Part shown: positions 1-20,054 of the stretch, piece by piece | Layout: every line of letters starts with the position of its first letter | How positions within the stretch are numbered: position 1 is the first letter of the stretch | Origin: a virus | Taxonomy: Duplodnaviria; Heunggongvirae; Uroviricota; Caudoviricetes | Strand: one strand, 5' to 3' | Virus record (IMG/VR): IMGVR_UViG_2671180360_000015 | Location: 1 to 20,054 of that record | DNA: 20,054 nt | Made by a program: the position numbers and the translations under genes | The notes under the pieces: model-generated | What the model was told of the DNA's origin: nothing | Seen by the model: the letters and a program-made list of their open reading frames with translations, nothing else | The model's database searches: none

Positions 1-525
<525 letters not shown>

Positions 526-529
526 GGTT

Positions 530-877
530 TCAACTCACAGGGATGGTTAACGAAAGTGGCTGGCCGGTGTCGTTGTGCTGACCGGTTAACGTGACCGTTA
601 TTCGCCCGTCAAAACTGCGCGCCGTGGTGACGGATGACAGGGTGACGCGGGGTTCCCATTTCAGCACCGCCATGTAACAGGCGACCTTAATCTGCAACTC
701 AAGCGCCGGGGTCTGCGGCTGGTCAATCATTGACGCCAGCAACGAGCCGTAATCACGACGCATCACCCGTGAGCCGACCGGTGTGCGCAGGATATCGCCG
801 ATACTCTGGCTGATATGCTCAAGGTCAGTGACCGTCAGGCCATCACTGCGATTCATTCCGAGATAACGCGCAGTCAT
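530..877 (-). CDS. W: Baseplate wedge protein gpW (gp25-like)
   Basis: 115 aa, same length as P2 gpW; position between V and J. Confidence 0.85.
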   Translation of the reverse strand: MTARYLGMNRSDGLTVTDLEHISQSIGDILRTPVGSRVMRRDYGSLLASMIDQPQTPALELQIKVACYMAVLKWEPRVTLSSVTTARSFDGRITVTLTGQHNDTGQPLSLTIPVS

Positions 878-1509
878 AGAGGTCCCCCTGTTGTGCCGCC
901 ACTGTCGCCGGGGTGTTTATGGGTATGCAGTACCTTACCGTTTGATGAGAGTTCACCGCCGGTGTGTTCAATGTTGCCGCGCATCGTCCCGCCCTTCTGC
1001 ACTTCCAGCGTGCCGGTAGTCAGTTTGTTAGTGCAGACCACTTCCGGTGTGTCCAGGGTGACACGGGTTGACGCTTTCACCGTGACCACCGGCACCGTGG
1101 CGGTAACAGAATCAGAAGCCGTCACGCTGGCCGTTTTAATTCCGCTTACCGTAAGTGCACTGGTTTCGGGTTCATATTCAATCACCGCCCCGTCAGGGAA
1201 ACGGATATGCAGGGCATCAGACGACGCAGACGGCGCGGGGTTATCGCCGGAATAAATCCCCGGCAGAACGAACGCCGTGTCGAGTTCACCGCCCACGGCC
1301 AGAATCAGCACCTGTTCCCCCACGGAAGGTGCCCACCATGTGCGCGAACGTCCGGCGCGATGGGTCAGCCACTGAAGCCAGTCAGTGCACATGCCGCCGG
1401 TCTGCACACGGCAGCGACCGGCGTTAAGGTCGGTTTCGACGATAACGCCGGTGCGGATCATGTTGCGCAGTGCGCGCGCGAGTTCCTGAATATTTGCGAG
1501 AGTGTTCAT
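874..1509 (-). CDS. V: Baseplate spike/assembly protein gpV
   Basis: 211 aa as in P2 gpV; 4-nt overlap with W; synteny. Confidence 0.85.
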   Translation of the reverse strand: MNTLANIQELARALRNMIRTGVIVETDLNAGRCRVQTGGMCTDWLQWLTHRAGRSRTWWAPSVGEQVLILAVGGELDTAFVLPGIYSGDNPAPSASSDALHIRFPDGAVIEYEPETSALTVSGIKTASVTASDSVTATVPVVTVKASTRVTLDTPEVVCTNKLTTGTLEVQKGGTMRGNIEHTGGELSSNGKVLHTHKHPGDSGGTTGGPL

Positions 1510-1575
1510 AACGGGAAGGATGCCGCCGGGTCATACCGGCGGCAATGTGACGATGAGGTGTCGGGGATGGCACAA

Positions 1576-2028
1576 CTAACGGTCGAGGTGAGCCAGGATA
1601 ATCTCTTCAATCATCTGCACATCCTCACCGGTAAAGCCGAGCAGAGGACGCGCCGGATAATCAATTTTCTTACCGTCTTTCCGGGTTTCTTCCGACAGAC
1701 CGAACTGATGCACACTGGCGATTTTCGGCGACTTCCCGCCGTAAAATTCCATTGATGCCTGTTCCGGGCTGGCGCGGATATGCAAAAAACGACTGGTGAT
1801 AAGTTTCGCAAACATTTTTCGCTTAACACGACCAGTCTTTTTTCTGGCGCTCTGCTGCTGGCGTGGCGCGTAGGGTGTGCCGTCCGGGGCTTTCTGTGCC
1901 ATCACCCGACGCTGCTGACTCTGACGCAGACGTTTCGCCAGTTCGGCGCTCAGTCGCCGACGCCCTGACGGTGACAGCGATTCAATCAGTCCGGTCAGCC
2001 GGTCTTCAAAACGCTTAAACTCATTCAT
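1576..2028 (-). CDS. S: Tail completion / virion morphogenesis protein gpS
   Basis: 150 aa as in P2 gpS; synteny R-S-V. Confidence 0.85.
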   Translation of the reverse strand: MNEFKRFEDRLTGLIESLSPSGRRRLSAELAKRLRQSQQRRVMAQKAPDGTPYAPRQQQSARKKTGRVKRKMFAKLITSRFLHIRASPEQASMEFYGGKSPKIASVHQFGLSEETRKDGKKIDYPARPLLGFTGEDVQMIEEIILAHLDR

Positions 2029-2488
2029 CCCACTTGCTCACCAGTTCGCCATTGATATAAAGCTCCACCGGGCGGGTGACCGGCTCCGGCGGCGGGGGTT
2101 CCGGGATATTCTTCACATGCAGCGCGCCGTCCACCTCACTGACCAGCGTGCGCTCGGTCAGCATCAGGCTGATGCTGATATCAAAGCTGCTGTCATTGTT
2201 GATGTCCGCATAAAACGTGAAGCCCTTTTTCTGGCCTTCGTCGGTGGTCATGATGTCGGGCTGATTTTCCCGCAGCCACGCCAGTACCGGCACGATGAGC
2301 AGGTCAAAATCACCGGTAAAGTCGGTCACAATAACATTGAGCGTGTAACGCTTTTCGAATGACAACGACGCCGCCAGCGTGGAGGCAATACTCCCGTTAT
2401 CCACGAATATCCGCAGCATATCGGGGTTAGTTTTCAGCACCGTGACGGCATCAGTCAGCGCCCTGCGCAGGCTGTCGGGTTTGAGCAT
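2021..2488 (-). CDS. R: Tail completion protein gpR
   Basis: 155 aa as in P2 gpR; overlaps S by 8 nt. Confidence 0.8.
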   Translation of the reverse strand: MLKPDSLRRALTDAVTVLKTNPDMLRIFVDNGSIASTLAASLSFEKRYTLNVIVTDFTGDFDLLIVPVLAWLRENQPDIMTTDEGQKKGFTFYADINNDSSFDISISLMLTERTLVSEVDGALHVKNIPEPPPPEPVTRPVELYINGELVSKWDE

Positions 2489-2741
2489 CGTTTTCGTCCT
2501 GACAGTGTTTAATCATTTTTACCTGGCTGGCACAGCGTGCCAGCGCGTTCTCAAGCTGCCGGATATCGGCACTTAAATCGCCGTTCGTCTGCGGGTCACT
2601 GCCCGGCATCGGGCAAAGGCTCACTTTCGGGCAGGCGTTGTGGACAATCACTGGCGTCAGTGCAGGCGGGGCGCTGGTGCAACCGGCGCACAGCATCAGG
2701 CAGCTCAGCACCGTACCAGCGGCGAAAATCTTCGTTTTCAT
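2451..2741 (-). CDS. lysC: LysC, Rz1-like o-spanin lipoprotein embedded out of frame in lysB
   Basis: Internal start MKTKIFAAGTVLSCLMLCAGC has a signal peptide plus lipobox (LCAGC); 96 aa as in P2 LysC; lies within and just past the lysB ORF in another frame. Confidence 0.7.
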   Translation of the reverse strand: MKTKIFAAGTVLSCLMLCAGCTSAPPALTPVIVHNACPKVSLCPMPGSDPQTNGDLSADIRQLENALARCASQVKMIKHCQDENDAQTRQPAQGAD

Positions 2742-3021
2742 TAAGTAACCTCGTGATGGTTTTCTCGCGCTGTGCTTCACGCTTCGCGGCGTTCTCCAGT
2801 TCCTGACGCAGTGCCACCTGCGCCAGCTCGTTTTTGTCTGCCCTGGTGAGCGCAACATGAAGCTGATTTTTCAGCATGGTGATGGTCGCCTGCTGCCCGC
2901 TGGCGACATTGTTCGCCCTGTCCAGCGAGGCGCGCAGGCTGGCATTTTTGTGTTTCACCAGAAACAGACCGGCCACCGCCAGCGATAACAACACAACCAG
3001 CACAGTCATCAGCTTTGACAT
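2596..3021 (-). CDS. lysB: LysB, Rz-like i-spanin
   Basis: 141 aa; N-terminal TM segment (LMTVLVVLLSLAVAGLFLV) then charged coiled-coil-like region; synteny after lysA. Confidence 0.8.
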   Translation of the reverse strand: MSKLMTVLVVLLSLAVAGLFLVKHKNASLRASLDRANNVASGQQATITMLKNQLHVALTRADKNELAQVALRQELENAAKREAQREKTITRLLNENEDFRRWYGAELPDAVRRLHQRPACTDASDCPQRLPESEPLPDAGQ

Positions 3022-3434
3022 GGTTCCCGCCCCTCAAAGCGCTGACGGCAGGCCGTACGTACCAACCGGAAGAACAGCGACGCCATGAGATAAATCAGCG
3101 CGGTAAAAATCCACCCGGCAGCAATCAGCGAGACAAACGTCGCCACCATCACCACCAGAGCCGCCGCCCGTCTGCGCCACGGCACCGGCTGCAAAAACAG
3201 CGACGTGACAATCTGCACGGCCAGCGATTCCGGCGGCAGCTCCCGCCCGTAGCGTTCCAGTACATACTCTGTGGCATACACGCCGACACCACCGGCAACC
3301 ACACAGATAACCGTCGCCAGAATCGCCCAGGCGGCGACAAAACTGACGGCCACGCTCTGCGGGTAAATCAGGGACAGTGCCAGCATCAGCGCCAGCGACA
3401 CGTTCAGCATCAGTGAAAGGGATAATTTCTTCAT
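3009..3434 (-). CDS. lysA: LysA, membrane protein of the lysis cassette (lysis timing)
   Basis: 141 aa with several hydrophobic TM segments; position between K and lysB as in P2. Confidence 0.75.
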   Translation of the reverse strand: MKKLSLSLMLNVSLALMLALSLIYPQSVAVSFVAAWAILATVICVVAGGVGVYATEYVLERYGRELPPESLAVQIVTSLFLQPVPWRRRAAALVVMVATFVSLIAAGWIFTALIYLMASLFFRLVRTACRQRFEGREPCQS

Positions 3435-3448
3435 GGTGTTTACTCCGT

Positions 3449-3946
3449 TTAAGCCGGTACGCCGCCGGCGGTACGCCAGACGGTGACCAGTTTTTCCAGT
3501 GAATGCTCACGCTGACCGTAACCGGCACCCGGCAGGGACGCCCAGATATTGCGACAGCGTGAAATGGCGCGCTCAATGCGTCCCGCCCGGATGTCATCCA
3601 GTGCACCGCGTTCGCGGATCAACTGAATGGCAAGTCTGTCCTGTGACAACGGACTGAAATCCGGCAGGGCAAGCTGTTTGCGGTAATGCGGCCAGAACAG
3701 GTAAAGCTGCTGATAGCGACCGGAGGCCGTGGATTTTTCACCGCGACGGTTAAACACCTTCGCCGGTCGGCCATGTGCGAACGGGTGGTCACTGTAGTCG
3801 GTGAAAATTTCCGGCTTCCCGTCCAGTCCGGTGACTATCACGTCATAGCCCCGGTTTTTCGTCAGCGGATGGTTTGCCGTCCCTTCGGACACGGCCAGCA
3901 TGTCGAGAAAGGCGGCGATATTCTGATGCGTGTTAATAACCGGCAT
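3449..3946 (-). CDS. K: Endolysin gpK (lysozyme family)
   Basis: 165 aa as in P2 gpK; position after holin Y. Confidence 0.85.
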   Translation of the reverse strand: MPVINTHQNIAAFLDMLAVSEGTANHPLTKNRGYDVIVTGLDGKPEIFTDYSDHPFAHGRPAKVFNRRGEKSTASGRYQQLYLFWPHYRKQLALPDFSPLSQDRLAIQLIRERGALDDIRAGRIERAISRCRNIWASLPGAGYGQREHSLEKLVTVWRTAGGVPA

Positions 3947-4227
3947 TACGGTTTCCCCCTGCCCTTAAAGCGGCGCTGAATGGCAATCTCAATCACCTGA
4001 TAACCGGCGATACCCAGCATGGAGCCGATACCGCACACCGCAGGCAGTGACAGGTCAGGAAACTGCACCAGAACAACACCGGCAACCATCGAGACAAAAC
4101 CACCGAGCAACATGCGCCCGATAAACAGACGCGGGGTGATGGGTTCACCACCGGCAAGCACCTTGCCGACAACAATCAGCACCCCAATCATGAAAAGCGA
4201 CAGGACGCTTTTTTCTTCTGCTGTCAT
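3946..4227 (-). CDS. Y: Holin gpY
   Basis: 93 aa as in P2 gpY; hydrophobic TM segments; charged C-terminus RRFKGRGKP. Confidence 0.8.
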   Translation of the reverse strand: MTAEEKSVLSLFMIGVLIVVGKVLAGGEPITPRLFIGRMLLGGFVSMVAGVVLVQFPDLSLPAVCGIGSMLGIAGYQVIEIAIQRRFKGRGKP

Positions 4228-4230
4228 GCG

Positions 4231-4434
4231 TTACTCCCACAGATTGACAGTTTCAGCCACGGGCGCGGTCTGAACGTCGGGCAGTTCGACGGCGGTGCCG
4301 TGTGGCAGCACCGCACCCAGTTCAGCCAGTCCCGGATTTGCGGCGAGCACGGTCTCAACCACGCCCTCAGTGCGCCCGTAATACCGGACACAAATGGCGT
4401 CGAGCGTGTCGCCCTGTAGCGCAAAGGTCTTCAT
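4231..4434 (-). CDS. X: Tail protein gpX
   Basis: Internal start MKTFALQGDTLDAICVRYYG gives 67 aa as in P2 gpX; LysM-like motif; ATGA overlap with L stop. Confidence 0.75.
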   Translation of the reverse strand: MKTFALQGDTLDAICVRYYGRTEGVVETVLAANPGLAELGAVLPHGTAVELPDVQTAPVAETVNLWE

Positions 4435-4943
4435 CAGATTTGACTCACGATGCAGCGCGGCTTGCCCTGGATGCGCGCCACTGCCCAGCGCATATCCCGC
4501 CACAGCTCATCAATGGTGCTGTCAATGCTGTCGGCCTTCTTGTCGCCTTTCGCACTGGCATCCACACCGCGATAACGTTCATAAAGCGACGCGGTCGCCA
4601 TCGCACACACGGCGCGCTCGTAGTAAAAAACTTTGATGCTTTCACCGTCGATGTCGTCCGCCGGGACGTCCGCCAGACGCGTAAAACCGGCGGCAATTTT
4701 CTGTTCGCGGTACTCGTACAGCTCCGCATTCGTCTCCGCCATGCCTGACTTGATGGCCTCACGCAGACGGGCGGGGGCGACGGTCTGCTCAAGGCGCATA
4801 CGTTCCCGGACGCGCTTCGGGTCGATATCGGGAAAAAAGAACGTGTTTTTAATCACCGGCTCGTCGCCTGCCGGTTGCGGGATGACCACCGTACCCTCAC
4901 CGGACACGGGAGCCTCCTTTCGCGGAATAATCAGCGTCATCAT
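4434..4943 (-). CDS. L: Head completion/stabilisation protein gpL
   Basis: Start at MMTLIIPRKE gives 169 aa as in P2 gpL; synteny M-L-X. Confidence 0.8.
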   Translation of the reverse strand: MMTLIIPRKEAPVSGEGTVVIPQPAGDEPVIKNTFFFPDIDPKRVRERMRLEQTVAPARLREAIKSGMAETNAELYEYREQKIAAGFTRLADVPADDIDGESIKVFYYERAVCAMATASLYERYRGVDASAKGDKKADSIDSTIDELWRDMRWAVARIQGKPRCIVSQI

Positions 4944-5042
4944 GACTACCTCTGAAAAGTCGGGCGGTGGACGCCGGTGCAGTGTCAGGTGATTCACCCT
5001 CACTGACCGGCGTGCCGCCCTGGCGCGGGGCGCATTCGGTTG

Positions 5043-5786
5043 TTAACTGGCTTTCTTTTTCGGGCGTCCACGTTTTGCCGGTGTCACGCTCCGGATCTTA
5101 CGCGGGGCGCGGGTGGCCGCTTTGGGCTGCGGCTCCGGCTTCGGTTTCAGCTCCCGCTCCAGTCGTTCAATCTCTTTTTTGACGCCTGCCTGACAGTCGA
5201 GCTGTGTCGCACGTTGCAGGTGAGCCAGCGCACCGGCGGCATCACCACCGTCACGCAGAAACAGACCGGTGATTTTGTGCAGCTTTGCGCGCACTTCATC
5301 AGGCATGTCAGCCGTGGCGGTCAGTTCAAGGGTGTCCGTCAGCAGGCGGGTATCCACAGACTCACCCGCAGCGTGAGCGCGCATGGCCGCAAGCGCCACC
5401 TCCTCGGTGAACATGTACGGCGGGGTGCGGCGGTGTTTACCCGGCATGGTCAGACCGTACTTCAGGGCATAACGGGCAATCTCCAGCGCACCGGCAATAT
5501 CGCCGGTATCCAGACGCCACAGCATGACCGTCATCAGAATGTCATCCTGTGCACCTTTGCCCTGCTCCAGCACGCCATTCACCCACGGCAACCAGAACGG
5601 CAGCAGTTCGCGTTTTTTCGCGGCCTTCAGCTCTTTTGAATAAATCGCTTTCAGTGTGCGCTGGTCTGCGGCGAGCTTAACCAGCATCTGCTCATAGACA
5701 GTTGCATGTCGCAGCGGGGCGGCTTCCCGCTGCGCGGTCATCGCTGCCGAGACCCGCATCATGTGGCGCTGTGCGGGACTCGTCAT
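5043..5786 (-). CDS. M: Terminase small (endonuclease) subunit gpM
   Basis: 247 aa as in P2 gpM; basic C-terminus; synteny. Confidence 0.85.
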   Translation of the reverse strand: MTSPAQRHMMRVSAAMTAQREAAPLRHATVYEQMLVKLAADQRTLKAIYSKELKAAKKRELLPFWLPWVNGVLEQGKGAQDDILMTVMLWRLDTGDIAGALEIARYALKYGLTMPGKHRRTPPYMFTEEVALAAMRAHAAGESVDTRLLTDTLELTATADMPDEVRAKLHKITGLFLRDGGDAAGALAHLQRATQLDCQAGVKKEIERLERELKPKPEPQPKAATRAPRKIRSVTPAKRGRPKKKAS

Positions 5787-5789
5787 CGG

Positions 5790-6863
5790 TTACGCTCCCG
5801 GCTCTGCGGTCGCTTTAGCCAGTGTGGAGAAATCACCGACCTTAATTTTTTCCACCAGACAACCGGCGGCGTAGTCTTCCACCACGTAATCAATGTTCAT
5901 TGACTCGTAGTTCTCCACGCGGTCGAGTTTCGGGTTTTCCTCAATCACGCGGCGATGGCTGTCATCCATGTAGTAGATGGACAGGTTTTCCAGCTTTGTG
6001 ATGAGCATCGCATCCGCCGGGAAGTACGGGACGCGTACCGCCGGCAGGTTACCGATGCGTTTCTGGCTGATGATGACGTCAGCGGCCAGCATTTCGCTGT
6101 TGTCCTGCTCCTTGTTGACGATGGGAAAATACTTGTCCGCCAGTAGCTGACGTCCCACAATCACCACAAGGTCAGGGTCTTCCTGATACCACGGCTCAAT
6201 CAGGTTGTTGGTCGCATCCATCACCAGTGCGTCAAGGCTGGCATAATCACCGCCCTTACCCACGCGGATAACCTCAGAGGTGGTGTGCCCTTCCTCGTCA
6301 GTGACCTTGCTCATCACGCGCGCCGGGGCTTCATTGCGGTATTTCTGCAGCCAGCCGACCGCCACATCCTGCAGCATCGGATTGCTGCTGCGGTCAGAGG
6401 TTTCGGCACGCCTCACGCCGTTAAAACCGGCCATGATTAAATCAAGGGACTGGCGTTTGATAATGGCGTTACGGACACGGAGCTGGAAATCCTGATAACG
6501 CGCCCACAGGTCCAGCGTTTTGTAGCGGATATAAAAATCGAAGTTAATCTGGTCGCATTCGTACTTGTTTGACGCCAGCTTCGAGAAGTCCTTCGGCTGA
6601 CGCTCGGTGCCACCGGCGGTGTCGCTGGTGCTGGCGATGGAGCCGGTGACACCGATGCCAATTTTTTCCCCTTTCATTTCGCTGACCGGCACAATGTTGA
6701 TGCGGGTCAGAAAGTCAGAGGACTCCTGCATGGTGTTCATCAGGGTCTGGGTGACCGACGGTTCAACGGTGAATTTTTTCGACACATCACCGGCGTCGAT
6801 GCCGTTCAGTTCGGCAACACGGGACAGGTAGGCATTAAATTTAAAGCGGGTTTCCTGGCGCAT
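5790..6863 (-). CDS. N: Major capsid protein gpN
   Basis: 357 aa as in P2 gpN; synteny O-N-M. Confidence 0.9.
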   Translation of the reverse strand: MRQETRFKFNAYLSRVAELNGIDAGDVSKKFTVEPSVTQTLMNTMQESSDFLTRINIVPVSEMKGEKIGIGVTGSIASTSDTAGGTERQPKDFSKLASNKYECDQINFDFYIRYKTLDLWARYQDFQLRVRNAIIKRQSLDLIMAGFNGVRRAETSDRSSNPMLQDVAVGWLQKYRNEAPARVMSKVTDEEGHTTSEVIRVGKGGDYASLDALVMDATNNLIEPWYQEDPDLVVIVGRQLLADKYFPIVNKEQDNSEMLAADVIISQKRIGNLPAVRVPYFPADAMLITKLENLSIYYMDDSHRRVIEENPKLDRVENYESMNIDYVVEDYAAGCLVEKIKVGDFSTLAKATAEPGA

Positions 6864-6921
6864 AGTTTTTCCTGAAATTAAGGGTTAATCGTGAAGGTTT
6901 TCCCGGACTGACTGACGCCGG

Positions 6922-7776
6922 TCAGCAGTTCGTCATCAGGGCGTCACCGCCACCACCGGTGGCCTTGCTGCGGCGCTGCTGGGTCAGACTTTCGGTGTGG
7001 TCGAGACTGTTTTTCAGGCGGGTGAATGCCTGGCTGGTTTCATCCGCCCTGTCAGTCACATCCTGCTTAAGTGCGGAAAAAGCGGTTTCCATCTCAGCGA
7101 GGCGCTGCTCAGTGGCGCTCAGTTTTTCCTGCACATGTTCAGCAACAGCGGTCACCGCTTCATGCACGTCATTCAGACGGGCGTCATCGCTGGCCTGTTT
7201 GCGGCCAAAAATGGACTTCACCTTTTCGGTCAGGGCGGTGAACACGGTTTCAGGCAGGTCTTCAAATTCCAGCTCAACGGGCGTTGCCACTGAAATCAGG
7301 TTTTCAGGGCTTAATTTGAAGCGGTTCAGGGGGTTGTGTTTTGCCGTGCGGCAGAATTCCAGGTATTCCGTGCCGAGGCTTGCCGGGTCATCGGTGACGG
7401 CCAGACCCACCAGATAACATTTGCCGGTATTGGCAAAGTTCGGCTGAATTTCCATTGAGGTATAGACCTTCTGCGCGGCCTTGTTCATCGCGATAAGGTC
7501 ATCGGTCGGGGTGATTTTCGCAAACAGCGCCCATTTGCCTTTCAGCGCCGAATCATCGTCAATCTTTTCGGCCTTCAGTTCGGCCACATCGCCATAACGC
7601 TTAAAAATACCGTCAGGCAGGATGCCGCGCAGATGTTCCAGGTTAATGCGGCAACCATAGACTCGCGGGTCAAAGGTTTCGGCCATTTCCTGAATATCCT
7701 GCGCACTGATGACACGCCCGTCACAGGTGTCACCCTCAACGCCGATACGAAAGAATTTTGAGACTTTTTTTGCCAT
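6922..7776 (-). CDS. O: Capsid scaffolding protein gpO
   Basis: Start at MAKKVSKFFRIGVEGD gives 284 aa as in P2 gpO; the longer ORF to 7842 is probably upstream extension. Confidence 0.85.
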   Translation of the reverse strand: MAKKVSKFFRIGVEGDTCDGRVISAQDIQEMAETFDPRVYGCRINLEHLRGILPDGIFKRYGDVAELKAEKIDDDSALKGKWALFAKITPTDDLIAMNKAAQKVYTSMEIQPNFANTGKCYLVGLAVTDDPASLGTEYLEFCRTAKHNPLNRFKLSPENLISVATPVELEFEDLPETVFTALTEKVKSIFGRKQASDDARLNDVHEAVTAVAEHVQEKLSATEQRLAEMETAFSALKQDVTDRADETSQAFTRLKNSLDHTESLTQQRRSKATGGGGDALMTNC

Positions 7777-7949
7777 TGTCAGGAGTCCTGAATAGTGATT
7801 AGAGGAGTCACATGTCGGCATCAGTTTCCCGACGATGCGCATCCTCCGCCATCAGTCCCGGATGGCTTATCACTGACACAACAGCACCTTAGCGAATCGC
7901 GGGGCGCGACTCAGTAGCCTTGCCGTGTATTCATCACGGCGAGGTATTC
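7777..7949. promoter_or_regulatory. Divergent late promoter region between O (leftward) and P (rightward)
   Basis: 173-bp intergenic region between divergent late operons, as for P2 PO/PP; contains inverted repeat GCCGTG-N7-CACGGC at 7922..7940; no exact TGT-N12-ACA activator dyad found by eye. Confidence 0.5.
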
Positions 7950-9722
7950 ATGACCATCACCACAGACACCACTCTTTTACACGACCCGCGTCGTCAGGCG
8001 GCGCTGCTGTACTGGCAGGGATTTTCCGTGCCGCAGATTGCCGCCATGTTGCAGATGAAACGCCCGACGGTGCAGAGCTGGAAACAGCGCGACGGCTGGG
8101 ACAGCGTTGCCCCCATCAGCCGTGTCGAAATGAGTCTGGAAGCGCGGCTGACCCAGCTCATCATCAAACCGCAGAAAACCGGCGGTGACTTCAAGGAAAT
8201 TGACCTGCTCGGACGCCAGATTGAACGACTGGCACGGGTCAACCGTTACAGTCAGACCGGCAACGAGGCAGACCTTAATCCGAACGTCGCTAACCGCAAC
8301 AAAGGCGGGCGTCGCAAACCGAAAAAGAATTTTTTCAGTGACGAGGCCATCGAAAAGCTGGAGCAGATTTTCTTTGAGCAGTCTTTCGAATATCAGTTGC
8401 ACTGGTATCGCGCAGGGCTTGAGCACCGCATCCGCGATATCCTGAAATCCCGCCAGATTGGCGCGACGTTTTATTTTTCCCGCGAGGCGCTGCTGCGCGC
8501 CCTGAAAACCGGTCATAACCAGATTTTTCTGTCGGCCAGTAAAACGCAGGCGTATGTGTTCCGCGAATACATCATCGCCTTTGCCCGGCTGGTTGACGTT
8601 GACCTGACCGGTGACCCGATTGTCCTGGGCAATAACGGCGCAAAACTGATTTTTCTCGGCACCAACTCCAACACCGCGCAGAGCCATAACGGCGACCTGT
8701 ACGTCGACGAGATTTTCTGGATCCCGAATTTTCAGGTACTGCGTAAGGTGGCATCAGGTATGGCCTCACAGAGTCACCTGCGCTCGACCTATTTCTCCAC
8801 CCCGTCCACACTGGCGCACGACGCCTACCCGTTCTGGTCGGGTGAACTGTTTAACCGGGGACGCGCCAGCGCCGCCGAACGCGTGGAAATCGACGTCAGT
8901 CATAACGCCCTTGCCGGTGGGCTTCTCTGTGCGGACGGCCAGTGGCGGCAGATTGTCACCATTGAGGACGCCCTGAAAGGCGGCTGCACGCTGTTCGACA
9001 TTGAGCAGCTCAAACGTGAAAACAGCGCCGACGATTTTAAAAACCTGTTCATGTGTGAATTTGTTGACGACAAGGCGTCGGTGTTCCCGTTCGAGGAGCT
9101 GCAACGCTGCATGGTCGACACGCTGGAAGAATGGGAAGACTATGCTCCGTTTGCCGCCAATCCGTTCGGCTCACGTCCGGTATGGATTGGTTACGACCCG
9201 TCACACCGTGGCGACAGCGCCGGATGCGTGGTGCTGGCACCGCCGGTGGTGGCCGGTGGCAAATTCAGAATACTTGAGCGTCACCAGTGGAAAGGCATGG
9301 ACTTTGCCACCCAGGCTGAATCCATCCGCAAACTCACCGAAAAATATAACGTCGAATACATCGGTATTGATGCCACCGGCCTCGGTGTCGGCGTGTTCCA
9401 GCTCGTGCGCTCGTTCTATCCCGCCGCGCGCGATATCCGCTACACGCCGGAAATGAAAACTGCAATGGTGCTCAAGGCAAAAGACGTTATCCGCCGTGGC
9501 TGTCTGGAATATGACGTCAGCGCCACCGACATCACCAGCTCGTTCATGGCTATCCGCAAGACCATGACCAGCAGCGGACGCAGCGCCACCTATGAGGCCA
9601 GCCGCAGCGAGGAAGCCAGCCACGCCGACCTCGCCTGGGCGACCATGCACGCCCTGTTAAATGAGCCACTCACCGCCGGTATCAGCACTCCGCTGACATC
9701 CACCATTCTGGAGTTTTACTGA
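7950..9722 (+). CDS. P: Terminase large subunit (ATPase) gpP
   Basis: Start MTITTDTT at 7950 preceded by GAGG gives 590 aa as in P2 gpP; 1-nt stop/start overlap with Q. Confidence 0.9.
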   Translation: MTITTDTTLLHDPRRQAALLYWQGFSVPQIAAMLQMKRPTVQSWKQRDGWDSVAPISRVEMSLEARLTQLIIKPQKTGGDFKEIDLLGRQIERLARVNRYSQTGNEADLNPNVANRNKGGRRKPKKNFFSDEAIEKLEQIFFEQSFEYQLHWYRAGLEHRIRDILKSRQIGATFYFSREALLRALKTGHNQIFLSASKTQAYVFREYIIAFARLVDVDLTGDPIVLGNNGAKLIFLGTNSNTAQSHNGDLYVDEIFWIPNFQVLRKVASGMASQSHLRSTYFSTPSTLAHDAYPFWSGELFNRGRASAAERVEIDVSHNALAGGLLCADGQWRQIVTIEDALKGGCTLFDIEQLKRENSADDFKNLFMCEFVDDKASVFPFEELQRCMVDTLEEWEDYAPFAANPFGSRPVWIGYDPSHRGDSAGCVVLAPPVVAGGKFRILERHQWKGMDFATQAESIRKLTEKYNVEYIGIDATGLGVGVFQLVRSFYPAARDIRYTPEMKTAMVLKAKDVIRRGCLEYDVSATDITSSFMAIRKTMTSSGRSATYEASRSEEASHADLAWATMHALLNEPLTAGISTPLTSTILEFY

Positions 9723-10756
9723 TGAGTAAGAAAAAAGGGAAAACACCGCAGCCAGCGGTGAAAACAATGACTGCCAGCGCCCCGAAAATGGAAGCATTCA
9801 CCTTTGGTGAGCCGGTGCCGGTACTCGACCGCCGTGACATTCTGGATTACGTCGAGTGCATCAGTAACGGCAGATGGTATGAGCCACCGGTCAGCTTTAC
9901 CGGTCTGGCAAAAAGCCTGCGTGCTGCCGTGCATCACAGCTCACCAATTTACGTCAAACGCAATATTCTGGCCTCGACATTTATCCCGCATCCGTGGCTT
10001 TCTCAGCAGGATTTCAGCCGCTTTGTGCTGGATTTTCTGGTGTTCGGTAATGCGTTTCTGGAAAAGCGTTACAGCACTACCGGTAAGGTCATCAGACTGG
10101 AAACCTCACCGGCAAAATATACCCGCCGTGGGGTGGAGGAGGATGTTTACTGGTGGGTGCCGTCCTTCAACGAGCCGACACCTTTCACGCCCGGCTCCGT
10201 GTTTCACCTGCTGGAGCCGGATATTAATCAGGAGCTGTACGGCCTGCCGGAATATCTCAGCGCCCTTAACTCTGCCTGGCTGAATGAGTCGGCCACGCTG
10301 TTCCGCCGCAAGTATTACGAAAACGGCGCACATGCCGGATACATCATGTACGTCACTGATGCCGTGCAGGATCGCAACGATATCGAAATGCTTCGCGAAA
10401 ACATGGTTAAGTCGAAAGGCCGCAATAACTTTAAAAATCTGTTTCTCTATGCCCCACAGGGGAAAGCCGACGGCATTAAAATTATCCCGCTCAGTGAAGT
10501 GGCAACGAAGGACGATTTTTTTAATATCAAAAAAGCCAGCGCCGCTGACCTGCTGGACGCGCACCGCATCCCCTTTCAGTTGATGGGGGGCAAGCCGGAG
10601 AACGTCGGGTCGCTGGGTGATATTGAGAAAGTGGCAAAGGTCTTTGTCCGCAATGAGCTTATCCCGTTACAGGACAGGATCCGCGAGATAAACGGCTGGC
10701 TCGGTCAGGAGGTCATCCGCTTTAAAAACTACTCACTGGACACTGACAACGGCTGA
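9722..10756 (+). CDS. Q: Portal protein gpQ
   Basis: 344 aa as in P2 gpQ; followed by terminator and cos. Confidence 0.9.
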   Translation: MSKKKGKTPQPAVKTMTASAPKMEAFTFGEPVPVLDRRDILDYVECISNGRWYEPPVSFTGLAKSLRAAVHHSSPIYVKRNILASTFIPHPWLSQQDFSRFVLDFLVFGNAFLEKRYSTTGKVIRLETSPAKYTRRGVEEDVYWWVPSFNEPTPFTPGSVFHLLEPDINQELYGLPEYLSALNSAWLNESATLFRRKYYENGAHAGYIMYVTDAVQDRNDIEMLRENMVKSKGRNNFKNLFLYAPQGKADGIKIIPLSEVATKDDFFNIKKASAADLLDAHRIPFQLMGGKPENVGSLGDIEKVAKVFVRNELIPLQDRIREINGWLGQEVIRFKNYSLDTDNG

Positions 10757-10761
10757 ACATC

Positions 10762-10783
10762 GCCGCCTGCGGGCGGCTTTTTT
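10762..10783 (+). terminator. Rho-independent terminator downstream of Q
   Basis: GCCGCC-tgcg-GGCGGC stem-loop followed by TTTTTT, 6 nt after the Q stop. Confidence 0.6.
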
Positions 10784-10925
10784 ACAACCCGCCATCACGC
10801 CCTCACACGCTCACCACCGCACAAAACAGCCCGCAGACACACCAACGCCCCGGCTAACAATCTAAACGCCATCACGACGCGCTCAGACGCTGAAAAAATA
10901 AAATCAGCACCACCGCCAGCGCGCA

Positions 10926-10944
10926 GTGCTTTCCCCGCCTCGCC
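10926..10944. other. cos: cos site: 19-nt cohesive-end sequence of P2 (window minus strand reads GGCGAGGCGGGGAAAGCAC)
   Basis: Exact reverse complement of the recalled P2 19-nt cohesive end; about 190 bp to the left (10757..10944) also matches the recalled P2 left-end sequence; position between Q and the old/tin-equivalent locus. Confidence 0.8.
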
Positions 10945-11104
10945 CGCCCGCTTCATGGGGCGGTTTTAATGCAGTTGCATTACCATACAGAAGTACTGCC
11001 ACGTCTGACAATTCATAGCTAGAATGTATAGCATATGTTGCATGCAAAATAATGCATATAAAGAATGCTTTTCACTCAATACTTCATCATACGATTTTGT
11101 TGGC

Positions 11105-11887
11105 TCATTTTAGAAGCCCTATTATAGCTGCAATCATACTTCCTACGCCGCCGACTGCTGCGAAAAAAGTAGCCCAAAACATTTTCTTCTGAGTACTCAA
11201 ATTCTCTCTGTACCGCACCTCATCTTTATTGAATGTAGATATTGTGTTCAGTGCCTTTCCTGTTGGCCTAAATCCACTACTTGTTTCAACAAGATCTCCA
11301 TTCTGAACAAGAGAATTCAGGCATAAACGAAGCTCTTTACGCATCCTGTTTTTATCGTCATGGTATACCCATAAACTACCAGCGACTTCGGTCATTATTG
11401 AAAACTCACTAAACACAGTTTGAGCATCCCATTCACGATACATTCTTATAATCGTTGAGAGAACAAACATCACATCAGTTATTTCTTTTTTTTGCTGTCG
11501 ATAAATATATTTTTCACGACTAAACTTTATATTTTCATAATTAGACTTTACTCTAAAGAACAACTCCCTTAAAAATGTTAAATCATTTAAAGAGTTAAAT
11601 CGCAACTCATGCGCACGGTAGTAGTAAACACCAAAAAAAGAATCAGGCGTAACCTCAGAAATATCCAAGCATGAACTTATATGAAATCTACGCTCCTCAT
11701 CATCCCATTTAAAAGCCTTTATCTTCCCATCAACCAAACAGTCAAAGAGGTATTCTGTATCATTTTTATCTTTAATATATACAGAGTACATATCATACTT
11801 AATCGCGTTTTCATATAACAAACTAATACGGCCATCATCTGGCGTTCTTTTCTTATCAAACTTCTTAAGTTGGTTTATAATTTTCAT
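11105..11887 (-). CDS. Hypothetical protein, 260 aa, soluble N-terminal domain with a single C-terminal TM anchor; candidate defence effector
   Basis: Long ORF in AT-rich DNA; C-terminal hydrophobic segment MFWATFFAAVGGVGSMIAAIIGLLK; no recognisable motif; weak SD. Confidence 0.65.
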   Translation of the reverse strand: MKIINQLKKFDKKRTPDDGRISLLYENAIKYDMYSVYIKDKNDTEYLFDCLVDGKIKAFKWDDEERRFHISSCLDISEVTPDSFFGVYYYRAHELRFNSLNDLTFLRELFFRVKSNYENIKFSREKYIYRQQKKEITDVMFVLSTIIRMYREWDAQTVFSEFSIMTEVAGSLWVYHDDKNRMRKELRLCLNSLVQNGDLVETSSGFRPTGKALNTISTFNKDEVRYRENLSTQKKMFWATFFAAVGGVGSMIAAIIGLLK

Positions 11888-11945
11888 AACATTCTCGCAG
11901 TGCTAATCTCATACGCAACAAATCTCGGTTCTGCCGCTCTAATAG

Positions 11946-11988
11946 TCAAAAAATGCCGACACCCAATTAAATATTCAGCGTCGGCATT
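11946..11988 (-). terminator. Terminator-like hairpin between the two cassette genes
   Basis: On the minus strand AATGCCGAC / GTCGGCATT 9-bp stem with 19-nt loop followed by a T-run, 9 nt after the upstream gene stop; loop is long for a canonical terminator. Confidence 0.35.
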
Positions 11989-11996
11989 GTAAGATA

Positions 11997-12770
11997 TCAA
12001 TTATCTATGATTGATATCACCTTACCAGTTTTTATATCAACACGCGCAGCAATCGTCTGTTTCACCACTCCGCCATAAGCATTAGTTCCGCGAAACGTGG
12101 TTTTCACAATGGCATGCGGGTCTTTATTCAAAACCAGATGATATACCGTTGATACATGTTTATAAGATGAATCATCGTTCATATTATCTTTAATTAGTTT
12201 TTCCAATGGACGATAAGAACCATCCCAACCACTAAAATTACTCTGAAATGTATCAAGATTGATTTTATTGTTTAGTGAATTCGGGTCATTTTCATAATCA
12301 TTAAAGCACCACCCAAGAACATCACCGAGTTTCAACTCATCATCTTTGGTAAATGTATATTCACTCATGCAGGCATAAAACGCATCTGACGCGGTGGCTG
12401 GAACTTCCTTAAAATCAATGTAACTATTCACAATATCGTGTCGTGTTTTCTTTGACTCGTTCCGATATTCCTTGAGTGTTTTTTCACCATATTCGAATGT
12501 TTTTTGGACTTTATGTTCTGCAACGGTTGATGTTTCAGTTTTATCAACTGGCTGGCTTTTTTCTGTTGGATAGAGTATTGAACCAATTATGCTCAATACA
12601 AAACCTCCTCCGAGATAAACCGCACTTGCACGTTTGCGGTTTGGCATTCGCACCAGTGATGGCTTGATTAACCCGATGAAGAAAGCAACGAAAAAAGCGA
12701 GTGATAGAAAAGCGATTATAGTATCCATAGCTATCCTTTTTGCATCATCCACATAAAAAATCGACCTCAT
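11997..12770 (-). CDS. Hypothetical membrane protein, 257 aa (243 aa from the start at 12728); two N-terminal TM helices and a ~180-aa C-terminal domain predicted to be periplasmic
   Basis: AT-rich ORF; TM1 TIIAFLSLAFFVAFFIGLI, basic loop RMPNRKRAS, TM2 AVYLGGGFVLSIIGSILY; the ATG at 12728 has the better SD (AAAGGAtagctATG). Confidence 0.65.
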   Translation of the reverse strand: MRSIFYVDDAKRIAMDTIIAFLSLAFFVAFFIGLIKPSLVRMPNRKRASAVYLGGGFVLSIIGSILYPTEKSQPVDKTETSTVAEHKVQKTFEYGEKTLKEYRNESKKTRHDIVNSYIDFKEVPATASDAFYACMSEYTFTKDDELKLGDVLGWCFNDYENDPNSLNNKINLDTFQSNFSGWDGSYRPLEKLIKDNMNDDSSYKHVSTVYHLVLNKDPHAIVKTTFRGTNAYGGVVKQTIAARVDIKTGKVISIIDN

Positions 12771-13157
12771 GTTAGCAACAGGATGCTTACTTTTGAATAT
12801 TTGTAAGTTGTTAGCTCTCCAACCTAACTCCTTTCAACCGTCAAAAACCGGCACCAACGCAGTAAAAATATGTCTGTCAACTAACGCCTCGCTACGCTCG
12901 TTGTTCAACCCCGCCAGCCCTGAAAACAAGTTTCACGACTGGCGGCGTTCTCTATCGTCTTCGTGGTGGTGGCGCAACTCTGGACTGACCGATATAGTTA
13001 AGCCGCCCGTAATTATCCCGAACTATTTCGGCACACCCGACCAGCTCATCGGGCGTCAGATTTTCGTTGACCATAATCCGCTGTAAACGCTGAACAATAG
13101 CCATCAGCTTGATATTTTTAGTTTTATGGTGCGGTATCTCGCCTGGTATTCTGTGCA

Positions 13158-13613
13158 TTATCCAAGCCACCCGTTTTGCTTTGCACGCTCCACCTGTTCA
13201 TCTGAATAGTTCCATATCCCATCCGCAGCAACCACTGCCCCGCCAGACAGCCCCGTCTCTGGTTCATACATAACAGCAAGGCCGAGCTGATGCATAATTT
13301 CATGATTAATTCTGAATACCAGACCACGTTCACTAAGTTCTTTCCAGTTCACAATCTTATATGCGCCCGTATTAAGCAGCTCAATACTTAGCAAGACATA
13401 ATCTTCCAGCCAGTCTGACAGGTCAGTAACATCTGTTATCCGGGCTTCAACCTTTCGCCCCGTAAACACACCCTGCACCCATTCATGCAAAATCAACGTG
13501 TCCCCGCGCTCATAATTACGGTCATTTTTCCGAAACTCTGCGCGTTTTTTTCCTTCCAGTACAAGGTCGAAATATTTTGCGTGCAGCTTTACCTCGTGAA
13601 TTTTTGCCATCAT
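13158..13613 (-). CDS. ASCH-like / DUF3850-type protein with C-terminal extension (151 aa)
   Basis: MAKIHEVKLHAKYFDLVLEGKKRAEFRKNDRNYERGDTLILHEW resembles the DUF3850/ASCH signature; start ATG overlaps the gpA stop (ATGA); occupies the P2 orf91 position. Confidence 0.7.
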   Translation of the reverse strand: MMAKIHEVKLHAKYFDLVLEGKKRAEFRKNDRNYERGDTLILHEWVQGVFTGRKVEARITDVTDLSDWLEDYVLLSIELLNTGAYKIVNWKELSERGLVFRINHEIMHQLGLAVMYEPETGLSGGAVVAADGIWNYSDEQVERAKQNGWLG

Positions 13614-15937
13614 GTCCACTCCATTACTGTTGAGAATCCCGGCCACTCATCAGCGACCGGATACGTGAATTTTTTCCCGTCATAATTTACGGTCGCGCCA
13701 CGCACCAGCGCCTCAAGCTCCCATCGTTGCGGCCTGATACCGTTCTGAGCGAGGTCAACGCGGATACGGGTAATTTGCAATCGTTCTGACCGGGTCAGTC
13801 TGGCCGATGGCGCTATTTCATGCGGTTTTAACGGGTTTCCGTTTCTTTGCTGACGGTTTGGTCTTCTCAGACCGTGTTTTAATGCGCTTCTGAGCGCCCT
13901 CACGACCTCCGGGTCATTCCATTCGATAACACCGTCATCAACCAGATTAAGCACTGCTGCGGCGTGCTCAGAAGGTGTGGGAGCCGGTAACGAAGCATCA
14001 CCACCGGTGAGCTTTCCACAGTTATTGACAGGACTCCGAGGCGCGGCGATGCCGCTTTTTAAAGTCAAAGGCTCAACGACCGGAACTTTCGGAACAATGC
14101 GCCAGTCCGTCGTTCTGGTGATATGAATATGACGCGCGCCGAGATGCGGCGCGTAAATGCCGACCACTCTCTCGACTTCTTCCTCGTACTCGTTAACGTC
14201 ATCCGACGGGCTACGGGCGACCCTGACAGTCTGACAATCGCGCGGGACATTTGCCCCACCCTGCGCGCTGATATACAACGCAAAATCACCACTGTCTGCG
14301 GCGGCGCGTGCAGCCTCGACGCGCTCGTCAAACTCATCAGCAATGCTGACGCCGCGCGGCAATTTGCGTAGTTCACGGTAAGCCCCCATTGTCGGCAGGC
14401 CAACCGTTTTAAATTGCGGGATGCGCCACGTTGACGCCCATGCGGTAACAGCCGCTGCAGTGTCTTTCAGCGGCCTGCCGGTGTCGTTATCGAGCTGACC
14501 ATCCAGTGCATAGCCGTCGATGTTTTTTGAAATGTATTTCGCGATATATCCCGCAGCACCGCCCCGGTTAAGGTGTTTTGCCTGAAAACGGTTTCGCGCG
14601 GCTCCTCTTTCGTCGCCATCCTCTTTGAGCGCATAGCGACGCATGATTTCGATAATCTGGTTACGCTGGCGTGAATTACAAAAAAGCATCATATGCCAGT
14701 GCGGCGTTCCGTCGTGGTGTGGCTCGACGACACGCAAACCGTAGACCTGTAAATCATTATCCTTGAATGCCGTGCGCATCAGGCTCCAGATACGGCAGAG
14801 ATAACGCTGCGCATCCTTTGGATTAAATGCCTCATCGTTCCAGCCGTGATTAAGCTGCACGGTTTTACTTTCGCCTTTTCCTACCTGACGTGTCGGGTGA
14901 TACTTTGACGGCGCGGTCAGCGTGATAAACATCCCCACATCACCCTCTGCAGCGGCGTAACGCTCAATACCGGCAATGGTGTTCATCAGCTCCATCCGGC
15001 GAATTTCAGGATTAGAAATACTGCCCATCACCTTACTGATAAGGTCGATGCGCTCGCCGGTTTCCCTGTTTTCAAGGTCACACGATTTAAGAAATTCCAG
15101 ATTTGCCTGGCGGCGCGCACGCACATCACGAATGGCGTGTTTACTGGCATAAGGAGAACGGTCTTTATTGACCTCCCCGACAGCTATCAGTAACGCTTCA
15201 TGCCAGCGCATACGCTGGCCTTTAAGCTGACTAATCCACCACTCATCGTTAAACAGGCGGGCAATGGCAGAATATGCCTGCCTCGTGGTCATCTGTCCTT
15301 TACGGTATTTTTTCCAGTAGAGCGGGGAAATATTGAAAGCACGTGCAGCGCCAGCAACATGACCATACAGATGTGCCTGCGCCTCATCCGTAAACAGCGA
15401 TTCTTTTTCACCATGCGCATCAACCCATGCATCGCAGAGTTCCTCATACATCATGAAAAGCTGCGATGAGATACGGGCGGCAAACTTTTTCAGCTCCTTG
15501 TCATTCATTCCAGGCAGGCGCGCATAGTGGTCACGCTCTGCCAGAAACAGCAACGACGCGTCGGTGTTCATTTCATGGCGCTGATTCACGCGCTCAATGC
15601 GCGGCCATAAACGACGCTGAAAAGTGGATGTGAGGAAATAAAACCCGTGTACCGGACTTTTATTGCGCCGGATGTAGTCATAGCGTGAAGTAAACAGCGA
15701 GCGCAAAAAGTAAGGCAGGCGGTTAATCGTGGATAAAACACCTTGCACCTGACGCATCTCGTCACGTGTAAGGGGTCTTTCGCGCCCGACAGCCTCGCGT
15801 GGCGCGTTCCATGCATAAGCACCAGTAAACGCCTTACCGGTGCCTGCGGCAAATGCTGACGGAGGGACAAAACGCCCGGAGGCTTTAACGGCCATATGAG
15901 CCAAAAGCCTCAGAACAACGCTTGCTGAGTTGCTCAA
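13610..15937 (-). CDS. A: Replication initiation endonuclease gpA (rolling-circle initiator)
   Basis: HUH motif in EPHHDGTPHWHMMLF; start at MAVKASG (15895) would give 761 aa, the recalled P2 gpA length; longest ORF is 775 aa. Confidence 0.9.
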   Translation of the reverse strand: MSNSASVVLRLLAHMAVKASGRFVPPSAFAAGTGKAFTGAYAWNAPREAVGRERPLTRDEMRQVQGVLSTINRLPYFLRSLFTSRYDYIRRNKSPVHGFYFLTSTFQRRLWPRIERVNQRHEMNTDASLLFLAERDHYARLPGMNDKELKKFAARISSQLFMMYEELCDAWVDAHGEKESLFTDEAQAHLYGHVAGAARAFNISPLYWKKYRKGQMTTRQAYSAIARLFNDEWWISQLKGQRMRWHEALLIAVGEVNKDRSPYASKHAIRDVRARRQANLEFLKSCDLENRETGERIDLISKVMGSISNPEIRRMELMNTIAGIERYAAAEGDVGMFITLTAPSKYHPTRQVGKGESKTVQLNHGWNDEAFNPKDAQRYLCRIWSLMRTAFKDNDLQVYGLRVVEPHHDGTPHWHMMLFCNSRQRNQIIEIMRRYALKEDGDERGAARNRFQAKHLNRGGAAGYIAKYISKNIDGYALDGQLDNDTGRPLKDTAAAVTAWASTWRIPQFKTVGLPTMGAYRELRKLPRGVSIADEFDERVEAARAAADSGDFALYISAQGGANVPRDCQTVRVARSPSDDVNEYEEEVERVVGIYAPHLGARHIHITRTTDWRIVPKVPVVEPLTLKSGIAAPRSPVNNCGKLTGGDASLPAPTPSEHAAAVLNLVDDGVIEWNDPEVVRALRSALKHGLRRPNRQQRNGNPLKPHEIAPSARLTRSERLQITRIRVDLAQNGIRPQRWELEALVRGATVNYDGKKFTYPVADEWPGFSTVMEWT

Positions 15938-16160
15938 CCTGCGCGTTTAAATCAGCAAAAGACTTTGCGCTTCCGGTCAGAATATCGTGATGCATCAGGC
16001 CGGAAACGAGCTGGCTTAATTTCGGGTAATAACCAACCACCGCCAGCCACTCCTGACCGGCGTTTTTACCGCTTTCCGCTCTCTTTTTCTCGTGGAGAAT
16101 AAACTGGAAGCTGTCACTGGTAACCACATAACGTTCGCCAATTTCAATACGAATGCTCAT
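15885..16160 (-). CDS. Hypothetical early protein (91 aa)
   Basis: ORF in early operon; ATGA overlap with the upstream TraR-like gene; lies in the P2 orf80-83 region. Confidence 0.6.
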   Translation of the reverse strand: MSIRIEIGERYVVTSDSFQFILHEKKRAESGKNAGQEWLAVVGYYPKLSQLVSGLMHHDILTGSAKSFADLNAQVEQLSKRCSEAFGSYGR

Positions 16161-16381
16161 GCCATTCTCCGGTAATGTTTGTTTTTTGCTTCAAAGACTG
16201 ACTGACAGGAAACACAACGCGTGGCTGACGGATAAGCCGCACGACGGGCAGCAGGTATTAGCGCATCACACTCTTCGCAAACCAACGCAGAAACACCGCA
16301 ATGTTTTACCCTTGCCGCGTTAATCTGGCGCTCCAGTAATTCAGCCTGTTGTTCCTGAATAAAATCTACGTTGTCCGGCAT
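16157..16381 (-). CDS. TraR/DksA-family C4 zinc-finger protein (74 aa)
   Basis: Cys pairs CEECDALIPAARR ... RCVSCQ typical of TraR/DksA C4 zinc fingers; strong SD AAGGAG. Confidence 0.8.
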   Translation of the reverse strand: MPDNVDFIQEQQAELLERQINAARVKHCGVSALVCEECDALIPAARRAAYPSATRCVSCQSVFEAKNKHYRRMA

Positions 16382-16383
16382 TA

Positions 16384-16671
16384 TCAGCTCCTTTTATCGT
16401 TCAGTTTCTTAAATTCATCAGCGCAATAGCTGGCGATTTCTGTCATTAATTTCGTCAGTTCATCCACGGATGAAATTTGCTTATGAAATACAGCGCGTTT
16501 AACAAGTAAATTGACCACATCAGACAGGAGATTTAATTTATCCGCATAAATGGCTATAGTTGATTCCACCATATCCCCAGTGTTTTTATCGCGTTTAATA
16601 TCAGCTAGCGACAAATCACCATTTTTCATGACTGAAATCTTCAGCCAGTTATTAAGCAATATATTTTTCAT
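16384..16671 (-). CDS. Hypothetical protein (95 aa), AT-rich
   Basis: ORF with ATGA overlap to the upstream gene; roughly 40% GC against about 55% backbone. Confidence 0.55.
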   Translation of the reverse strand: MKNILLNNWLKISVMKNGDLSLADIKRDKNTGDMVESTIAIYADKLNLLSDVVNLLVKRAVFHKQISSVDELTKLMTEIASYCADEFKKLNDKRS

Positions 16672-16913
16672 TCGCTATATGCCCTCTCCGCAGAATCAAT
16701 CATTTCCCGGCCATTATCGGTAATACAGAAACCTTCTCTTGATTTGGTCACAAGCCCCCATTTCCCCATTGCTATAAATGCTTTTTCCACACGACTAGGA
16801 CAGGAGCGGAAGACATCGCTTGAAGGATGTAGTGGAGTCTTGTCATCTAATTTTTTAAGTAATGAAAGTTGATAATCTGTTAAGCGTTTCCTGAACCATT
16901 TTGTATTTGTCAT
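16668..16913 (-). CDS. Hypothetical protein (81 aa from the ATG at 16913), AT-rich
   Basis: ORF in early operon; the track's longer form begins with TTG at 16919. Confidence 0.55.
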   Translation of the reverse strand: MTNTKWFRKRLTDYQLSLLKKLDDKTPLHPSSDVFRSCPSRVEKAFIAMGKWGLVTKSREGFCITDNGREMIDSAERAYSE

Positions 16914-17044
16914 CTCCAACTTCCCTGTTATTTATTGAGTCCTAGATTATGGAATTTGGCAGACTCCTGACTGAGCAACTCGACTATCTCCAGGCAAAAA
17001 GAAGCCCCGCACGATTAAGTGCGTTAAAAACTTTGGTTAATTAC

Positions 17045-17545
17045 TTAATGCAGATATTGCTCTGGTTTTACCGACGTCAGAATTGTCGGTGCATATTCAA
17101 ACAGACTGAATAATTCACGTAATGCACGGAATAAAGCATCACGCCAGTAACATGACTCTTCATTAATTCGCCAGTATGGCTGGTTGAATTCTTTTTCAGT
17201 CAATCCGGCATGCATAAATAAAGTGCGACGCTGACTGACAGTTAAAAAACTAATATATGCATACTCACTTGCGCCAACCTGACGGCGTTTTGAGAATGCC
17301 CCACGCAATTCATCAATTGCACAAACCAGCCGTTCACGTTCGACGTCGTTCATTTCTTCAAAACGCATCGTTGCGTGACGCTGCTTTAACTGCGCATGAA
17401 AGCAAACCGTTAGCCGTTCGCGCTCCATCATCTGATTATAATAATCACATGTATCCTGCCAGCGAGGGACGGCAAGATGCTTGCCAATTATCCGGCGCAT
17501 AGCTGCTGGCTGTTTTTCAACGAGATTGAGCGTCATCACTGTCAT
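17045..17545 (-). CDS. B: Replication protein gpB
   Basis: 166 aa, matching recalled P2 gpB length; position upstream of A in early operon; ATGA overlap with upstream ORF. Confidence 0.75.
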   Translation of the reverse strand: MTVMTLNLVEKQPAAMRRIIGKHLAVPRWQDTCDYYNQMMERERLTVCFHAQLKQRHATMRFEEMNDVERERLVCAIDELRGAFSKRRQVGASEYAYISFLTVSQRRTLFMHAGLTEKEFNQPYWRINEESCYWRDALFRALRELFSLFEYAPTILTSVKPEQYLH

Positions 17546-17712
17546 TTCCAGACCCTCCGGCTTTTCAGAAAGGTCAGAGCCTTTTTTAACAGACTCTGTT
17601 TTTTGGTGCGGATAATGATTCCCTTGCGTCCCTTCCCGTGGGTGATGGTGAAGTCAATCGCCCTGGGGCTTTCGTTACGCAATAACTGAGCAATACAACG
17701 AGGTTCCTGCAT
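17542..17712 (-). CDS. Hypothetical small basic protein (56 aa)
   Basis: Start MQEPRC preceded by SD CAGGAGGAGTT; stop overlaps B start. Confidence 0.5.
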   Translation of the reverse strand: MQEPRCIAQLLRNESPRAIDFTITHGKGRKGIIIRTKKQSLLKKALTFLKSRRVWK

Positions 17713-17829
17713 AACTCCTCCTGAAACAGAGCCGGTTTTTAGCCATGTCCGGCGCATGGTCTTGTGGTACTATCCAATTGCTTTCACTCCAAATGTAAGC
17801 AAGTAGTTCGTAACACAAGGAATAACGAC

Positions 17830-18006
17830 ATGAATGATTTAGAAAAAACCAAGTTTCTTTTTGAGCAGACCTGTTCAGTCATCGGTGGAGCACTTACTGA
17901 ACAATCAAGAATGCCTCTCCCTGTAGAGGTACGCATCGAGCGGTTGTTTGATGCTGTTTACCCAGTTCTTGAACGAAAGCTCGAAGAAAAACTTGGGAAA
18001 AAATAA
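17830..18006 (+). CDS. Hypothetical small protein (58 aa) convergent to the early operon
   Basis: Start MNDLEKTKF preceded by AAGGAA; possible extended -10 (TGgTACTAT) at 17763..17771; fills a 294-nt stretch with no minus-strand ORF. Confidence 0.4.
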   Translation: MNDLEKTKFLFEQTCSVIGGALTEQSRMPLPVEVRIERLFDAVYPVLERKLEEKLGKK

Positions 18007-18195
18007 TTATTTCTCGTGCTGGTAAAGAAAATCTAAAATTCCCGCGATACAGCTAATTTCTCTGCCGGACAATTGCTTACCTAAACGTCCGGCTTCTTGT
18101 TTCAGAAAGTCACCAGCCCTCACCGACAAATCCAGCATTTCTTGTGGCGTTAATGCCTCGTTATCTGCTGCAATAACACTCTGTTGTTTTCCCAT
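18007..18195 (-). CDS. Hypothetical early protein (62 aa)
   Basis: Start MGKQQ preceded by strong SD AAGGAGGtaatt; immediately downstream of the Cox-like gene. Confidence 0.55.
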   Translation of the reverse strand: MGKQQSVIAADNEALTPQEMLDLSVRAGDFLKQEAGRLGKQLSGREISCIAGILDFLYQHEK

Positions 18196-18205
18196 AATTA
18201 CCTCC

Positions 18206-18562
18206 TTAGGCCGCGTGGCCATGTCTGGATTTGCTGTAACTTATGCGATTCTTCCAGTCATGCCATTCTGTCGGAGCTTCATCGACTAGTTGAGCTGCAT
18301 ATTTGTCCCACTCACGACGATTAATCCATAACTCAGCATGACCGCCCGGCTTTAACGGGTCTGTCATATAGAATGCTGGCAGCTTTCCAGCTCGTGCCAT
18401 TTCAGCCACCGCACGAGGAGTCTTACCGATGTAAAGAGCAAAACCCTCTTTCGACAGTAAATCTGACGGATCCGCAGCCAACTTAATGGAATCACGCTTG
18501 TTTTTTTTAAGAGCAGAAACTTCTTGTCTTTTCTCGTCACAAATTTCAGATCCGACATTCAT
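18206..18562 (-). CDS. cox: Cox-like excisionase / early regulator (118 aa)
   Basis: First gene of the leftward early operon, divergent from C; segment ALYIGKTPRAVAEMARAGKLPAFYMTDP resembles the recalled P2 Cox HTH region; SD GAGGA. Confidence 0.65.
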   Translation of the reverse strand: MNVGSEICDEKRQEVSALKKNKRDSIKLAADPSDLLSKEGFALYIGKTPRAVAEMARAGKLPAFYMTDPLKPGGHAELWINRREWDKYAAQLVDEAPTEWHDWKNRISYSKSRHGHAA

Positions 18563-18665
18563 TTTGCTATCCTCACATTGATGTCAGCGATCTAGAGCGA
18601 TTTAGAGTCGTTAGATGCTGATAAATCATATCAACTATGCAAAAGAATACGAGGTTAGAGAATTT
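18563..18665. promoter_or_regulatory. Immunity switch region (Pe/Pc and operators) between cox-like and C
   Basis: 103-bp region between divergent regulators; three tandem 10-bp imperfect direct repeats at 18586..18615. Confidence 0.55.
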
Positions 18666-18965
18666 ATGTCAACTGACACTAGCGAACGTTTGAAGCTTAT
18701 CCGTGAGTCTGAACGTCTGAAAATGAAGGAGGTAGCTGAACTAGCTGGCATCAACTACACCACATATGCAGGTTATGAATCAGGTAAGGCTATGATGTCC
18801 CTAGAAAATGCTAAGAAGTTTTTTAAAGTAGAAAGGTTCAGAAAATACCGTGACTGGTTCATGTTTGATGAAACTGATCCAGCAGCTGGACAAATAGCCC
18901 CGGCTCTCGCACACATTGGGCAAGACTCAACAATCTTGCACCACTCAGACCAAAAGACTGGCTGA
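18666..18965 (+). CDS. C: P2 C-type immunity repressor
   Basis: Start MSTDTSERLK gives 99 aa as in P2 C; C-terminus GQIAPALAHIGQ...QKTG matches recalled P2 C; HTH-like N-terminal region. Confidence 0.8.
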   Translation: MSTDTSERLKLIRESERLKMKEVAELAGINYTTYAGYESGKAMMSLENAKKFFKVERFRKYRDWFMFDETDPAAGQIAPALAHIGQDSTILHHSDQKTG

Positions 18966-19058
18966 CGATTTATTCAGCATATGTGTGCAGTAAATGTACG
19001 AAAGAAAATTGCATTAATTTTCAAGTAGTAGAAGTAAACAGCGTCATCGGAGGGCTTT

Positions 19059-20054
19059 ATGTCTATTAAAAAGCTCGATGATGGTCGTTATGAAGTGGAC
19101 GTCAGACCGCAGGGTGCAGATGGAAAACGTATCAGGCGGAAATTTAAAACTAAAGGTGAAGCTCAGGCATTCGAACGTCATGTGCTGGTTAATTACCACA
19201 ACAAAGAGTGGTTAGAGAAGCCAGCCGACCGCCGAACTCTTACAGAGTTGTTAGGCAGATGGTGGATATATCACGGAAAATCACATGAGCGTGGAGATAT
19301 TGAACGAGGGCGTTTAACGACAATAATCGCCAAATTTGCAGAAATGGGAGTGTCCAGAGCAGACCAGCTAACAAAGAAAACGATAACTGATTATCGCGTT
19401 GTAATGATGAACGATGGTCTAAAACCAGCCAGCGTAAATCGGCATCTGGCAATAATGAGCGGGATGTTCACCAAGTTAATTGACGCCGGTGAATACCACT
19501 CTCACAACCCGTTCCGTGAGGTTAAGCGGTTACGTGAAGCTGTTACGGAAATGGCTTTTTTGTCCAGTGAAGAGATTACGCGGCTGTTATCCATGCTTGA
19601 TGGCGATGAATTAAATGCAACGCTGGTCTGCCTTTCTACTGGTGGACGTTGGAGTGAAGTGTCTAATTTAAAAGCTGAACACATCATTAACCAGATGGTT
19701 ACGTTTATGAAAACTAAAAACGGAAAGCGCAGGACAATTCCCGTTTCGCAGGACCTGATTAAACGGATCAAGACCAAAAATTCAGGCAGGCTTTTTAATG
19801 CCAGTTACTACAAAGTGCGCAACGCTCTCAGGGAAGTAAAACCCGATTTACCTGACGGACAGGCAGTGCATGTTTTGAGGCATACATTTGCCACACATTT
19901 TATAATGAATGGAGGTAACATAATCACATTGCAGCGCATCCTGGGTCATTCTAACATTCAGCAAACTATGACCTACGCACACTTTGCACCGGATTTCTTA
20001 CAAGATGCAGTGACTCTTAACCCGGTGTCAGGAATGTCCATAATGCGTCCATAA
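19059..20054 (+). CDS. int: Tyrosine integrase (P2 Int family)
   Basis: 331 aa; catalytic signatures TGGRWSE, HVLRHTFATHF and LGHSNIQQTMTYAHF; SD GGAGGG; follows C as in P2; stop coincides with window end. Confidence 0.9.
   Translation: MSIKKLDDGRYEVDVRPQGADGKRIRRKFKTKGEAQAFERHVLVNYHNKEWLEKPADRRTLTELLGRWWIYHGKSHERGDIERGRLTTIIAKFAEMGVSRADQLTKKTITDYRVVMMNDGLKPASVNRHLAIMSGMFTKLIDAGEYHSHNPFREVKRLREAVTEMAFLSSEEITRLLSMLDGDELNATLVCLSTGGRWSEVSNLKAEHIINQMVTFMKTKNGKRRTIPVSQDLIKRIKTKNSGRLFNASYYKVRNALREVKPDLPDGQAVHVLRHTFATHFIMNGGNIITLQRILGHSNIQQTMTYAHFAPDFLQDAVTLNPVSGMSIMRP

Follow-up and report, generated by a model that had tools for sequence, protein, structure and literature searches.

The window, i.e. 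the whole 20,054-nt stretch of viral DNA analysed here, carries M, P and Q (portal), followed by a cos site, a cassette of low GC content, a small ORF, an ASCH/DUF3850 homologue of orf91, and gpA. Relative to P2, its map is reversed. P, Q, tQ, cos, cassette, orf91-like gene and A follow one another as in P2, the terminase genes lie nearby, and M and P are adjacent as they are in P2. Between positions 10900 and 13200, the window is 100% identical to Escherichia coli strain E70. The features considered below are listed in order of position, and offsets (+n) for P2-type loci are counted from the right edge of the 19-nt cohesive end.

5043–5786, minus strand: gpM, the small terminase (Pfam Phage_term_smal, E = 3.6e-48), one of two candidate readers of the motifs
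7950–9722, plus strand: gpP, the large terminase (Pfam, RefSeq annotation), the other candidate reader
10762–10783, plus strand: tQ, rho-independent terminator 3' of the portal gene Q (terminator scan, NC_001895 annotation, alignment)
10919–10973, no strand: 55-bp cos core common to P2 and P4 (P2/P4 end sequences and alignment)
10926–10944, minus strand: cohesive end (cosN equivalent), GGCGAGGCGGGGAAAGCAC (exact unique match, P2 cosL/cosR, phage record ends)
10945–10968, plus strand: right-hand conserved core YGCCCGCTTCRYGGGKCGGTTTTA, of high information content in 71 flanks
10969–10980, plus strand: proximal site, ATGCA at +24 and TGCAT at +31 within palindrome ATGCAgtTGCAT (71 flanks; 186, PSP3 and P4)
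10981–11041, no strand: spacer of constant length and variable sequence (low column conservation)
11042–11046, plus strand: distal site 1, ATGCA at +97, inside palindrome TTGCATGCAA (11038–11047)
11052–11056, plus strand: distal site 2, ATGCA at +107 (ATGCAT 11052–11057), exactly 10 bp after site 1
11065–11069, plus strand: distal site 3, degenerate ATGCT at +120 (consensus at +113 to +121: ATGCAT or TGCATGCA)
11070–11104, minus strand: 3' untranslated stretch from the stop of cassette gene 1 to the cos array, with no minus-strand terminator-like hairpin
11105–11887, minus strand: cassette gene 1, 260 aa, phrog_7611 of unknown function, directed towards cos (RefSeq CDS in E70, PHROG match)
11997–12728, minus strand: cassette gene 2, homologue of 186 Orf97, directed towards cos (76% identity over 243 aa)

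The cos site and its core

Positions 10926–10944 read GTGCTTTCCCCGCCTCGCC, the exact reverse complement of GGCGAGGCGGGGAAAGCAC, which the sequence-only reading had identified as the P2 cohesive end. The 19-mer is unique in the window, also with up to two mismatches allowed, gives 0 matches in 100 shuffles, and is annotated in NC_001895 as both cosL (1–19) and cosR (33575–33593), i.e. at the ends of the P2 reference. When window 10550–11350 was aligned with the circularised, reverse-complemented P2 junction, a single block was obtained, 10550–10973, with 401/424 identities (95%), covering the 3' end of Q, tQ, the spacer between Q and cos, the cohesive end, and the 29 bp that follow on the right. 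The earlier proposal that some 190 bp towards Q match the P2 left end is thus borne out, tQ included, and so is the proposed orientation, with the Q side corresponding to the left end of P2 and the cassette side to its right end. The terminator tQ is composed of the stem-loop GCCGCCTGCGGGCGGC (10762–10777) followed by TTTTTT, is identical to that of P2, and has its homologue annotated as tQ in NC_001895. Between tQ and cos, a short segment (10848–10870) departs from P2 far more than the sequence around it (CCGGCTAACAATCTAAACGCCAT versus TCAACGGGCAGACTAAGTGCCGT), and a direct repeat, CGCCATCACG, is present at 10790–10799 and 10867–10876.

The P2 homology stops at 10973, which is also the end of the published 55-bp core of P2 and P4, composed of 7 bp to the left of the cohesive end, the 19 nt themselves, and 29 bp to the right. 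PMC5694545 and PMC9594776 attribute this core to Ziermann and Calendar (1990). In the window, 54 of the 55 positions are as in P2, with the one difference at 10956 (T; C in P2). In the phage collection, 75 records match, and several end physically at the base equivalent to window 10944, exactly so in fiAA91-ss (which has cosL annotated), P24A7b and MET_P1_103_31. As judged from the P2 record, the nicks would fall at 10925/10926 on the plus strand and 10944/10945 on the minus strand, leaving 5' overhangs. The 19-mer, the 55-bp core and the genomic position expected of a P2-type cos are all present at the sequence level, and the region is almost certainly the cos of a P2-like E. coli prophage. 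As such it is a textbook P2 cos.

The right-hand core together with position 10944 has a GC hairpin followed by a T-run, with a terminator-like score (10944–10963). Terminator-like hairpins aim into cos from both sides: that at 10944–10963 on the plus strand (CCGCCCGCTTCATGGGGCGG followed by TTTTA) overlaps the right nick, and a weaker one on the minus strand (10922–10907) lies just to the left of the cohesive end. The pair might shield cos from read-through transcription, or might be mere dyads for protein recognition. We do not retain the 10944–10963 hairpin as a structured element, in view of a G/T variation at +15 that, by eye, is uncompensated at the partner C at +2. A 53-aa ORF on the minus strand (10795–10956) was treated as spurious, since the cut site falls within it and its only Pfam match is below threshold. 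In several phage records it is named "hypothetical protein"; virion DNA would carry it in two pieces, and it is unlikely to be a gene. Known RNA families were not found in the window.

Short repeats to the right of cos

The segment to the right of cos had been described as AT-rich with several TGCAT motifs, and the GC content does drop from 0.57 to 0.37 across 10900–11200. The palindrome TTGCATGCAA at 11038–11047, TTGCAT at 10975–10980 and ATGCAT at 11052–11057 are all where they had been placed. Two elements had been overlooked: an ATGCA at 10969–10973, which together with 10976–10980 forms the palindrome ATGCAgtTGCAT, and the degenerate ATGCT at 11065–11069. The pentamer is not enriched over the window as a whole (48 strand-occurrences versus 63.5 expected), but 6 of the 48 fall within 10969–11057. 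The first distal ATGCA begins 73 bp after the proximal one, where the commonest distance elsewhere is 72 bp.

Loci with the exact 19-mer were collected from IMG/VR and oriented like the window, and their right flanks, along with those of P2 and P4, were reduced to 71 non-redundant clusters. The IMG/VR and genome loci are related elements, and the counts below measure conservation rather than independent origins. Beyond about +36 the flanks cannot be aligned, yet one architecture recurs. It begins with YGCCCGCTTCRYGGGKCGGTTTTA at +0 to +23, and continues with ATGCA at +24 (93% of the flanks) and TGCAT at +31 (59%), which together give ATGCAnnTGCAT. A spacer of roughly 60 bp follows, which varies in sequence and keeps its length, with the proximal and the first distal ATGCA 71–73 bp apart in 53/65 flanks. 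A distal ATGCA starts at +94 to +98 in 59/71 flanks and another at +104 to +108 in 56/71, the spacing of the first two distal sites being exactly 10 bp in 49 of 61, and a third copy (ATGCA, ATGCAT or TGCATGCA) is present at +113 to +121 in 42/71.

At +90 to +127, at least one ATGCA is found in 70/71 flanks and at least two in 61/71, with 0.045 expected. The density of the pentamer is 6.7 per 100 bp at +90 to +125, compared with about 0.1–0.2 elsewhere (about 0.13 beyond). An unbiased scan of all 1,024 pentamers over the 71 flanks ranks ATGCA at +96 first (83%); the remaining high scorers are overlapping words of the same sites, and beyond +140 nothing exceeds 15%. In a MAFFT profile, information peaks only at the core and the motifs. 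The conservation across P2-like cos regions that the sequence-only reading proposed to look for is thus seen, as ATGCA at the fixed offsets of +24, about +96 and +106, and about +116 to +119. Because one copy or none is found in 10/71 flanks, and because the third site of the window is degenerate, no single site is indispensable. On this comparison of flanks, the TGCAT copies first noted in the window are members of a conserved, cos-linked set and are not specific to the cassette.

The same layout is found at 32 loci with a cos-type right flank among one-genome-per-species contigs, mostly from named enterobacterial genera (Yokenella, Kosakonia, Phytobacter, Citrobacter, Mangrovibacter, Erwinia, Pantoea, Raoultella and others), with a few in MAGs or in assemblies labelled otherwise. 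As for the spacer, the GC-rich inverted repeat CGCGCCAGCnCTGGCG was considered as a general feature and rejected, as a perfect stem of at least 6 bp is present in only 18/71 spacers and in 10/71 control segments; 186, PSP3 and some others have this repeat, the window does not. In a sizeable minority of the elements, namely 186, PSP3, P4 and many IMG/VR loci, the GC-rich inverted repeat CCGCGCCAGCnCTGGCGnCG occupies the middle of the spacer, at +47 to +66; the window and P2 are without it.

Among the named relatives, P2 has the same cohesive end and the core in the same place, between tQ/Q and the right-end accessory genes. Beyond +29, its sequence is unrelated to the window, with the old-tin promoter and genes where the window has two unrelated genes directed towards cos, and P2 is without the TGCAT that forms the second half of the proximal palindrome. 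Phage 186 (NC_001317) belongs to a different genus and differs from the window at 2/19 positions of the cohesive end, but has the architecture of the window, with ATGCAgtTGCAT at +24, ATGCA at +96 and +106, and TGCATGCA at +116. In 186, orf97 is transcribed towards cos, as is the 76% identical copy in the window; no counterpart of the 260-aa gene separates orf97 from cos there, and the terminator t95b, annotated at about +161, is missing from the window. The layout of the array is also shared by PSP3 and Klebsiella phage Kp4852-2. P4 has no other homology to P2, encodes no terminase and relies on that of P2, yet it carries the array (gcATGCAaagccATGCAccttatcgATGCAT), which sits in the interval from psu to cos; P4's own hotspot is on the other side. 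A pair of the ATGCA sites of P4 (11490–11535) forms an 11-bp inverted repeat, AAAGCCATGCA and TGCATGGCTTT, followed by a T-rich run, which is likely to be the psu terminator doubling as part of the cos array.

Position and strand of the motifs track cos in P2, 186, PSP3, P4 and about 100 further loci. HP1 and K139 end in a baseplate gene instead of an accessory region and are not comparable. In Fels-2, ST340phi10.2 and a P88-like record, the next gene begins about 15–90 bp after Q with no cos-like core in between, and YenM_31.17 and Burkholderia phage CEP1 have no recognisable array.

Candidate readers and alternative explanations

A second, enterobacterial lineage of Peduoviridae has nearly the same geometry, built from a different pentamer. 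In Enterobacter phage phiT5282H (Novemvirus), the Q of which is 45% identical to that of the window, a cos-like core, CCCCCGTCACCTGCGC, is located downstream of Q. Among the related records are those of E. coli phage P88 and a Citrobacter phage, and the hosts of the lineage include E. coli, Enterobacter and Citrobacter. In 57 non-redundant flanks, with the 3' end of CCCCCGTCACCTGCGC, the 16-nt search pattern, as the reference for offsets, GTGCA is found at +21 in 95%, with further copies at about +93, +103 and +113 and a successive spacing of 10 bp in 69/73 intervals. The two pentamers are close to mutually exclusive: ATGCA is absent from the array region in 52/57 flanks of the GTGCA lineage, and GTGCA is absent from it in 70/71 P2-type flanks. 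For the GTGCA lineage, the position of cos is putative, based on resemblance and on the location downstream of Q, the record termini being uninformative on this point. In phiT5282H (locus L258, positions 2480–2625) and loci L260–L379, the putative core GGGCTGTTCCCCCGTCACCTGCGC is followed by a T-run and GTGCA at +21; the triple GTGCA of the phiT5282H type, at about +93, +103 and +113, has copies exactly 10 bp apart and is preceded by an A-run.

Phage phiCTX (NC_003278) resembles the P2-type loci in that short repeats flank cos at comparable offsets in its attP-cos-ctx region, but its pentamer reads CTGCA/CTGCG, and its cohesive end, 21 nt long, has another sequence. At its right end (L249:480–781, minus strand), these pentamers are located at +24, +33, +79, +95 and +105 from the 21-nt cohesive end. 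The GenBank record of phiCTX annotates repeats R4, R5 and R6 across cos, by which no identity with the CTGCR elements is implied.

Since different pentamers are found in two lineages with overlapping host genera (E. coli, Enterobacter, Citrobacter and others), we argue for a phage-encoded reader. From their sequences, the only candidates among packaging-related DNA-binding proteins would be the terminase subunits gpM and gpP. The N-terminus of gpP has a helix-turn-helix (Terminase_5/HTH_23, residues 22–79 of the ORF as translated; Pfam). A sequence search for relatives of gpM and gpP with a solved structure found none. We consider it rather likely, from the conserved geometry and the lineage-specific pentamers, that the ATGCA array serves as a recognition element for terminase. 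The best explanation overall, and a likely one, is that the region is a prophage cos in its circular, integrated form, equipped with a cosB-like terminase array.

According to this model, the terminase formed by gpM and gpP would nick on either side of 10926–10944 in a staggered manner, producing the 19-nt 5' cohesive ends. Recognition would probably need more than the 55-bp core, and would involve the proximal dyad ATGCAnnTGCAT at +24 to +35 as well as the distal array, at about +96 to +123, of two to three ATGCA on one strand, whose 10-bp spacing puts them on the same helical face. Between the two, the spacer would be fixed in length and free in sequence. The module could thus act as a cosB-like terminase-binding region that positions the enzyme on the nicking site, and P4, by copying it, would have its DNA packaged by the terminase of the helper. 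When a longer P4 packaging signal replaced a short one, cosmid transduction increased roughly 10^3- to 5x10^4-fold (PMC9594776). This gain is a hint that the array may take part in packaging.

The cos of lambda is built in a similar manner, with the nicking site flanked on one side by a region of about 120 bp that holds one proximal and several distal short repeats. The sites R3, I1, R2 and R1 of lambda cosB are bound by gpNu1, the small terminase subunit, and by IHF. As in lambda, several short repeats are located at conserved positions on one side of cos in the 71 and 32 flanks, but an IHF site between proximal and distal repeats is not found, with the consensus WATCARNNNNTTR present in 0/71 spacers. 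The P2-type repeats are 5 bp long, compared with 16 bp in lambda, and strictly phased at 10 bp, the small terminase (Phage_term_smal) belongs to another family than that of lambda, and the overhang is 19 nt instead of 12 nt. Unlike lambda, P2 packages monomeric circles. The cosB of lambda sits on the end that is packaged first, and in this respect the analogy with P2 may be inexact. By analogy, lambda cosB is the closest functional analogue of the extended module, but the P2-type module falls outside that family.

A reading in which the ATGCA sites bind a host protein, or confer anisotropic bendability through TG/CA steps every 10 bp, and are not read by terminase, agrees with the phasing and with the spacer of conserved length, both of which would suit any bending or wrapping mechanism. 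Lambda cosB itself uses IHF, and the TGCA core common to both lineages is compatible with bendability. A shared host factor would not, however, predict that ATGCA and GTGCA are almost exclusive in lineages with overlapping host genera, and the spacers have no IHF consensus; we regard this reading as unlikely. We assign still less weight to the motifs being transcription signals, i.e. terminators or promoter elements for the genes beside cos, which corresponds to the earlier idea of a 3' boundary of the cassette. Sites 2 and 3 of P4 do form a hairpin with an 11-bp stem and a T-rich run after it, just past psu, and site 3 of P2 overlaps a likely -35 element of the old-tin promoter, the annotated starts of which are 150 bp from cos. 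In most flanks, on the other hand, the sites pair over only 5 bp, the window is without a minus-strand terminator-like hairpin between the ORF stop and cos (11104 to 10945), and t95b of 186 lies further out. Strand and position are also fixed relative to cos whatever the direction of the neighbouring gene, old being transcribed away from cos in P2, while the ORF in the window, orf97 in 186 and psu in P4 are transcribed towards it. The P4 hairpin and the P2 -35 overlap look like secondary uses of array sites.

Shared ancestry, by which functionless motifs would have hitch-hiked with the cos core, gains some plausibility from the fact that all of the loci belong to related mobile elements recombining at this hotspot (PMC9122126). 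In the 71 clusters, however, the spacer and everything past +125 have diverged beyond recognition while the pentamers stay in place, which is a signature of purifying selection and makes this explanation very improbable. Of the roles suggested for the TGCAT copies in the sequence-only reading, that of a terminase site is therefore favoured, while those of a host-factor site and a 3' boundary of the cassette are disfavoured, the motifs being fixed to cos regardless of what adjoins.

Returning to recognition by terminase, a more far-reaching proposal is that a phased NTGCA module acts as the specificity determinant, equivalent to cosB, of Peduoviridae terminases, with its first base setting packaging-specificity groups. 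The module would be composed of a proximal site at +21/+24, a spacer of fixed length, and, at about +93 to +123, two to three sites that succeed one another every 10 bp. The groups would be ATGCA for P2, 186 and P4, GTGCA for the P88/Novemvirus type, and CTGCR for phiCTX. We put this forward tentatively, as a doubtful extension of the sequence comparison; if true, the first-base groups would help to decide which satellites a helper can mobilise.

The accessory cassette and the apparent extent of the packaging signal

The site of the cassette is the cos-proximal hotspot of Rousset et al. 2022 (PMC9122126). The GC content of the cassette is 0.28–0.41. Cassette gene 1 has no Pfam or PADLOC match. 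As for cassette gene 2, the 186 record states about Orf97 that "expression from plasmid blocks 186 infection"; the homologue in the window begins with a hydrophobic segment that is probably membrane-spanning. The whole two-gene cassette is present in 6 of 5,426 complete E. coli genomes, of which 2,154 match some part of the query, and many more genomes have the Orf97-side half with a different cos-proximal gene. A small conserved ORF on the minus strand (12952–13158; 68 aa in RefSeq; phrog_11386 of unknown function) is located between the Orf97 and orf91 homologues and probably marks the inner edge of the hotspot, the GC content being back at backbone level there.

The cassette had been placed immediately inside the right end. 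It does lie at the right end, but not immediately so, as the first 125 bp or so (10945–11069) appear to be a functional extension of cos, and the stop of the first ORF is at 11105. In terms of homology, the variable part begins at about +36 (10981), and other phages match to about 10979–10991; functionally, the best reading of the sequence is that the cassette proper starts after about +125 (window position ~11069). The clusters of spacer plus array co-segregate with downstream gene content, 66/71 being tied to a single downstream cluster, from which exchanges appear to import the spacer and array of the donor together with the cassette. The array would then persist because every donor has one.

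Ziermann and Calendar are said to have mapped, in 1990, a functional cos larger than the core. In the papers that cite the 1990 study, only the "55-bp core" is given and the phased array is not described, and the phased NTGCA module and its lineage-specific variants may be undescribed.

For the element itself, the cos confirms a standard P2-like prophage, and it fixes the ends of the virion genome, as inferred from P2, and the edge of a known cos-proximal defence hotspot. For the family, the packaging signal of the P2/P4 type appears, from the conservation of its sequence, to reach about 125 bp into the right end, past the usual 55-bp core. A signal of this length bears on the design of P2/P4 cosmids and phage-like delivery particles, and on the correct delimiting of hotspot cassettes, while the array bears on the prediction of helper–satellite compatibility from sequence. 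It also suggests a simple and testable way in which the P2 terminase, structurally uncharacterised, may recognise its DNA.

Follow-up and report, generated by a model that had tools for sequence, protein, structure and literature searches.

Two neighbouring membrane-protein genes in the cos-to-A slot of a P2-like prophage are probably separate single-gene cargo cassettes

The AT-rich segment at positions 11105-12770 of the DNA analysed here (the window, a stretch of 20,054 nt from virus record IMGVR_UViG_2671180360_000015) probably consists of two independently mobile single-gene cargo cassettes rather than of one two-component system, with the exclusion mechanisms proposed below, and a probability of roughly 60% is assigned to this reading. 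Judged by sequence homology, the upstream gene is orf97 of coliphage 186 and belongs to a family with a recorded exclusion phenotype. The downstream gene encodes an orphan tail-anchored protein, for which a role as a second autonomous exclusion or defence protein is predicted with less confidence. The original prediction had described the two genes as a candidate novel two-gene system; its description of the sequence is accurate, but its high-novelty reading is not.

Position and composition of the two genes

The whole window is a P2-like (Peduovirus) E. coli prophage. The segment 11105-12770 is 100% identical to the corresponding DNA of E. coli E70, in which the prophage integrase adjoins pflA. 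Read on the plus strand, P and Q come first, then cos, the downstream and the upstream gene, a 68-aa ORF, an orf91-like gene and finally gene A, which places both genes in the cos-to-A variable slot. Terminase P (7920-9722) and portal Q (9722-10756) are followed by the 19-nt cos site at 10926-10944 (minus strand), identified as a single exact match to GGCGAGGCGGGGAAAGCAC, which we take to be the P2 cohesive-end sequence and which was found 0 times in shuffles. The distance from cos to the stop codon of the downstream gene is 160 bp. Both genes are encoded on the minus strand, the downstream gene at 11105-11887 and the upstream gene at 11997-12728, and two co-directional genes in the cos-to-A hotspot are indeed what had been predicted. 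On the other side, two small conserved genes of the P2-type flank part the cargo from the replication gene A (13610-15937), namely the 68-aa ORF (12955-13158, minus strand), which is annotated in RefSeq, and the orf91-like gene (13158-13646, minus strand), which is likewise annotated in RefSeq and in which Pfam identified DUF3850 (1.2e-17), DUF7415 (7e-14) and ASCH (2.5e-10).

The foreign, AT-rich composition noted earlier was borne out by measurement. The GC content of the upstream and the downstream gene is 37.7 and 34.7%, respectively, whereas gene A has 53.5% and the window as a whole averages 51.6%, and it drops to 32-40% over 11100-12750 between flanks of 53-60%.

A conserved structured element of ∼70 nt (12881-12949, minus strand), with the core GGTTGAACAACGAG at 12897-12910, lies ahead of the upstream gene, at that edge of the variable slot which faces gene A. 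Its hairpin contains eight covarying pairs, and the core was found once per locus in 33 of 60 loci. The element is 87% identical to positions 30344-30412 of 186, where it lies downstream of orf97. A search of 10700-13700 against Rfam yielded sub-threshold chance matches only.

This P2 hotspot was defined by Rousset et al. (2022; PMC9122126), and many validated defence systems are located in it; partition systems, cytolethal distending toxin and other genes without a defence role are found there as well. Protection was obtained from just three of eight additional P2 systems that were cloned in the same study. The cos-to-A slot is a proven reservoir of defence genes, and the choice of uncharacterised cargo for cloning matters.

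The upstream gene, a homologue of orf97

The reading frame of the upstream gene is open to position 12770 (257 aa), and its likeliest start is the ATG at 12728, which has an AAGGA Shine-Dalgarno sequence and agrees with the start of the PHROG profile, the RefSeq annotation and 186 Orf97. In a tblastn search of phage genomes, the resulting protein of 243 aa was 76.1% identical to Orf97 of coliphage 186 over 243/243 aa (E 8e-117), and it matched phrog_3403, the family of 186 Orf97, at 3.5e-147. The homologue is also labelled "Orf97" in some P2-like phage records. The gene had been presented as novel, and this cannot be upheld for a homologue of 186 orf97 that is conserved in the tum SOS operon of 186-like phages. 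Scans of the protein against Pfam, NCBIfam and PADLOC returned nothing, and PDB-sequence profile searches matched neither this protein nor the product of the downstream gene.

For 186 orf97 (AAC34191), the GenBank record U32222 carries the note "expression from plasmid blocks 186 infection". Together with the tblastn homology, this annotation places the upstream gene in a family with an exclusion phenotype already on record, and the earlier proposal of superinfection exclusion was a good guess for this gene. The phenotype of 186 is a database annotation, refers to expression from a plasmid and could be an over-expression artefact. The annotation in the 186 genome record presumably dates from the 1990s, and a paper by Brumby et al. 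in Virology (1996) is reportedly the primary source for the exclusion data.

In U32222, p95 (annotated "SOS-dependent", with a LexA site) is followed by tum, the partial terminator t95a, orf97, the terminator t95b and cos. The order LexA box-tum-orf97 is repeated across the retrieved 186-like loci, and in these relatives the gene is a member of a LexA-controlled tum-orf97 operon. A literature search for "orf97" yielded a passing mention only, in PMC5322425, where tum and orf97 are called the 186 SOS operon.

The window gene resembles 186 orf97 in that it encodes a full-length homologue of 243 aa with the same 2-TM N-terminus and lies in the same position between gene A and cos. It differs from it in its P2-type backbone, which contains neither tum nor p95; no CTGT-N8-ACAG box could be found in the window, and the cargo slot contains no LexA box. 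Furthermore, relative to the conserved boundary element the window homologue lies towards cos, it is followed by another cassette, and it is much more AT-rich (37.7% vs 46% GC). Just upstream of it, at 12735-12778 (minus strand), a degraded remnant of the 186 partial terminator t95a is present together with the Shine-Dalgarno sequence, and the nucleotide homology to 186 begins at position 29556 of the 186 record, within t95a. Neither start codon is preceded at close range by a promoter-like site, and such sites are no more numerous than in shuffles; since the window contains no convincing promoter, no claim is made about the expression of either gene.

Hydropathy and an AlphaFold2 model agree on two transmembrane helices in the upstream protein, at residues 3-21 and 34-52 by hydropathy and 2-21 and 31-52 in the model, which is consistent with the N-terminal TM helices and the periplasmic domain described originally. 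The loop between the helices carries five positive charges, indicating that both the N-terminus and the C-terminus are located outside. The AlphaFold2 models built from family alignments had pLDDT values of 84 and 86. In the upstream protein a disordered linker (residues 56-73) is followed by a periplasmic helical domain that is HdeA/HdeB-like and contains two invariant cysteines (residues 85-163), and by a domain consisting of a helix and a four-stranded sheet (residues 173-241), for which weak NTF2/VirB8-like matches only were obtained. In the family alignment the invariant cysteines are C120 and C141, and the motif W-D-G-S-Y-R-P-L-E is nearly invariant. Based on the model, the HdeA-like helical bundle is probably stapled by a disulphide. 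The protein has no Pfam HdeA match and is not a small free periplasmic dimer, the two features by which HdeA/HdeB chaperones were assessed here.

An exhaustive profile search with the upstream family (E <= 0.001) retrieved 2,914 cluster representatives from clusters at 50% identity. In many of these relatives the last ∼80 residues occur alone, in other architectures. No Pfam domain was found over this C-terminal region in any relative scanned, and in distant relatives Pfam identified N-terminal zinc-ribbon or bPH add-ons only.

The downstream gene, encoding an orphan tail-anchored protein

The downstream gene (11105-11887, minus strand) encodes a protein of 260 aa. In the AlphaFold2 model a long C-terminal helix ends in a TM segment at residues 241-259, also given by hydropathy, with one residue after it, which makes the protein tail-anchored and cytoplasmic. 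The original description of a cytoplasmic domain with a C-terminal TM anchor is in line with this. In the model the cytoplasmic part is composed of a six-stranded beta domain (residues 32-97), a long basic helix (residues 105-131) and a winged helix (residues 139-208), in which a three-helix bundle and a beta-hairpin wing could be superposed on known winged-helix (wHTH) domains.

The family is small and narrow, with 36 clusters among 5.8 billion proteins, all of them in Enterobacterales, and the gene was found in none of all 50,697 deposited phage genomes. The protein has no match in Pfam, NCBIfam or PADLOC, and, as stated originally, no enzymatic motif could be recognised in either of the two proteins. 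Nothing consistent was identified when all 24 members of the alignment were scanned with Pfam, no match at E <= 0.001 was obtained with Foldseek among viral predicted structures, and no catalytic motif is conserved in the alignment. A PD-(D/E)xK nuclease in the beta domain was considered and rejected, because the acidic and lysine residues that might form its motif vary among the aligned members.

Distribution of the two genes and alternative explanations

The upstream gene is present in 84 of 5,426 complete E. coli genomes, and six of these 84 carry both genes. None of the 19 species-level (species-representative) loci with the upstream gene contains both. In the listed E. coli genomes that carry the upstream gene without the downstream gene, the homology ends within ∼10 bp of the stop codon of the upstream gene. 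Three loci carry the upstream gene and no other cargo between the backbone and cos, in two others it is followed by a P4-type integrase, and elsewhere it lies beside unrelated genes, among them those for proteins of 182, 198 and 575 aa and for a 2-TM protein of 232 aa. When the 35 IMG/VR loci with the downstream gene were analysed, the upstream gene was located directly before it, in the same order, in 20 loci spanning two divergent backbones, and was absent from this position in 15. Five of these 15 carry nothing but the downstream gene, right behind gene A; in five others it directly follows tum in the place of orf97, and in four it comes after a complete type VI retron.

A divergent allele of the downstream gene, like that beside the retrons, occurs in ten E. 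coli genomes, and the one examined (H57, locus L059) shows the same retron, with RT_VI at 9e-106 and HTH_VI at 2e-31; in locus L061 the retron beside the downstream-gene homologue was identified by homology to these genes. The window contains no RT_VI or HTH_VI genes. In Acerihabitans, a homologue of the downstream gene lies beside a type VI retron in a conjugative T4SS cluster, outside any phage. The immunity modules beside which the downstream gene recurs are orf97, the tum SOS operon and, in P2-type prophages as well as in a conjugative element, type VI retrons.

The genes might instead serve the phage's own induction or lytic programme, by remodelling the envelope or by modulating the CI/Tum switch, in which case over-expression would have produced the exclusion of 186 as a side effect. 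Such a role would fit the order LexA box-tum-orf97, then the downstream gene, in many 186-like loci, the replacement of orf97 by the downstream gene directly after tum, and the loci with the downstream gene as sole cargo after gene A, in which it begins 40-70 bp behind gene A, as might a gene that is transcribed together with the early operon; the winged helix of the downstream protein could also be regulatory. However, both genes also occur in non-inducible P2-type backbones without tum or a LexA box, including that of the window, the Acerihabitans homologue resides in a non-phage element, and both genes are dispensable and are swapped like cargo. A role in induction is thus considered unlikely.

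According to the original prediction, the two proteins form a membrane sensor/effector (or injection-blocking) pair, in which periplasmic sensing would be passed on to the tail-anchored cytoplasmic partner. The complementary topologies, the conserved order in 20 of the 35 loci and the occurrence of divergent pairs (∼77% identity to the window for the upstream and ∼60% for the downstream member) in 186-like backbones, K. aerogenes and Enterobacter are consistent with an obligate pair of this kind. Nevertheless, such a pair is quite unlikely, as either gene can be the only cargo of a phage and the two are rarely found together in the species-level loci (0/19) and the E. coli genomes (6/84). Position largely accounts for the fact that the two genes are so often neighbours in 186-like phages, because orf97 is located on the gene-A side of the hairpin element within the tum operon and the downstream gene always occupies the cos-proximal slot in these phages. 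Moreover, 186 Orf97 is annotated as infection-blocking although 186 does not possess the second gene.

The region between the two genes also bears on this question. An intrinsic terminator, consisting of a 12-bp G+C-rich stem and a U6 tract, is located at 11947-11988 (minus strand), with a folding energy of -24.4 kcal/mol (z = -6.3) that was reached in 0 of 200 shuffles. The spacer varies by lineage, with the terminator in the window and the conserved hairpin element in 186-like phages. The predicted terminator weighs against a single transcription unit, with some read-through being possible. A single transcription unit is also at odds with the homology to phages that carry another partner, which stops at the stop codon of the upstream gene.

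That the two genes are host-fitness morons unrelated to phage, such as genes for a chaperone-like protein of the periplasmic stress response or for immunity to toxins that attack the envelope, is very unlikely. Two independently mobile cassettes are the preferred reading, and some functional synergy between the two genes is possible.

Proposed roles and comparison with known systems

The upstream gene most likely acts in superinfection exclusion at the envelope, as suggested by the 186 annotation, the topology and the fold, from which we infer the stage of the block. The Orf97 homologue would be inserted with its N-terminus out and the positively charged loop in the cytoplasm, exposing to the periplasm a non-enzymatic domain of ∼170 residues that is predicted to consist of an HdeA-like helical bundle and then a small alpha/beta module. 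It would stop P2/186-type phages, and possibly others, at the envelope, such that their DNA is kept from the cytoplasm, and its target may be an ejection or tail-tip component of the phage or an entry route in the inner membrane. In 186-like phages orf97 would be transcribed from the LexA-repressed p95 downstream of tum and would mainly be active during SOS induction; for the homologue in the P2-type window, this control by p95 and LexA would be absent.

For the downstream protein we infer an autonomous anti-phage role, as a putative second factor in exclusion or defence. It would work on the cytoplasmic side of the inner membrane and might contact nucleic acid entering the cell, or a phage protein, via its winged helix and its basic helix. 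It is a tentative and rather doubtful proposal that the downstream gene represents a new family of anti-phage proteins encoded by single genes, which would be tail-anchored, contain no enzymatic domain and intercept phage DNA or protein at the membrane through the putative winged and basic helices. Its placement by immunity modules would then reflect a shared role in exclusion, and it would be SOS-switched in 186-like phages.

With the false lead of a novel two-gene system removed, two single-gene questions stay. The periplasmic domain of Orf97 belongs to a large unnamed family (∼2,900 clusters at 50% identity), and its mechanism would annotate many proteins. The downstream orphan is rare, narrow in distribution and predicted with confidence to have a clean fold, and it offers a cheap way to ask whether a winged-helix protein tethered to the membrane can protect cells without enzymatic activity. 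Whatever the outcome for either gene, present views of phage exclusion would stand, and the result would not surprise a specialist.

The cassette had been regarded as undescribed, but both genes are already catalogued, each as its own single-gene entry, in Table S5B of Rousset et al. (2022; PMC9122126). The upstream gene is entry 12 ("2 TM", 210 occurrences), the twelfth most frequent in E. coli P2 hotspots, and the downstream gene is entry 68 ("1 TM", 62 occurrences); in Table S5A of the same study an arrangement "DUF3850/ASCH + hypothetical x3" is listed. Neither sequence is present in its tables of cloned systems, and the RefSeq accessions of the two proteins were found neither in the searchable literature nor in the DefensePredictor supplements.

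[quoted passage not shown] They differ in that Old is an ATPase-Toprim nuclease and Tin is soluble, and they have no sequence or domain relationship with the two genes; no Pfam, NCBIfam or PADLOC match indicated homology of either protein to the OLD ATPase and Toprim domains or to Tin. Rousset et al. (2022; PMC9122126) also describe the system Rst_2TM_1TM_TIR of the P2-like phage AC1, which shares the hotspot and likewise has one protein labelled "2 TM" and one labelled "1 TM". It needs a TIR protein, which is absent from the window, and its TM proteins of 126 and 186 aa look unrelated to the present ones when placed side by side. As there is also no PADLOC match, identity of the pair with the AC1 system was rejected. 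The possibility that the downstream gene is, as a general case, the effector of type VI retrons was rejected as well, because the published system of SP, HTH and RT is already complete and the gene also occurs free of a retron, as it does here.

Membrane-tethered defence directed against DNA at the site of injection exists in the form of SNIPE/PD-lambda-1, which offers a functional analogy for the downstream gene only (PMC13190303). SNIPE is built from an N-terminal TM segment, DUF4041 and a GIY-YIG domain, whereas the downstream protein is anchored at its C-terminus, carries a winged helix, is devoid of a nuclease motif and was matched to none of these components by Pfam or PADLOC.

For the orf97 homologue, SieA of P22 and Imm and Sp of T4 offer a functional comparison; no homology to them emerged from the searches made with the protein. 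To our knowledge, a periplasmic architecture of an HdeA-like and an alpha/beta domain is not found in proteins of the SieA or Imm/Sp type. By general background and PMC10883804, SieA and Imm/Sp are small, phage-encoded, non-enzymatic proteins of the inner membrane that block the entry of DNA, and this is the mode of action proposed here for the orf97 homologue.

Association of the downstream gene with type VI retrons and with tum

In several of the retrieved loci, a complete type VI retron, composed of a 51-aa small protein, an HTH protein and a reverse transcriptase (RT), was identified directly before homologues of the downstream gene (11105-11887, - strand). One of these is located in a P2-type prophage of E. 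coli EH01-18-02 (L059, 4499-6893), and another within a conjugative T4SS gene cluster of Acerihabitans arboris (L061, 3110-5774). The retron proteins of both loci are 66-74% identical, whereas their downstream-gene homologues share only 38% identity, and the spacers between retron and homologue differ. Therefore, judged from these sequences, the association between the retron and the downstream gene looks recurrent. Besides L059, the retron to downstream-gene order was also found in the P2-type prophages L040, L043, L047 and L055.

In five 186-like loci (L031, L045, L046, L054 and L058), the homologue was found directly after tum at the usual site of orf97, and in L045, L046 and L058 a hairpin resembling t95a, the partial terminator between tum and orf97 in coliphage 186, separates both genes. 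Since the homologue takes the place of orf97 after tum in these five loci, it is probably under LexA/SOS control there. The top promoter-like match of the region in the window (11853-11881, + strand; TTATCA, 17-nt spacer, TATAAT; 10/12) is antisense and lies inside the downstream gene, at its 5' end; this match may be a chance product of AT-rich DNA.

Composition and C-terminal module of the orf97 homologue

The upstream gene (11997-12728, - strand) has a GC content of 37.7%, compared to 46% for orf97 of 186 (29604-30335 of the 186 record), while the encoded proteins are 76% identical, which is a large compositional shift inside one gene family. With a profile of the whole upstream protein, 2,914 representatives were obtained at E ≤ 0.001. 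Its C-terminal module of a helix and four strands (residues ∼159-243, window 11997-12250) was found again in many differing architectures, where N-terminal zinc ribbons and bPH domains are among the extra parts. Among the relatives scanned, no Pfam domain covered this module, and it may thus represent an undescribed extracytoplasmic domain family.

Cargo and borders of the variable slot

The slot shows that it can stack several defence cassettes, as in the IMG/VR locus L037 an AbiL-like ATPase and its partner (2655-4534; AbiLi 1e-19, AbiLii 6e-7) follow the downstream-gene homologue. After the orf97 homologue, some loci with near-identical P2-type backbones carry a different protein of ∼232 aa with N-terminal TM helices (L001, phage 9W, 266-964; L002, P24A7b, 143-841; L003, 2695-3276). 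Two of its alleles are only 29% identical to each other and a PADLOC search gave no match; this protein is a further putative membrane cargo of the slot.

At the gene-A-side edge of the cargo, a conserved element of ∼70 nt was identified (12881-12949, - strand), made up of an 18-bp hairpin, in which 8 pairs covary, and then GGTTGAACAACGAGC...GCGAGGCGTTAGTT. Of 60 retrieved loci, 33 carry its core (12897-12910), each as a single copy. The element precedes the orf97 homologue in the window and follows orf97 in 186 (30344-30412); in 186-like phages it is located between the orf97 and downstream-gene homologues, and in some other loci it separates the retron RT from the downstream-gene homologue. 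It lacks a U-tract, an Rfam search gave no match, and it possibly acts as a recombination anchor or as an RNA element.

On the same side, the window carries a full-length orf91-like gene (13158-13646, 162 aa) with DUF3850/ASCH and DUF7415 domains. The sequence of orf91 from reference P2 (Rousset Table S2) departs from it past about residue 85, and by this sequence comparison the variable region of P2 starts within orf91.

Follow-up and report, generated by a model that had tools for sequence, protein, structure and literature searches.

The window, the whole stretch of 20,054 nucleotides that was analysed, is an E. coli prophage of the P2-like (Peduovirus) type. The gene under study encodes a protein of 260 aa and lies on the minus strand between the replication gene gpA and the portal gene Q, where no further cargo gene separates it from cos. 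The genes and elements around it are listed below.

5043-7842, minus strand: genes for the small terminase, the major capsid protein and the scaffold
7920-9722, plus strand: large terminase gene
9722-10756, plus strand: gene for the portal protein gpQ, one border of the hotspot (Pfam Phage_portal; RefSeq annotation of near-identical loci)
10926-10944, minus strand: 19-mer GGCGAGGCGGGGAAAGCAC, which we take to be P2 cos, 160 bp past the stop codon of the 260-aa gene (exact match; 0 expected by chance)
11105-11887, minus strand: gene for the 260-aa tail-anchored protein, phrog_7611 (ORF list and translation, PHROG match 5e-164, homologues)
11948-11988, minus strand: intrinsic-terminator-like hairpin AUGCCGACGC...GGUGUCGGCAU followed by U6 (RNA fold, inverted repeat I4)
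11997-12770, minus strand: gene for an Orf97-like 243/257-aa protein, phrog_3403
12880-12949, minus strand: structured 'junction' element, conserved at hotspot cassette boundaries
12952-13170, minus strand: 72-aa gene
13158-13646, minus strand: backbone ASCH/DUF3850 gene (Pfam DUF3850/ASCH, PHROGs)
13610-15937, minus strand: gene for the replication protein gpA, the other border of the hotspot (Pfam Phage_GPA 4e-123, PHROGs)

Past gpA, the DUF5405 and cox genes are on the minus strand, and the genes for the C repressor and the integrase are on the plus strand. The junction element marks the transition between GC-rich and low-GC DNA upstream of the Orf97-like gene. An Rfam search of the window returned nothing at the gathering score. 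The consensus terminator scan missed the hairpin at 11948-11988, the loop of which is longer than 8 nt.

The Phage_GPA and Phage_portal flanks and the cos 19-mer place the 260-aa gene in the P2 gpA-Q defence hotspot (PMC9122126). Rousset et al. 2022 (PMC9122126) showed that this 'old/tin' hotspot harbours anti-phage systems, of which old, tin, DUF4238, 3HP, DprA-PRTase and TIR+TM have been validated, and it carries partition systems and toxins too. Loci such as the one in the window are given in the tables of that paper merely as 'DUF3850/ASCH + hypothetical x3'. The 260-aa gene resembles other cargo of the hotspot (PMC9122126) in its locus, in its low-GC mosaic and in the neighbours (retron, PD-T4-4, candidate PDC systems) found in sister prophages, but it is none of the validated systems and matches no PADLOC model. 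It is flanked by gpA and the portal gene and adjoined by cos, in a genome that also has the P2 genes for capsid, scaffold, terminase, Cox and integrase. The GC content is 33-38% from ~11000 to ~12800, compared with 55-58% in the rest of the phage. Near-identical loci occur in Peduovirus records. Of 5426 complete E. coli genomes, 6, including APEC O78 and IHE3034, contain the 2.4-kb cargo region (98-99.6% identity), whereas the flanking hotspot sequence matched 2159 E. coli genomes. The variable presence and the foreign base composition expected of hotspot cargo were both observed. The 260-aa gene is best read as stand-alone cargo (a 'moron') that was acquired horizontally and occupies the end of the gpA-Q hotspot nearest cos.

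Topology and predicted folds of the 260-aa protein

The open reading frame of 260 aa originally predicted at 11105-11887 is present; it starts with ATG on the minus strand, and its stop codon (11105-11107) is counted within the end coordinate; the plus strand of the same segment is packed with stops on translation. The description of the protein as charged and aromatic-rich also held, with 77 charged residues out of 260 (D19, E17, K23, R18; ~30%) and 37 aromatic residues (F19, W4, Y14; ~14%), and the peptides quoted for it, FGVYYYRAHELRF, IIRMYREWDAQ and FWATFFAAVGGVGSMIAAIIGLLK, were all found in the translation. A Kyte-Doolittle scan with a 19-aa window and a cut-off of 1.4 detected a single hydrophobic stretch, aa 236-260, which peaks at 2.2 and reaches the last residue. 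No signal peptide was detected, since the N-terminus is hydrophilic in the same scan. Because basic residues (R225, R227, K234 and K235) precede the transmembrane (TM) helix, the positive-inside rule would put most of the protein in the cytoplasm. The original view of a tail-anchored protein with a large cytoplasmic part is consistent with all of this: the only TM helix lies within ~30 residues of the C-terminus, no signal peptide precedes it, and the flanking charges point to the cytoplasmic side. No catalytic motif had been recognised in the protein, and no catalytic motif or domain was matched in Pfam, NCBIfam, PADLOC, PDB sequences or fold searches. A sigma-70 promoter scan gave no convincing promoter for the gene, and a putative terminator lies upstream; both count against assuming its expression in the lysogen.

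The large cytoplasmic part had been described as being of unknown fold. AlphaFold models and fold searches now assign to it an SH3/Sm-like barrel and a winged helix. The AlphaFold (AF2) model of the 260-aa protein, built from the close family, had a mean pLDDT of 84; when aa 1-104 were modelled separately from 51 diverse sequences, the pLDDT was 93 and the pTM 0.83. The modelled order is a small SH3/Sm-like beta-barrel, long helices, a winged-helix domain, a juxtamembrane helix and the TM helix, encoded as follows.

11576-11887, minus strand (aa 1-104): N-terminal helix and six-stranded small beta-barrel (SH3/Sm-like), net acidic
11432-11575, minus strand (aa 105-152): two long helices (AF2 secondary structure, conservation, charge)
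11261-11431, minus strand (aa 153-209): winged-helix core
11183-11260, minus strand (aa 210-235): conserved juxtamembrane helix (column conservation in 110 diverse members, AF2)
11108-11182, minus strand (aa 236-260): single C-terminal TM helix MFWATFFAAVGGVGSMIAAIIGLLK (hydropathy, family scan, conservation)

In the model, the barrel itself spans aa ~30-97 and the whole winged-helix domain aa ~124-209. The second of the two long helices (aa 124-152), which is basic and contains the motif FSREKYIYRQQKKEITD, is probably the first helix of the winged-helix domain. The core of this domain consists of a helix (161-173), a turn with the near-invariant W173 and H176, a second helix (179-196) and a beta-hairpin wing (199-208). 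This arrangement of a helix-turn-helix (HTH) followed by a hairpin wing, together with structural similarity to known winged helices, identifies the fold. From the wing to the membrane, AF2 predicts one unbroken helix (aa 210-259).

Conservation among the 110 diverse members peaks at the HTH turn (W173, H176), at the recognition-helix core and wing (consensus L.L.LdSLv.SGdL...Y..tGKAl.TL) and at the juxtamembrane segment YEeeERRH......Q (consensus tGKAl.TL..YEeeERRH......Q), and the winged-helix domain and the juxtamembrane helix are the two best-conserved regions of the family. Throughout the family the barrel and the winged helix have a net negative charge, and the flanking helices are basic. 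For the winged-helix domain the mean charge in the family is -1.1, and the basic residues in helix 179-187 are conserved in the close clade only. DNA binding by the winged helix is possible but is not indicated, because it and the barrel are net acidic across the family. Inspection of the TM sequence revealed three small-xxx-small-xxx-small ladders, A239/A243/G247, G246/S250/A254 and G249/A253/G257. Such ladders are typical of tightly packed helix oligomers, and the TM of the 260-aa protein may pack in this way. T240 is conserved, and position 250, a serine in the 260-aa protein, has a family consensus of Gln, which 40-60% of members share.

Several regulator families share parts of this layout. 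Fold searches gave winged-helix matches to MarR/PadR and to kleisin/cullin proteins, and the top Foldseek matches were PrfA, CAP and NtcA of the CRP/FNR family, at E ~0.02-0.1 and TM-scores of 0.2-0.3. CRP/FNR proteins have the same order of an N-terminal beta domain, a long helix and a C-terminal winged HTH; their beta domain, however, is an eight-stranded cNMP-binding jelly roll, in contrast to the six-stranded SH3/Sm-like barrel of the membrane-anchored 260-aa protein. Membership of the CRP/FNR family was rejected on the small barrel, the lack of a Pfam cNMP_binding match and these low Foldseek scores (E ~0.02). The wHTH-WYL regulators (BrxR, CapW, PafBC, DriD) also combine a barrel with a winged helix, but they are defined by an N-terminal wHTH and a Pfam WYL domain, which the 260-aa protein lacks. 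ToxR and CadC likewise have a cytoplasmic winged helix tethered by one TM. In those proteins the winged helix is of the OmpR type and N-terminal, and a periplasmic sensor follows the TM, whereas the 260-aa protein has at most one residue past its TM and no OmpR-family match in Pfam.

Relatives of the protein and their neighbourhoods

The only family assignment of the 260-aa protein is phrog_7611, of unknown function. A word-indexed search recovered 30 clusters at 45-99% identity, all from Enterobacterales, and a HMMER profile search recovered 579 representative clusters (50% identity level) at E <= 1e-3, 176 of them at <= 1e-10. Nearly all relatives found by profile are 250-300 aa long and align end to end, and the architecture, as judged from these alignments, is retained across the 579 clusters. 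The TM is at the very end in 95 of 133 distant full-length members under a strict cut-off, and in most of the others it lies some tens of residues earlier; the close homologues keep the hydrophobic C-terminus too. The breadth of the homologues and the conserved C-terminus establish that the 260-aa gene is real and that its product stands for a widespread but uncharacterised family, predicted to be tail-anchored in the inner membrane.

The remote homology and structure search that had been suggested as a check returned barrel and winged-helix folds and no relative in Pfam, NCBIfam, PADLOC or the PDB. Scans of the 260-aa protein against Pfam and NCBIfam found no family, and in PADLOC-DB 2.0.0 the best match, which was not significant, was DruD (E 0.021 over 45 residues). 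When 110 diverse relatives were scanned with Pfam and PADLOC, again no family was found, and PADLOC gave only scattered matches at E > 1e-3. Narrow and broad profiles found no relative among PDB sequences, the best matches being a TPR-CHAT fragment (E 0.099) and the Nse1 winged helix (E 0.3). A tblastn search of 50,697 deposited phage genomes with the 260-aa protein gave no match, though a PHROG exists. A literature search for the protein accession or the architecture found no mention of either.

The contexts of the homologues contained no conserved partner gene. In ten E. coli genomes a type VI retron (RT_VI 9e-106) lies just before the homologue, and the Citrobacter homologue, in a P2-like hotspot, is next to PD-T4-4 A+B. 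The homologue of Rhizobium rhizogenes has a Gabija-like OLD-TOPRIM ATPase and a UvrD helicase on one side and a type II XhoI/Eco57I restriction-modification system on the other. On Klebsiella IncF plasmids an Mrr_cat nuclease gene lies 17 bp upstream of the homologue, with Shedu nearby, and a Yersinia plasmid homologue has HEPN and DUF2971 neighbours. Other homologues adjoin ccdAB, parA/sopAB, RelE/ParE-type or YafO-type toxin-antitoxin genes, resolvases, an antirepressor or integrases; several of those on plasmids are next to toxin-antitoxin, partition or recombinase genes and not to defence genes. The family thus comes as single-gene cargo on mobile elements of Alpha-, Beta- and Gammaproteobacteria, and it is frequently, although not always, embedded among defence modules.

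A type VI retron consists of an HTH protein, an RT and a small protein of 75-79 aa (PMC7736814). We considered the 260-aa protein as an accessory or effector of such retrons and rejected this, as the linkage was observed in just one E. coli lineage, the retron there is complete, and the window contains no RT.

The Orf97-like neighbour

In the Orf97-like protein, two TM helices at the N-terminus precede a C-terminal domain of ~175 aa, which is predicted to face the periplasm because a basic loop (MPNRKRAS) lies between the two TMs. The original prediction had placed the 260-aa gene downstream in a cassette with a partner. In a two-gene cassette of this kind, the 260-aa protein would be the effector, and the Orf97-like protein its sensor or a partner resembling an antitoxin. 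Consistent with such an arrangement, both genes lie within one low-GC island, and the pair is adjacent and co-oriented in the window and co-inherited in P2/186-like prophages of Enterobacter, Cronobacter and Klebsiella, despite a divergence to 74-79% identity for the neighbour and 55-60% for the 260-aa protein.

The wider distribution of the two genes, however, argues against a cassette. The Orf97-like gene was found in 84 E. coli genomes and the 260-aa gene in 6, and elsewhere the Orf97-like gene is followed by unrelated genes, which encode a 232-aa TM protein (phage 9W), a 311-aa PDC-S64-like protein whose C-terminal tail is rich in Cys, and proteins of 218, 198 and 217 aa. Conversely, the 260-aa protein has homologues in loci that lack the Orf97-like gene. 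In a second E. coli prophage the homologue is the sole cargo found between gpA and the portal gene; in Pantoea (a single locus, from a scan of genome contigs) it follows a DinI-like gene only; and in the lineage with the complete type VI retron it comes after the retron with no Orf97-like gene. In Citrobacter an intact homologue lies beside a frameshifted Orf97, and PD-T4-4 then follows. The Orf97-like gene was absent from all nine distinct distant-homologue contexts surveyed (tblastn for loci L014-L021, gene tables for L026-L035). In the window itself the terminator hairpin separates the two genes, within an intergenic fold of -31.9 kcal/mol (z -2.56), and the predicted topologies would place the soluble domains of the two proteins across the membrane from each other. 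The two genes thus occur independently, with a predicted terminator between them, and show neither obligate co-occurrence nor signs of co-transcription. The partner claim was not upheld: the 260-aa gene is a stand-alone gene, the Orf97-like gene is no obligate partner, and a sensor-effector pair is very unlikely, although the co-inheritance in Enterobacter, Cronobacter and Klebsiella leaves a small chance of a facultative relationship. Adjacency in the gpA-Q hotspot does not amount to a functional pair, which bears on predictions made through guilt by association.

Candidate functions

The location in the hotspot by cos, the low-GC island and the defence modules near homologues make the 260-aa protein a reasonable candidate for a role in defence. 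The defence-rich neighbourhoods, together with a TM helix that combines small-xxx-small ladders with conserved polar positions, render a membrane-disrupting abortive-infection effector plausible. The conserved juxtamembrane helix and the polar TM positions (T240 and the Gln consensus at 250) seem to go beyond the needs of a passive anchor. On the basis of neighbourhood and TM features, we tentatively prefer a model in which one protein serves as both sensor and effector at the membrane and aborts infection. Expressed from the prophage, this single protein would exclude phages or mobile elements. The barrel/winged-helix module would recognise an infection cue at the inner membrane face, for which a phage protein, a nucleic acid or a small ligand is a candidate, and the juxtamembrane helix would relay the signal to the TM. 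The small-residue-rich TM helices would then repack into a leaky oligomer, and permeabilisation or depolarisation of the membrane would abort the infection. Sensing of nucleic acid is not supported by the net acidic charge predicted for the winged helix and the barrel. Other observations count against the model as a whole. No homology to validated defence proteins or TM effectors was found with PADLOC, also when the 110 relatives were included. A lone TM helix may do no more than anchor a protein, which counts against an effector. The missing promoter, the upstream terminator and the lack of a match in 50,697 phage genomes also speak against the model. Guilt by association is a weak argument here, as the hotspot also carries partition systems and toxins, and several plasmid homologues adjoin toxin-antitoxin, partition or recombinase genes.

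Known TM effectors of abortive infection include the CBASS Cap15-type proteins (beta-barrel and TM), the Pycsar TM effectors, the 2TM protein of retron Ec48 and the 1TM/2TM proteins of the AC1 TIR system. They share with the 260-aa protein a soluble ligand- or partner-binding domain coupled to a TM and a location in defence hotspots, and Cap15, like the 260-aa protein, has a small beta-barrel. None of them matches it in sequence. At most, the 260-aa protein would work in the manner of such effectors or of prophage exclusion proteins. It differs from the TM effectors in its single helix at the extreme C-terminus, its additional winged helix, the absence of a signal-generating enzyme and its occurrence alone.

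Two other functions were weighed against an abortive effector. The tethered module could bind incoming DNA, pilot or tape-measure proteins or a host entry factor and so block entry or establishment without killing the cell, with the TM helix acting as an anchor and oligomerisation device only. Such non-lethal superinfection exclusion would draw on the same location and defence neighbourhoods as the abortive model. Many exclusion proteins of prophages are small and sit in the inner membrane, and the 260-aa protein has a tail anchor and its entire mass predicted at the cytoplasmic face. Winged helices bind proteins as well as DNA, as the kleisin/cullin and MarR/PadR matches illustrate, but here the winged helix is acidic and the putative recognition helix is basic in the close clade only. 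The conserved polar TM residues suggest more than anchoring, and no similarity to Sie/Imm/gp15-type proteins was found in PHROGs or PADLOC. We consider exclusion of this kind unlikely.

Alternatively, the protein may have no part in defence and may serve the element itself as a membrane-tethered regulator or as a DNA or protein tether, in maintenance and segregation, in sequestration of a regulator or in tuning of lysis and lysogeny. Models for this would be membrane-bound one-component regulators or membrane DNA organisers of the phi29 p16.7 type. The order of barrel, long helix and winged helix loosely recalls one-component regulators, as do the CRP/FNR matches in Foldseek (E ~0.02), and several plasmid homologues lie in maintenance regions, next to sopAB/parA, ccdAB and resolvase genes; partition systems also occur in the P2 hotspot (PMC9122126). 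The 260-aa gene, however, is rare and patchy cargo (6 of 5426 E. coli genomes) and no backbone gene, the prophages contain no partner partition gene, no cNMP-binding or known regulator family was matched, and the winged helix is acidic. A service function is, in our estimate, also improbable. A holin or lysis protein was rejected because of the wrong locus and the large cytoplasmic domain.

The abortive sensor-effector remains the preferred reading, and the gene is of a known kind, hotspot cargo and likely a competition gene, with an undescribed architecture and family. It is possible, if somewhat doubtful, that the family, with at least 579 clusters, constitutes a new single-gene class of tail-anchored barrel/winged-helix defence sensors against phages or mobile elements, in which cue recognition is coupled to a single-helix membrane effector in one polypeptide. 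Its carriers would be P2-like prophages, plasmids of the IncF and other types, and defence islands in the chromosomes of Proteobacteria. If so, a single C-terminal helix would serve as the output of a cytoplasmic sensor, and a compact, self-contained family of 0.8 kb, absent from Pfam, NCBIfam and PADLOC, could be added to defence-annotation tools. If the function lies outside defence, the domain assignment and the family definition still apply to a protein that recurs, annotated as 'hypothetical', in P2-like prophages and on enterobacterial plasmids.

A conserved element at the cassette boundaries

The cassette boundaries of the gpA-Q hotspot, the variable cargo region between the replication gene gpA and the portal gene gpQ in P2-like prophages, were found to carry a conserved element of ~70 nt. 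In the window this junction element precedes the Orf97-like gene, the upstream neighbor of the gene for the tail-anchored 260-aa protein (phrog_7611). In other prophages it separates a homologue of the 260-aa gene from either Orf97 or a retron reverse transcriptase (RT), or stands ahead of other cargo genes, and some loci contained two copies.

Junction element in the window and in comparison loci (L-numbers)
Window 12880-12949, minus strand: conserved junction element, ~70 nt, at a cassette boundary of the gpA-Q hotspot
L004-L006: copy around 4924
L007: copy around 4937
L008: copy around 234
L009: copy around 2668
L010: copies around 2814 and 3786
L011: copies around 2814 and 4504
L012: copy around 2814
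L022: copy at 1282-1368
L025: copy at 3894-3980

The element contains a 17-bp hairpin, AACGCCGCCAG...GAAACTTGYTTTCAG...CTGGCGGGGTT, followed by a nearly invariant GTTGAACAAYGAG-N-CGAGGCGTTAG. Compensatory changes on both sides were observed in 7 of the 23 predicted pairs, 6 of which lie in the 17-bp hairpin. The element had no match in Rfam. Its AAC...GTT-flanked hairpin and GTTGAAC (GTTRRRY-like) motif faintly resemble integron attC sites, but no integron integrase accompanies it. The junction element may be a site of recombination or cassette exchange, or else a regulatory or 3'-end element.

Genes in and beside the hotspot

Two other genes of the window belong to this region.

Window 13158-13646, minus strand: backbone gene after gpA, encoding an ASCH/DUF3850-DUF7415 fusion protein
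Window 11997-12770, minus strand: Orf97-like protein (phrog_3403), also in L002, L003 and L010-L012

The ASCH/DUF3850-DUF7415 gene, whose PHROG relative (phrog_986) is annotated as 'RNA-binding protein', is kept beside the hotspot by many P2-like prophages. The Orf97-like protein has two TM helices at its N-terminus, while its C-terminal domain is predicted to lie on the periplasmic side of the membrane; it had no match in Pfam, NCBIfam or PADLOC. Its gene is carried, semi-constantly, by 84 E. coli genomes, and the slot downstream of it is highly variable, being occupied by at least six unrelated genes. One possibility is that the Orf97-like protein is an exclusion-type membrane protein in its own right; another is that it serves as a landmark where cassettes are exchanged.

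Homologues beside a retron and a nuclease gene

Homologues of the 260-aa protein were found beside a retron and beside a nuclease gene.

L009 1145-3539 (E. coli EH01-18-02, NZ_CP063518.1; P2-like hotspot): type VI retron and homologue
L018/L019 4121-5837 and L027 3055-4771 (Klebsiella IncF plasmids): Mrr_cat-type gene and distant homologue

The L009 retron is complete: a 51-aa ORF and an HTH protein of the Cro/C1 type accompany its RT_VI reverse transcriptase (9e-106). A 266-aa homologue lies directly downstream, and this order was found in ten complete E. coli genomes. The plasmid homologue (~30% identity) lies downstream of a gene for a 287-aa Mrr_cat-type 'restriction endonuclease', and the block is located near a Shedu nuclease. 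The gap between the two genes measures 17 bp by the metagenome gene calls for L018/L019 and 65 bp by the RefSeq annotation for L027. They may form an operon in the Klebsiella plasmid lineage, a hint that nucleases can recruit members of the family as partners.

Distant family members

Near the N-terminus, most distant family members (alignments A2 and A3) share the motif CP..IPRSGE.g..V(D/N)C(Y/F), which includes two conserved cysteines, and many also contain a conserved short tail past the TM, QAG.(I/L)K.P.L.DF. In the enterobacterial P2 clade, both motif cysteines are lost, the 260-aa protein having RTPDDGRISLLYENAIKYDMYSV; the window's clade is thus a trimmed variant of the family.

Follow-up and report, generated by a model that had tools for sequence, protein, structure and literature searches.

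Between two minus-strand genes of a P2-like (Peduovirus) prophage, we found a hairpin that abuts a run of T residues and lies just past the stop codon of the first gene, orf97. We consider it probable, though well short of certain, that this site is a junction of two mobile accessory genes and that the hairpin is an incomplete Rho-independent terminator, derived from a hairpin that stands at the border of the variable cargo in P2/186 phages. If read as a terminator that separates two morons of a known hotspot, the hairpin is ordinary; the covarying border element is the part of this locus worth following.

A low-G+C cargo slot next to cos

The window (the whole 20,054-nt stretch of DNA that was analyzed) carries terminase and portal genes on the plus strand (7920-10756) and, on the minus strand, an exact match to the P2 cohesive-end sequence, cos (10926-10944; cosR is annotated in the P2 record), which forms the right edge of the hotspot. 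Beyond the hotspot are the orf91/DUF3850 gene (13158-13646), replication gene A on the minus strand (13610-15937), an exact match to the P2 ori nick sequence (14025-14044), and the integrase gene, from 19059. The tract between orf91 and cos has a G+C content of 33-37%, versus about 56%, and holds two minus-strand genes, orf97 and a downstream gene that we call gene 2; both lie in the 33-37% range, and 109 nt separate them. Homology of the backbone to Wphi and P2-like phages stops at position 12879. Rousset et al. 2022 (PMC9122126) describe the gpA-cos-gpQ (cos-proximal) locus of P2-like phages as a hotspot of anti-phage cargo, and state that many P2 hotspots house more than one system. Islands at hotspots are commonly divided into small, terminator-bounded units (bioRxiv 10.1101/2024.10.15.618418).

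A 68-aa ORF on the minus strand (12952-13158) lies between orf91 and the full copy of the border element described below, and its stop codon adjoins that element. This ORF was missing from the ORF list of the window and is annotated in RefSeq relatives. Judged from similar 3' flanks alone, it is probably the counterpart of gp37 of phages PSP3 and SW9, in which the gp37 gene has a copy of the border element on each side (two copies).

The product of the upstream gene shares 76% identity with coliphage 186 Orf97. The ORF spans 11997-12770 on the minus strand (257 aa); however, orf97 homologues are 243 aa long in almost all cases and start at the position of Met15, as does phrog_3403, which matches residues 15-257. 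The orthologue in the window, counted from Met15, is therefore a gene of 243 aa at 11997-12728. Hydrophobic segments near the N terminus of its product are probably membrane-spanning. The GenBank record of 186 (U32222 / NC_001317) attaches to orf97 the note "expression from plasmid blocks 186 infection". The same record places orf97 at the end of the LexA-controlled SOS operon p95-tum-t95a-orf97-t95b, with t95a as a partial terminator 5' of orf97 and t95b as a terminator 3' of it. Because nothing but a terminator and cos follows orf97 in 186, we regard orf97 as a self-sufficient gene.

Gene 2 (11105-11887, minus strand; 260 aa, phrog_7611) is the last gene before cos. Its homologues, 45-63% identical, fall into 30 clusters, and a scan of genome contigs for gene 2 returned a single locus. 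An AlphaFold model of its product (pLDDT 86) has a beta-barrel and a winged helix, together with two long helices, of which the C-terminal one is hydrophobic and, to judge from the model, probably a membrane anchor. Foldseek detected a weak resemblance of this model to regulators of the CRP/FNR/PrfA type (E = 4e-3, TM about 0.25). PADLOC and Pfam searches gave no above-threshold match for the product of either gene, and the PHROG matches of both were solely to families with no assigned function (phrog_3403 and phrog_7611). No tested activity of orf97 or gene 2 was found in the searched passages and supplementary tables of PMC9122126; the table entries seen for orf97-family arrangements read "DUF3850/ASCH + hypothetical + hypothetical".

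orf97 and gene 2 are independently mobile neighbors

The original prediction had likened orf97 and gene 2 to a sensor/effector or toxin/antitoxin-like pair. If they formed one functional two-gene system of this kind, the hairpin would be an intra-operon attenuator that sets the stoichiometry of the products. The common strand, the similarly low G+C content and the 109-nt gap are in keeping with such a system, and the pair recurs in prophages of Klebsiella, Enterobacter and Cronobacter, at 55-60% and about 72% protein identity. Some second gene also follows orf97 in every case examined among P2-like E. coli prophages. The identity of that second gene, however, argues against a fixed partnership: among 84 complete E. 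coli genomes that have orf97, gene 2 follows it in six and is missing from the other 78, and the partners present in the loci examined include unrelated genes of 311, 232, 218 or 217 aa. E. coli E70, APEC O78 and MS7163 are examples that carry the exact locus of the window. In one E. coli prophage (L120, 1293-2261), an IS5 element lies between orf97 and its partner gene.

Gene 2 is no more faithful to orf97. Homologues were found without orf97 in five of the nine lineages examined: directly after tum/DinI (L016/L017), after a retron-type reverse transcriptase in an E. coli prophage (L020, 1885-3801), directly after gpA (L021), after another long ORF (L022), and directly after t95a in a Pantoea 186-like prophage (L011, about 3400-4265), where gene 2 occupies the slot that orf97 has in 186. 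In 186 itself orf97 occurs alone, and it is this solitary gene that the record credits with blocking infection from a plasmid. Nor did either protein reach the threshold of any PADLOC or Pfam family. We accordingly give the two-gene system only a slim chance.

Comparison of orf97 alleles that have different partners (L117-L120, L001 and L002) located the point at which the loci diverge. DNA identity to the window is ~100% up to roughly positions 12100-12040, and past this point, within the final 40-100 nt of orf97, it fades until the sequences are unrelated. Because homology decays inside the end of orf97, the hairpin travels with the downstream gene, and orf97 is the left flank for a cargo swap by homologous recombination. 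A swap boundary inside orf97 is expected of such a flank and is a further argument against a two-gene system. We conclude that orf97 and gene 2 are neighbors in a swap slot, each independently mobile, and that they are not an obligate pair. Annotation and the discovery of defence genes should treat the two separately, as guilt-by-association across the hairpin would mislead.

A stable hairpin and a U-tract follow the orf97 stop codon

The inverted repeat of 9 bp that had been reported in this interval is present (AATGCCGAC, 11952-11960, and GTCGGCATT, 11980-11988), and so is the minus-strand T-run, a T6 at 11953-11948. The hairpin starts 8 nt past the orf97 stop codon (TGA, 11997-11999), and not 9 nt as claimed. 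The arms are separated by a 19-nt "loop", into which the stem pairs on when read on the minus strand, and the apical loop has 5 nt. The complete hairpin (11952-11988, on the minus, gene-sense strand) has a stem of 12 bp, then a 1x1 mismatch, a further 3 bp and the 5-nt loop, with G-U and U-G pairs in the stem. The T6 run (11948-11953, minus strand), a U-tract in RNA, adjoins the hairpin at its 3' foot. Its first two T residues lie inside the 9-bp repeat, so that four T extend beyond the repeat and six beyond the G+C-rich core; in the close relatives L006 and L010 the U-tract is a T7.

We calculated the folding energy, a check that the original prediction had proposed. The hairpin alone gave -20.8 kcal/mol on the sense strand versus -13.0 kcal/mol on the antisense strand, a difference of 7.8 kcal/mol; the sense-strand fold is more stable because two of its pairs are G-U wobbles. 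When the whole intergenic region was folded, the hairpin was kept in both the minimum-free-energy and the centroid folds. When all runs of T5 or longer that have a hairpin beside them were compared, on either strand of the whole window, this site ranked first, and the terminator 3' of the portal gene ranked behind it. In 200 dinucleotide shuffles of 11001-12900, a site at or below -15 kcal/mol arose anywhere in 1%, and -21 kcal/mol was reached in none (0/200). The hairpin is thus real and above chance expectation.

These results also bear on two other possibilities, namely that the inverted repeat arose by chance or that a regulatory protein binds it as a double-stranded DNA operator. Short palindromes are frequent in A+T-rich intergenic DNA, and a second palindrome does adjoin the hairpin at 11993-12018. 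However, no shuffle reached the energy of the hairpin, and both the G-U pairs and the strand asymmetry suggest the fold of a single strand. In addition, 19 nt separate the arms, with further pairing in the "loop" between them, and every orf97 allele examined has a hairpin at the equivalent position. The probability that we attach to chance or to an operator is therefore very slight. The second palindrome, of 12 nt (GATATCAATTAT / ATGATTGATATC; 92% complementary), runs across the stop codon of orf97, just 5' of the hairpin, and none was seen in the few other orf97 alleles read.

As a candidate terminator, the hairpin scored +18.5 (terminator-like) with a discriminant of the d'Aubenton-Carafa type, with a tail score of 4.43. 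A simple terminator scan, which allowed loops of 3-8 nt, did not include it among the listed sites; at 37 nt and with an internal mismatch, the hairpin is atypical for intrinsic terminators, though possible. The site combines a stable, G+C-containing stem-loop, an abutting U6 and a position close behind the orf97 stop on the same strand, which is what is looked for in an intrinsic terminator. The sequence thus supports a strong signal of the intrinsic-terminator kind on the gene strand, immediately past the orf97 stop, and this signal could therefore uncouple the expression of gene 2 from that of orf97, or lower it.

We propose that the hairpin would form in the orf97 mRNA, 8 nt past the stop codon, and that hairpin and U6 together would stop most orf97 transcripts, most likely by Rho-independent termination. 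As with t95a of 186, termination is probably incomplete here. Gene 2 would then be expressed at a different, and probably lower, level than orf97, by read-through, from a weak promoter that overlaps the T-run, or from both. One annotation runs against the hairpin as the terminator: in 186, t95b lies downstream of the homologous hairpin.

A weak candidate promoter upstream of gene 2

The letters of the promoter that had been suggested for gene 2 are as described: on the minus strand, TTGACT (11949-11944) is followed after a 17-nt spacer by GAGATT (11926-11921), and the whole candidate sigma-70 site (11921-11949) overlaps the T-run. As a promoter for the downstream gene, the site is weak and does not stand out from chance. 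The candidate -35 element matches the consensus at 5/6 positions and the -10 element at 3/6, the key A (-11) and T (-7) being present; at 8 of 12 positions in total, the site fell under the scan threshold, and the region showed no excess of promoter-like sites (11 observed versus 7.9 expected in shuffles).

Comparison with relatives lends the site mild support, as it occupies the same position as a portion of a conserved box, TTGAAC-17-GTTAGT. This box portion was found 5' of the gene 2 homologues in L012, L013, L016, L018, L020 and L022, and was absent from L021 and L011. It is also conserved in 186, where no gene comes after it, and in P2-EC58, which has a convergent gene next. Since the box is kept without a co-oriented downstream gene, promoter function alone cannot explain its conservation. 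No consensus-grade promoter was found upstream of the gene 2 homologues, and promoter scans of this region in L021 and L016 gave nothing over chance. With a weak promoter here, and none of consensus grade at the homologues, read-through may dominate, which would make orf97 and gene 2 a de facto bicistronic unit.

The best sigma-70-like match of the 3-kb region is a different site, TTATCA-17-TATAAT (10/12; 11853-11881, plus strand), which is antisense, falls within the opening codons of gene 2 and is directed into the intergenic region. We set this site aside: its recurrence (in L016, but not in most other homologues) is confined to genes with identical N-terminal codons, and it is probably a by-product of A+T-rich codons. 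By-eye matches to the Ogr/B activator dyad (TGT-N12-ACA), to sigma-32, sigma-E and sigma-54 promoters, and to LexA box, dif/Xer and IHF sites were unconvincing.

A conserved border element in P2/186 phages

Upstream of orf97, exactly at the end of the P2-backbone homology, the window contains a second structured sequence (12880-12949, minus strand), which we identified as a full copy of an element conserved among P2/186 phages (94.7 bits with a covariance model). The element is ~70 nt long and comprises a 17-bp stem, with AAC...GTT at its base and CUGAAA...UUUCAG at its apex, followed at once by a conserved box of 28 nt, TTGAACAAC-GAGC-N3/4-GCGAGGCGTTAG. In the window copy, the hairpin occupies 12907-12949 and the box (TTGAACAACGAGCGTAGCGAGGCGTTAG) 12882-12908. 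We found the element in 70 phage records across the Peduoviridae, and copies lie in L023 (3338-3416), L026 (2105-2183 and 2510-2588) and L028-L116; reference phage P2 (L025) lacks it. In about 90 loci, one copy per phage is the norm. The element always has the orientation of gpA and directly follows a stop codon, and the gene before it is the last one before the variable slot: tum/DinI, the 68-aa ORF, orf97 or a reverse transcriptase. Its conservation stops sharply past TTAG. Duplicated copies bracket single genes in PSP3, SW9 and L119. The element stands precisely at the transition from the P2/186 backbone to the variable cargo.

The pairing of the border hairpin is itself conserved. In 22 diverse copies, a set that drew on a highly redundant viral-contig family with one extra spacer base, 93.5% of the pair cells were canonical versus 84.4% in column shuffles, a value that 0/500 shuffles reached; controls with slid partners gave 29-52%. 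Both sides had changed (compensatory changes) in 12 of the 17 pairs. The sense-strand fold was the more stable in most of the copies tested, on average by about 5 kcal/mol, because G-U pairs are frequent.

Rfam returned no real family for the element at gathering and E-value thresholds, only nonsense hits far under threshold (such as Giardia RNase MRP and frnS), and the element is unannotated in the GenBank/RefSeq records examined. In a term search of the hotspot paper (PMC9122126), "hairpin", "terminator" and "inverted repeat" did not occur. We did not find a description of the element in the literature, where Nilsson et al. 2004 and Odegrip et al. 2006 might mention it; the former deals with site-specific recombination in P2-like phages and, as PMC8987985 states, its subject is the Z/fun locus. 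The border box shares 8 nt with cos (GCGAGGCG) and 7 nt with the ori nick region; both identities are within chance expectation and were discounted.

The post-orf97 hairpin appears to be a diverged copy of the border hairpin

A hairpin follows the orf97 stop codon by about 2-24 nt in every allele examined (186, L012, L013, L018, L117-L120, 9W and P24A7b). When we built the covariance model without the post-orf97 copy, that copy was the best non-self match in the window, on the correct strand and in the correct place, at 11.3 bits and E about 0.1, over model positions 12-46, which is the hairpin part only. The same model matched the copy after orf97 in P24A7b with E = 0.012, and MAFFT placed the post-orf97 hairpin in register with those of 186, L012, L013 and L018. 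nhmmer with two seed copies did not detect it. The box that should follow the hairpin was unmatched by the covariance model and, aligned by hand, is only about 65% similar (TTGACTATTAGAGCGGCAGAACCGAGATTTG). On this evidence, the post-orf97 hairpin appears to be a diverged, A+T-richer copy of the border hairpin, with its 3' box largely decayed.

The homologous hairpins of relatives have no U-tract, and their discriminants, from -22 to -63, are those of non-terminators. A stem followed directly by a U-tract was seen only at the junction of orf97 and gene 2 and in its near-identical E. coli and IMG/VR contig copies (T6/T7). Because the hairpins of relatives are without a U-tract, the ancestral function was probably not canonical termination. 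In the lineage of the window, the conserved 3' box would have decayed and the U-tract would have arisen beside the stem.

This ancestry raises the question of whether the hairpin mainly keeps the role of the border element, the T-run being incidental. That role might be to stabilize the 3' end of an RNA or to provide a processing site; it might also be that of a single-stranded DNA signal on the strand displaced by gpA in rolling-circle replication, either as a priming site or as a recombination hotspot for cassette exchange. Much of what we observed for the border element would suit such a role: the strong covariation with its doubly changed pairs, the preference of most copies for the sense-strand fold, the single copy in gpA orientation behind a stop codon, the sharp end of conservation past TTAG, and the duplicates that bracket single genes. 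The ori nick site, moreover, is on the same strand as the border hairpins, 1.1 kb upstream of the full copy, and the strand displaced from the gpA nick is the one on which these hairpins fold best. Against it, the post-orf97 copy is without the conserved 3' box and matches the hairpin model weakly, and P2 is fully viable without any copy. The breakpoints are scattered over 40-100 nt inside orf97, in keeping with homologous rather than site-specific recombination, and no dedicated recombinase is evident; in the window, we saw no second recombinase beside the phage integrase (19059 onward). We give a retained border role a fairly small chance.

A stronger form of this idea, to which we assign a somewhat smaller chance, is that the hairpin is not a plain terminator but a decayed copy of a single-copy, family-wide structured element (the covarying 17-bp hairpin and the 28-nt box) on the left border of the cos-proximal hotspot that acts as a single-stranded nucleic-acid signal. 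If this were true, the element would be a site for priming the complementary strand on the gpA-displaced strand, or a preferred point of crossover or insertion in the defence-gene slot, and intergenic hairpins between hotspot genes would be footprints of past exchange. Rousset et al. (PMC9122126) leave the mechanism of exchange at the hotspot open, and the border element offers a concrete sequence handle on how the cargo is exchanged.

Comparison with known phage and cassette systems

The reading that we favor, an incomplete terminator at a junction of accessory genes, has a close parallel in the t95a/t95b arrangement of 186, in which the same gene, orf97, is bracketed by hairpin terminators. 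The annotation of t95a as partial is a precedent for graded expression within a unit. The two loci differ in several respects. In 186, the hairpin directly behind orf97 lacks a U-tract, and the annotated terminator is a separate small hairpin, t95b, about 100 nt past the stop codon. In the window, the post-orf97 hairpin itself has a U-tract, and gene 2, not cos, comes next. The window also has a P2-type backbone, without the LexA-controlled p95/tum context of 186.

Integron attC sites resemble the post-orf97 and border hairpins in being imperfect hairpins directly after an ORF, with AAC and GTT triplets at the base of the stem, in keeping their structure while the sequence varies, and in a fold that favors one strand. 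This is a likeness only. There is no IntI-type integrase, and the element is normally present once per phage and not once per cassette; the exchange breakpoints are scattered, and the long, sequence-conserved 3' box of the border element has no counterpart in attC.

The locus shares with the hotspot of Rousset et al. (PMC9122126) its position between gpA and gpQ, beside cos. In the arrangement that we propose, orf97 and gene 2 would be "morons" at a cos-proximal hotspot junction. A moron is a gene with its own promoter, a factor-independent terminator and an atypical G+C content, a concept that came from the genomics of HK97 and HK022. It is also cited in bioRxiv 10.1101/2024.10.15.618418. The likeness lies in low-G+C genes set between backbone genes, in a strong terminator-like hairpin after one of them, and in a hotspot made up of small transcription units. 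The difference is that only a weak promoter can be proposed for gene 2, and that the hairpin would come from a conserved backbone element and would not have been brought by the body of the gene. Other G+C dips in the window (about 39-40%, at 16000-17000 and 18500-19000), on the far side of gene A near the immunity/integrase region, contain small ORFs and may be additional accessory genes.

Follow-up and report, generated by a model that had tools for sequence, protein, structure and literature searches.

Infection can be stopped after adsorption by single, inner-membrane-anchored proteins that phages and prophages encode. SieA of phage P22 is an inner-membrane exclusion protein that blocks DNA entry (PMC10883804). 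Imm and Sp of T4 are likewise inner-membrane exclusion proteins that block DNA entry, and Sp is described as acting on the tail lysozyme in the periplasm (PMC11436027). HK97 gp15 shares the single-protein make, the inner-membrane anchor and the block after adsorption. The Orf97-type protein described here is also phage-encoded and predicted to be anchored in the inner membrane, and is likened to SieA, Imm, Sp and gp15 by analogy. Its large periplasmic domain of two lobes has no counterpart described for any of the four.

The closest described gene is orf97 of coliphage 186. Together with tum it is named as the 186 SOS operon by Owen et al. 2017, citing Brumby et al. 1996 (PMC5322425). The 186 RefSeq record (NC_001317.1) gives the order of this operon as promoter p95, LexA site, tum, partial terminator t95a, orf97 and terminator t95b, and no gene follows orf97. 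The note on orf97 in that record reads "expression from plasmid blocks 186 infection". The mechanism behind this phenotype has, to our knowledge, never been explained. A membrane protein over-expressed from a plasmid can block infection in a non-specific way.

The window studied here is a stretch of 20,054 nucleotides (IMG/VR record IMGVR_UViG_2671180360_000015). It is a P2-like (Peduoviridae) prophage of Escherichia coli and is 100% identical to strain E70 across the studied region. Judged by alignment, one of its minus-strand genes is an orthologue of 186 orf97 and is not new: orf97 was defined in the 1990s in phage 186, and this is its copy in the P2 hotspot. What is added here is a firm start codon, a high-confidence fold with a topology argument, and a very large family that is absent from domain and defence databases. 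The protein is held, with moderate confidence, to be a single-gene superinfection-exclusion protein acting in the envelope. The phenotype in this reading is taken from the database note on the 186 orthologue, and that note favours the exclusion role named in the original prediction, since the annotated protein is 76% identical.

Limits, kinship and setting of the gene

The minus strand is open without interruption across 11997..12770, which gives 257 aa counted from the first ATG. The coding sequence is read as 243 aa plus stop at 11997..12728, in line with RefSeq WP_001476973.1, PHROG 3403, the alignment with 186 Orf97 and the conservation of the start codon. Upstream comparison places the true start at the ATG at 12728 (Met15 of the long ORF) and not at 12770, and makes 12729-12770 non-coding, because this ATG and its Shine-Dalgarno sequence are conserved throughout the related loci, the 14-codon extension is limited to the closest relatives, and RefSeq and PHROG 3403 likewise start at Met15. 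The 80 related loci have 37 distinct upstream sequences, and every one of these retains both the ATG and the Shine-Dalgarno sequence (AAAGGA, 12734..12739, minus strand, 5 nt before the ATG), the latter as AAAGGA or AAGGA. Two of the closest relatives have ATA for the first ATG of the extension, and in most 186-type loci the extension is shut by in-frame stops 4-15 codons upstream. The start had been called ambiguous, with AAAGGA at 5-nt spacing noted before 12728; that signal is borne out at 12739-12734, and 12728 is settled as the start.

Homologues number 163 at E<=1e-3 in 90% clusters, nearly all of 243 aa, and the 50% library holds 2113 clusters. This breadth of homology confirms that the ORF is real, far beyond chance. 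The gene has a G+C content of 37.7%, compared with about 53% in the phage core. N, D, K, Y and T are enriched relative to phage core proteins, and tryptophan stands at 1.1% against 2.1%. Part of this residue bias is due to the low G+C of the gene. The C-terminal domain had been described as rich in N, D, K, Y and W, which is correct for the first four (and for T) and incorrect for W.

The 186 gene was found by tblastn against phage genomes. Its product (NP_052294.1) aligns with the window protein over 243/243 residues with no gaps, at 76% identity (E 2e-148), and PHROG 3403 matches residues 15-257 of the long ORF, that is 1-243 of the protein, with E 3.5e-147. The two have in common the length of 243 aa, the hairpin, linker and periplasmic domain, the position of the gene between A and cos, and the conserved Shine-Dalgarno sequence and start. 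DNA homology with 186 starts about 45 nt before the start codon and stops at the stop codon. In contrast to 186, the window gene has neither tum nor a LexA site, and the t95a hairpin is decayed. Its backbone is P2-type (A-ASCH-68 aa), and it has its own terminator, followed by a further cargo gene.

The gene order in the window is gpA, ASCH, the 68-aa gene, the orf97-type gene, a 260-aa gene, cos and portal. In E70, RefSeq gives terminase and portal, then on the opposite strand the 260-aa and 243-aa hypotheticals, the 68-aa hypothetical, ASCH/DUF3850 and the replication endonuclease gpA. On the minus strand, the P2-type cos 19-mer GGCGAGGCGGGGAAAGCAC (10926-10944) defines where the phage genome ends on the right, about 160 nt past the 260-aa gene. 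With replication gene A on one side and cos on the other, the orf97-type gene thus falls in the cos-proximal A-to-Q region. The A-Q region is the P2 hotspot of variable, often antiviral cargo (Rousset et al. 2022, PMC9122126). The hotspot setting first proposed for this gene is borne out by the gpA...cos order, and the exact arrangement, including WP_001476973, is found in Table S5A of the same study among the uncharacterised arrangements. A NAR 2026 paper on P2/P4 hotspots makes no mention of the orf97-type gene, and a literature search by accession number gave no match.

The 80 related loci come from IMG/VR and were found with an alignment of 13 closer sequences. In 80/80, orf97 lies between gene A and cos, where the P2/186-like genome has its right end. 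Of these loci, 20 have a P2-type backbone (A, ASCH, 68-aa gene, orf97), with 92-100% identity, and 60 have a 186-type backbone (A, tum, orf97), with 75-80% identity. The tum gene precedes orf97 in 60/60 of the latter.

Upstream of the window gene, no LexA box occurs in the nearest 220 nt or so, and the six one-mismatch sites in the window are as many as expected by chance. The sigma-70 scan of the minus strand at 12729-12950 gave no site with at least 9/12 consensus matches, and a tum/DinI gene was not found at the window locus. The LexA operon with tum is a feature of the 186 operon and not of the Orf97 protein family.

The left edge of the variable region is marked by a conserved non-coding hairpin element of about 70 nt (12870..12949, minus strand). 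It comprises a hairpin with a 15-bp stem (GCCGCCAG...CTGGCGG), followed by GGGTTGAACAACGAGC..GCGAGGCGTTAG, and has no U-tract. The element occurs without annotation in 70 records of P2-like phages, among them P2, Wphi and 186. An Rfam search of 10700-13300 returned sub-threshold chance matches only. In the window the element is upstream of orf97; in 186-type phages it directly follows orf97, and the sequences diverge just past it. Because the element lies before the gene in the window lineage and after it in 186-type phages, orf97 is read as hotspot cargo in the former and as part of a fixed SOS operon in the latter.

The two genes preceding orf97 in the window show features of their own. The ASCH/DUF3850 + DUF7415 protein (162 aa; 13158-13646, minus strand) has the same N-terminus as P2 orf91, which diverges after this shared part and ends at 108 aa. 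The 68-aa gene (12952-13158, minus strand) overlaps the ASCH gene, sits after it, and has no family match. A homologue of it is located downstream, not upstream, of orf97 in three 186-type loci. The 68-aa gene was also considered as a remnant of Tum, and this was rejected (BLASTP E 0.027 over 22 aa, no DinI match).

Membrane hairpin, periplasmic domain and proposed action

The N-terminal part of the protein is predicted to form a hairpin of two membrane helices. Transmembrane helix 1 covers residues 3-21 (17-35 in the 257-aa numbering; 12666..12722, minus strand), with a value of 2.69 in a 19-residue Kyte-Doolittle window and an AlphaFold2 helix at 2-26. Transmembrane helix 2 covers residues 34-52 (48-66 in the 257-aa numbering; 12573..12629, minus strand), with a Kyte-Doolittle peak of 1.81 and an AlphaFold2 helix at 31-52. 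They are joined by a short basic loop, KPSLVRMPNRKR (residues 22-33; 12630..12665, minus strand), which is predicted to be cytoplasmic from its K/R content. The stretch PSLVRMPNRKRASA between both hydrophobic segments contains 4 K/R and no D/E. The N-terminus, MD-, is predicted to face the periplasm. The original prediction of two hydrophobic helices split by a strongly basic loop matches these segments; its term bitopic is the wrong word for what is a two-span hairpin.

A periplasmic location of the C-terminal domain, which had also been predicted, is supported by four independent lines from sequence comparison and modelling. The first is the positive-inside pattern: across 27 hairpin homologues, K+R residues average 4.3 in the loop compared with 0.2 at the N-terminus, and the loop holds most K+R in 23/27. 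The second is the range of homologue anchors, which comprises a lipoprotein signal peptide with lipobox, a cytoplasmic zinc ribbon with a single transmembrane helix, and the hairpin. The lipobox and zinc-ribbon anchors both place the homologous domain outside the cytoplasm. The third is a pair of cysteines, Cys120 and Cys141, each kept in 50/56 sequences, which fits a disulfide in an oxidising compartment. The fourth is that the fold matches are periplasmic proteins. By prediction and comparative evidence, Orf97 has the envelope location and the extracytoplasmic or membrane-embedded working part that are seen in exclusion proteins.

These anchors also bear on the idea of an abortive-infection or lysis-type effector, in which the hairpin would make a membrane lesion that kills the cell or times lysis. 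The two transmembrane helices would suit such a role, as would the co-expression with tum at SOS induction in 186 and the frequency of membrane effectors in hotspot systems (PMC9122126). Against it, conservation in the family lies in the periplasmic domain, and the anchor is swapped for a lipid anchor or a single transmembrane helix. A cytoplasmic sensor is absent, and the gene is far from the lysis cassette. In addition, several homologues lie beside or in an operon with a repressor, and a toxin would be hard to tolerate if these genes are expressed in lysogens. A killing or lysis role is thus very unlikely. Envelope sensing, as put forward at first, is unlikely too, because the sole cytoplasmic part is a loop of about 12 residues that leaves no output domain.

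A set of 56 diverse homologues went into the AlphaFold2 model, whose pLDDT averages 91 and is about 98 over residues 80-243. Behind the hairpin the model shows a flexible periplasmic linker (residues 53-79; 12492..12572, minus strand) with pLDDT 54-63 and no secondary structure, and the length and sequence of this part vary in the alignment. The folded C-domain, earlier put at about 180 aa, does exist and is closer to 165 aa (residues 80-243), set behind a linker of about 25 aa. Its first lobe (residues 80-162; 12243..12491, minus strand) is HdeA-like, has its helices within 85-162, and is probably locked by a Cys120-Cys141 disulfide. Its second lobe (residues 163-243; 12000..12242, minus strand) is an alpha+beta lobe of cystatin/NTF2/VirB8-like type, in which a helix at 173-182 packs on four strands in 190-242. 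In this lobe G170, K180, S188, H191, T194 and N216 are nearly invariant, and the near-invariant motif reads W-x-G...K...S-Y-x-H-x-x-T...N-x-(F/Y)-G.

The structural relatives of both lobes are distant. Foldseek against the PDB gave nothing below E 0.08, a BFVD structure search gave uncharacterised phage proteins only, and a profile search against PDB sequences gave no match. HdeA/HdeB, YmgD and the type VI immunity proteins Rap1a/Tai4 are small, helical, disulfide-bonded periplasmic proteins with only 5-16% identity to Orf97. Unlike these, Orf97 carries its helical lobe on a membrane tether and joined to a second lobe. Compared with the cystatin/NTF2-like/VirB8-like domains of TcpC, TraM, TraE and VirB8, the alpha+beta lobe, with just four strands, falls short of a full NTF2 cone in size. 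It shows no sequence signal to these domains and has a near-invariant motif of its own.

Another reading is a periplasmic immunity or protective factor apart from phage entry. Orf97 could then be an inhibitor of peptidoglycan hydrolases or of type VI/bacteriocin effectors, similar to Rap1a/Tai4, or a stress chaperone similar to HdeA, and would serve as a fitness trait of the lysogen. This is unlikely. The low identity to such proteins comes with no profile match, the HdeA/HdeB family PF06411 of Pfam included, and HdeA-like and cystatin/NTF2-like folds are generic small folds. Moreover, the sole phenotype recorded for the family is a block of phage infection, and the invariable place of the gene behind tum in 186-type loci (60/60) ties it to the phage life cycle.

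Database searches with the protein leave its family unnamed. PADLOC, Pfam and NCBIfam gave no match, and Pfam on 56 family members gave N-terminal zinc ribbons only. No match to an exclusion family (Imm, Sp, SieA, SieB, gp15, Cor/Llp) was found in PHROGs, Pfam, NCBIfam or PADLOC, and the PHROGs matches are to families of unknown function only. Homology to a housekeeping membrane protein family, which would have spoken against exclusion, was looked for in Pfam and NCBIfam and none was found.

The rivals, namely a two-gene system, a periplasmic immunity protein or chaperone, and an abortive effector, are each less likely than single-gene exclusion. In the exclusion mechanism proposed, the hairpin would insert into the inner membrane with both termini in the periplasm and the 12-residue basic loop in the cytoplasm. 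A flexible tether of about 25 residues would then hold the two-lobed domain of 165 aa in the periplasm. An incoming phage of P2/186 type would adsorb, and the infection would fail at the envelope. The tethered domain would most likely bind the tail tip or another part of the machinery that delivers the DNA; candidates are the tape measure, tail-tip proteins and a wall-degrading activity. The step hit would most likely be the one in which the tail tip or DNA conduit crosses the periplasm and inner membrane. Alternatively, the target may be a periplasmic or inner-membrane host factor needed by the phage. With either target, the phage DNA would never reach the cytoplasm.

The timing of such exclusion may differ between the two backbones. 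In 186-type phages orf97 follows the antirepressor gene tum in a LexA-controlled operon, and exclusion would come on when repressor immunity is lifted, because orf97 is co-expressed with tum in the SOS operon of 186. In the P2-type prophage orf97 is carried as cargo with about 45 nt of its leader, and would protect against heteroimmune 186-like competitors. If the exclusion function holds across the family, it would offer an experimentally tractable handle on the poorly understood crossing of the periplasm by contractile-tailed P2-like phages.

Downstream neighbours and terminator

The gene had been described as the upstream member of a cassette, and the downstream slot does not bear this out. 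An intrinsic terminator, AATGCCGAC..GTCGGCATT + TTTT (11948..11988, minus strand), lies directly after the orf97 stop. Its dG is -24.4 with a z of -4.8, and 0/200 shuffles are as stable; for the hairpin including the T tail the dG is -20.8 kcal/mol. A consensus scan missed the terminator because its loop is larger than 8.

Between orf97 and the portal gene, the 78 loci compared have at least ten unrelated gene families or none. A membrane protein family of about 220 aa is found downstream of orf97 in 20 loci, the 260-aa family of the window in 16, a 326-aa family in 7, a 353-aa family on the opposite strand in 7, and a 311-aa family in 6. Several singleton neighbours occur as well, and in about 11 loci nothing follows orf97, as in 186. 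The neighbours were also considered as a single partner family, and this was rejected since only 3/6 immediate neighbours are related to each other.

The neighbour in the window is a 260-aa protein with a C-terminal transmembrane anchor (11105-11887, minus strand). It belongs to PHROG 7611, has no Pfam match, and has a weak, insignificant match to DruD in PADLOC. Among 5,426 complete E. coli genomes, 95 contain orf97, and the 260-aa gene is also present in 6/95. The 260-aa family itself occurs in 16 of the genomes, in 10/16 at about 66% identity only. In the one of those 10 that was inspected (L098, 3499-5415), the neighbours of the 260-aa homologue are a reverse transcriptase and an HTH gene, and orf97 is absent. 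This suggests that the 260-aa protein is a membrane effector of retron/DRT type that stands alone in the window.

A two-gene defence cassette would have the periplasmic protein sense an envelope perturbation and the tail-anchored 260-aa protein act as effector. The two genes are indeed adjacent on the same strand, and the pairing recurs in 16/78 loci on both backbones, the partner being 97-100% identical in P2-type and 58-61% identical in 186-type loci. The commonest downstream neighbours (clusters c0 and c1) are, in addition, both membrane proteins. However, a strong terminator separates the genes, few of the orf97-bearing E. coli genomes have the partner, and the partner is found beside a reverse transcriptase where orf97 is absent. 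Furthermore, 186 Orf97 is recorded as active alone in a phage with no downstream gene, and the 12-residue cytoplasmic loop is all that Orf97 has for signalling. The cassette is very unlikely. Because the neighbours vary or are absent, a terminator follows, the 260-aa gene is found apart, and 186 Orf97 is on record as active by itself, the gene is autonomous and is not half of an obligate two-gene cassette.

Two comparisons with validated multi-gene P2-hotspot systems of Rousset 2022 were made. Orf97 as the "2TM" of the phage AC1 system (2TM+1TM+TIR) was rejected, as BLASTP gave no alignment at E<=100. The hp+hp+hp proteins, compared by eye only, showed no homology to Orf97.

The wider domain family

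With clustering at 50% identity, an exhaustive HMMER search gave 2,113 clusters with E<=1e-3, of which 610 reach E<=1e-10. Many of the cluster matches cover only the last 85 residues or so, and the alpha+beta lobe is the most widespread module of the family. A further profile search for homologues brought little added diversity. Carriers of the Orf97 domain comprise P2-, Mu- and lambda-like prophages, in which the domain stands behind interchangeable anchors.

All eight distant members sampled (8/8) are in prophage accessory positions. Three adjoin an S24 or HTH repressor, and one shares an operon with a Mu-like prophage repressor. Three others follow gpD/ogr at the end of P2-like prophages, and one follows mor in the middle region of a Mu-like element. 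Such positions are classical sites of lysogen-expressed exclusion and conversion genes.

It is possible, though doubtful, that the two-lobed domain represents a large uncatalogued family of prophage entry blockers. The patch of K180, S188, H191, T194 and N216 would then bind, in the periplasm, a conserved part of the phage DNA-delivery apparatus or of the cell-wall step of entry, and in some prophages the domain may act together with an adjacent secreted nuclease. If the exclusion function holds family-wide, many prophage genes now listed as hypothetical would gain an annotation.

Two of the eight distant members (2/8) are located directly downstream of predicted secreted nucleases, an SNase and an Endonuclease_NS, beside a prophage repressor (L091, 5526-6837; L096, 4333-5684). 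These two loci may represent a module of a nuclease and a periplasmic partner.

E. coli CX12 has a full-length relative of 237 aa with the same hairpin and the loop MPNRKRSS (L088, 4976-5689). At the DNA level it matches the window gene over part of the latter's length only, at about 68%. The CX12 gene lies in a different P2-like prophage, at its other end, where it follows gpD and ogr and adjoins the host gene fieF. It is a second accessory site at which this kind of gene occurs.

Follow-up and report, generated by a model that had tools for sequence, protein, structure and literature searches.

The DUF3850-DUF7415 gene behind the replication gene A of P2-like prophages and its shortened allele in phage P2

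The stretch of DNA analysed in this study, referred to as the window, comprises 20,054 nucleotides of a P2-like (Peduovirus) prophage and is collinear with phage P2 and with Peduovirus P2_2H4. The integrase gene and the genes C, cox, B and A are located on one side of the window, and the genes encoding the portal protein (Q), the terminase (P) and the capsid on the other. The gene under study directly follows gene A in the early operon. The respective region of Escherichia coli strain E70 is 100% identical to that of the window and carries the RefSeq entry WP_001409868.1, which is annotated as 'ASCH domain-containing protein'. RefSeq, Pfam (PF12961 and PF24187) and the PHROGs collection (PHROG 1812) already list the gene, in families that are uncharacterised. 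The features of the gene and of its immediate surroundings are compiled in Table 1.

Table 1. Features of the orf91 locus in the window
Feature	Position	Strand	Remarks
gpA replication endonuclease (rolling-circle initiator)	13610..15895	-	operon gene upstream of the gene under study
GGAG, Shine-Dalgarno-like element	13619..13622	-	inside the 3' end of gpA; sequence reading
ATGA overlap (start codon 13613..13611; gpA stop codon TGA 13612..13610)	13610..13613	-	sequence reading
Whole gene, 151 aa, N-terminus MMAKIHEV	13158..13613	-	full-length orthologue of P2 orf91; PHROG 1812
DUF3850/ASCH (PUA-like beta-barrel), residues 5-77	13383..13601	-	signature G21-x-K23-x-x-E26-x-R28; profile, model
Inter-domain linker, residues 78-86	13356..13382	-	lowest-confidence block of the model
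DUF7415 core, residues 87-136, two helices and a beta-hairpin	13206..13355	-	profile, model
HEIMH, residues 104-108	13290..13304	-	E105 and H108 family-conserved, H104 lineage-specific
C-terminal helix and tail ...AKQNGWLG, residues 137-151	13161..13205	-	
Segment of 233 nt absent from P2	13157..13389	-	direct comparison with P2
ORF of 68 aa downstream of the gene	12952..13158	-	PHROG 11386; conserved final gene of the early operon

The junction between gpA and the gene under study reads GGAGTGGAC-ATG-ATG-GCA on the minus strand. The second in-frame ATG (13610..13608), which is used as the start codon in the RefSeq entry, overlaps the gpA stop codon as TGATG, and the distance from the GGAG element is 5 nt to the first of these ATG codons and 8 nt to the second. 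At the opposite end of the gene, the stop codon TAA (13160..13158) overlaps the ATG of the 68-aa ORF as TAATG. The overlaps at both ends indicate that the early operon finishes with three genes that abut one another in a chain, and the protein under study and gpA are probably made from one mRNA and co-translated. The deduced product of the 68-aa ORF (RefSeq WP_000554772.1, hypothetical) shares 75% identity with that of the equivalently placed ORF of a P2-like prophage of Salmonella, whereas the two-domain protein encoded by the preceding gene is less conserved between these prophages, with an identity of about 54%.

Two further genes of the minus strand, encoding proteins of 260 aa (11105..11887) and 257 aa (11997..12770), separate the early operon from the portal gene and occupy the position of the P2 tin/old hotspot. 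Their GC content of 31-39% differs from the approximately 55% of the phage backbone. They were assigned to PHROGs 7611 and 3403, gave no match in searches of Pfam, NCBIfam and PADLOC, and represent candidate lysogenic-conversion or exclusion cargo.

The Pfam profile search revealed two domains in the deduced protein. The DUF3850 model (PF12961) matched residues 5-77 with an E-value of 1e-17 and a score of 64.5 bits against a cut-off of 22.9, with complete coverage of the model (profile positions 1-77 of 77), and the PUA-like ASCH superfamily (PF04266) was matched with an E-value of 2e-10 and 41.6 bits. Membership in the ASCH superfamily is indicated by the profile match, the predicted beta-barrel fold and the N-terminal GxKxxExR signature, and membership in DUF3850 by a fold equivalent to that of the solved family member 3IUW. 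The predicted structure has a mean pLDDT of 66 for residues 81-90 at the transition between the domains. Residues 87-127 matched DUF7415 (PF24187) with an E-value of 6e-14 and 52.4 bits against a cut-off of 27, and the family residues N103, H108, G111, S123, G97 and D131 are present. The invariant or nearly invariant residues of the DUF7415 core are G97, L98, I102, N103, H108, G111, L112, G121, S123 and D131. The protein ends with the pattern A-K-x-x-G-W-[LIV], which is also found in DUF7415 proteins of peduoviruses with unrelated N-termini. DUF7415 is represented in the protein by residues 87-146 and constitutes a phage-restricted alpha/beta mini-domain.

The PHROG 1812 profile matched the protein end to end with an E-value of 3e-80, and other PHROGs matched either the N-terminal or the C-terminal half only, which indicates that the two halves also circulate separately. 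No matching model was found in NCBIfam, and a sequence search of the PDB with DUF7415 yielded no match even at E<=10; the structural matches of the C-terminal domain in BFVD were exclusively DUF7415 proteins. A preliminary description of the locus, made from the nucleotide sequence and its open reading frames, had postulated a protein of about 151 aa whose start overlaps the gpA stop codon as ATGA, with some 80 N-terminal residues resembling DUF3850/ASCH and an unusual C-terminal extension of about 70 aa. The length, the overlap and the assignment of the N-terminal domain are confirmed by the data given above. The overall interpretation is supported only in part. The extension does exist but is not unusual, being a known Pfam domain and the common state of the gene; nor is it disordered, a possibility that had been raised, as the C-terminal domain is predicted to be folded with a pLDDT of 91.

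The distribution of the gene was determined in bacterial and phage genome sequences. Of 5,426 complete E. coli genomes, 378 carry it, and 346 of these cover at least 80% of its length. Two-domain homologues with 50-58% identity are located directly after gpA in P2-like prophages of Enterobacter, with a gap of 5 nt, and of Salmonella, with an ATGA overlap. A tblastn search of 50,697 phage records detected 26 records covering at least 80% of the query, all of them P2-like. Residues 1-80 alone were matched in the same collection by hundreds of T7-like and other phages, and residues 86-146 alone by T4-like phages of Klebsiella, Enterobacter and Aeromonas and by T5-like phages of Salmonella.

The Orf91 protein of phage P2 (NP_046796.1, 'DUF3850 domain-containing protein') is encoded at the same locus behind gene A and with the same ATGA overlap. 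The part shared by both genes is 98.4% identical at the nucleotide level and the first 82 residues of the proteins are nearly identical, but P2 Orf91 consists of 109 aa and lacks residues 83-151, that is, the entire DUF7415 domain, whereas the gene in the window is full-length like those of W-phi and P2_2H4. The sequence of P2 is shared with the window only down to position 13390 and reads ...TATGTCTTGCT followed directly by GCACAGAATAC..., by which position 13390 of the window is joined to position 13156. Owing to the deletion of these 233 nt, the reading frame continues from Leu82 into codon 2 of the 68-aa ORF located downstream. Accordingly, P2 Orf91 ends with a tail of 27 residues that is unrelated to the protein under study and starts with codons 2-9 of this ORF, the P2 sequence ...LLHRILGEIL corresponding to MHRIPGEIP of the 68-aa product. 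The homology between P2 and the window stops 26 nt past the junction, where the tin/old cargo of P2 starts.

As judged from these sequences, the ancestral gene order is A, DUF3850-DUF7415 and small ORF, since the downstream ORF is conserved at the same position in the Salmonella prophage. An insertion of the DUF7415 segment into an ancestral short form was considered and rejected, because Salmonella has both the two-domain gene and the small ORF; the two-domain gene directly after gpA in Enterobacter also argues against it. Since P2 is a viable laboratory phage without DUF7415, this domain is presumably dispensable for laboratory growth. A preprint names P2 orf91 'an essential protein' in passing and without data (PMC12407873), a remark that could concern only the DUF3850 part kept by P2; otherwise, the gene is listed as 'unknown' in the literature.

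In the annotation of W-phi (AY135739) the gene is split into gp91, corresponding to the DUF3850 part, and gp92, a 64-aa product matching the C-terminal DUF7415 part. A frameshift or an error of annotation probably accounts for this split. Moreover, chimeric proteins were observed in E. coli (P0016, P0020, P0032, P0039, P0013, P0036 and P0041), in which Cox or RepB is joined to DUF7415, or DUF3850 to fragments of tail-spike or gpD-like proteins. These chimeras look like in-frame deletion products of decaying P2-like prophages, which suggests that the region is prone to deletion.

A phmmer search with residues 80-151 against 1.84 billion cluster representatives retrieved 197 clusters at E<=1e-3, indicating that the DUF7415 family is small. 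Matches are found in more than 900 phage records, and the domain is restricted to phages. The respective proteins range in size from 53 to 515 aa and contain DUF7415 in N-terminal, internal or C-terminal position. A further Pfam domain was detected in no more than 8 of the 79 representatives with a length of 110 aa or above. Fusions were observed with the dATP/dGTP pyrophosphohydrolase domain PF04447 (three cases), an Rv2179c-like 3'-5' exonuclease, a thymidylate kinase, PGDYG and DUF551. Additionally, one protein (P0172) carries the pair in reversed order, with DUF7415 in front (residues 4-44) and DUF3850 behind it (residues 94-166), the latter being 43% identical to DUF3850 of the protein under study. 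The occurrence of two independent fusions of DUF3850 and DUF7415 argues that the domains are functionally linked. A literature search yielded no paper mentioning DUF7415.

The genomic neighbourhood of DUF7415 was compared in temperate and lytic phages. A peduovirus of Citrobacter encodes a 187-aa protein, composed of an unrelated N-terminus and DUF7415, directly after gpA and overlapping the gpA stop codon. The DUF7415 gene of Lelliottia, encoding 147 aa, has its first nucleotide at the final base of a replication gene of the Toprim primase type (902 aa) and is followed by a Dam methylase gene, the 186-like prophage of Cronobacter shows the order zf-DksA, DUF7415, Dam and gpA, and an Erwiniaceae prophage the order zf-DksA, DUF7415 and gpA. 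In most of these prophages, including those of Enterobacter and Salmonella, start and stop codons overlap or nearly abut. These contexts indicate that it is DUF7415, and not ASCH, that stays beside the replication initiator, even when the initiator belongs to a different family. A further observation was made in Lelliottia (L009 2293..6257) and Cronobacter (L014 5001..8505), where the ASCH-less DUF7415 gene adjoins a Dam-type (MethyltransfD12) methyltransferase gene as well as a replication gene, which hints at a link to adenine methylation.

Among the lytic phages, Klebsiella phage Roth68 carries a stand-alone DUF7415 copy between nrdD and nrdG, one copy was detected near a Nudix hydrolase gene and another near td, denA and rnlA. 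The T5-like Salmonella phage bombadil possesses the adjacent paralogues gp061 and gp060 (L017 3389..4222) with two DUF7415 repeats each and four in total, and this tandem pair is located directly upstream of a gene for a replication origin-binding protein. The internal duplication suggests a unit that works in pairs. The neighbourhood evidence from lytic phages is weak, because replication and nucleotide genes abound in their early regions in any case.

The reading that we favour, and to which we assign about an even chance of being correct, regards the protein as a dispensable accessory of the replication operon that is made behind gpA and consists of an ASCH binder or reader, a linker and a DUF7415 docking module. 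Two phage modules, each of which also occurs independently, are joined in it by a flexible linker. The first module (residues 5-77), a minimal ASCH/PUA-like barrel, would most likely bind a nucleobase, a nucleoside or nucleic acid, and this ligand may be modified, for instance as N6-methyladenine. The second module (residues 87-146) would most likely serve in oligomerisation or docking and, less likely, as a binder of a small ligand, and DUF7415 would couple its partner domain to the machinery of replication and nucleotide supply. ASCH domains have been predicted to be readers of modified bases and were repeatedly tied to phage loci with N6A-methyltransferase and ParB genes (PMC4738411), and fusions of ParB-CTPase with DUF3850 are enriched in prophages (10.1101/2025.10.10.680097). 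The literature on DUF3850 itself was found to contain domain-census statements only. A more specific proposal, which we consider rather unlikely, is that DUF7415 represents a hitherto unrecognised functional unit, about 55 residues long and new in its fold, forming a dimer or oligomer that either binds or processes a nucleotide or tethers dNTP-pool enzymes and base readers to phage replication initiators. In that case, the protein composed of DUF3850 and DUF7415 would read modified bases at the replisome. If true, such a replisome-associated reader, recognizing for example Dam m6A at the origin, would tune the rolling-circle replication of P2-type phages.

The DUF7415 domains of all collected proteins were reduced to less than 70% identity, which left 124 sequences, and the residues were counted per column. 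The family motif is G-L-x-x-[RK]-I-N-x-E-[IV]-L-H-P-x-G-L-A ... G-x-S-x-G-A-x-V-x-x-D-G-x-W-x-Y. Asn103 and Gly111 are present in all 124 domains, Gly97 in 123, His108 in 121 and Ser123 in 120 of them, while the columns of Asp131 and Glu105 contain these residues in 109 of 121 and 95 of 123 sequences, respectively; position 109 is Pro in 115 of 124 domains and Gln in the protein under study. The preliminary description had drawn attention to the motif HEIMH and had suggested that the apparent HExxH may be coincidental. The motif is indeed present and is located within a predicted helix (residues 98-110), the placement that had been proposed for checking, and H104 is kept in most close relatives from peduoviruses, as would be expected of a functional zinc site, be it of a mini-metalloprotease or of structural nature. 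Such a site is nevertheless highly improbable, since position 104 is usually Arg (44) or Lys (28) and only in 14 of the 124 non-redundant domains His, the 60-aa domain is far below the size of any zincin, and no fold match to a metalloprotease was obtained in addition to the negative PDB sequence search. Position 104 is Tyr in the Salmonella orthologues that follow gpA. A zincin metalloprotease was consequently rejected, and HEIMH is a chance product of a lineage-specific His beside two family-conserved residues. The polar residues N103, H108, S123 and D131, which are invariant or nearly so, fit ligand binding or catalysis no less well than docking. Some ASCH domains are amidohydrolases or RNases. 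An enzymatic role is taken here as one joint explanation and judged unlikely as such; it would be exerted either by the ASCH domain, acting as a YqfB-/EOLA1-like N4-acylcytidine amidohydrolase or a ZmASCH-like ribonuclease with DUF7415 as its accessory, or by DUF7415 itself, acting as a very small catalytic domain on a nucleotide with H108, S123 and D131 in a G-x-S-x-G-like 'TGxSxGA' motif.

It is distinctly unlikely that the protein is an early-made anti-defence factor that sequesters a nucleotide-derived immune signal or inhibits a defence directed against replication or the dNTP pool, with DUF7415 acting as oligomeric binder. The free-standing DUF7415 proteins with 60-90 aa that T4-like and T5-like phages encode in their early regions, the tandem repeats and the pyrophosphohydrolase and exonuclease fusions would be in line with this role, as would the position of the gene at the border of the P2 tin/old hotspot, but the gene is fixed beside the replication genes, unlike typical variable anti-defence cargo, and the search of the protein against the PADLOC-DB profiles gave no significant match, the best E-value being 0.022 over a stretch of 20 residues, and hence no assignment to a defence family. 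One GenBank record, that of Klebsiella phage Roth22 (PQ657795), labels a stand-alone DUF7415 gene of 85 aa (L003 3998..4255) as 'anti-CBASS protein acb1'. This label is wrong and was rejected, as a BLASTP comparison with T4 57B yielded an E-value of 0.46, and the true Acb1 homologue of Roth22 is a 207-aa gene annotated as 'RNA ligase' (L003 466..1089; E=1e-28). The anti-defence role therefore gains nothing from this record.

At present, the result mainly corrects the annotation and the context of orf91. The textbook Orf91 of P2 is a truncated allele, and the real gene in wild P2-like prophages encodes two domains. What is new is comparative, namely the recognition of P2 Orf91 as a deletion allele and the tie of DUF7415 to replication initiators and dNTP-pool enzymes. 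The HExxH motif of the protein is not worth pursuing. A binding partner of DUF7415, once found, would give a role to a recurrent early 'hypothetical' gene of P2-like, T4-like and T5-like phages.

In comparison with known proteins, the C-terminal domain shares the family residues N, H, G and S with the Pfam DUF7415 proteins of T4-like, T5-like and P2-like phages, and it differs from other DUF7415 proteins by its C-terminal fusion to DUF3850 and by Q109 in place of the near-invariant Pro. The protein 3IUW of Enterococcus faecalis, a structural genomics entry designated 'activating signal cointegrator', is a stand-alone DUF3850 protein of about 80 aa and consists of this single domain without DUF7415. 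The ac4C amidohydrolase YqfB, the ribonuclease ZmASCH, TRIP4/ASC-1 and the YTH and EVE readers share 8-15% identity with the ASCH domain under study, which with about 75 aa is shorter than the 100-160 aa found in ASCH enzymes and readers.

Follow-up and report, generated by a model that had tools for sequence, protein, structure and literature searches.

Does the small zinc-finger gene in the early operon of this P2-like phage encode a regulator that acts on host RNA polymerase (RNAP)? The window, which is the whole 20,054-nucleotide stretch of DNA that was analyzed, is a segment of a P2-like (Peduovirus) genome. An earlier note, made from the letters alone, had proposed a TraR/DksA-type zinc-finger protein at 16157-16381 with a C4 motif ending in RCVSCQ. 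The open reading frame (ORF) was recovered at exactly these coordinates, and its strand, which the note had left unstated, is minus. It starts with ATG at 16381..16379, stops with TGA at 16159..16157, and encodes 74 amino acids (MPDNVDFIQEQQAELLERQINAARVKHCGVSALVCEECDALIPAARRAAYPSATRCVSCQSVFEAKNKHYRRMA). On the basis of the ORF list, matches to PF01258 and TIGR02419, and identity to P2, we assigned it as a TraR-family C4 zinc-finger gene, the ortholog of P2 orf82, and use that name here. The motif was found in the translation as CxxC-x17-CxxC, with C35, C38, C56, and C59 all present (C35-E-E-C38-D-A-L-I-P-A-A-R-R ... R-C56-V-S-C59-Q).

Family membership was analyzed by HMM search, the check that the note had suggested. 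Orf82 scored 40.9 bits against Pfam PF01258 (zf-dskA_traR; cut-off 24.9) and 75.1 bits against NCBIfam TIGR02419 (cut-off 59.7, E=5e-21), so that both curated cut-offs were passed. The title of TIGR02419 is 'phage/conjugal plasmid C-4 type zinc finger protein, TraR family', and the match spanned residues 3-64 of Orf82 and model positions 1-64 of 64. PHROG 54 ('DksA-like zinc-finger protein') was matched at E=1e-31. Because of the TIGR02419 and PHROG 54 E values, orf82 was considered a genuine gene and not a chance frame. The more specific equivalog models were all missed: the F-plasmid TraR model NF010268 (40.2 vs 108 bits), the YbiI model NF008243 (45.2 vs 96 bits), and the DksA models TIGR02420 (16.6 vs 115.5 bits) and NF033459 (25.3 vs 105 bits). 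These scores are far under the cut-offs, indicating that Orf82 is a member of the TraR subfamily but an ortholog of none of these three proteins.

Structural comparison pointed to the same subfamily. A PDB sequence search with Orf82 returned the TraR chains in RNAP complexes as top matches, 5w1s_M (E=7.9e-9) and 6n57_M, followed by YbiI and, weakly, DksA. The AlphaFold2 model (pLDDT 78.5) places a zinc-ribbon globule between an N-terminal helix (residues 3-24) and a C-terminal one (residues 57-73). When this model was searched against the PDB with Foldseek, the best match was TraR 6n57_M (E=2.9e-4, TM 0.50) and then 5w1s_M, with YbiI and DksA behind them. Superposed on TraR, the model fits loosely, with a TM of about 0.5 and an rmsd of about 14 A, since the helix orientations in the free Orf82 model differ from those in RNAP-bound TraR. 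Both the size of Orf82 and its elements fit the norm of the TraR subfamily (about 70-75 aa; N-terminal helix, zinc globule, C-terminal helix).

Conserved residues were surveyed in an alignment of 108 diverse TraR-family representatives from an exhaustive HMMER search. The four cysteines of the C4 motif are near-invariant (108, 108, 108, and 107 of 108). The zinc-ribbon globular region from C35 to C59 (16205..16279, minus strand, read from the sequence) includes R46 and R47, which correspond to R48 and R49 of TraR and are kept in 107/108 and 94/108 representatives, respectively. In TraR, R48/R49 make rim-helix and Si3 contacts (PMC9239242). P43, the equivalent of TraR P45, is intact in Orf82 and conserved in 94/108, and a C-terminal K-H-Y is common to Orf82 and F TraR. 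Alignment to F TraR and P2 Orf82 located the N-terminal DxxDxA-type motif, D-N-V-D-F-I, at codons 3-8 (16358..16375, minus strand). D3 and D6 are present and align with D3/D6 of TraR, and Ile stands at position 8 in place of Ala8. Among the 108 representatives, D3 was found in 95 and D6 in 99, while position 8 was occupied by Ala in 74, Val in 18, and Ile in 3. The D3/D6-type aspartates are required for function in TraR and lambda Orf73 (PMC9239242). Ala8 is typical rather than obligatory, because P2 Orf82, which also has Ile8, is active.

Two long proteins among the HMMER matches, P0100 (1369 aa) and P0117 (538 aa), were matched by Orf82 in 8 and 5 separate stretches, respectively. The best stretches covered residues 18-41 (P0100) and 14-49 (P0117) of the Orf82 query. 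They are unlike the small single-domain homologs and may be repeat proteins or composition artefacts.

The closest characterized protein is P2 Orf82 (AAD03304.1), an ortholog with 96% amino acid identity over all 74 residues. The two proteins share the DxxDxI variant, the C4 spacing, and the RR pair. In both phages, orf81 and orf83 flank the gene, which belongs to the Pe early operon and precedes A. The upstream neighborhoods differ: an 83-aa ORF of phrog_11056 replaces orf80 (DUF2732) in the window, and the type of the cox/C immunity region is not that of P2. The window protein departs from P2 Orf82 by three substitutions (A30V, P41L, and T73M). V30 and M73 are frequent in other orf82 alleles, and L41 is the sole distinctive change. 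At the nucleotide level there are six differences (16164, 16232, 16260, 16265, 16285, and 16293), three of which fall at second codon positions and cause the three substitutions. All six are A in the window vs G in P2 on the plus strand, that is, T vs C on the coding strand. A deamination-type mutational bias was rejected, as the window-P2 alignment over 4 kb (two P2 HSPs) showed a balanced spectrum (A>G 30, G>A 28) with no window-wide signature; we put the pattern down to coincidence within a local haplotype.

Gopalkrishnan et al. (mBio 2022, PMC9239242) examined five TraR homologs, among them P2 Orf82. The purified protein displaces DksA from E. coli RNAP about as well as TraR does, with half-maximal displacement at 0.65-1 µM. 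It inhibits rrnB P1 without ppGpp, with an IC50 of about 250 nM vs about 50 nM for TraR. P2 Orf82 lacks Ala8 of the DxxDxA motif, which according to the authors may explain this lower activity, the IC50 being 5-fold higher than that of TraR. It activates thrABC and argI 2- to 4-fold, and when induced it complements a delta-dksA strain. The same paper reports expression of P2 orf82 from Pe (PMC9239242). As Liu et al. 1993 are cited there, overexpression of Orf82 stopped cell growth.

RNAP binding and an effect on host promoters, which the earlier note had proposed for this gene, have thus been seen with a 96%-identical protein that occupies the DksA site, turns rrnB P1 down and amino acid promoters up, and complements the dksA null. 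The hypothesis and its tests had already been carried through, with positive outcome, on what is essentially the same protein; therefore, the feature is already known. RNAP binding, promoter effects, and dksA complementation come from the literature on the P2 protein, and the ORF, its family membership, motifs, fold class, and synteny were observed here. We infer that this allele has the same activity, makes the predicted contacts with RNAP, and is of benefit to the phage.

The 1.8 kb around orf82 is 96-98% identical to P2 and to many P2-like phages of E. coli and Yersinia. On the minus strand, the order is cox, a stretch absent from P2, an orf78-like gene, B, a hairpin, an 83-aa ORF, orf81, orf82, orf83, and A. 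This order is syntenic with the annotated P2 Pe operon, which bears out the placement of the gene in an early operon. The first early gene is cox-like (118 aa; 18206..18562, minus strand; PF10743 Phage_Cox). A candidate Pe-like sigma-70 promoter, TTGACA-17-TATTCT (18644..18672, minus strand), faces the operon from the divergent repressor/cox region; it is a consensus match only, with a layout as at P2 Pe. At the right end of the window, an HTH repressor gene and an integrase gene are divergent from the early operon.

Replication genes flank the cluster. Gene B (166 aa; 17045..17545, minus strand) was assigned by phrog_235 (E=8e-105) and synteny with P2 gpB. A terminator-like hairpin with a T-tract (17008..17023, minus strand) lies between B and the downstream ORFs, collinear with what the P2 annotation calls a 'putative rho-independent terminator' (B/orf80). 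The 83-aa ORF (16668..16919, minus strand; phrog_11056, without a Pfam match) sits at the position of P2 orf80. Translation likely starts at its third codon, an ATG; in E. coli XJ34, the annotation gives the homologous CDS a length of 81 aa. Gene A (13610..15895, minus strand) encodes the rolling-circle replication endonuclease (PF05840, E=4e-123). Its start was set at the ATG at 15895 on the model of P2, in which A and orf83 share 11 nt.

The immediate neighbors of orf82 are orf81 (95 aa, DUF5405; 16384..16671, minus strand) and orf83 (91 aa, DUF5405; 15885..16160, minus strand). The TGA of orf81 stands 2 nt before the ATG of orf82 and is followed by an in-frame TAA, and the ATG of orf83 overlaps the TGA of orf82 as ATGA. 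This spacing and overlap suggest that translation of orf82 may be coupled with that of both orf81 and orf83. A Shine-Dalgarno (SD) sequence, AAGGAG (16388..16393, minus strand), was found in the sequence 6 nt before the ATG of orf82, within the 3' end of orf81. Pairing with the anti-SD has an energy of -7.9 kcal/mol; the values for other genes of the operon are -10.0 (B), -10.3 (orf78), -7.0 (orf81), and -6.6 (orf83) kcal/mol. The SD of orf82 is good yet unexceptional, mid-range within its operon. The earlier note had called it strong and read high expression from it. The SD is there, but high expression is unsupported: nothing except the presence of the SD backs it. The gene also lies downstream of the terminator-like hairpin.

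Pfam DUF5405 is passed by both orf81 (E=1e-26) and orf83 (E=2e-13), and PHROGs name both 'replication initiation protein'. Recent duplication was rejected, as BLASTP gives no alignment between the two proteins. Because they share DUF5405 yet do not align by BLASTP, they are taken to be very old paralogs that bracket the TraR gene.

orf82 is widespread in E. coli. At >=95% nucleotide identity, that is, at least 95%, it was found in 1603 of 5426 complete E. coli genomes (~30%), where RefSeq names it 'TraR/DksA family transcriptional regulator'. With that name too, 791 public contigs carry the exact Orf82 sequence. In distant Peduoviridae, a TraR-family gene is also located in the early operon upstream of A, adjacent to it in ENT90 and three genes away in 186. 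Phage 186 Orf80 is 50% identical to Orf82 and is annotated 'not essential'. In Erwinia phage ENT90, the order is DUF2732-TraR-A, and DUF5405 neighbors are absent. The finding is ordinary for a P2-like prophage and already known. Its discovery value is small, given that the P2 orf82 family assignment is in every current annotation and that the activity of the P2 counterpart was published in 2022. The value is confirmatory, in that a TraR/DksA zinc finger and its operon context are recognizable from raw sequence.

Phages 186 and ENT90 have a DUF2732 gene right in front of their TraR gene, and in the XJ34 prophage it occurs together with a homolog of the 83-aa ORF. This neighbor is otherwise conserved in 186, ENT90, and XJ34, and has therefore been lost from this window.

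Orf82 was compared with the other known systems of the family. F-plasmid TraR (5W1S, 6N57; NF010268) is the best PDB match by both sequence and fold; it belongs to TIGR02419, is likewise 73-74 aa long, and is built from the three elements seen in Orf82. Orf82 retains D3, D6, the four cysteines, the equivalents of R48/R49 and P45, and the C-terminal KHY. However, identity is 38%, and TraR A8, E46, K50, and P43 are replaced by I, A, A, and L, respectively. TraR is a gene of the tra operon, whereas Orf82 belongs to a phage early operon. Lambda Orf73 is, like Orf82, an early phage TraR homolog; it occupies the DksA site on RNAP and needs no ppGpp to inhibit rRNA and ribosomal-protein promoters. 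It differs in having the full DxxDxA motif and a TraR-like IC50 of about 50 nM, and it gives little activation of thrABC/argI, compared with 2- to 4-fold for P2 Orf82 (PMC9239242). Lambda Orf73 is the only one for which burst size and host growth were shown to be affected. E. coli DksA (TIGR02420; 1TJL) shares the PF01258 zinc finger, the acidic tip residues toward the RNAP active site, and the secondary-channel site. Orf82 is about half its size (74 vs about 150 aa), has a single N-terminal helix instead of a coiled coil, and acts without ppGpp.

Taken together, Orf82 is very probably the ortholog of P2 Orf82 in a P2-like temperate phage or prophage of E. coli, an RNAP-targeting TraR-type regulator made from a Pe-type early operon. 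In the proposed mechanism, the early Pe-type promoter would transcribe orf82 when the repressor is absent, within the cox-B-orf81-orf82-orf83-A operon, and translation of orf82 would be coupled to both neighbors. By homology to TraR, the N-terminal helix with D3 and D6 would insert into the RNAP secondary channel toward the active site. The zinc globule, through R46 and R47, is predicted to dock on Si3 and the rim helices of beta-prime, with beta Si1 as the likely contact of the C-terminal helix. Open-complex kinetics would be altered without ppGpp, turning rRNA and ribosomal-protein promoters down and amino acid biosynthesis promoters up. Host resources could in this way be diverted to phage production during lytic growth.

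The distinctive Leu41 bears on how active this allele might be. Codon 41 (16259..16261, minus strand) is CTA (Leu), whereas P2 and most close relatives have CCA (Pro), owing to the SNP at 16260. Orf82 Leu41 aligns with TraR P43. Pro was present at position 41 in every other close Orf82 allele sampled. Allele-specific 31-mer searches found the Leu41 allele in 18 complete E. coli genomes vs 126 for the same 31-mer with the Pro codon; the 18 compare with about 1600 complete E. coli genomes that carry orf82. Alanine substitution of TraR P43 or P45 weakens RNAP binding, and the defect of P43A is rescued at high concentration (Chen et al. 2019, eLife, PMC6970531).

This allele could thus be an attenuated (hypomorphic) TraR homolog, in which P41L weakens RNAP docking and the host is little affected at natural expression. 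The binding defect of P43A at the aligned position and the rarity of Leu among carriers and close alleles speak for it, and they had prompted P41L to be taken up as a significant lesion. The family alignment led us to downgrade it. Column 41 is variable (P 39, E 14, D 10, A 9, V 7, and L 7 of 108), so that Leu occurs naturally in 7 representatives. The strongly conserved proline is the neighboring P43 (94/108), which is unaltered here. In addition, the identical protein on 791 contigs indicates a stable lineage allele rather than a one-off lesion. Because the column varies family-wide and Leu is found in 7/108, a functional defect from Leu41 is unlikely on sequence grounds, and we regard attenuation of the allele as improbable.

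A second alternative is that the main role of Orf82 is directed at the phage itself, tuning phage promoters or aiding replication, possibly in a complex with a small neighbor. The model for such a complex is TraR_VP882 (Vibrio phage VP882 gp61), a phage TraR homolog that is also in a repressor-controlled early operon and whose start also overlaps the stop of the upstream gene. Its RNAP binding via DxxDxA is needed for host growth arrest. With the product of the adjacent gene, QisA (gp60, 199 aa), it forms a synergistic growth-arresting complex that is countered by QtiQ (bioRxiv 10.64898/2026.07.27.740977, July 2026 preprint). The position of orf82 among the replication genes B and A, its apparent coupling to the DUF5405 genes orf81 and orf83, and the DUF2732 gene that adjoins the TraR gene on its upstream side in 186 and ENT90 are in line with such a role. 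However, no QisA homolog flanks orf82 in the window. When VP882 gp60 was compared with Orf81 and Orf83 as QisA-like partner candidates, E was 4 or more, no detectable similarity, and gp60 is without a Pfam family. The DUF5405 neighbors are missing from ENT90, and the DUF2732 gene is missing from the window. Moreover, P2 Orf82 alone is active in vitro and in vivo (PMC9239242). The partner model is unsupported here, because QisA is unrelated to Orf81/Orf83 and the neighbors are not conserved across the family, and we see little chance that the main role is phage-directed. It is just as doubtful that Orf82 acts with the co-translated Orf81/Orf83 (elsewhere with the DUF2732 protein) to sharpen or redirect its effect on RNAP, in which case P41L could be a tuned-down allele tolerated in lysogens.

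That Orf82 is instead an Ogr/Delta-type late-gene activator or another DNA-binding zinc finger, and not a secondary-channel factor, has almost no probability: P2-family phages do encode a C4 zinc-finger activator, Ogr, and Orf82 is small and Cys-rich, but the Pfam scan, with no Ogr_Delta match at E<=0.01 and only TraR/DksA-type models above cut-off, effectively refutes an Ogr-type zinc finger, the annotated P2 genome has ogr as a gene of its own between int and D, and the TraR-specific N-terminal D3/D6 helix is present in Orf82.

Several other parts of the window differ from P2. Just downstream of A, at the place of P2 orf91, a 162-aa ORF with DUF3850/ASCH and DUF7415 domains was found (13158..13646, minus strand). 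Two cargo ORFs of about 260 aa, 11105..11887 (phrog_7611) and 11997..12770 (phrog_3403), both on the minus strand, lie between the late genes and A, where P2 has tin and old. They gave no Pfam match and no PADLOC match. The tin/old position is known as an anti-phage defence hotspot in P2-like phages, and the two ORFs could be an uncharacterised defence or exclusion module.

Within the early operon, about 0.5 kb (17714..18222) is without a P2 counterpart. It contains an 80-aa ORF of phrog_14615 on the plus strand (17764..18006), antisense to the operon, and a 71-aa ORF of phrog_12968 on the minus strand (18007..18222). This stretch resembles a small moron that has entered between cox and orf78. 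In the adjoining immunity region (18206..18965), the Cox-family protein is 118 aa long vs 91 aa for P2 Cox. For the HTH repressor region, blastn gave no match to P2, and nucleotide identity to phage 899 is only about 66%. These differences point to a different immunity type on an otherwise P2-like backbone.

Follow-up and report, generated by a model that had tools for sequence, protein, structure and literature searches.

The closest described counterpart of the locus presented here is the early operon of phage P2, in which the replication gene A is expressed through the terminator that follows gene B. Between these two genes P2 carries the small early genes orf80 to orf83, with orf80 (DUF2732, PHROG 128) as the first gene beyond the B terminator. 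A paper that names the products, Orf80 to Orf83, tabulates all four as 'unknown'. P2 also encodes Cox, a winged-helix protein according to one report (PMC3936717).

Here we compare with this arrangement a P2-like locus in which two small AT-rich ORFs between B and A had been taken for inserted accessory genes that replace P2 orf80 and orf81. We consider it likely that the interval instead consists of the normal P2 small early genes (orf80-orf83), modified by a rare additional cassette and a single private deletion, and we are highly confident of the identity and evolutionary account given below for the two ORFs themselves.

Layout of the early operon

The window, by which we mean the whole stretch of 20,054 nt that was analyzed (IMG/VR record IMGVR_UViG_2671180360_000015), is a P2-like (Peduovirus) prophage with its early operon on the minus strand. 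Its features in this region are as follows.

19059-20054, plus strand: int, which runs off the window end
18615-18965, plus strand: C repressor gene
18206-18562, minus strand: cox (PF10743, E 9e-29)
17542-17757, minus strand: orf78-like gene
17045-17545, minus strand: replication gene B, 166 aa, the upstream neighbor (phrog_235, E 8e-105)
16998-17023, minus strand: terminator-like hairpin and T-run 3' of B, stem 17023-17008 (hairpin scan and alignment to P2)
16928-16992, minus strand: remnant of orf80 (DUF2732) (alignment to P2, BLAST coordinates)
16668-16913, minus strand: 81-aa gene, PHROG 11056
16384-16671, minus strand: orf81 orthologue, DUF5405, 95 aa (Pfam PF17399)
16157-16381, minus strand: orf82, 74 aa, TraR/DksA-type C4 zinc-finger protein (PF01258, E 2e-10; TIGR02419, 75 bits, above cut-off)
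15885-16160, minus strand: orf83, 91 aa, second DUF5405 protein (PF17399, E 2e-13)
13610-15895, minus strand: replication gene A, rolling-circle initiator (PF05840, E 4e-123; start set by register with P2)

The two ORFs in question lie on the minus strand exactly where the original prediction had placed them, at 16384-16671 (95 aa) and 16668-16913 (81 aa), between B (17045-17545) and A (13610-15895), and both are indeed AT-rich, with a GC content of 35.8% and 40.7%, respectively, against 51.6% for the whole window. Their description as being chained to their neighbors by ATGA overlaps holds for the junction between the two (16668-16671), where the stop of the 81-aa ORF overlaps the orf81 start, but not for the outer junctions. 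The downstream end of the 95-aa ORF reads TGA-TA-ATG, leaving a 2-nt spacer before orf82, and upstream of the 81-aa ORF there is an untranslated gap of 131 nt, which contains the B terminator hairpin and the orf80 remnant.

The surrounding genes are close to those of P2. The B protein differs from P2 gpB at one residue, with 96.9% DNA identity to P2 over the B stretch, and the hairpin after B corresponds to the annotated 'putative rho-independent terminator' of P2 (P2 26980-27007). The junction between orf82 and orf83 is an ATGA overlap. On the basis of its Pfam match, orf83 is a distant paralogue of orf81, too diverged for BLASTP, which found no similarity between orf83 and the 95-aa ORF. A search of Rfam over the whole window returned no RNA family, and a repeat search of 15800-17600 returned only short, chance-level repeats, with no candidate operator or binding site travelling with the cassette. 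For window positions 12000-20054, the best match among complete E. coli genomes (APEC O78) is ~95.7% identical over 94%, and this exact prophage is thus absent from the 5,426 complete E. coli genomes.

The 95-aa ORF corresponds to P2 orf81

Sequence and position identify the 95-aa ORF as the orthologue of P2 orf81 and not as an insertion. It matches Pfam PF17399 (DUF5405) with 93.6 bits (cut-off 21.6) over profile positions 1-88 of 88, matches PHROG 265, is identical to P2 Orf81 at 72 of 91 residues (79%, E 3e-50), and, like P2 orf81, directly precedes the TraR/DksA-type orf82 between B and A. Over its final ~150 nt (window 16384-16530) the gene is 87-100% identical to P2 per 30-nt block, whereas the first ~45 codons (~140 nt) of the window allele have diverged, to 57-67% nucleotide identity. 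The window protein also falls short of that of P2 (95 vs 100 aa): its N-terminus is shorter, and it ends at a private W96stop. This stop is a private TGG>TGA change in the last codon (16384-16386), which cuts the product from 96 to 95 aa and leaves the 2-nt spacer where P2 and relatives have a TAATG stop/start overlap with orf82. A further private change is the substitution T76M.

The claim that two ORFs had been inserted therefore fails for the 95-aa ORF, given the 87-100% identity of 16384-16530 to P2 orf81, and survives for the 81-aa ORF, of which P2 has none. Low GC is common to the window and P2 forms of orf81 (36-37%), and AT-richness is not a mark of insertion here, because P2 orf81 itself has 37.3% GC. 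P2 orf80 and orf81 had been described as genes of about 80 aa with backbone GC, which is right for orf80 (74 aa, 50.7% GC) but wrong for orf81 (100 aa, 37.3% GC). Orthology to this P2 pair combined with similar composition was found for the 95-aa ORF and not for the 81-aa ORF. The comparison corrects the false impression that the orf80/orf81 pair was exchanged: orf81 is conserved, and its AT-richness is native.

As to what this family does, PHROG gives DUF5405 (orf81/orf83) the putative label 'replication initiation protein'. A reading of DUF5405 as a DnaD/DnaB_2-like replication helper, which would rest on a 13-bit sub-threshold match together with the PHROG label, was not adopted, and an 11.9-bit match of the 95-aa ORF to PADLOC BrxC was dismissed as spurious. 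NCBIfam held no match for the 95-aa or the 81-aa ORF, our literature search returned no paper mentioning DUF5405, and the literature on DUF2732, Peduovirus and winged helix yielded nothing relevant.

A mosaic block and a private deletion in orf80

Alignment to P2 delimits a non-P2 block of ~425 nt (16531-16960, minus strand), in which the complete 81-aa gene is flanked by a diverged 3' tail of orf80 and by the opening ~140 nt of orf81. The foreign sequence thus runs from the orf80 tail to about codon 47 of orf81, with P2-like sequence on both sides, and block-wise identity to P2 outside it is mostly 93-100%. The region is ordinary phage mosaicism, and the proposed mosaic acquisition of a small accessory gene stands for the 81-aa ORF, contained in this ~425-nt block, and not for the 95-aa ORF, which corresponds to orf81.

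The 81-aa ORF itself is an additional early gene absent from P2, where tblastn found no match to it. It is unrelated to P2 Orf80: it has no DUF2732 or PHROG 128 match, whereas P2 Orf80 does match phrog_128. Nor did the idea that it had replaced orf80 survive comparison with other loci. All 21 of the related loci that are readable there, and the complete E. coli genomes listed, have an intact orf80 ahead of the 81-aa gene. Relatives carry both genes side by side, and in every one of them the 81-aa gene is bordered by an intact orf80 on one side and by one particular allele of orf81 on the other. This allele is always the form with the diverged N-terminus, and in 20/20 related loci it is the 96-aa version that is linked to the 81-aa gene.

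The apparent replacement of orf80 by the 81-aa gene is due to a private deletion of 145 nt in the window orf80, between TGGAGAAAGT (Shine-Dalgarno region) and TGGAGATAGT (codons ~50-52). The deletion is flanked by two copies of the short repeat TGGAGA(A/T)AGT and took the orf80 Shine-Dalgarno/ATG region and the first ~48 codons (two thirds of the gene). What persists is a start-less 3' remnant of 65 nt (16928-16992) with the last ~21 codons and the stop. None of the 21 related loci readable at this point has the deletion, and in these orf80 starts right after the terminator (locus L017, which starts too close to the 81-aa gene, was left out of the count). It is likewise absent from the top-ranked complete E. 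coli genomes, and in the best-ranked of these the junction query splits into two pieces spanning 240 nt, not 81 nt. This private microhomology deletion in the window may reflect genuine decay of orf80 or be an artefact of assembly.

Family and distribution of the 81-aa gene

The ORF has 81 aa when read from its ATG and 83 aa from an upstream TTG at 16919. Its product matches PHROG 11056, a family without a functional label, over positions 1-81 of 81 (E 1.1e-59). By tblastn the gene occurs in 2 of 50,697 phage records, only the Yersinia phages vB_YpM_115 and vB_YpM_117; these are Yersinia-plated Peduoviruses with the order B, orf80, 81-aa gene, orf81 (96 aa), orf82, orf83, A. The cassette is further found in 54 of 5,426 complete E. 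coli genomes, in 19 IMG/VR contigs and in E. albertii. Among 5.8 billion proteins, the family forms five 90% clusters, all from Escherichia, several of which are frameshift fragments.

One true distant homologue, P0007 (74 aa, 47% identity, E 1.4e-9), was found with HMMER among 1.84 billion representatives, and it matches phrog_11056 in turn (E 3.8e-16). It is encoded in the same slot of a P2-like operon (locus L023) that reads int, C, cox, orf78, B, orf80 (DUF2732), P0007, orf83 (DUF5405), A. In this divergent P2-like phage, known from a Logan assembly, L023 2742-3486 holds only orf80, P0007 and orf83 between B and A. The L023 interval has no orf81 and no orf82, which shows that each of the small early genes is a module that can be dispensed with on its own.

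A flank-anchored search of the B-A interval gave full-length matches in 1,591 genomes. Interval lengths were taken from an evenly spaced sample of 60 records, 57 of them full-length: 54 have the P2 length (span 1,285-1,287 nt), and the other 3 are longer and carry the extra gene (1,519 nt). The B-A interval in E. coli P2-like prophages is therefore essentially bi-allelic and not a diverse cargo hotspot.

Coding status of the 81-aa ORF

Several copies of the gene are damaged. The E. albertii copies are frameshifted by an extra A in a GAAAAAG run (L003 3001-3247, L022 3001-3247), frameshifted copies also occur in some E. coli clusters, and in E. coli IHE3034 (NC_017628 968147-969742) an IS1A is inserted within the 81-aa/orf81 stretch. 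The E. albertii frameshifts and the IS1A of IHE3034 suggest that the 81-aa gene is dispensable in the prophage state, a reading that also follows from its absence from P2 and from about 95% of E. coli P2-like prophages.

It could be argued from these lesions that the ORF is non-functional in this prophage lineage, i.e. a decaying or never-expressed frame carried along with recombined DNA. Such a reading would fit the frameshifted copies in E. albertii and some E. coli clusters, the nearby IS1 in IHE3034, and the finding that near-identical copies differ by non-synonymous changes about as often as by synonymous ones; the window locus, moreover, has other private lesions, namely the orf80 deletion and the orf81 W96stop. 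We nevertheless consider it very unlikely. The frame is kept in the distant P0007, in the same position of a distant phage, at 47% protein identity, with pN 0.43 vs pS 0.875, synonymous sites being saturated in this comparison such that pN below pS is all that can be stated. Of the 20 related loci that span the entire ORF, 18 also have an intact frame. The start is preceded at 6 nt by a Shine-Dalgarno-like sequence (AGGGAAG), the ORF is joined to orf81 by the ATGA overlap, and its product has a coherent predicted fold, described below.

A predicted winged-helix fold

Modelling suggests that the 81-aa protein is probably a small, basic winged-helix protein. An AlphaFold model from the single sequence had a pLDDT of 66 and a different secondary structure; it gave only noise in Foldseek against the PDB and was set aside in favor of a model from a 5-sequence alignment that included P0007. 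With this alignment all five models reached a pLDDT of 68-74 (best pTM 0.62) and placed helices at 13-25, 39-51 and 66-80 and a beta-hairpin at 55-64. At this moderate pLDDT, the predicted model contains the H1-(beta)-H2-H3 core and the beta-hairpin wing of a winged-helix domain, with the second helix of the helix-turn-helix not resolved. Conservation is highest in the block FRSCPSxVxKA, where the turn and recognition helix are predicted, and the 81-aa protein and P0007 are both net basic (pI 9.3 and 9.55).

The database matches point in the same direction. Structure matches in BFVD include many small viral winged-helix proteins, with MotA at TM 0.74, and the sub-threshold matches to wHTH-PRTase_assc, HTH_45, Mrr_N, S19e and MotA_activ all fall on residues ~40-80. 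No curated winged-helix Pfam family scored above its gathering score (wHTH-PRTase_assc 15.6 bits, cut-off 27; HTH_45 14.3 bits, cut-off 25.5), and a sequence profile search of the PDB gave only non-significant matches to MotA and SSO2273.

Among known winged-helix proteins, the MarR/PadR/ArsR type (PDB 5H3R MarR, 7OYK CggR DNA-binding domain, 6EZ1 RosR) is 10-27% identical to the 81-aa protein. MarR has N- and C-terminal dimerization helices (about 140 aa), which the 81-aa protein lacks: it has 81 aa and one C-terminal helix, and it matches no MarR Pfam family even at E 10, which places it outside that group. A likeness can also be drawn to the P2 Cox/Xis/RDF class of small stand-alone winged-helix proteins, Cox being encoded in the same early operon. 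However, no sequence relation between this class and the 81-aa protein was found, the window has its own Cox (18206-18562), and no excision role is indicated. With this model, the 'hypothetical protein' of PHROG 11056 gains a predicted, structurally ordinary winged-helix fold and a fixed address between orf80 and orf81 of Peduoviruses.

Proposed mechanism and function

We propose the following for how the cassette arose and might act. The block boundaries suggest that homologous recombination within orf80 and orf81 brought it in from a less closely related P2-like lineage; L023, which has the 47%-identical homologue in the same slot, is one such lineage. The 81-aa gene would be expressed from the early promoter Pe, with transcription reading through a weak or leaky B terminator, and translated from its own Shine-Dalgarno sequence with translational coupling to orf81 via the ATGA. 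The product would be a stand-alone protein that contacts DNA with the conserved FRSCPSxVxKA turn and recognition helix (residues ~35-51) as well as with the beta-hairpin wing (55-64), and could act as a dispensable accessory regulator or architectural protein in early lytic growth. Of the functions considered, a role as a DNA-binding early regulator is the most likely, and we put it forward tentatively, with less confidence than the fold itself. The net basic charge (pI 9.3) and the location of the most conserved block at the predicted recognition helix are indirect evidence for DNA binding. Its importance would extend little beyond annotation, and if the protein were to regulate host, satellite or competitor genes, this would be a modest addition to P2 biology.

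A different target is conceivable for the same fold. The 81-aa protein could be a module like the N-terminal domain of MotA, whose target would be not DNA but RNA polymerase (sigma-70 region 4 or another subunit) and which would redirect host transcription early in infection. The T4-type MotA recurs as the most specific match, as phrog_1345 'MotA-like activator' (E 0.0035), as Pfam MotA_activ (E 0.25), as PDB 1I1S and 1BJA (E ~0.5, 12/32 identities) and, in BFVD, as MotA of phage Acj61 (TM 0.74, 24% identity). The T4 MotA N-terminal domain is also of comparable size (about 95 aa), with a weak sequence and structure match over residues ~48-79 of the 81-aa protein. However, none of these matches is significant, and the stretch they have in common is the generic 'GLV..G..IT..G' helix-plus-wing motif of many winged-helix families. 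The MotA_activ score of 12 bits lies below the cut-off of 26.1, which leaves the 81-aa protein outside the MotA-type activators; it ends at residue 81 without the C-terminal DNA-binding domain of MotA, and we identified no AsiA-like partner among the neighboring early-operon genes. It should also be noted that MotA belongs to a T4-like phage, whereas the 81-aa protein comes from a temperate Peduovirus. Overall we consider a MotA-like role unlikely.

Anti-defence genes are typically small and early, and the 81-aa gene is a small gene of an early operon. It is conceivable that this gene, with or without the linked orf81 allele, encodes an anti-defence or host-takeover factor which neutralizes host or satellite immunity via protein-protein interactions or nucleic-acid mimicry; it is a rare, patchily distributed accessory gene of the early operon, always linked to one orf81 allele. 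Against this, we found no similarity to any characterized inhibitor, the predicted fold is a basic winged helix and not an acidic DNA mimic, and the B-A interval in E. coli is, as described above, essentially bi-allelic rather than a diverse cargo hotspot. PADLOC, which covers defence systems and not anti-defence, had no match for the 81-aa ORF or P0007. The host takeover or anti-defence role that had been suggested for the two ORFs finds no support here, the predicted winged-helix fold being the sole functional signal, and we regard it as speculative and improbable. Of the MotA-like, anti-defence and decaying-ORF readings, we favor none.

A final, speculative variant, to which we also assign little probability, draws on the weak MotA-like similarity together with the strict linkage: the 81-aa protein and the always-linked orf81 allele might form a two-gene early module that retargets host RNA polymerase in the manner of the MotA N-terminal domain, or that silences a competitor, for example a P4-type satellite or a different prophage. 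If so, it would give a selective edge to this minority of P2-like phages.

Other differences from P2

Two further regions of the window differ from P2. Between cox and the orf78-like gene, which in P2 are spaced by 10 nt, the window has ~450 nt without counterpart in P2 (17758-18205). Within this stretch lie a 71-aa ORF (18007-18222, minus strand, phrog_12968) and a convergent ORF (17764-18006, plus strand, phrog_14615, 58-aa core). Downstream of A and of a DUF3850/ASCH gene (13158-13646), two ORFs of 260 and 257 aa occupy 11105-12770 on the minus strand, a position equal to the tin/old cargo hotspot of P2. They have no Pfam or PADLOC match, and the PHROGs that they do match, 7611 and 3403, carry no functional label; these two ORFs could be uncharacterized defence cargo.

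Follow-up and report, generated by a model that had tools for sequence, protein, structure and literature searches.

The moron of Hendrix and Juhala is an extra gene that sits between backbone genes, carries its own promoter and terminator and is often expressed from the prophage. Two variable loci of P2-like phages, tin/old and Z/fun, are known, both with anti-phage genes and both rich sources of anti-phage systems. In lambda OOP and in convergent type I toxin-antitoxin systems, an early gene is overlapped at its 3' end by a short transcript that runs against it, while anti-CRISPR/aca loci place a conserved promoter with inverted repeats ahead of variable small genes in related phages. gpQ and gpA flank the tin/old anti-phage locus of P2-like phages, which adjoins cos (Rousset et al. 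2022, PMC9122126). That paper makes no mention of cox, orf78 or the early operon, a 2026 preprint on P2/P4 hotspots makes none of cox, gpB or the early operon, and both the site and the gene described below go unmentioned in the P2 regulatory-region phylogeny, the HQ103/H-NS work and two P2 hotspot studies. The cassettes considered here are a previously undescribed, swappable, moron-like two-gene set at a variable site that had not been reported.

The window (the whole stretch of DNA that was analysed, 20,054 nucleotides from IMG/VR record IMGVR_UViG_2671180360_000015) is a P2-like (Peduovirus) prophage. The features that frame the locus are these:

17542..17712, minus strand: orf78-like early gene (phrog_273), downstream of the cassette
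17709..18192, unstranded: insertion of 483 bp holding A, B and the regulatory element, from pairwise alignment with NC_070906
17830..18006, plus strand: gene B (Y), encoding a 58-aa two-helix protein (PHROG, PGAP, dN/dS, AF2)
18007..18195, minus strand: gene A (X), the 62-aa early-operon partner (phrog_12968; PGAP CDS), convergent with B
18206..18562, minus strand: cox (Phage_Cox; Pfam PF10743, E 9e-29), the first early gene, upstream of the cassette

The stretch 17713-18006 is the widest gap in the early operon, the remaining intergenic gaps being at most 63 nt. Because the orf78-like gene begins at 17712, with an AGGAGG Shine-Dalgarno (SD) sequence ahead of its start, and the stop of A lies at 18007, this 294-nt gap holds no credible early-strand gene. 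The earlier note had it free of any minus-strand ORF, but mechanical ones do occur there, one of 47 aa opening with TTG (17675-17818) and one of 50 aa opening with ATG (17784-17936); they are interrupted or startless in relatives and have no coding signature, and they were rejected as genes. No conserved early-strand terminator was found in the gap, and a weak minus-strand terminator match at 17929-17914 was discarded after alignment showed its inverted repeat to be absent from the DSM 103246 variant. On the plus strand, the 58-aa ORF described earlier is where it had been placed, and its AAGGAA SD is present: the frame runs from an ATG at 17830 to a TAA at 18004-18006, and the SD (17817-17822) is spaced 7 nt from the ATG. 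The TAA adjoins the TTA at 18007-18009 that is the stop of the minus-strand 62-aa gene A (18007-18195), and the previously claimed coincidence of the two gene ends is thus exact, with the stops abutting.

A 58-aa ORF could arise by chance in 294 nt, and B is taken as real because of its conservation. Relatives 35-87% identical to it occupy the same place across Enterobacterales, with position and signals kept in many genera. Every homologue, even at 35% identity, keeps the frame open, differences among them are enriched at third codon positions, and motifs at the N and C termini are invariant across the whole 35-87% range. Conservation and dN/dS in relatives, the check that the earlier note had called for, came out in favour of purifying selection on an open frame: dN/dS is 0.10-0.26 in the B frame and about 0.5-2 in most other frames, and the antisense -1 frame, though low as well (0.21-0.48), contains a stop in every homologue. 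B matches phrog_14615, a family of unknown function, over its full length (E 1e-37), PGAP annotates it as a CDS (WP_000998638.1), and AF2 models helices at 3-26 and 32-56 (pLDDT 83). A profile search gave 42 clusters, in which every named source belonged to Enterobacterales; 12 representatives were found among 1.84 billion proteins, and a word-indexed search found 7 clusters, indicating that B is rare in databases. This rarity, the shortness of the ORF and its lack of a known domain would fit a chance ORF within non-coding spacer that gene finders had over-called. We find that reading barely credible, since the frame-specific dN/dS, the two invariant motifs and a frame still open in homologues only 35% identical point to coding, and the retention of position and signals in many genera adds to conservation data that already contradict it. 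Judged from its homologues, B is a genuine protein-coding gene under purifying selection.

Gene A is likewise under purifying selection (dN/dS 0.24-0.35), and its AF2 model has a disordered N-terminus followed by helices at 17-41 and 44-61. The two genes co-occur: of the 20 B-family loci read, 16 have a gene of the A family convergent with B, and in these the two 3' ends range from a 4-nt gap to a 13-nt overlap. In two loci (L008 and L014) B lies beside unrelated partners, in which a hidden A-like domain was sought and not found; an obligate A-B complex is therefore unsupported. Neither A nor B had a match in Pfam, NCBIfam, PADLOC, or PDB sequences or folds, and neither had an HTH match.

In the alignment with NC_070906, a close P2-like relative, the insertion is missing and the flanks are collinear, as expected of a clean indel, of which B makes up one half and A the other. 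The same alignment indicates that the orf78 start codon and SD context were re-employed for A, and the SD of the orf78-like gene comes from the left end of the cassette. The insertion is polymorphic among relatives of the window. P2-like prophages occur in about one third of the complete E. coli genomes in the collection and the orf78-B backbone in 1,669, while the cassette was found in 47 of 5,426, so that about 97% of E. coli P2-like prophages are without it. A tblastn search of 50,697 phage records with the window B and two divergent B homologues returned two records, both Yersinia phages; A returned the same two, and neither B nor A was found in the model P2-like phage records of that set. 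The Yersinia phage vB_YpM_115/117, which is isolated and plaque-forming, is 99.9% identical across the cassette region.

The regulatory element upstream of B is made up of the following features:

17731..17753, plus strand: inverted repeat IR1, GCCGG (17731-17735) complementary to CCGGC (17749-17753), its 3' arm within the IR2 loop
17743..17759, plus strand: IR2 hairpin CCATG-TCCGGCG-CATGG, over the -35 position and followed by a T-rich run, terminator-like
17763..17773, plus strand: extended -10-like motif TGTGgTACTAT (TG at 17765-17766, hexamer TACTAT at 17768-17773)
17761..17819, unstranded: long imperfect inverted repeat linking the TGTGG box with CACAAG beside the SD, with 26-nt arms that are 77% complementary
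17778-17802, unstranded: inner stem TTGCTT/AAGCAA of the long repeat, at the predicted mRNA 5' end
17817..17822, plus strand: Shine-Dalgarno AAGGAA of B; every homologous locus has a purine-rich SD in the corresponding position

A possible extended -10, TGgTACTAT, had been noted before; the motif is present, but at 17765-17773 and not at 17763-17771 as first given. The form TGTGnTAnnnT was found in 12 of 13 diverse loci, with varying neighbouring bases, and the one exception (L028) reads TATGGTATTTA, in which the first G and the final T differ. The motif lies 65-79 nt from the ATG in 12 B-family loci and about 55 nt from it in loci with a short leader. The pattern that retrieved 80 IMG/VR stretches itself included TGTGRTA; an SD and an ORF lie downstream in all of the retrieved loci. 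A generic scan of the window for -35/-10 promoters and terminators called neither the -10 motif nor either terminator-like hairpin. By its form and conservation TGTGgTACTAT looks like an extended -10 sigma-70 promoter, predicted to be that of B, and an extended -10 suggests independence from an activator. Candidate LexA, CRP, sigma-54, IHF and Ogr/Delta (TGT-N12-ACA) sites, compared by eye with consensus sequences, were rejected as wrongly spaced or unconserved.

The IR2 stem pairs in 88.5% of cells, against 26-49% in slid controls, and 12 cells carry double changes, a number reached in none of 500 shuffles; the stem variants include CCATG/CATGG, CCACG/CGTGG and CCCTG/CAGGG. Its energy is -8.2 kcal/mol in the window and -10.2 in the common variant, its G.U pairs occur in the plus-strand sense only (two pairs, 15 cells), and it is followed in most variants by a U-run, which is poor in the window (TCTTGTGG). 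The sixth pair of IR1 covaries as well (GCCGGG/CCCGGC, GCCGGA/TCCGGC, CCGAT/ATCGG), and since the two repeats are interleaved, with 1 nt between CCGGC and CATGG, we judge on steric grounds that they are mutually exclusive. Elsewhere in the window CCATG-N7-CATGG has no exact copy and one match with a single mismatch, which is at chance level; an operator regulon built on IR2 was rejected, the window holding a single exact copy. A hairpin equivalent to the long repeat is found in every locus, with differing sequences (z -0.9 to -6.0), and its 3' arm reaches or covers the SD in several (e.g. L021, L027). The extended -10 box doubles as the 5' arm of this conserved hairpin. The inner 5' hairpin has z of -2 to -5 on the plus strand in distant loci and -0.7, not significant, in the window. 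These leader hairpins were judged by per-sequence folding with shuffles; MAFFT/RNAalifold of the full leader recovered IR2 only, because the variable hairpin does not align.

With the -10 box inside a hairpin and the IR2 G.U pairs confined to the plus sense, transcription could begin further upstream, and the region could be an RNA leader rather than a promoter. It would then be a cis-regulatory leader or attenuator in which the transcript begins ahead of IR1 and takes in IR1, IR2 with its U-run and the long hairpin. The two short repeats would act as alternative antiterminator and terminator, the long hairpin would gate translation, and expression would depend on a signal instead of being constitutive. 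The mutually exclusive pairing, the compensatory changes in both repeats, the sense-specific G.U pairs, the U-run and the reach of the long hairpin to the SD are all features that such a leader would have. However, a conserved promoter is not visible upstream of IR1, where the start of the neighbouring early gene is only about 20-35 nt away and the gene itself varies by locus (orf78, cox or DUF4761); the near-invariant positions of the box are exactly those of a TG-n-TA-nnn-T promoter; overall, G.U pairs in the long hairpin favour neither strand; and a search of 17500-18700 against Rfam found nothing, either at gathering thresholds or at E<=1. On balance we consider the leader unlikely and retain the reading of the box as a predicted promoter of B.

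The same element recurs elsewhere, about 21 specified bases of it retrieving about 80 phage contigs. The small ORFs that it precedes fall into at least 17 clusters, from 79 P2/186-like viral contigs, and it keeps an orientation that is conserved along with its signals: it is co-oriented with int in 59 of 59 loci, int lying 0.98-4.2 kb downstream, and is opposite to gpA in 49 of 49. The small ORF linked to it is usually convergent with a co-varying early-strand partner, unrelated ORFs being paired with unrelated early-strand genes, and cassettes are sometimes stacked, as in L018, where two lie in tandem. The cargo proteins span 27-198 aa, and their ORFs are hypervariable and under purifying selection. 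Pfam and NCBIfam gave nothing for the other cassette proteins and PHROGs gave families of unknown function only, and PADLOC-DB 2.0 had no matches for A, B, the protein pairs of L036 and L037 or the early-strand partner in L008.

Past the end of B a further hairpin was found:

18064..18102, plus strand: hairpin GCCGGAC-N16-GTCCGGC followed by TTCTTGTTT, predicted terminator of the B transcript within the A coding sequence

This hairpin has an energy of -11.5 kcal/mol, and its U-run, which is weak in the window (TTCTTGTTT), begins 88 nt past the B stop. A hairpin with a U-run lies at +62 to +89 in 9 of the 11 loci with an A-family partner, a recurrence with a binomial P of about 1.5e-10 against background density, and the stems differ among loci (GGCCAG/CTGGCC, CCAGAGAG/CTCTCTGG). 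Protein constraint may explain part of the stem conservation, since the stem overlaps conserved A codons (AGR...SG). An overlap of about 95 nt, in which the B transcript would be antisense to the 3' end of A, is plausible from this arrangement.

The predicted terminator bears on two further readings. In one, the promoter is of the establishment type, an analogue of 186 pE or lambda pRE that fires soon after infection, reads back across the early genes into C and int and so aids the establishment of lysogeny, and the ORF is a passenger or helper. Its position past the first early gene or genes and its orientation toward cI-int, kept with int at all 59 loci, resemble those of 186 pE, whose -35 is likewise covered by an inverted repeat. 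However, there is no similarity to 186 pE, and TGTGnTAnnnT is not in that region of 186; a CII-like activator is not encoded, there being no CII homologue between cox and B. The predicted terminator lies 560 nt ahead of C and makes read-through into C unlikely, and its recurrence 62-89 nt past the ORF, the hypervariability and purifying selection of the cargo, which do not suit a passenger, and the lack of the cassette from most E. coli P2-like prophages all argue further against an establishment role, which we rate as very improbable.

In the other, the main product is an antisense RNA, comparable to lambda OOP on cII, that would lower A and, by polarity, orf78 and the phage B and A genes by base pairing and cleavage with RNase III. 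The ORF would be secondary. The convergent genes with abutting or overlapping 3' ends and a terminator placed to give the antisense overlap with A are in keeping with this, and the entire B mRNA would be complementary to a spacer that is left untranslated in the early transcript. Strong purifying selection on the B protein, with its invariant terminal motifs, and an SD and start conserved everywhere are not what a mainly antisense RNA would need. An antisense role may coexist with coding, yet is not the whole story, and as the main function it appears improbable.

We think it probable that B, a real gene, belongs to a mobile, moron-like cassette inserted in reverse between cox and orf78 as a self-contained unit, and that A and B form an antagonistic pair. 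The unit would consist, in order, of an insulator (hairpin and U-run), the extended -10 promoter, a structured leader, the SD and the ORF, and would close with a terminator some 90 nt beyond the stop codon, giving a predicted B mRNA of about 320 nt, of which the last 95 nt or so would be antisense to the 3' end of A. In a lysogen, the C repressor would silence Pe and host RNA polymerase would make B unopposed, whereas upon induction or infection strong transcription from Pe would run head-on through the B unit, and transcriptional interference together with sense-antisense pairing would lower B while A is made. Expression of B in the lysogen, and this timing, are predicted from the layout. A and B, both small two-helix proteins, would most probably be antagonists, an accessory of the prophage state and its lytic-phase counterpart. 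The earlier suggestion that the ORF is a moron fares well on anatomy, given the clean insertion, the conserved -10, SD and downstream hairpin of its own and the purifying selection, and taken as a whole is supported in part.

The other earlier suggestion, that transcription of the ORF modulates early read-through into the phage B and A genes, may hold as well, convergent transcription and the antisense overlap with A being plausible. The earlier note had overlooked that the ORF is half of a conserved convergent pair, that the element is common to unrelated reverse-strand genes, and that the unit has an apparent terminator of its own.

With the cassette site the known variable loci of P2-like phages become three, and the DNA signature by which this one can be recognised makes it simple to gather dozens of uncharacterised pairs of small proteins from the region that controls lysis and lysogeny; the convergent layout of opposite phases suggests a built-in prophage/lytic switch. 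More tentatively, and less likely than not, the junction directly downstream of Pe/cox may be a third hypervariable site at which convergent X/Y cassettes can be stacked, X and Y being antagonists whose diversity reflects conflict. If so, one possibility is that Y is a prophage exclusion or defence factor and X a lytic neutraliser that protects the development of the phage itself; another is that an early effector is countered by the immunity of a resident prophage, resulting in kin-specific exclusion of related phages. The element would then be a new portable module for expression or regulation, possibly an RNA attenuator.

Several known systems were compared with the cassette. It was rejected as a known anti-phage defence system, having no PADLOC-DB 2.0 model match, and as a type II toxin-antitoxin system, since A and B are not a co-transcribed pair with known folds or domains. 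A type I system was rejected as well: on inspection no stretch of A or B is hydrophobic over the length needed to span a membrane, both are two-helix hairpins in their AF2 models, and the antisense transcript carries a conserved ORF. Like OOP and type I systems, the cassette has a predicted short convergent transcript overlapping the 3' end of A, but that transcript encodes a conserved soluble protein, and neither A nor B is a small hydrophobic toxin. As in anti-CRISPR/aca loci, an element with inverted repeats precedes highly variable small genes; unlike those loci, the cassettes have no HTH aca-like gene, are oriented against the early operon, and carry cargo with no link to anti-defence. 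The promoter motif resembles 186 pE in being reversed inside the early operon, pointing toward cI-int with an inverted repeat over the -35, and differs in lacking sequence similarity and a CII gene and in having an extended -10, an ORF of its own and a predicted terminator.

The tin/old and Z/fun loci belong to the same phage family and share with the cassette site a high turnover of unrelated cargo at a fixed position, oriented against the neighbouring backbone genes. The cassette site differs from them in lying between cox and orf78/B or directly past Pe, and its cargo is far smaller (27-198 aa) and without a PADLOC match; for its shared upstream element and convergent early-strand partner no counterpart has been described at tin/old or Z/fun. 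Like morons, the cassette is a clean presence/absence insertion between conserved backbone genes, with a predicted promoter and terminator of its own and an orientation that would permit expression while the operon is repressed. Unlike morons, it is a convergent pair with one half in the host operon, and cassettes can be stacked and have in common a conserved terminator-promoter-leader element that serves many unrelated cargo genes.

The window is a prophage of the P2-like (Peduovirus) type, and the map around the gap in its early operon is as follows; other early genes continue leftward as far as gpA.

17045-17545, minus strand: replication gene B of the phage backbone (not the 58 amino acid gene B)
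17542-17712, minus strand: orf78-like gene (phrog_273)
17830-18006, plus strand: gene B, 58 amino acids
18007-18195, minus strand: gene A, 62 amino acids
18206-18562, minus strand: cox (Pfam Phage_Cox, E value 9e-29)
18666-18965, plus strand: HTH C-type repressor
19059 to the window end, plus strand: int

The top sigma-70 match of the region (TTGACA-17-TATTCT, 10/12, minus strand, 18644-18672) points left and overlaps the annotated repressor start at 18666, consistent with the face-to-face Pe and Pc promoters of P2-type switches. Positions 17500-18650 share 99.9% identity with the Yersinia phages vB_YpM_115 and 117 (OR545056/OR545057), and the 501 nt of 17700-18200, with gene A, gene B and the element upstream of B (the cassette), are 100% identical to prophages of several E. 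coli chromosomes. The two Yersinia phages form plaques, have Yersinia pestis EV76 as isolation host and carry the cassette; they offer a ready experimental system. Far to the left (approximately 10800-13650), from the capsid/terminase-side genes to gpA, the window has ORFs of 260, 257, 105 and 162 amino acids on mixed strands, at the position where P2-like phages have their known tin/old-type defence hotspot.

The observation of the earlier note was confirmed. The early operon is tight apart from a 294 nt gap, its largest by far (other gaps are 63 nt or less), and sequence and translation place the 58 amino acid plus-strand ORF in it from the ATG at 17830 to the TAA at 18004-18006, with an SD (AAGGAA, 17817-17822) 7 nt ahead of the start and a stop immediately adjoining that of the convergent gene A (TTA, 18007-18009). 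The early gene that follows the gap starts at 17712 and is preceded by AGGAGG. The gap had been described as free of minus-strand ORFs; two mechanical ones of 47 and 50 amino acids do overlap it, but no credible minus-strand gene does, both being broken or start-less in relatives and having no coding signature. The proposed extended -10 motif is present, but at 17765-17773 rather than 17763-17771, and its fuller form TGTGgTACTAT occupies 17763-17773.

On comparative sequence evidence, B is a real gene: the match to PHROG 14615 is full length (E value 1e-37), and RefSeq genomes carry B as a PGAP annotation. The earlier note had asked for conservation and dN/dS, and a six-frame comparison of four homologues (62-86% identity) indicated conservation at the protein level: the frame of B was the only one open in every sequence, its differences clustered at third codon positions and its dN/dS was 0.10-0.26. 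Most other frames gave values of approximately 0.5-2; the antisense -1 frame was also low (0.21-0.48), as its complementary third positions would lead one to expect, yet it has a stop in every sequence. The B family is small, with 12 representatives (E value <1e-3) among 1.84 billion proteins in a profile search and 42 clusters in a word-indexed profile search. All organism-named clusters are from Enterobacterales, the genera being Escherichia, Klebsiella, Citrobacter, Enterobacter, Salmonella, Serratia, Kosakonia, Trabulsiella, Pectobacterium, Dickeya, Providencia and Yersinia. Two nearly invariant motifs, N-terminal M-x-x-E-E-K-x-x-F-L-F-x-Q-T-C and C-terminal F-D-x-x-Y-x-x-L-E-x-K-L-x-E-K-L, are separated by a variable loop, and the AlphaFold2 model is a two-helix hairpin (pLDDT 83). 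No informative match to B was found in Pfam, NCBIfam, PADLOC, or PDB sequences or folds. Among 50,697 phage records, tblastn with the B of the window and two divergent homologues found the family in two only, both Yersinia phages, and a tblastn search with A hit the same pair.

Computational evidence supports the arrival of B together with A as a cassette. NC_070906, which is P2-like and has the same cox type, lacks exactly 483 bp (approximately 17709-18192) comprising A, B and the 117 nt upstream of B; relative to it, A reuses the start context of the former orf78, while the new SD of orf78 is supplied by the left end of the cassette. The orf78-B backbone is present in 1,669 of 5,426 complete E. 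coli genomes and the cassette in 47. In all 20 B-family loci that we read, which are not all independent, B is located in a P2/186-like prophage, within its early region and convergent to the early strand, and in 16 its 3' end meets, with a spacing from a 4 nt gap to a 13 nt overlap, a gene of 57-82 amino acids that aligns with A. The A-type consensus is LTPxE...LA...F.K.KA.E.GK..SG.D...I..I..L; A is under purifying selection (dN/dS 0.24-0.35) and is modeled as a disordered N terminus followed by two helices. In two of the loci (L008 and L014) B is paired with an unrelated protein (132 and 103 amino acids, respectively), so the pairing, as sampled here, is common without being obligate. Placement with respect to cox also varies, two loci (L015 and L018) having the A-type gene first and cox after the cassette. 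The prophage of E. coli DSM 103246 (L003) has cox and C flanks of another immunity type and a mosaic breakpoint within gene B: it is identical to the window over 17593-17882, with three base differences before and two silent sites just after, and drops to approximately 75% from about 17908 across the remainder of B and all of A. Half-cassettes are evidently shuffled by recombination.

The 117 nt upstream of B are conserved above ORF B itself, and their architecture recurs even between unrelated flanks: GCCGG(G), a short T-rich stretch and a 5-8 bp hairpin, IR2 (17743-17759 in the window); then a T-run merging into TGTGnTAnnnT (the box) and a hairpin of locus-specific sequence; and finally an ACCACA-like box, the SD and the ATG. 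In 12 of 13 diverse loci, what is kept of the TGTGnTAnnnT box is the set of positions that defines an extended -10 (TG, n, TA, nnn, T); the box of locus L028 departs from it (TATGGTATTTA). Across 26 distinct sequences, 88.5% of IR2 cells were paired, versus 26-49% with a slid partner, with 12 double-change cells and none of 500 shuffles as high; stem variants are CCATG/CATGG, CCACG/CGTGG and CCCTG/CAGGG. A second inverted repeat, IR1, pairs the upstream GCCGG(G) with the IR2 loop and also has compensatory changes. We judge the two helices to be mutually exclusive because their 3' arms are linked by only 1 nt. IR2 has G.U pairs at two pairs, in the plus sense only, and in every locus a longer inverted repeat, with no strand bias, pairs the TGTGG box with bases adjoining the SD. 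These two features keep alive the reading of the conserved block as an RNA leader with alternative structures, as opposed to a promoter behind an insulating terminator. The leader hairpin on the plus strand is significant in distant loci (z scores of -2 to -5) but weak in the window (-0.7).

Downstream of B, a plus-strand hairpin (GCCGGAC-N16-GTCCGGC) followed by TTCTTGTTT lies at 18064-18102, inside A, the U-run of this predicted terminator beginning 88 nt past the B stop. A hairpin and U-run occur at +62 to +89 in nine of 11 loci with A-type partners, with stems that vary by locus; the binomial P of approximately 1.5e-10 against background density is a guide only, given the relatedness of the loci and the overlap of the stem with conserved A codons. 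The signal falls on K.KA.E.GK..SG, the best conserved motif of A, with a Lys/Glu-rich stretch of A complementary to the U-run, so this segment may be under two constraints, one from the A protein and one from a signal in the antisense RNA. Together, the promoter-like, leader and terminator-like signals predict a discrete B mRNA of approximately 320 nt, the last 95 nt or so antisense to the 3' end of A. A reverse promoter with a pE/pRE-like role would fit the position and orientation, but this reading is weakened by the predicted terminator after B, by the absence of a CII-type gene and by the dissimilarity from 186 pE. As the earlier note proposed, B transcription may modulate early read-through; the means could be interference, pairing of antisense RNA, or Rho-dependent polarity where the spacer is untranslated, but we found no specific support for this. 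No conserved early-strand terminator was found in the gap; the only hit, a weak early-strand one (17929-17914), is not an inverted repeat in the aligned DSM 103246 variant. The phage 186 record (L124) annotates tR1 (2885-2913) among several early-region terminators, which are anti-terminated in lytic growth. If phages of the window type behave like 186, early transcription could ignore the cassette hairpins, which bears on the read-through idea.

Some E. coli prophages share only the upstream element, with other cargo at the same cox/orf78 site: reverse ORFs of 64 and 68 amino acids, unrelated to B, convergent with early-strand genes of 154 and 198 amino acids, unrelated to A. The element also exists in 186-like prophages. 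A degenerate 21 nt motif spanning IR2 and the box retrieved 83 IMG/VR stretches, and the same downstream layout was present in 79 of the 80 read. Deduplicated and pooled with the window and seven earlier loci, these gave 66 distinct cargo/partner combinations, with reverse-strand ORFs of 20-158 amino acids in 17 clusters and convergent partners in 15. Most reverse-ORF clusters were linked to a single partner cluster; the large one containing B was linked to several and may be over-merged, since clustering was loose and single-linkage. The element was oriented with int in 59/59 loci (int 0.98-4.2 kb downstream) and against gpA in 49/49, and the computational evidence supports a layout that recurs with many cargoes, always away from the replication genes and toward the lysogeny operon. 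A Pectobacterium versatile prophage (L018, 3040-4440) has two full tandem cassettes between cox and the repressor gene, one element copy each, in the order cox(-), element, 61 amino acid ORF(+), 153 amino acid ORF(-), element, 70 amino acid B homologue(+), 75 amino acid A homologue(-).

None of seven proteins from four cassettes (the window and loci L036, L037 and L008) matched PADLOC defence models, and those scanned against Pfam had no significant match. One unannotated class of cargo behind the element consists of very short acidic peptides that carry (D)FHV(P/L)(R/H)KPAP and then an Asp/Glu tail, e.g. MSDTDKFHVPRKPAPSPEKGKGGEEDED, of 27-29 (L044, L082, L086, L101, L109), 37-39 (L056, L090, L092, L097) or 46 (L116) amino acids; to our knowledge they resemble nothing recognised. 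Two E. coli 186-like prophages (L038, 2608-3075; L039, 2884-3339) have cargo ORFs of 151-155 amino acids that by eye look like YegP/DUF1508-type repeats. That of L038 is directly 3' of the element, while the element of L039 has behind it only a 13-codon ORF (likewise in L093), apparently a decayed cargo gene, with the 151 amino acid ORF starting approximately 350 nt further on.

The earlier idea of a lysogeny-expressed moron, extended here to a convergent pair, is partly supported: the sequence anatomy agrees in part, with an insertion and, on computational evidence, conserved promoter-like, SD and terminator-like signals for B. We infer that B would be made from the prophage while Pe, the early lytic promoter, is repressed, and that activation of Pe would shift the balance from B to A through head-on transcription and sense-antisense pairing. 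A and B, and such early-strand/reverse-strand pairs generally, would then be linked in function and would probably antagonise each other. Of more interest than the original observation is the wider pattern of a portable element for reverse-strand expression, with diverse small genes, in the lysis-lysogeny control region of P2/186-like phages.

Besides tin/old, P2-like phages have a second known variable locus, Z/fun, which is also an anti-phage reservoir. The tin/old locus is a known variable locus and reservoir of anti-phage systems (PMC9122126). That paper contains none of the terms cox, orf78 or early operon, and a 2026 preprint that surveys P2/P4 hotspots has none of cox, gpB or early operon; the cassette site is unmentioned in the literature searched, a limited library and hence no proof of novelty. 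The closest concepts are morons, the tin/old and Z/fun loci, 186 pE, lambda OOP and anti-CRISPR/aca loci, and from each of these the cassette differs by its site, its small cargo, its convergent early-strand partner and its common upstream element.
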